19,701 nucleotides of DNA, taken from assembly GCA_037446635.1 (NCBI GenBank), contig JBBIIG010000071.1, positions 1 through 19,701 on the forward strand, in the 5' to 3' direction. The notes below the pieces were generated by a model. It was given only the letters and a program-made list of their open reading frames with translations. It was not told where the DNA came from and did not search any database. Source of the DNA: a bacterium. Lineage in GTDB: Bacteria > Zhuqueibacterota > Zhuqueibacteria > Oceanimicrobiales > Oceanimicrobiaceae. This document shows positions 1 to 19,701 of the stretch, one piece after another. The stretch's first letter is position 1. Every line of letters starts with the position of its first letter. Both the position numbers and the translations under genes were made by a program.

Positions 1-1
1 G

Positions 2-328
2 GCGTCGAGAATATTCAACGATCTCATCGCCACTACTTTTACCGAGGCCTGGAACCAAAGCAAGCAGAGCGGCGTGGGACTGGCCGAGAGTTTTACGATT
101 TGGAAGCTGTTTCTTTTTTCCATTGCTTACCTTTACGCCATCTATCGCATTCCGGCGACCACCGGCTGGCTCATCGATCACTCCTTTGGCTTCGCTTCGG
201 GGATGATCGTCGCTAAGACCGGAATGGCCACGGCCAAGATTCGCGCGATCACCAGCAGCGCGGCCGGTTTTGCGGGCTCCGGCCGGGCGGCGATCGCGCG
301 CGGCTTTGGTAGAATTTTCGGACGCTAA
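2..328 (+). CDS. C-terminal part of a TraJ/VirB6-like inner-membrane T4SS protein (5' end outside the window)
   Basis: Frame +2 is open from base 2. A hydrophobic helix (LFLFSIAYLYAIY) is followed by RIPATTGWLI, resembling the 'VPxxxxWII' end of Bacteroides CTn TraJ, then a Gly/Ala-rich tail. It lies directly upstream of traK/M/N-like genes. Confidence 0.55.
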   Translation, partial: ASRIFNDLIATTFTEAWNQSKQSGVGLAESFTIWKLFLFSIAYLYAIYRIPATTGWLIDHSFGFASGMIVAKTGMATAKIRAITSSAAGFAGSGRAAIARGFGRIFGR

Positions 329-367
329 AATGGCAGCTTCCATCTAAAATTGTTGAGGCTTTAACCC

Positions 368-1030
368 ATGAACGCGAAACAAAAAATCGATATTGATCAG
401 CAGGTCGATGGCAAGCTCTCTGGCGTGGTGTGGCGCGGCTTTGTCGGCAACAAAAAGAAAGAAAATTTTCTCCGCAACGTCGTCATTGTTTTGCTCATCA
501 CCAACTTGTTGAGCTGGTTCATCCCTTCGCCTTTTAGTAAATCCCAACAATCGGTTTATGTCATTGACGCCGGCCTGCCGAAGGTTGCCACGTTAGTGGA
601 CGAGGGAACGCGCGTGGACGAGCAGATAAGGTACTTCGTCCGGCAGTGGATCCGCTTGCTGCTGGAGGTGCGCAGTGAAACCTATCAGCAGCAGCGCGGC
701 GGCCTCAAAACCGTCTCCACCAACGAACTGATGAAACGGGTGCTGGCGGCGGAGAGCGGCAACCCGCTTCTCAAAGAAGTGATCCAAACGGAGATGATGG
801 GCATCCGGCTTATCGACGTGCGCATCGAGTCGATTGAGCGGCAGGGGGGAACCATCAAGACGGTCTTTACCGATGTCATTCAAGTGACGCTTCCCGATGG
901 CAGCACCGAGCGCTACGAAACCCAGCACTTCGCAGAAATGGTCCCGGTCAGCTACAGCCTCAATGGACTGGGGCTCATCATGACCAACGTTGATAACCTT
1001 TGGAGATTGGAAAGGAAGGTGCAAGAATGA
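368..1030 (+). CDS. traK: TraK/VirB8-like T4SS protein (single TM followed by a periplasmic domain)
   Basis: 220 aa. One N-proximal TM (NVVIVLLITNLLSWFI), then VYVIDAG and IRYFVRQWIRLL, as in VirB8/TraK. Its stop overlaps the next start (ATGA, 1027-1030). Confidence 0.6.
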   Translation: MNAKQKIDIDQQVDGKLSGVVWRGFVGNKKKENFLRNVVIVLLITNLLSWFIPSPFSKSQQSVYVIDAGLPKVATLVDEGTRVDEQIRYFVRQWIRLLLEVRSETYQQQRGGLKTVSTNELMKRVLAAESGNPLLKEVIQTEMMGIRLIDVRIESIERQGGTIKTVFTDVIQVTLPDGSTERYETQHFAEMVPVSYSLNGLGLIMTNVDNLWRLERKVQE

Positions 1031-2079
1031 ACCTCTCGAAATTTAACATCGATCTGGGGCGCAGCAAAAACCTGGTGCGCTGGGTGGTTGCGGGCGCCAT
1101 TGTCGTGTTTCTGGTGGCGGTGTTTGTTTCTTCTTATATAAAATATAAAACTGCCAGCACAACTTCGACCTATCAGCCCGCTTATAGCGAGGACGAGGGC
1201 TTCCAAAAGCTGTACCAGGATTTAACCCGGGATAAGCCGCAGGCAACCCAGCAGAAAAAAGCCTTGGCTGAGGCCACAACGCCAGCGAGTGGGCGGGCCG
1301 AAAAGGTTAGCCCGGCCACCGTTGACGAGTGGGTGAAACGCGGCGGCTGGAAGAATACCCCCGAGTACTGCGATTCGCTGCGGGTGCAGTACGCCATGCT
1401 TGCCTTTGCATTTGGCAAACTGGTGGAGGAGAACCAGGCTTTGAAGAGCGGGGCTCCGGTCAAAAAGGCCAGCAGCGCTGCTAAAACCACTTCCTCGGCG
1501 CCGGCCCGCAGCTCCAGCCCGGCTCCCAGCAGCGGCTTCGATTTTACCCAGTACTTCAACCGCAGCGCCGGCAGCGCCGAACTCACCACTGACAACGGCG
1601 GCGCCGGCGGAGTGAGCGCTTTTTCGGAAGCGGCCTTTGTTTGGGCGACTCTCACGCTGCCGCAAAAACAGCAAGTGCGCACCGAGTCGCTTATCACCTT
1701 CGACGTGGATCAAACCTTCACCGTTGGCGGAGTGGCGGTTCCGCCGGGATCGAAAGTTTCCGGCATAGCGCAGGTCAGCCAGGGAGTGGGGCGTGTTTAC
1801 GTCCGCCTCACGCGGGTGGACACGCCATCGCAAACGATGACCGTGGAAGGCGAGGTCTATTCCCTCGATCGCTCGCGCGGAATCAACGTTTTCGTTCACG
1901 GGGAGAGCGCATTGGCCGAAGGAGTCAAGCGCGAGTTAACCGACTGGGTTGGGCTGTTTGACCCCTCCCGCTCCGGAGTCAGCCGCAGCGTCTTGCAGGA
2001 TACGGACGTGGGGCGAGAATTTTTCGCCACTCTGGACGCCGGCACGATGGTGCTTGCCAAGATTCGTCCCGGGCGCTAA
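1027..2079 (+). CDS. traM: TraM/VirB10-like T4SS core protein (Bacteroides conjugative-transposon type)
   Basis: The ATG at 1027 is coupled to the traK stop and is preferred over the TTG at 1000. N-terminal TM, coiled segment and Ser/Ala/Pro linker. The C-terminal beta domain (QQVRTESLITF...VGGVAVPPGSKVSGIAQ...RVYVRLTRV...VEGEVYSLDRSRGINV) matches the pattern of the CTn TraM C-domain. Confidence 0.7.
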   Translation: MNLSKFNIDLGRSKNLVRWVVAGAIVVFLVAVFVSSYIKYKTASTTSTYQPAYSEDEGFQKLYQDLTRDKPQATQQKKALAEATTPASGRAEKVSPATVDEWVKRGGWKNTPEYCDSLRVQYAMLAFAFGKLVEENQALKSGAPVKKASSAAKTTSSAPARSSSPAPSSGFDFTQYFNRSAGSAELTTDNGGAGGVSAFSEAAFVWATLTLPQKQQVRTESLITFDVDQTFTVGGVAVPPGSKVSGIAQVSQGVGRVYVRLTRVDTPSQTMTVEGEVYSLDRSRGINVFVHGESALAEGVKRELTDWVGLFDPSRSGVSRSVLQDTDVGREFFATLDAGTMVLAKIRPGR

Positions 2080-2127
2080 ACGGCGGGCGGCCTGTTCACG
2101 CCTGCTTCATCAGATTTAAGGAGATTT

Positions 2128-3000
2128 ATGAGAAATACACGCTCAATTATGACTATCATCGTGCTGGGTCTGCTTGAGAATCTTTCCGCGCAAAAATCGC
2201 AAAGCGTCGATGTGATCACTCCCGAAATGCACCTCAAAATCGGCACCCTCTCTTCGGTGGTGCTGCCGGAGCCCTATTTGACGGTTCGGCCCTCGGTGCC
2301 GGTGGTGGAGCTCAAAGACGTGGTGGGCCGCAGCGGCACGGTTTTCACCCTGCAGCCGACGGTCGCCAACCGGGTGAAAACCAACCTTTGGATTTACACT
2401 CAGAACTACGAATTTAACGTCGCGCTTTATCTCAACTATAGTGAAAAAACCACCGACCTGCTGGACCTGGCGAAATTAGTGGGCGCGCCCCGTTTCAAAG
2501 GCAAACCAGAATCGGAGGCGGCGAGCCCAGAGCCGGCCGGCAGCAACGGCGCCCCCAACCGCGAGTCCATCGCGTTTTTGCGCGAATTGATTTTGGCAAA
2601 ACCGCAATTGCTCAAGCCAAACAAACATGCGCCGTCGCAGGTCAAAAACCGGGTGGTGCTGGCGGTGGACCACGTGCAGCCGCACGGCGACAAATTTGTG
2701 TTCGTGCTTTCGTTATGGAACAAATCGAGCGTGCCTTATACCATTTCCTCGCTGAACCTGACTTATAAAGAGGAGGGCGGCGTGGCGTTGATAAACCGCC
2801 GCACGTCAAAATTGATTCCCGTGCCCTCCGTGTATGCGCCGCTGTTTTCAAAACGCACCGTCAGTCCGGGAGAGCGGGCGTTCATTTTTTACATCACCAG
2901 CCGCTTATCGCCCCAGGATAAGGGGAAATACAATGTCGTGCTGCTGGAACAGAGCGGAACGCGCAACTTCGATTTCGACGTGCCATCGTATATCGAATAA
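2128..3000 (+). CDS. traN: TraN/VirB9-like (DUF4138-like) periplasmic/outer-membrane core protein
   Basis: SD AAGGAG upstream and a signal-peptide-like N-terminus. Two beta-rich domains are separated by a linker. The motifs KTNLWIYT, FVLSLWNKSSVPY, TVSPGERAFIFY and VVLLEQSGTRN resemble TraN. It follows traM. Confidence 0.65.
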   Translation: MRNTRSIMTIIVLGLLENLSAQKSQSVDVITPEMHLKIGTLSSVVLPEPYLTVRPSVPVVELKDVVGRSGTVFTLQPTVANRVKTNLWIYTQNYEFNVALYLNYSEKTTDLLDLAKLVGAPRFKGKPESEAASPEPAGSNGAPNRESIAFLRELILAKPQLLKPNKHAPSQVKNRVVLAVDHVQPHGDKFVFVLSLWNKSSVPYTISSLNLTYKEEGGVALINRRTSKLIPVPSVYAPLFSKRTVSPGERAFIFYITSRLSPQDKGKYNVVLLEQSGTRNFDFDVPSYIE

Positions 3001-3003
3001 CGG

Positions 3004-4023
3004 ATGCTCTCCATGCGTTTTCTCTCCAGTGTTTTTTCGAGACTGATTTCTGCGGTCGCTCGCAGTGTCAAATTGATCTCATTTTTTTCCATAATCTATT
3101 TTCTCTATCAGGTGACGCAAACCGCCTCGCCCTTTGTGGTGCCGGTGTGGCTGGATTGGGCAGGTAATTTGTTTCAAATCCAGCTTCCGCGCAACGAGGC
3201 GGCGGACGCCACCGCCGGTTTTGGAAAAGACTTCTGGCTGTTAGTGCTTAGCTTAGCAGCTTATATCGGCGCGACCTGGCTGACCTACCGAGTGGACGCC
3301 TGGCTGAGCCGGCGCCGCCTGGACGGCTTCCTCATCCGCTCACGCCCTGAAGGTCCCCAACAGCCCAAAAAAGATCTTGATAGCAGCGATGAATTCGTAT
3401 TGGCTTATGCCCGCCCAGCTGAGCGAACGGGCAGGATGGTGTCGTATATTTTCCAAGTCATCGGCCTCTGTTGTGGTCTGTTGGTGTGGCACTATTTTAC
3501 TCCGAGGACGGAACTCTTGGCATATATCGAGCACGTTGCCTTACAACTGAATCCGGCGTACTCCTCTGGCGCATTGCCGCCCGGCAGCCGGGAAATGTTT
3601 ATCCGCTTGGGCTTGGGTTTGGCTGGAATGGGGATCGCCTTGTTTTCGCTGTACCGAATTATGAAGCGCGAAGCGCGCGCACACTGCTTGCACTACTATA
3701 TGACCAACCGTGCGCTGGTGGTGATGATGTCATACCTCGGCGGCTGGTTTAAAACCGGCTACCGGCCGGTGTTCTGGCGCATCAAATCCTGGCAGATCCG
3801 CAAAATCGAATACAAGCATTTGCGCATGCCCGAGCCGCAGACCACCTTCACCGAGGAGTTTTTTTGGAACCGCCGCACCATGACCATCCCCTTCGAGAGC
3901 GACGTCGCCCTCGAAGGCCCGGAAGCGATCCTGCATCACGTGAAACCGGAATTTTTCTGGCTGACCGATAACGGCAAACGGGAGGAGTTCATTAAAGCGC
4001 ATCCCGAGTTATTGAAGAATTAA
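3004..4023 (+). CDS. Multi-pass membrane protein with a probable bacterial PH-like C-terminal domain, function unknown
   Basis: About 4 hydrophobic segments. DLDSSDEFVLAYARP and HYYMTNRALVV resemble the 'E.vlw.grP' and 'Y.lTn.Rlii' signatures of bPH (YdbS-like) membrane proteins. It starts 3 nt after the traN stop. Confidence 0.55.
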   Translation: MLSMRFLSSVFSRLISAVARSVKLISFFSIIYFLYQVTQTASPFVVPVWLDWAGNLFQIQLPRNEAADATAGFGKDFWLLVLSLAAYIGATWLTYRVDAWLSRRRLDGFLIRSRPEGPQQPKKDLDSSDEFVLAYARPAERTGRMVSYIFQVIGLCCGLLVWHYFTPRTELLAYIEHVALQLNPAYSSGALPPGSREMFIRLGLGLAGMGIALFSLYRIMKREARAHCLHYYMTNRALVVMMSYLGGWFKTGYRPVFWRIKSWQIRKIEYKHLRMPEPQTTFTEEFFWNRRTMTIPFESDVALEGPEAILHHVKPEFFWLTDNGKREEFIKAHPELLKN

Positions 4024-4111
4024 TTCTGACCAATTCATTATTTCAGGTTCTTTAAAACTGGACTATTGTAAAAACCCTTAGAGGAGATGGCTTCTGTCAA
4101 TGAAAGCAGAT

Positions 4112-4207
4112 CGCTTGGAAATTCATTTCCAAGCTAATAGCTTAAGCTTAATAAATTAAGCTTCTCAATCGACTTCAGCAAATTAGCCTGATGATTCATC
4201 ACCAGCG
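4112..4207. repeat. REP/REPIN-like palindromic element (two related units in inverted orientation)
   Basis: Perfect inverted repeats GCTTGGAAAT-tc-ATTTCCAAGC (4113-4134) and AAGCTTAAT-aa-ATTAAGCTT (4144-4163). The reverse complement of 4171-4207 resembles the left unit, and a related unit lies at 7255-7304. Confidence 0.6.
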
Positions 4208-4243
4208 AGTTTTTGAATTAAAAAGAAGGAGGGGTCAAGAAAA

Positions 4244-4774
4244 GTGGAGACCAGGATGATGGAGAAAGTTTTGCTCACGCTGTCGTTCAGCCTGCTGTTT
4301 GGAACGTTTACGGCCGCGAGCGCGCAATATCAAAAAATGGACAACAGTCAGTTTCTCAGCGCCGCCGGCGCGCCCAATTACCTGGCGCTTTCCTGGTCGC
4401 GGATGCTGACCAATAAAACCTATTTTTCAATCAGCGAGACCTATTTCACCACCGATTATTCTGTGAATAACGAGCAGATATTTTCAACCGATAACTTTCT
4501 GACCGAGCTGGCGCTGGTGCGCTCGTGGTTCCGGCTTAAGGACGTTTATCTCAACGGTGGGCTGGGTGGGTTTTTGCTGTACACCACGTCGAAAACCATT
4601 CAGGACACTAAAATCAACGACTTCTCCGGCGGCTTTGATTTTAGAGGGGAACTGGAATATTTGCCGCTGTGGTGGCTTGGGGTCACCGGCGAGGCGCGGC
4701 AGATGGTTTTTATCGGCTCCGATTTTTACGACACGCGCTTTTTTTTCGGCTTCGGAATTAGAATTTATTTTTGA
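4244..4774 (+). CDS. traO: TraO-like small outer-membrane beta-barrel protein
   Basis: Signal peptide ending ASA-Q, alternating amphipathic strands, GELEYLP and a C-terminal aromatic barrel signal (FGFGIRIYF). Its size and position after traN match CTn TraO. The start could instead be ATG 4256 or 4259. Confidence 0.6.
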   Translation: METRMMEKVLLTLSFSLLFGTFTAASAQYQKMDNSQFLSAAGAPNYLALSWSRMLTNKTYFSISETYFTTDYSVNNEQIFSTDNFLTELALVRSWFRLKDVYLNGGLGGFLLYTTSKTIQDTKINDFSGGFDFRGELEYLPLWWLGVTGEARQMVFIGSDFYDTRFFFGFGIRIYF

Positions 4775-4823
4775 TCACATTTAGCACCAGGGTATTTCAA
4801 AAAAGTTTGTGGAGGTAACTACT

Positions 4824-6353
4824 ATGAATCATCAACGAAATTTAATTTTAATCCTCCTTGGGCTGGTTCTGGCGATGGGCTGCACCAGTGAAGAAAATCC
4901 GGTGGGCTCCAAAAATAACAAGCCAGAGCTGGTGATTGAGGGCGAGGGGCTGGGCTTCGGCGGCTCCGTGTTTGTGTTCGAGGAGGGCAAGAGTTACCCG
5001 TTTGCCGTTCGCGCCACCGACGCCGACAATCATCGGATTTACGTCACTGCGCGCGTGCTCAACAATACCGGCACTGTGAGCATTGGCGAGCCGATGGACA
5101 ACATCTACCCCGGGAGCTTTCGCCCCAACGCCACCGGCGAGCACACCGTACGCATCACTGTCAGCGACCGCATCGATTCGGTGAGCGCCAACCTCACGGC
5201 GCGATTTGGCCGCCTGACAGCCGTGGCCCGGCTCACGCCCAGCAACCAGTTGTTTAACCTGCAGGAATTGACGCTCGACGGCCAGCAGAGCCAGTCGCCG
5301 CACGGCGCCATCACTTCTTATACCTGGCTGCTGCGGAACTCCAGCGGGGTGGTGGAAAAACTCGTGCCCACCGAAACCGGCGCCACCCCGGCCAATCCGT
5401 TTCGTTGGAACGTTCTGGCGCCGGTTGGGCAATATTCCATCGGGCTGGTGGTCGCCGACGTCGAAACCCAATCCGATACCGCGTGGGCGGCGTTCACCAT
5501 AAAAAATTCCCAGCCGGTGGGCGGCTTTCAGGTGGAAACCAATTTTGAGCAGATTCTCGAAAAAGTTATCGTCACCACTTATGAAGCGGACGATCCGGAT
5601 CCCGGCGACAGCCTGTCGCTTGTGGTTGCCTGGCGCCTCGATGGGCAGACCCTCTCCGACTTTAACGGCTTGCGCATGCCCACGATTCCGGCCAAAGGCG
5701 GCCGGCGCCAGCTTACGCAAGTGGTGACCGATCAGCACGGCGGCGTGGGGGAATTCACCCGCGACGTGGATGTGCGCGGAATGCCGGAAGCACACTTCGT
5801 TTTTCCGAATAACGAGACCAGCTTTTCAATTATCAACGATACTACCTTTGCCATCGACGGCACTGCCTCCATCGCCGGGCATTTGAGCACGGGCATCGAG
5901 GAGTATATTTGGTACCAGCGGCCGCTTAATGGCCAGGCGCAGGAGATCAGCCGCGGCAACATTTTAAATACTCTGTCATTCGAGGTGATGCACACGGTTG
6001 GCCTGCATGACATCGGGCTTAAAATTAAAAATCGCGAAGGCCTGGAAACGCTGATTCTCTGGCAGCGGCTTGAAGTGGTCAACAGCCCGCCTACGGCCTA
6101 TTTTGAGTTGGACGTCGATTGCAGCATCAGCGGCCAGTGCGCCTTCAATGTTACGCTCAACGGCTCCAAAGACCGCGACCCATTCGATGTGTTGACGTAT
6201 GACTGGTATCGCAACTGCGAGCTCACCAACCAGCACGACGCCACGCCGGGATTTTCCTCAACCCAGCAAAACCCGATTACTTCGATTATGCTCATTGCCA
6301 AAGATCCGCACGGCGCCTCGGCGCGTTTTGTTTCAGGGCAGGCGTGCCCGTAA
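4824..6353 (+). CDS. Lipoprotein with tandem Ig-like/PKD domains
   Basis: SD GGAGGT at 4811-4816, ATG at 4824 and lipobox LAMG-C. Repeated PKD-type motifs: LTLDGQQSQSPHGAITSYTW, NSQPVGGF..DDPDPGD, IDGTAS..IEEYIW, NSPPTAYF..SKDRDPFDVLTYDW. Confidence 0.75.
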   Translation: MNHQRNLILILLGLVLAMGCTSEENPVGSKNNKPELVIEGEGLGFGGSVFVFEEGKSYPFAVRATDADNHRIYVTARVLNNTGTVSIGEPMDNIYPGSFRPNATGEHTVRITVSDRIDSVSANLTARFGRLTAVARLTPSNQLFNLQELTLDGQQSQSPHGAITSYTWLLRNSSGVVEKLVPTETGATPANPFRWNVLAPVGQYSIGLVVADVETQSDTAWAAFTIKNSQPVGGFQVETNFEQILEKVIVTTYEADDPDPGDSLSLVVAWRLDGQTLSDFNGLRMPTIPAKGGRRQLTQVVTDQHGGVGEFTRDVDVRGMPEAHFVFPNNETSFSIINDTTFAIDGTASIAGHLSTGIEEYIWYQRPLNGQAQEISRGNILNTLSFEVMHTVGLHDIGLKIKNREGLETLILWQRLEVVNSPPTAYFELDVDCSISGQCAFNVTLNGSKDRDPFDVLTYDWYRNCELTNQHDATPGFSSTQQNPITSIMLIAKDPHGASARFVSGQACP

Positions 6354-6362
6354 ATTTTGATA

Positions 6363-6393
6363 AAACTCCGGGGTCTCTAAGACCCCGGAGTTT
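6363..6393. terminator. Perfect 14-bp hairpin (intrinsic terminator or REP-type palindrome)
   Basis: AAACTCCGGGGTCT-cta-AGACCCCGGAGTTT fills most of the spacer between the lipoprotein and glycosyltransferase genes. Confidence 0.6.
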
Positions 6394-6399
6394 AGCGTT

Positions 6400-7218
6400 A
6401 TGTTCGAAACCAGCGTTATCATCCCCACTTACAACCGACTCGCGTTCTTGAAAGAAGCCGTTGCCTCGGTACAGCAGCAGTCCTACCGCAATTTTGAATT
6501 GATCGTCGTCGATGATGGCTCCACCGACGGCACGAAAAATTACATTTCCACACTCGGCGATTCGGTGAAATATATTTACCAGCCCAACGTCGGGCCGGCC
6601 GCGGCGCGCAACCGCGGCCTCCGCGCGGCGTGGGGAGAATTCATCACTTTTTTGGATTCCGATGATTTGTGGCGCAAAGACAAATTACAAACGCAGATCG
6701 ATTTCATGAAGTCGCACCCAGAGGCAATGGTGTGCTACACCGACGAAACCTGGATTCGACGCGGGGTGCGGGTGAACCAGGGCCAGCGCCATAAAAAATT
6801 TTCCGGGTGGATTTTCGAGAAGTGTCTGCCTTTGTGCATCGTCAGCCCGTCGTCGGTGTTGATGCGCCGCCAATTTTTTGACGCCGCCGGCCGGTTCGAC
6901 GAGTCGCTGCCGGTCTGCGAGGATTACGATCTCTGGCTGCGGGCGTCGCTAAAATTTCCTTTCCATTTTATTCCAGAAGAGTTGATTATTAAACGCGGCG
7001 GACATGCCGATCAGCTTTCTTCAAAATGGGGATTGGATCGCTACCGCGTGCAAGCGCTGCTCAAATTGCTGAATAACGACGGCCTGTTGAGCGGCGATTG
7101 GCGCACCGCCGCGCTGACACATTTGAAAAGCAAATGCCGGGTCCTCGAACAGGGATTTCGCCGGCGGGGAAAAACGGGAGAAGCGGATTTGTATCGGGCG
7201 GTGATGGAAAAATTGTAA
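6400..7218 (+). CDS. Glycosyltransferase family 2 (GT-A fold)
   Basis: SVIIPTYNR, ELIVVDDGSTD, GPAAARNRG, FLDSDD (DxD motif) and EDYDLWLR. Confidence 0.95.
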   Translation: MFETSVIIPTYNRLAFLKEAVASVQQQSYRNFELIVVDDGSTDGTKNYISTLGDSVKYIYQPNVGPAAARNRGLRAAWGEFITFLDSDDLWRKDKLQTQIDFMKSHPEAMVCYTDETWIRRGVRVNQGQRHKKFSGWIFEKCLPLCIVSPSSVLMRRQFFDAAGRFDESLPVCEDYDLWLRASLKFPFHFIPEELIIKRGGHADQLSSKWGLDRYRVQALLKLLNNDGLLSGDWRTAALTHLKSKCRVLEQGFRRRGKTGEADLYRAVMEKL

Positions 7219-7219
7219 A

Positions 7220-7240
7220 GCGAAGCTCTGCTTCGCCTTT
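7220..7240. terminator. Hairpin just after the GT2 stop, a possible terminator between convergent genes
   Basis: GCGAAGC-tct-GCTTCGC followed by CTTT. Confidence 0.45.
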
Positions 7241-7254
7241 GAGAACACAATTGC

Positions 7255-7304
7255 CGCCAGAAATTGAAATTTCTGGCTTAGAGCTTAAGTCTGCTGAAGC
7301 AGAC
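7255..7304. repeat. REP-like two-hairpin unit related to 4112-4163
   Basis: GCCAGAAATT-ga-AATTTCTGGC (7256-7277), linker TTAGAGCTTAA, then GTCTGCT-ga-AGCAGAC (7289-7304). Confidence 0.6.
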
Positions 7305-7314
7305 GCGATTTTCT

Positions 7315-8508
7315 TCAGTTCAGTCTCTGAAAAACATGATAGCCGGCGGCGGTTTTCAAAACCGCGCTGATTTCTCCAACCTTCAAATTCAAGATCACCT
7401 TTTCAAACTCGGCGTTCAAATCGCCTTTCTGAAAAAACCCGAAGTCGCCGCCTTTGCGCGCCGTGGCCGCGTCGATGGATTTTTGGTGCGCTAATTCCGG
7501 GAAGCTGGCGCCCGCCTGCAGTTGGCTGAGAATTTCCTGCGCCTCGGCTTCGGTTTTCACCAGAATGTGGCGCGCGCGCAGGTAGTTGGCGTCGAGGGCT
7601 TTGGTGAGATCGGCCAGGTAGTCCGGGTTGACTTTTATGCCGTAGCGGCTGGCGGCTTTGGCGTGCTGCATGGCCATGGCGTAGTTCATCAACTCATAAT
7701 AGCAATAGGAAATGTTGTTGTGGGCCACGGGGTCTTGCGGCGCGATGGCCAAAACTTTTTTGAAGGCGTCGCTGGCTTTTTGCAGCTCGCCTTTGCTGAG
7801 GTAGGTTATTCCCAGTCCGTTGTAGGTGTCGATGTTCATGCTGTCGATTTTGGCGGCTTGCAGGTAGATTTGAATGCTCTCGTCGTTTTTTCCCTTAGAG
7901 CGCAGGGTTGCGCCCAAGTGGTTCAACGCGGCGACAAAATCCGGTTTGATTTCCAGCGCCTTGCGGAAATTGGTTTCGGCGTCGTCGTATTTGCCCAGCG
8001 CGTTATAGCTCAGGCCGAGGTTGTTGTACGCCGGAAAATAATCGGGCTTCAGCTCGCTGGCTTTTTGTGCAGAGGCGATCGCCCGCTCGTAGAGTCCCAA
8101 CAAATAATAAGCATAAGCTAAATTGTTGTGCGCTTCCGGATAATCCGGGTTGAATTTGATGGCCAACTTGTATTCGATGATGGCTTCGTTGTGTTTACCG
8201 ACCGCGAGGTACACGGCGCCGAGGTTGTTGTGCGCAAAGGGATTCTCGGGATCGATGGCGAGGGCTTTGCTATAATGGGCGCTGGCCTCGTTCATTATGT
8301 TGTTAGAATAGTAAATGAAACCGAGGTGGATGAGAGCGTTGACATGGGTGGAATCGAGGGCGATGACTTTTTGAAATCCAGCCAGCGCCTCCGCCACTTT
8401 GCCATTTGCCAAATCTTGCATGGCCTGTTCGTTCAGCTCATCGACTGTTTGACACCAGCCGCGGTTGGCTAATAAAATCAACGCGGCGATGGCTAATGGT
8501 TTGATCAT
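7315..8508 (-). CDS. Exported tetratricopeptide-repeat protein with a C-terminal parvulin (PpiC-type) peptidyl-prolyl isomerase domain
   Basis: Likely start is ATG 8508 (GGAG upstream, signal peptide MIKPLAIAALILLA). About 8 TPRs (AHNNLG, AYNNLG, TYNGLG...). Rotamase motifs ARHILV, SFPELA..S.D, GGDFGFF and GYHVFQ. Confidence 0.9.
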   Translation of the reverse strand: MIKPLAIAALILLANRGWCQTVDELNEQAMQDLANGKVAEALAGFQKVIALDSTHVNALIHLGFIYYSNNIMNEASAHYSKALAIDPENPFAHNNLGAVYLAVGKHNEAIIEYKLAIKFNPDYPEAHNNLAYAYYLLGLYERAIASAQKASELKPDYFPAYNNLGLSYNALGKYDDAETNFRKALEIKPDFVAALNHLGATLRSKGKNDESIQIYLQAAKIDSMNIDTYNGLGITYLSKGELQKASDAFKKVLAIAPQDPVAHNNISYCYYELMNYAMAMQHAKAASRYGIKVNPDYLADLTKALDANYLRARHILVKTEAEAQEILSQLQAGASFPELAHQKSIDAATARKGGDFGFFQKGDLNAEFEKVILNLKVGEISAVLKTAAGYHVFQRLN

Positions 8509-8625
8509 CAATTTTCTCCGACAATTTTTGAACGCAGCAAACGTACTATCTCTTGTCCAAAAAATCAAGTGGAAATAACGATGGAAAGCGCTCGCCGGCT
8601 TGCTTGCGTAAATTTGACATTTTTC

Positions 8626-8654
8626 TTGACTTTTAAAGGTATGCCGGTTAAATT
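8626..8654 (+). promoter_or_regulatory. Putative sigma70 promoter for the DAK2/DegV-plsY operon
   Basis: TTGACT (8626-8631), 17-nt spacer, TAAATT (8649-8654). A second TTGACA sits at 8614-8619. It lies in a divergent intergenic region 50 nt upstream of the ATG. Confidence 0.5.
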
Positions 8655-8704
8655 GCCAAAGTTTTTTCAACTCCGAATCTGCACACTTTGAACACGGTGA
8701 CAAA

Positions 8705-10492
8705 ATGAAAATCGACTACATTGATGGCCGGCGGCTTCGGCAAGCGGTGATCGCGGGCGCGCGCAGAGTGATCATGATGCAGGATTATTTGAACGGCATC
8801 AATGTATTTCCGGTGGCGGACAACGACACCGGCACCAACATGGCGCTGACGCTGCAAAGCATCGCCGAGGGCGCCATCAGTTGCCGCGACGCCAGCGTCT
8901 CCGCCATGAGCCAATGTTTAGCAGACTCCGCGTTGATGGGCGCGCGCGGAAATTCCGGCGCGATTCTGGCGCAGTTTTTTCAAGGGCTGGCGGAGAGCTT
9001 TAAAGGCAAGCTTACCGCCACCGTCGAGAATTTTGCGGAGGCCGCTGAAAAAGCCAGATGCTGCGCTTACGACGCCATCTCCGAACCCAAAGAAGGCACC
9101 ATTCTCACCGTCATTCACGACTGGGCCGAGCGGGTAAAAAATCATTGCCGTCTATCGAAAGATTTCCGCGAAGTTTTGAAGGAAGGATTTGATGAAGCCC
9201 AGCGCTCGCTAAAAGAAACTCCCACTAAAATGAAATTGCTTTCCAAGGCGGGCGTGGTGGATGCCGGCGCCCAGGGATTTGTGCACATGTTAGAGGGCAT
9301 TCTGCATTTTATGGAGTCCGGGAAAATTTATCGCGGGGTAGGAATTGGCAGCCGCGCCGGTACTCGCGCCAAAGTTGAAAAGTCGCCGGAGGATATCACT
9401 TTCCGGTTTTGCACCGAATGCTTGGTGGACGGCGAAGACATCCCGCGCAAGAAGCTGCGCGAGGAATTGAGCGGCCACGGCAATTCGTTGATTGTCGCGG
9501 GATCATCAGAGCGAGTGCGCATTCACATTCATACCAATGAGCCTAAAAAAGTTTATGAGATTTGCGGCCAGTACGGCAAAGTCTTTCAGCAGAAACAGGA
9601 GGACATGCGCAACCAGCACGAAACGGCCTACGGCAACGGCGCCGTTCCCAAAATCGCGTTGGTGACCGACAGCTCGTGCGACCTGACGCCGGAGTATCTC
9701 ATCCGCCACAACATTCAAATGGTGCCGGTGCAGCTCGCCTTTGGCAAAGAAACTTACATCGACAAAATTACCATCACCCCCAAAGAATTTTACCGCATCC
9801 TCGCCGAATCCGAACACTATCCCAAAACCTCGCAGCCCACGCCCGGCGATTACCTCAAAACTTATGACGAACTTTGGGGGCACTACGAGCAGGCCGTCTC
9901 CATTCATCTTTCCGGCGCGCTGAGCGGCACCTTGCAGGCGGCGCAGACGGCCGCGAAAACACTTCCTCAAAATAAGGTAAAAGTGATCGACGGCCGCAGC
10001 GTCAGCGTCGGCTTGGGGTTGATTGTGGTGGAAGCCGCGAAGGCAATTGAGGAGGGGTGCGATATCGACGAGGTGGTGAGACGCGCCGAGCAAGCCATTC
10101 GCAGGGTGCGGTTTTTTATTCATTTTTCCACGGTGGAATATTTGATTCGCGGCGGCCGGCTCAGCAAGTCCCGCGGGCTGCTCGCTAAAGTTTTGAACCT
10201 GCGCCCGGTTTTAACGCTCGACGAACAGGGTCGGGTGCAAACCGTTGCCAAAGTTTTGGGCGAGGAAGCCGGGCGGAAGAAAACTATGCAGTTGGTTTGC
10301 GAAGCCGCGCTGGGCAAACGCAATCTGCGGTTTGCGGTGGCGCACGCCAACGTCCCGGAAAAAGCCGAATGGTTCGTGCAGCGGATCAAACGGCAGTTTG
10401 AAGTCAGCGACGTGATGGTGGTGAACGTTTCGCCGGCGTTGGGCGCGCACGCCGGACCGGGCGCCGCCGGGGTGGCATTTCTTGGAGAGTAG
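8705..10492 (+). CDS. Fused DAK2-domain/DegV protein (fatty acid kinase FakA + fatty-acid-binding FakB)
   Basis: N-half DAK2 motifs: LNGINVFPVADNDTGTNM, GARGNSGAIL, EGTILTV, GVVDAGAQG, FCTE, RIHIHTNEP. C-half DegV motifs: IALVTDSSCD, PKTSQP, LSGALSGT, YLIRGGR, GAHAGPG. Confidence 0.92.
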   Translation: MKIDYIDGRRLRQAVIAGARRVIMMQDYLNGINVFPVADNDTGTNMALTLQSIAEGAISCRDASVSAMSQCLADSALMGARGNSGAILAQFFQGLAESFKGKLTATVENFAEAAEKARCCAYDAISEPKEGTILTVIHDWAERVKNHCRLSKDFREVLKEGFDEAQRSLKETPTKMKLLSKAGVVDAGAQGFVHMLEGILHFMESGKIYRGVGIGSRAGTRAKVEKSPEDITFRFCTECLVDGEDIPRKKLREELSGHGNSLIVAGSSERVRIHIHTNEPKKVYEICGQYGKVFQQKQEDMRNQHETAYGNGAVPKIALVTDSSCDLTPEYLIRHNIQMVPVQLAFGKETYIDKITITPKEFYRILAESEHYPKTSQPTPGDYLKTYDELWGHYEQAVSIHLSGALSGTLQAAQTAAKTLPQNKVKVIDGRSVSVGLGLIVVEAAKAIEEGCDIDEVVRRAEQAIRRVRFFIHFSTVEYLIRGGRLSKSRGLLAKVLNLRPVLTLDEQGRVQTVAKVLGEEAGRKKTMQLVCEAALGKRNLRFAVAHANVPEKAEWFVQRIKRQFEVSDVMVVNVSPALGAHAGPGAAGVAFLGE

Positions 10493-10495
10493 GGC

Positions 10496-11140
10496 ATGTA
10501 TTCTTTGATCGTCATCATTTTGTTGTCCTACCTGGTGGGGTCGTTTCCCACCAGCATTGTGACCGGCCGCTTGCTGCGCCGCATCGATATTCGCGAATAC
10601 GGCAGCGGCAACGCCGGCGGCACCAACGTCTTTCGGGTGCTGGGCTGGAAAGCCGGCCTGTTCGTGGCGCTGGTGGACGTGGGCAAAGGCATGTTGGCTA
10701 CGCTGCTGATTTCGAAAATTCGCATCGATGCTGTGCCGCTGGATATCATGTTGGTGCAAATCATCGCCGGGGTTTCGGCGGTGATTGGCCACATCTGGAC
10801 CATCATGGCGAAATTCAAAGGCGGCAAGGGCGTCGCCACCGGCGGCGGCATGATCATCGCGCTGTTTCCTTGGGCGGCGTTGATTTGCTTTTTTATTTTT
10901 ATTACCATCGTTCTGATTACGCGCTACGTTTCCGTGGGTTCGATGGCGGCTACCTCAGCGCTGCCGCTGGCTTTGATAATAATGGATCGCGTGTTTGGAA
11001 TTACCGTCCCGCCATCCGGTTACATCTTCAGCATTTTAGTTGCGCTGCTGATTTTTTACACGCATCGCGCCAACATTCGCCGCTTGATCAACGGCACCGA
11101 AAATCGCTTCAACAAAATTCAATTTCGAAGAAAATTTTAA
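10496..11140 (+). CDS. plsY: Glycerol-3-phosphate 1-O-acyltransferase PlsY
   Basis: YLVGSFP, DIREYGSGNAGGTNVFR, DVGKG, GHIW..FKGGKGVAT and HRANIRRLINGTENRF. Confidence 0.97.
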   Translation: MYSLIVIILLSYLVGSFPTSIVTGRLLRRIDIREYGSGNAGGTNVFRVLGWKAGLFVALVDVGKGMLATLLISKIRIDAVPLDIMLVQIIAGVSAVIGHIWTIMAKFKGGKGVATGGGMIIALFPWAALICFFIFITIVLITRYVSVGSMAATSALPLALIIMDRVFGITVPPSGYIFSILVALLIFYTHRANIRRLINGTENRFNKIQFRRKF

Positions 11141-11159
11141 TAGGTTTGGTTGAGGAAAG

Positions 11160-12014
11160 ATGAAAACGAACGAACGAGAAATTCGCGCTTTGGTCACCCT
11201 GCTGGCCGATGACGAAGTGAGGGTACAAAACTTAGCCCGCGAGAAGCTGCTGGAAAACAGCGAATTGGTGCGGCCCATCCTGGAGGAGTTTGCTTTCACC
11301 GATTCCGAGGGCCGGGTTCGAATTGCGGCGCAGGGCCTGCTGGAAGAAATCCGCCTCAACAATTTAGCCGCCGGCTTTAAGAAAATTAACCGCAATTCCT
11401 ATTTCGATTTGGAGCGGGCGTGCTTCATCCTCGCGCAAATCGAATATCCCGATCTTGAGGTCTCCAAATATATCGAGCGCATCGATCACATCGCCGACCA
11501 GATGCACTCGCGCATCGCCGGCGTCGATGAAGAAAAGCAGAAGGTCAAAGCGCTCAATCAGCTTCTGTTTCAGGAATTAGGATTTCGCGGCGACGTCAAA
11601 TCCTATTTCGATCCCCAGAACAGCTACATCAATCGCGTGCTCGATCGCTGTTTAGGCATCCCTATCAGTTTATCGGCGCTCTATCTTTTCGTGGCCCAGC
11701 GGCTCGATTTGCCGGTGTACGGCGTGGGTTTCCCCGGCCACTTTTTGCTGACTTACGGCGACGATTCTAATTTTTTTATCGACGCCTTCAACAACGGCCG
11801 CATTCTTTCCCGCAAAGATTGCGAGTTTTTTTTGAACCGCATGGGCTACCCGTTTTACGATTCGTATCTCGCCATCTCCACGCCCAAAGAAATTCTCGCC
11901 CGCATGATTCGCAACCTGGTGTTGATTTATCATCAGAACCATCAGCGCAAAAAAATTGATACGCTCGAGAAAATATTCAGCGATTTTTTTACCACGACCG
12001 AACAAGGAGGGTGA
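11160..12014 (+). CDS. SirB1-family/transglutaminase-like (Transglut_core2) protein with an N-terminal helical repeat
   Basis: LNQLLFQELGFRG, YFDPQNSYINRVLD, GIPISLS, GVGFPGHFLL, FIDAFNNG and ILARMIRNL. Confidence 0.85.
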   Translation: MKTNEREIRALVTLLADDEVRVQNLAREKLLENSELVRPILEEFAFTDSEGRVRIAAQGLLEEIRLNNLAAGFKKINRNSYFDLERACFILAQIEYPDLEVSKYIERIDHIADQMHSRIAGVDEEKQKVKALNQLLFQELGFRGDVKSYFDPQNSYINRVLDRCLGIPISLSALYLFVAQRLDLPVYGVGFPGHFLLTYGDDSNFFIDAFNNGRILSRKDCEFFLNRMGYPFYDSYLAISTPKEILARMIRNLVLIYHQNHQRKKIDTLEKIFSDFFTTTEQGG

Positions 12015-12015
12015 A

Positions 12016-12807
12016 TTGAACTGTACCAGTTGTAATGCCGAGATACCGGCGTCGGCGAAATTTTGTCCCGAGTGCGGCGCCAAAGTTGTGGCTTCCGGAA
12101 GCTGTGCGACCTGCGGCGAGGCGATCAAGCCAGAGGCGAAGTTTTGCCACCACTGCGGCGCGCCGGTCTCAGAAGCGGTTTCATCAAAAACCATCGAGGC
12201 TTCGGGGCGCGAATCGCTTCCCGCCAAATCCAGCCGCGCCGTCACCATCGCTTCCTTTGTGGCGATTCCGGCGTTTGCCATTTTGATCATTGCGCTGCTG
12301 TTTTGGAAAAACCAGGATCCGGAACCTCTGTCGGCCAGCGGCGGCGCCGCGCAACAGCAGGACGGCGTGCCCAGCATGGCCGCCATGCAGTCGGTGCACG
12401 AGACACTCCAACGCTTGCAAAAGCGTCTGGAGGCCGACGCGCATGACGTGGTTGCGATGGACAGCCTGGCCGCCATGTATGCCATTGCCGGCAGTTACGA
12501 CAAAGCCAGCAAATATTACGAGCGCCATCTCGAAATCGAGCCGGACAATTTGGATGTTAAAATGATGCTGGCGCATTCTTATTTTCAATTGCAGAGATTG
12601 GACGACGCGATGAAGTTGGTTCAAAGCGTCTTGAAAAAAGAACCCACCAATGCGTTGGCTCTGTTCAACCTCGGCGTGATTTATAGCTCGCAGGGGAAGC
12701 AGAAGGAGGCGACACAGCATCTGCAAATTATCATCGACACCTACCCCGGCACCGAGTGGGCCAATCGCGCGCAGCAGTTGATTCACGAATTGACTCATAC
12801 AGATTAA
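12016..12807 (+). CDS. Double zinc-ribbon / single-TM / TPR protein
   Basis: AGGAGG at 12005-12010 supports a TTG start at 12016. Four CxxC pairs (CTSC, CPEC, CATC, CHHC), a TM segment (IPAFAILIIALLFW) and 3 C-terminal TPRs. Confidence 0.85.
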   Translation: MNCTSCNAEIPASAKFCPECGAKVVASGSCATCGEAIKPEAKFCHHCGAPVSEAVSSKTIEASGRESLPAKSSRAVTIASFVAIPAFAILIIALLFWKNQDPEPLSASGGAAQQQDGVPSMAAMQSVHETLQRLQKRLEADAHDVVAMDSLAAMYAIAGSYDKASKYYERHLEIEPDNLDVKMMLAHSYFQLQRLDDAMKLVQSVLKKEPTNALALFNLGVIYSSQGKQKEATQHLQIIIDTYPGTEWANRAQQLIHELTHTD

Positions 12808-12809
12808 CG

Positions 12810-12919
12810 AATCCCTCTTAGCAAAGGGGGATTTCCTGCCTGCGCAGGCCGGAGGGGGTTGTGAGTAGTCAAGCAATTGAACTGCAAAATGCAAATTGAA
12901 AAATGCAAAGTTCAAAATT
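12810..12919. repeat. Nested palindromes plus degenerate heptamer tandem repeats
   Basis: Hairpin AATCCCTCTT-agca-AAGGGGGATT (12810-12833), palindrome GCCTGCGCAGGC (12838-12849) and five heptamers CAAAATG CAAATTG AAAAATG CAAAGTT CAAAATT (12885-12919). Confidence 0.5.
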
Positions 12920-12950
12920 TTTTCATTTTCATTTTATGAGGAGGAGATGA

Positions 12951-13367
12951 ATGCCAGCCGTTCAATTCCAGGAAGCCAACGTCGCCTGCACTGCCCCCGA
13001 GGGCATGGACATTCGCAAAATTGCGCACAAAAATAAAGTCTCGGTTTACGGTGGCGTCAACAAACTTTTGAATTGCCGCGGCTTTGGGCTGTGCGGCACC
13101 GACCGCATCCTCGTGGAACCCAAAGATTGCGTTTCTCCTCCCACCTGGAAAGAAAAACTGCATTTCGGCGACAAGCCCACCATGCGCCTCGCCTGCCAGG
13201 CCAAACTGTTAGCCGACGCCAAAGTCAGCATCGCGCCGGCTTTGGAATACGGCGAGGTGATGAAAGAGAACCTCAAGTTCGGCGCGGCGGCGTTTTTCTT
13301 CGGCGGCCTGACGTTGTTCTTTTTTATTTTTATGCTGTTTGAGCTGGTGGGGAAGCCGCTTTTCTGA
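12951..13367 (+). CDS. 2Fe-2S ferredoxin-like protein with a C-terminal membrane anchor
   Basis: Strong SD (GAGGAGG). NCRGFGLCGTD...RLACQ follows the plant-type Cx4Cx2C..C pattern with the third Cys as Asp. Hydrophobic tail AAAFFFGGLTLFFFIFMLF. Confidence 0.85.
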   Translation: MPAVQFQEANVACTAPEGMDIRKIAHKNKVSVYGGVNKLLNCRGFGLCGTDRILVEPKDCVSPPTWKEKLHFGDKPTMRLACQAKLLADAKVSIAPALEYGEVMKENLKFGAAAFFFGGLTLFFFIFMLFELVGKPLF

Positions 13368-13377
13368 TCTTTCATAA

Positions 13378-13659
13378 ATATCGAACTCCGTAGAAGTCGA
13401 GGCGGTTCGCGATGTGCTTCGACGAATCAATCAGGCTTGGCTAAGCAATCGTCCCCGTGAGCTTCAGCAGCTATTTCACAAAAATATCGTCATGGTCCTG
13501 CCGGGTTTTTCGGGCCGGGTGGAAGGCAAAGATGCGTTGATTGCGAGCTTCGAGGAGTTTTGTGAGAATGGCGTCGTCCACCAGTTTTCGGAAAAGGAAA
13601 GTCAGGTGGAGGTAGTAGGCGCCACAGCCGTGGCGAGCTTTTTGTTTGAAGTATGTTAA
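13378..13659 (+). pseudogene. Truncated NTF2/SnoaL-like (DUF4440-type) gene
   Basis: INQAW...LFHKNIVMVLPG..RVEGKDALIASF...QVEVVGATAVASF is NTF2-like but stops before the final strands. The frame opens at ATA (13378) with no SD. Confidence 0.55.
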
Positions 13660-13796
13660 ACAGATATTACGATCACCAGATTGGGTACCCAGCGAATTTG
13701 CTAAGTTCATTTAAGGACAAGCTCGAAAAACTATCTCAAGATGAGTGGTCAGGTGTGTCGGGACATGCTAAGACAGCGATTGAAAAGTTGAGGTGA
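13653..13796 (+). pseudogene. Probable 3' remnant of a helical/HEAT-repeat gene, possibly a former immunity gene
   Basis: 47-codon frame ending KDKLEKLSQDEWSGVSGHAKTAIEKLR*, which is HEAT-like. It begins where the NTF2-like gene breaks off. Confidence 0.3.
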
Positions 13797-13839
13797 CGAG
13801 GCGAGCCCTGCCTTCCCGAATGTGTATAATGTGTATAGT

Positions 13840-13928
13840 GAGGATACTCAGACTGTTTCGATAGAGCCGAATCGCTTCTGCCATTCGGCTTTTGTTTTTG
13901 TACTTTTACTAAAATCGTTCTTTCTCAA
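13840..13928 (+). repeat. Conserved inter-cassette spacer, copy A
   Basis: Shares the ordered blocks GAG(G/C)ATACT, GACTG(A)TTTC, CCGAA, CCAT(T)CGGCTTTT, CTAAAA and TCGTTCTTTCTCAA with 19397-19490. Confidence 0.6.
13865..13899 (+). terminator. Rho-independent terminator
   Basis: AGCCGAAT (13865-13872) pairs with ATTCGGCT (13883-13890), followed by TTTGTTTTT. Confidence 0.65.
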
Positions 13929-15545
13929 TTGCGCCGGGTATTTTACACTGAGCGGGGCAAGCACTATTTGCTGGTGGGCGTGCCGTACAGTTGGATAAAG
14001 ACGGCGCCGGAGGGGGAGGTGGTGATTGACCCGACGGTTTCGGTTGCTGCCAGCGAGGACGTGTGGCTAGAAAATACCTCCAACTTTGACGGCCACAGCG
14101 CGGGATTACTCATCGGTAAAGCCAGTTGTTGCTCCAAAAAGCGCACCATCATCAAGTTTAACCTTGCAGGTTCAGGCATTCCGAGTTCGGCGACAGTGCT
14201 GAATGCGCAGATGAAGCTGTACTACTACACCGCAGTGCGGGTAGGGACAACGGCGTGGGTAGATCGCTGGGTGCAGGCGCATCAGATTTTAGTGAACTGG
14301 AATCAGTCGCAGGCGACGCGGGACAATCGGCTCACCGGGACGCTGTGGAATGTGCAGTATGTGGGGCTGAACGATATCGATGCGAAGTCGGCTTACGAGA
14401 GCACGGTGCTGTTTCAGAGCGGCCAGTACCCGACGTGGAAGAGTTGGGACCTCACCACACTTACCGAGAGATGGTTGGAAGGGACGGCAGCGAACTACGG
14501 CGTGGTGCTCTGGGCTACGAATGAAACGACGGACGGCTACGACCTGCGCTTCCGAGCTTCGGAATACGCGACCACGACTGAGCGGCCGTATTTGCAGGTG
14601 ACCTATTCCACCAGTTCGAAGACGGTGTATTTTCTGAAGGATCACCTGGGCAGTGTTCGGGCGACGGTGGATAACACGGGCGCAGTGGTGGGGTATGATG
14701 ATTACGACCCGTGGGGATACATTCTGGCGAATCGCAGTCTGGCTACACCGTGGAGTTCAGTACAGGGGACGGCGAAGAACAAGTTTACGAGCAAGGAGTG
14801 GGATGATGAGTTTGGGGTGAATTGGAATTACTTTGGGGCCAGGTATTATGATCCGCAGATTGGGAGGTGGATGAGTGTGGATCCGGCTTTTTATAGATGG
14901 AGTCCAGAGCGTTATTTTAAAAGTGGACTTTTTAGTATCTCTCCATATGTGTATGTGCGGAATAATCCATTAAATCGATTTGATCCAGACGGACAAAAAG
15001 ATGTATCTGCTATGTTTAAGGCCGGCCTTAAAACTATTGGCGGTGGACTGACTTATGCCGGTGGGTGGGCACTTCAACTAAAGGGGGTTGCGGTAACGGT
15101 AGCTACTGCAGGTGGATTTTCGCCCGTTGGAGTGGGAATGGTTTTAGGTGGAGAAGGTTTGAAACTTGCAGGGGCGTTCTCATTTTTCACGGGGATCGCG
15201 GACTTTGCATTCGCAGCAAGTGTACCGTATGGAACTGATGCTGAAGTATTAGGAAACTTAACATATGAGGTAGCAAAAGAATTGGGGTTAGGGGGGACAA
15301 AGCTTGAAATTGTTGGTCTCCTTGAAGATATATTAACCGGTGGCAAGGACATTGGCAAACTGGCTGTTGATGGTAAAACAACAAAGTTAGTGGAGGCGCT
15401 TATTTATAACACGCAGATAACAGAAGATGTTCGAGCGATTCTGGAGGAGAGGTATCAGGAGCTAAAAGAAGCTGAAGAAACCAGCAAAGACAATGAAAAG
15501 GTCCAGGATACCTCCGATAAGGAAGAAGAAAAAAGGGAAAAGTGA
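13929..15545 (+). CDS. Orphan (5'-truncated) toxin cassette 1: DNRLRE-type domain + RHS-associated core + Gly-rich hydrophobic C-terminal domain
   Basis: DNRLRE-like segment VVIDPT...RTIIKF...AQMKLY...WDLT..NYGVVL...RPYLQVTY. RHS core motifs KDHLGSVR, DYDPWG, KFTSKEWD, YFGARYYDPQIGRWMSVDP and YVRNNPLNRFDPDG. The variable tip starts at 14994. The TTG start has no SD. Confidence 0.85.
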   Translation: MRRVFYTERGKHYLLVGVPYSWIKTAPEGEVVIDPTVSVAASEDVWLENTSNFDGHSAGLLIGKASCCSKKRTIIKFNLAGSGIPSSATVLNAQMKLYYYTAVRVGTTAWVDRWVQAHQILVNWNQSQATRDNRLTGTLWNVQYVGLNDIDAKSAYESTVLFQSGQYPTWKSWDLTTLTERWLEGTAANYGVVLWATNETTDGYDLRFRASEYATTTERPYLQVTYSTSSKTVYFLKDHLGSVRATVDNTGAVVGYDDYDPWGYILANRSLATPWSSVQGTAKNKFTSKEWDDEFGVNWNYFGARYYDPQIGRWMSVDPAFYRWSPERYFKSGLFSISPYVYVRNNPLNRFDPDGQKDVSAMFKAGLKTIGGGLTYAGGWALQLKGVAVTVATAGGFSPVGVGMVLGGEGLKLAGAFSFFTGIADFAFAASVPYGTDAEVLGNLTYEVAKELGLGGTKLEIVGLLEDILTGGKDIGKLAVDGKTTKLVEALIYNTQITEDVRAILEERYQELKEAEETSKDNEKVQDTSDKEEEKREK

Positions 15546-15577
15546 TTTATTGAATAACAGTCAATACGGAGGTGTTC

Positions 15578-15982
15578 ATGATTTTTCGAAGAGTATTATC
15601 ACTACTTTTTGATTTTCTATCGTCTTTGTTGCCTGCATATGGTGCGCATATAGCTGGTGTTAATTTGTTCTATGCTTTCCTTTTTTTCTATACCATAACA
15701 CAGATCGGTGAATTATTTCTTTTAAAGGGACGAACTGCCGGAATGGTTGTTTTTCGGATTTATCCAAGAAGCGTACAGAACGGTAAACCAAGCCTGGTGA
15801 AGCTGGCGCTCTATCATATAGCGTTATCGGTTTTAGTTTTCAATATGTTAAATCCATCTTACAACGTTTTGTTGGAATCAATTGTACCAATTTTACTGTT
15901 TTTCCCCTTTTATGATACACAGAGGTACAATTCCGCGATCGACTTGTTATTCCGAATTCATTGGGTATCCGAGGCCGCGTAG
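15578..15982 (+). CDS. RDD-family membrane protein, putative immunity protein for cassette 1
   Basis: GGAGG at 15568-15572 supports ATG 15578. RDD-like motifs FRRVLSLLFD and KGRTAGMVVFRI. AT-rich and directly after the toxin tip. Confidence 0.65.
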   Translation: MIFRRVLSLLFDFLSSLLPAYGAHIAGVNLFYAFLFFYTITQIGELFLLKGRTAGMVVFRIYPRSVQNGKPSLVKLALYHIALSVLVFNMLNPSYNVLLESIVPILLFFPFYDTQRYNSAIDLLFRIHWVSEAA

Positions 15983-15984
15983 GA

Positions 15985-17636
15985 TTTCCCTACAGTGTTT
16001 TCCCACAGGATTTCGCCTTCGCCGAGTCGGACACGGCGCAAGAGCAGCAGCAGGTGGTGCGGCGAGTGTTTTACACCGAGCGCGGCAAGCACTATCTTTT
16101 GGTGGGGGTACCGTATACGTGGTTGAAAACTGCGCCCGCCGGTGAGCTGGTAATCGACCCGACGGTCTCGGTGGCCACCAGCGAGGATGTCTGGCTGGAG
16201 GATACCAGCAATAAAAACGGCAGCGGCAGCACTACGGGTCTGATTGTTGGCAAGACCGCCAGTTACCCCAAGAAGCGCACCATTATCAAGTTTAACCTCG
16301 CGGGTTCAGGGATACCGGCCACGGCCACGGTGCTGAACGCGCAGATGAAGTTGTATTATTACACCGCGGTGCGGGTAGGTACGACGGCGTGGGTAGACCG
16401 CTGGTTGCAGGCGCACCAGATTCTGGTGAACTGGAATCAGGCACAGGCGACGCGGGACAATCGACTCACGGGTACGCCGTGGAATGTGCAGTACGTTGGG
16501 TTGAATGATATTGATGCGAAATCCACGTACGAGAGCACGGTGCTGTTTCAAAGCGGCCAGTACCCCACGTGGAAGGTGTGGGACTTGACGGCGCTGACGC
16601 AGAAGTGGGTGAATGGCTCGGCAACCAACTACGGCGTGGTGTTATGGGCCACCAACGAAGGGACCAACGGCTACGACCTGCGTTTTCGAGCCTCGGAATA
16701 TGCGACGACGAGTGAACGACCCTATTTGCAAGTGACGTATTCAACCAGCTCGAAGACGGTGTATTTTCTGAAGGATTACCTGGGGAGTGTTCGTGCAATG
16801 GTGGACAACACGGGAGCAGTGGTGGGCTATGATGATTACGACCCGTGGGGCTACATTTTGGCAAACCGCAGTCTGGCGACGCCGTGGAGTTCGGTACAGG
16901 GCACAGCGAAGAACAAGTTCACCGGCAAGGAGTGGGATGATGACTTTGGCGTGAATTGGTATGATTTCCCTGCACGTGATTACGATCCGCACAGATTGGG
17001 CGGTGGTTGTCGGTGGACAGGTTTGCGGATAAATATCCTTCTATGACTCCTTACCACTATGTTTTGAATAATCCTTTAAGATTTACGGATCTCACAGGAG
17101 ATACTGTGAATGTAGACCCAAAGTTATTGGAACCTGTGGTCTACACCGAGGGAGAGTCCAAGGGTCAACAAAAGAAAGTTGAAGACATGACGCCAGAAGA
17201 AAGGCAGCGGTATTTCTTTCAACAATGGTGGTCAGAGGAAGGAGAAATTGTTAATGAACTATTTGGGATAGGGGGGAAATACGAATCAACAAATATTAAT
17301 TTTAAATTAGGCTATAAACCTTTGGGATTTTGGAAGAACATACTAACCCTTCCGGGTTTGAAGAACCAATATTTTGGTCAGACAGCATGGGGCAGACATG
17401 GTACTAAGGAAGTTGACTTATTTACCGGATCGCGAGCAATAACTCCCTCATTTGGGATAAATGAGCTGAGTATATTTCTTTATTTTAGTCCAGAACGTGC
17501 TAGAAGTGAGACTGCACCTCATGAGTGGAGTCATGTAAAAATAATTTTTGATCTTATCAAAAGAGGTCAAACTGTTCCGACAGGTATGATTCAACATGAG
17601 TTGATGAGAAGAGGAATGATCCCCCCAATAAGATAA
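15985..17636 (+). pseudogene. Orphan toxin cassette 2 (DNRLRE-type domain + RHS core + HExxH tip), split by a 2-bp frameshift
   Basis: Paralogous to cassette 1. ORFs 15961-17046 and 17007-17636 join into DPQIGRWLSVDRF if an extra CA at 16990-16993 is removed. The tip starts at 17100, after NNPLRFTDLTG, and contains HEWSH. Confidence 0.85.
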
Positions 17637-17647
17637 GGAGTTAAAAA

Positions 17648-17950
17648 ATGGCAGCATATATACTACTCTCGATTTTTATCATTTTTTTAATTTTTAGCAG
17701 GATATGCTTGAAAGCAAAGAAATATTATAAGAGGCTTAATTTTATCAGTTTCATTGTATTAAATATTTTCACTGTTATTTGGTTTATTATCCAATACAAT
17801 TTTGCATACAAGGAGTACGGCGTAGCTGAACTTGAGGCTCCAATTAGTATAATTCCAAACATAGTATTATCAATAATTGGAGTTGCGATTCTTTGTATAG
17901 TGTATAATTTTTTATATGTGATTTTAAATTTATCGAGTGAAAGAACTTGA
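17648..17950 (+). CDS. Small 3-TM membrane protein, putative immunity protein for cassette 2
   Basis: AAGGAG SD, 100 aa, very AT-rich and hydrophobic. Paralogous to 19066-19368. Confidence 0.7.
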   Translation: MAAYILLSIFIIFLIFSRICLKAKKYYKRLNFISFIVLNIFTVIWFIIQYNFAYKEYGVAELEAPISIIPNIVLSIIGVAILCIVYNFLYVILNLSSERT

Positions 17951-17971
17951 CCTTGCCCTTGAATCGAGAAG

Positions 17972-19048
17972 CTGGCGCTGACACAGTACTGGGTGGACAC
18001 GCAGGATGTCTGGCCGTCCACCAACAACGGGGTGGTTCTGTGGGCGACAAACGAGGATGTCAACGGCTACGACCTGCGCTTCCGTTCCTCGGAATATGCG
18101 ACGACGACTGAGCGGCCGTATTTGCAGGTGACCTACTCGACCAGTTCGAAGACGGTGTATTTTCTGAAGGATCATCTGGGAAGTGTTCGCGCAACGGTGG
18201 ACAACACGGGAGCAGTGGTAGGCTATGATGATTACGACCCGTGGGGCTACATTTTAGCGGGCCGCAGTTTAGCCACGCCGTGGAGTTCGGTACAGGGGAC
18301 GGCGAAGAATAAGTTTACGGGCAAGGAGTGGGATGATGAGTTTGGGGTGAATTGGTTTCATTTTGATGCAAGACCGTACGATCCACAGATAGGGAGGTTT
18401 TTGGGTGTGGATCGTTTTGCAGACAAATATCCATCCTGGACGCCATATCATTACGCATTAAACAACCCTATTCTTTTTACAGATTTAACCGGCGATACAG
18501 TTGACGTAGATCCGAAACTGTTAGCGCCTGTGATTTATAGTGAAGGTGAAAAGCAAGGTCAACAAAAAAGAATAGAGGATATGACGCCAGAAGAAAGACA
18601 GCGGTATTTCTTTCAACAATGGTGGAGTGAAAATAGAGAATCGGTTGAGAGCCTGTTTGGAATTGGAGGTAAGTATGAGACAACTAATATCAATTTCAGG
18701 TTAGGAACCAAACCTTTGACAACGGGTGAAAAAATTTTAGAGTTTCTAACTCCACCAAGATTGCGCGAGCCACAATTTGGCCAAACGACTTTTGGGATGC
18801 ACGTTACTCCTGAAGCTAAGTTGTTTACTGGCACCAGAGATATTAATCCAAATTTTGGCATAGAACAATTGACAATGTTCATTTATTTCAATCCCAACCT
18901 CAGCCGAATGTTTAACGAAACTCCTGCACATGAATGGAAACACGTGGCAATAATTTTTAATGCAGTGCTGAGAGGACAAGTTGTACCTTCTGGACTAAAA
19001 CAGCATCAATTTATCTACGGTGGTGGCGTAATACCTCCTATCAAGTAA
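17972..19048 (+). CDS. Orphan (5'-truncated) toxin cassette 3: end of DNRLRE-type domain + RHS core + HExxH tip
   Basis: Homology begins near LALTQYWV (17972); first GTG at 17993. Motifs KDHLGSVR, KFTGKEWD, ARPYDPQIGRF and YALNNPILFTDLTG. The tip starts at 18494 and contains HEWKH. Confidence 0.85.
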   Translation: MALTQYWVDTQDVWPSTNNGVVLWATNEDVNGYDLRFRSSEYATTTERPYLQVTYSTSSKTVYFLKDHLGSVRATVDNTGAVVGYDDYDPWGYILAGRSLATPWSSVQGTAKNKFTGKEWDDEFGVNWFHFDARPYDPQIGRFLGVDRFADKYPSWTPYHYALNNPILFTDLTGDTVDVDPKLLAPVIYSEGEKQGQQKRIEDMTPEERQRYFFQQWWSENRESVESLFGIGGKYETTNINFRLGTKPLTTGEKILEFLTPPRLREPQFGQTTFGMHVTPEAKLFTGTRDINPNFGIEQLTMFIYFNPNLSRMFNETPAHEWKHVAIIFNAVLRGQVVPSGLKQHQFIYGGGVIPPIK

Positions 19049-19065
19049 CAACTCGGAGTGGAGAT

Positions 19066-19368
19066 ATGATATACCCTATACTTATTGGATTAACAATATT
19101 CTTCATAGCTGGAAGCATGTTTTTTCGAGAACGAAAATTCTTTAAAAAATCACACTTTTTTGTCTTTATCGTTTTCAATTTGATCGTTGCTGCTTACTTT
19201 GTCCTGCAGTACACATATTCGAGTCCCAGATTGATGGTGTTAACTTTCGATGAGTTGATCCGAGTGATTCCAGGATACTTTCTCGAAAATATGAAAGTCA
19301 TTATAATCCAGGTACTGTTTAATTTTACATATTTTATTTTTCACGCACGAAAAAAGTTAACATTTTAG
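19066..19368 (+). CDS. Small 3-TM membrane protein, putative immunity protein for cassette 3
   Basis: GGAG upstream, 100 aa. Shares FIVxN, FxxQY, IxxIP and NFxYxI with 17648-17950. Confidence 0.7.
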   Translation: MIYPILIGLTIFFIAGSMFFRERKFFKKSHFFVFIVFNLIVAAYFVLQYTYSSPRLMVLTFDELIRVIPGYFLENMKVIIIQVLFNFTYFIFHARKKLTF

Positions 19369-19396
19369 ATTCTGCAATGATAGGTAATCCTAATCA

Positions 19397-19490
19397 GAGC
19401 ATACTGGTTGACTGATTTCAAATCCGAAAGGCCATTGAAAGGCTATCCCATCGGCTTTTCATGTTTTTCTAAAAGCTCGTTCTTTCTCAA
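19397..19490 (+). repeat. Conserved inter-cassette spacer, copy B
   Basis: Similar to 13840-13928 and ends in the same TCGTTCTTTCTCAA. Confidence 0.6.
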
Positions 19491-19513
19491 AAATCTGAAG
19501 ACAGAAAATCCAA

Positions 19514-19701
19514 AGCACGCCGTTGTTCCAGCAAGGCCAGTACCCGACGTGGAAGAGCTGGGACTTGACGGCGCTGACGCAGAATTGGGTGAGCGGCTCG
19601 GCAACCAACTACGGCGTGGTGCTGTGGGCCACCAACGAAGGCACCGACGGCTACGACCTGCGTTTTCGAGCCTCGGAATATGCGACGACGAGTGAACGAC
19701 C
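19514..19701 (+). pseudogene. Start of orphan toxin cassette 4 (partial DNRLRE-type domain, runs off the window)
   Basis: Translates as STPLFQQGQYPTWKSWDLTALTQNWVSGSATNYGVVLWATNEGTDGYDLRFRASEYATTSER. An in-frame TGA lies upstream at 19496-19498. Confidence 0.85.

Follow-up and report, generated by a model that had tools for sequence, protein, structure and literature searches.

The stretch of DNA analyzed here (19,701 nucleotides, referred to as the window) probably carries a headless, orphan tip–immunity array of a split RHS family, the chains of which, predicted to be exported by Sec, would then assemble into a single cage. A sequence-only reading of the same DNA had left three options for its unusual RHS architecture, namely a shell-less toxin, a shell supplied in trans or a domain inserted into a single chain. 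Judged from gene order and alignments, we favor the split shell supplied in trans as the option that best fits the data.

Organization of the array in the window

Four tandem paralogous cassettes are present, as proposed earlier, with homology to the parent gene starting at 13929, about 16000, about 17975 and about 19505. Three of them had been taken as complete; none is: the signal peptide is missing from all four, and of the parent's N-domain little or nothing is left. In cassettes 1–3 the DNRLRE domain indeed runs straight into the RHS core without YD repeats (gap of 3–5 aa), and no YD-repeat shell is found in the chain of the core. The DNRLRE profile NF033679 (cut-off 34 bits) scored above its cut-off in cassette 1 (75 bits) and cassette 2 (82 bits), TIGR03696 did so in cassettes 1 and 3, and the final DxxG is retained at the junctions to all three tips (3/3).

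All features of the array lie on the forward strand. A short DNA motif (13915..13928) follows a hairpin and a T-rich tract directly before cassette 1; in intact parents the same motif lies within the N-domain, where it codes for IVLSQ. An antisense-promoter reading of this motif was dropped because the copies in the window keep no −10 box, as judged by eye. Orphan cassette 1 (13929..15545) has no signal peptide and comprises the last ~40 aa of the N-domain, DNRLRE (14073–14603), the RHS core (14604–14993) with DPDG at its end, and a glycine-rich tip (14991–15545). It is followed by predicted immunity gene 1 (15572..15982), coding for an RDD-like membrane protein of 136 aa (Atlas score 0.92–0.96, with RDD in 84% of the members of the third match), for which a Pfam scan gave no match. 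Orphan cassette 2 (16000..17636) consists of an N-domain remnant, DNRLRE (16186–16737), the core and an HExxH tip (17100–17636); its reading frame breaks near 16990 within the core, and the tip lies in a separate ORF (17007–17636). Predicted immunity gene 2 (17648..17950; 100 aa, three hydrophobic segments, GC 0.27) is located downstream. Only the last third of DNRLRE is left in orphan cassette 3 (17975..19048), followed by the core (18134–18493) and an HExxH tip (18494–19048), and predicted immunity gene 3 (19066..19368; 100 aa) shares 28% identity with gene 2 (E 2e-12). The immunity role of the three small genes is assigned by position. Behind a terminator-like hairpin (19436–19461) and a second copy of the short motif (19477–19490), orphan cassette 4 (19505..19701) holds the C-terminal part of DNRLRE and is cut by the contig end. 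Contig C66 of the same genome starts with the residues next after cassette 4 and ends in a core that is truncated and has no tip; cassette 4 likely continues there (C66:1–290), across a presumed join of the window's contig (C71) to C66.

The tips and small downstream genes are AT-rich, as had been described, with GC contents of 0.40–0.45 and 0.27–0.38, respectively, compared to 0.51–0.55 in the shared parts. Since tips 2 and 3 are 60% identical, the window contains two tip types, not three. Both of these tips carry HExxH, with Atlas zincin leads of only 0.80–0.83; tip 3 recurs on three further carriers, one of them a single-chain RHS, and HExxH is retained in 3/3. A Calditrichota match to tip 3 lies at a locus (L190–L191) that shows fragments only across 31 kb. 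By position and motifs, the tips are candidate toxins and the small downstream genes candidate immunity genes. Differences between the cassettes are mostly synonymous (dN/dS 0.03–0.35 in 9/9 overlapping pairs), which agrees with the sequence-only reading; the low values reflect selection on the parents.

The window's genome (97% complete, 110 contigs) contains no shell and no intact N-domain according to tblastn, a shell query and family profiles, the latter searched against 88,408 six-frame ORFs; TIGR01643 gave one match only, which is below the cut-off (E 0.33). Two weak matches of one shell turned out to be unrelated secreted proteins hit via an inserted region. Given this completeness and contig number, the absence of parent and shell is likely, short of proof. 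Because the array is headless and the genome is without a shell, the cassettes are regarded as orphans.

Intact parents and a separate shell gene in relatives

The full-length parent of the cassettes (gene B), sought together with its domain order and export signal, was found in KSB1 and Calditrichota relatives. It codes for 790–880 aa, comprising a signal peptide, a beta-sandwich of ~290 aa (N-domain), DNRLRE, the core and a variable tip, and no shell. Homologs spanning the whole DNRLRE–core query measure 624–876 aa, with none longer up to 2000 aa. Full-length gene B homologs open with a hydrophobic leader, which is present at 39/42 gene-B starts (signal peptides were called from hydropathy and by eye). 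A small gene stands behind each parent tip, and orphan cassettes stand behind gene B. DNRLRE has a CBM96-like beta-sandwich fold, matching the CBM structures 8wab (Z 16.9, rmsd 3.1, 170 aligned) and 7vbo (Z 15.1, rmsd 2.9, 169 aligned). The N-domain tree, built with a quick method (SH-aLRT only, 50 rows), requires at least two changes on the starred branches for the DNRLRE–core form and is suggestive of a form that may have arisen repeatedly. Among five Calditrichota genomes reached through the loci, the N-domain was found in none. As 32/39 metagenome loci come from one assembly, the loci are not independent.

A YD-shell gene lacking a core (gene A) was likewise sought, and precedes 29/42 gene-B starts on the same strand, 28 of the 29 within 1 kb. 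Gene A codes for a hydrophobic leader and a shell of about 1400–2200 aa, which stops 3–4 profile positions before the core. None of the 28 best shell homologs contains a core (0/28), and 26/28 stop at most 12 residues from one motif. On a tiling profile of 717 positions, built from 12 single-chain relatives, window-type A ends at 601–602 and B starts at 605–606, as do cassettes 1 and 3 of the window. Other forms of the family are cut near 298, 364, 563 and 675, giving five cut sites in all. The family occurs in two- and three-gene forms, the pieces of which tile the single-chain RHS profile, and every gene of the three-gene forms carries a hydrophobic leader. Single-chain relatives either read straight through the junction or have an inserted segment there, so that the junction appears to be an exposed loop; a PDB sequence search placed it on no solved structure and gave one weak match. 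The option of a domain inserted into a single chain found no example, as 0 of the best 150 N-domain matches combine N-domain, DNRLRE, whole shell and core, and the longest DNRLRE–core gap among these 150 is 561 aa.

Alternative explanations

Gene B could instead be a shell-less toxin, in which the N-domain and DNRLRE bind the target, the core is only self-cleaving, and the upstream shell is leftover or optional. Such an architecture would account for the 13/42 gene-B starts without an upstream shell (9/21 in the window's subtype), which include intact genes at L054, L057 and L069; L054 has no shell at the FtsK site at which L048 has one. However, the shell stops are conserved exactly at the complementary position, the cut shifts in step in both genes between subtypes, and in L022, one of the genome cases without a shell, gene B is broken. 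Moreover, the core is poorly modelled in a lone gene B chain, with a pLDDT of 30–49 compared to 85–95 in the two N-terminal domains, a weak result from an alignment of 20 sequences. We regard the shell-less toxin as quite improbable for the family. Of the architectures proposed from sequence, the shell in trans is favored by adjacency (29/42) and tiling, and the shell-less one would apply only to the 7–9 parents without an adjacent shell. The assumption that the split is an artefact, in which a single long RHS gene was disrupted by misassembly or pseudogenization, is hardly credible. The sources are all metagenome assemblies or uncultured genomes, and frameshifts are frequent in the loci (L048 shell, L022, L064), but the two RHS pieces are separated by ~500 aa of leader, N-domain and DNRLRE, the same stop motif is found in 26/28 proteins and in six separate genomes of two families, and the three-gene form L039 lies in a single-contig genome. 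These observations largely refute it.

For the array itself, it seems unlikely, though less so than the two preceding explanations, that the cassettes are kept as self-expressed toxin–antitoxin modules from internal starts rather than as idle recombination stock. In Salmonella, rhs orphan tip–immunity pairs are driven by internal promoters, as stated in the excerpt of PMC7043789 used here. A conserved DNA motif stands at the head of cassettes 1 and 4, and the frames of tip 1, tip 3 and the three small genes are open. Against this, a sigma-70 promoter scan gave 10 sites versus 9.3 expected, which corresponds to chance, and cassette 4 carries the motif seemingly without a tip. Self-expression would also leave the DNRLRE–core junction unexplained, and is compatible with a split-shell origin.

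Proposed mechanism and export

According to the split-shell model, the core of B would plug A at its open end through beta-strand completion, with the tip held inside the cage and possibly freed at the DPxG aspartyl motif. The N-domain/DNRLRE pair would stay outside, either as a glycan-binding surface anchor or as a target-binding module, and the folded complex might exit through a T2SS-like secretin system, a step for which the case is weaker in the window's subtype. Genes for GspE/PilB, a secretin, GspF, prepilins and an A24 peptidase adjoin 12/21 starts of two other subtypes; no secretion operon was found near the window-subtype starts (0/21), and the linked GspK-like gene is absent from the window's genome. 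Profile scores of the linked operon do not separate T2SS from a type IV pilus system. With gene A and the head of gene B lost from the window's genome, the array is unable to make an exported toxin and would be left, in decay, as recombination stock and immunity reservoir only.

More tentatively, and with slightly less than even confidence, we propose that KSB1 and Calditrichota possess multi-subunit RHS toxins. Shell, cap and core–tip would be exported apart, the cage would close in the periplasm, in the manner of an AB-type holotoxin, and the folded toxin would leave via a dedicated type II-like secretin. One shell might load interchangeable small tip cartridges in trans, some of which would comprise no more of the core than its last 45 residues, and the conserved DNA site in the N-domain would help to generate new cassettes. 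The family touches on two open questions: the folding of an RHS cage around the toxin that belongs to it, and the passage of RHS proteins across the outer membrane once Sec has exported them. The natural cuts at five positions show which loops bear a chain break, and small, separately expressed chains make toxin loading testable. A toxin class that has been assigned to default Sec export would gain a concrete route out of the cell through the linked secretin operon, and the family would reveal a system for competition in phyla that are little studied and mostly uncultured.

Comparison with known systems

In the literature searched, we found no description of an RHS cage split across exported genes. 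The nearest precedent is the TcB–TcC cocoon of the Tc toxins, which work with TcA and in which a large part of the barrel belongs to the second chain. According to the sections of PMC8636562 drawn on here, TcB–TcC forms one YD shell from two polypeptides, with toxin and aspartyl autoprotease on the second. The likeness to this component lies in a shell divided between polypeptides, as judged here from the division into genes and from tiling. In contrast to Tc, up to five cut positions occur in the split RHS family, the latest of them in the core itself; every chain has a hydrophobic leader of its own, and the toxin chain carries the N-domain and DNRLRE. The loci read showed no TcA-like gene, and the three family shells scanned gave no SpvB/TcdB match in Pfam.

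WapA-type Rhs proteins of Gram-positive bacteria combine a Sec signal, a DNRLRE N-region, the Rhs core, a polymorphic tip and truncated orphans (PMC12704120, in the part used here), and share all of these with the split family. However, WapA, as described there, is one chain of ~3000 aa in which the shell separates DNRLRE from the core, whereas the split family has a separate upstream shell gene and occurs in diderm bacteria. The N-region of WapA binds the cell wall. The T6SS effectors Rhs1, RhsA and Tse5 share the core plug with its DPxG motif and the tip (PMC8636562), and a PDB sequence search with a single-chain relative matched only Tse5, and weakly (E 0.004). The split family differs by its Sec leaders and split shell, and Pfam and NCBIfam scans of its chains reported no PAAR or VgrG.

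Like the signal-peptide RHS toxins of Bacteroidota and relatives, the family shells carry DUF6443 and RHS repeats, and single-chain relatives turned up in the same search as the split forms. Bacterial teneurin-like proteins have a Sec-exported YD shell, a polymorphic tip and an immunity gene, but form a single unsplit chain with FN-plug and NHL domains, as far as the excerpt of PMC13018210 describes them. Apibacter Rhs has been linked to T9SS cargo genes (PMC8125069). For the 'T2SS/Sec' class of Zhang et al. 2012, Table 1 of that paper (PMC3482391) gives no signature neighboring genes, whereas two subtypes of the split RHS family have a secretin operon next to them.

A split-chain parent behind the window array

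Four paralogous cassettes run from 13929 to the end of the window, which is the entire contig C71 of a 4.64-Mb genome (G000). Contig C66 picks up at its end and closes the array with a tipless core; we infer that the two contigs join. An NCBIfam scan placed two domains over the cut-off, DNRLRE (cassettes 1 and 2) and the RHS-associated core (cassettes 1 and 3), with no YD repeats between them in the window cassettes, in line with the sequence-only reading that one domain runs straight into the other. The DNRLRE-like identity of the N-terminal segment was borne out by these matches and by structure comparison with the glycan-binding modules 8wab and 7vbo. Composition confirmed AT-rich tips, each trailed by an AT-rich small gene, and shared-part differences are mostly synonymous as proposed (dN/dS 0.03–0.35, 9/9 pairs). 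Three cassettes had been called complete; in fact all four are 5'-truncated and lack the leader, and cassette 2 has a reading-frame break near 16990. A short, apparently truncated DUF4440/SnoaL-like ORF (13414–13659) lies immediately upstream of the array.

Tips 2 and 3, which share 60% identity, both carry HExxH and are likely zinc peptidases; the small genes behind them are 28% identical. The glycine-rich tip 1, with no helix above the hydropathy cut-off, is likely membrane-acting and is followed by an RDD-like small gene. The membrane-type predicted immunity genes suggest envelope targets. A tip-3 homologue is found on P0239 (L169), named Caldithrix abyssi RHS core protein, and sequence comparison revealed tip sharing with a single-chain RHS protein. 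P0239 also has an ILEI domain inserted within its RHS core.

Since genome-wide searches of G000 detected neither a shell nor an intact N-domain, nor any RHS core beyond the array, the array is, judged from the genome sequence, a remnant. It may still provide immunity, or toxin-antitoxin pairs that are self-expressed in the manner of the Salmonella orphan pairs of PMC7043789. G000 further encodes a secreted protein of 6371 aa (C23:40893–60005), in which DNRLRE matches at least six times and the C-terminal tail is sorting-like, and more DNRLRE proteins on C4, C7, C51, C28 and C39.

A full-length parent, sought among longer proteins, was found in relatives, and its order could be read as hydrophobic leader, ~290-aa N-domain, DNRLRE, core and variable tip (gene B). 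Among 120 of 125 matches listed, 34 proteins of 624–876 aa cover the DNRLRE-core query to 98% or more, and no longer protein, up to 2000 aa, does so. Two of them carry the names KSB1 and Calditrichaeota, with KSB1 also among the named contigs. In the structure model of P0004 the two N-terminal domains are confident, and core and tip are poor. The N-domain resembles galactose-mutarotase-like beta-sandwiches (Z 11–12; about 200 residues aligned at an rmsd of about 4), a likeness of fold that is not proof of function. It also occurs in unrelated large secreted proteins, often alongside DNRLRE-like matches, and is therefore a mobile surface module, present in 29/167 genomes of the phylum and in 6/86 genomes in the phylum of a Calditrichota locus. 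P0354–P0385, large peptidase/PKD surface proteins with no relation to RHS, have it close to their C-terminus, often accompanied by a DNRLRE-like stretch. In Streptococcus suis WapA a similar region binds the cell wall (PMC12704120). Gene B variants with a shortened N-domain and degenerate DNRLRE ahead of the core occur at L033:2–2161, L026:12210–14042 and L032.

At L053 an intact gene B lies directly behind a traJ-like gene, suggesting carriage on conjugative-transposon-type elements. Window positions 1–3000 hold conjugative transposon genes (TraM PF12508, 1000–2079; TraN-like, 2128–3000), and TraG/TraJ-like genes end contig C6.

The V, L and S codons of KEEIVLSQ in the N-domain are near-fixed as T-ending in the window's clade (26/27, 27/27 and 26/29; codon usage 0.26, 0.10 and 0.10), and the 14 other columns of 150 in which a single codon reaches at least 0.9 end in C or G. 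Native copies form inverted 6-base arms flanking a 7-base spacer. The same letters recur at orphan cassette heads, away from their native place, and behind them the sequence skips ahead within the gene; copies lie at window 13915–13928 and 19477–19490 and in L024, L034, L037, L052 and L032. Within one mismatch, the motif marks 8/83 candidate cassette starts, window cassettes 1 and 4 among them, and 24/3000 background windows, native copies included. It is possibly a recombination or regulatory site.

Separate shells and a moving cut

The separate YD-shell gene without a core that had been suggested (gene A) exists: a core-less shell lies upstream on the same strand at 29/42 intact N-domain starts across all such loci, with 32 of 39 metagenome loci coming from one and the same assembly. 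At L052, L048, L148, L149, L167 and L175 it is a large YD/DUF6443 gene with a conserved terminal motif, a few hundred bases 5' of the parent. None of the 28 best homologues of the shell end has a core; 26 stop at the terminal motif, the other two being shorter fragments. In 62 of 120 matches examined, 20 are single-chain proteins that run on into the core, a number of them carrying an insert in the junction loop. Of the 13 starts without an upstream shell, two have fewer than 350 bases of sequence before them and several belong to broken genes; L054, L057 and L069 carry an intact gene B without one. The window subtype occurs together with its shell in six separate genomes of two families.

We placed chain ends on a profile that covers the final 717 positions of 12 single-chain relatives. 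In the window subtype the shell ends at 601–602 and gene B starts at 605–606, a start shared by window cassettes 1 and 3. In the three-gene subtype (L039, L153, L158, L166) the shell ends at 561–564, the middle gene (leader, N-domain, DNRLRE) closes with a short YD-like hairpin motif, recognised by eye and unscored by the profile, and the third (leader, core, tip) starts at 605–612. The early subtype (L154, L157, L162, L171) ends its shell at 296–299, and its gene B has about 230 aa of extra shell. The end of L182 falls at 363; L177, from a different genome, spans 365–602. Two short leader-bearing genes of L199 start at 674–677; these minimal toxin cartridges (L199:4262–7691), leader plus tip, begin at the last 45 core residues and lie inside a secretion operon. 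The three main subtypes account for 18, 14 and 11 of the best 150 clusters at 50% identity, as classed automatically with at least one misfiled in each direction; one further cluster has a 561-aa gap and 106 are fragments or unrelated proteins. The single-contig genome G041 (L039, L040, L186, L187) contains two secretion operons with a core-less shell behind each, and only one N-domain gene; the hairpin chain may serve its second shell in trans.

Linked secretion operon

This operon encodes a GspE/PilB ATPase, secretin, GspF, prepilin-type proteins, an A24 peptidase and a sigma-54 activator, and may be of T2SS or of type IV pilus type. It adjoins 12/21 starts of the early and three-gene subtypes and 0/21 of the window subtype; in L040, L197, L198, L199 and L201 it neighbours shells or core-tip genes. 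An operon-specific gene that we label 'GspK-like', without Pfam or NCBIfam match, is present in 19/167 genomes, of which 14 also belong to the 29 N-domain genomes (counts that include non-independent kin); three of the 19 have no RHS gene within the range read around the operon. The gene is absent from G000, which, like the 0/21 count, speaks against this export route for the window subtype; other secretin/pilin clusters of G000 lie on C10, C36 and C66. Where a genome lacks the RHS family, a large secreted protein that weakly matches M36 peptidase and glycosidase lies behind this operon (L193:16948–19899).

Proposed mechanism and comparison with known systems

Gene order, domain order, complementary chain ends and tip polymorphism were read directly. 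In established RHS structures an aspartyl-protease core plugs the barrel end, in which it is embedded, and the tip lies within (PMC8636562). In the proposed mechanism a cage would be assembled from separate chains: these would cross the inner membrane unfolded, the shell would close on the core plug via strand completion, and the N-domain–DNRLRE pair would remain outside and bind glycans. The folded complex would then be secreted and self-cleavage would release the tip; physical pairing, export and killing are predictions from sequence.

The literature searched, most subscription journals lying outside its coverage, gave no description of the split shell/core-tip architecture. Zhang et al. list Sec-type RHS toxins without signature neighbours (PMC3482391); PMC13018210 and PMC8125069 were further comparison sources. 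The window family appears to work like an RHS polymorphic toxin, yet it is not the single chain of Rhs and WapA. The nearest precedent for a split-chain RHS architecture is TcB–TcC, and the window keeps a remnant copy of the design.
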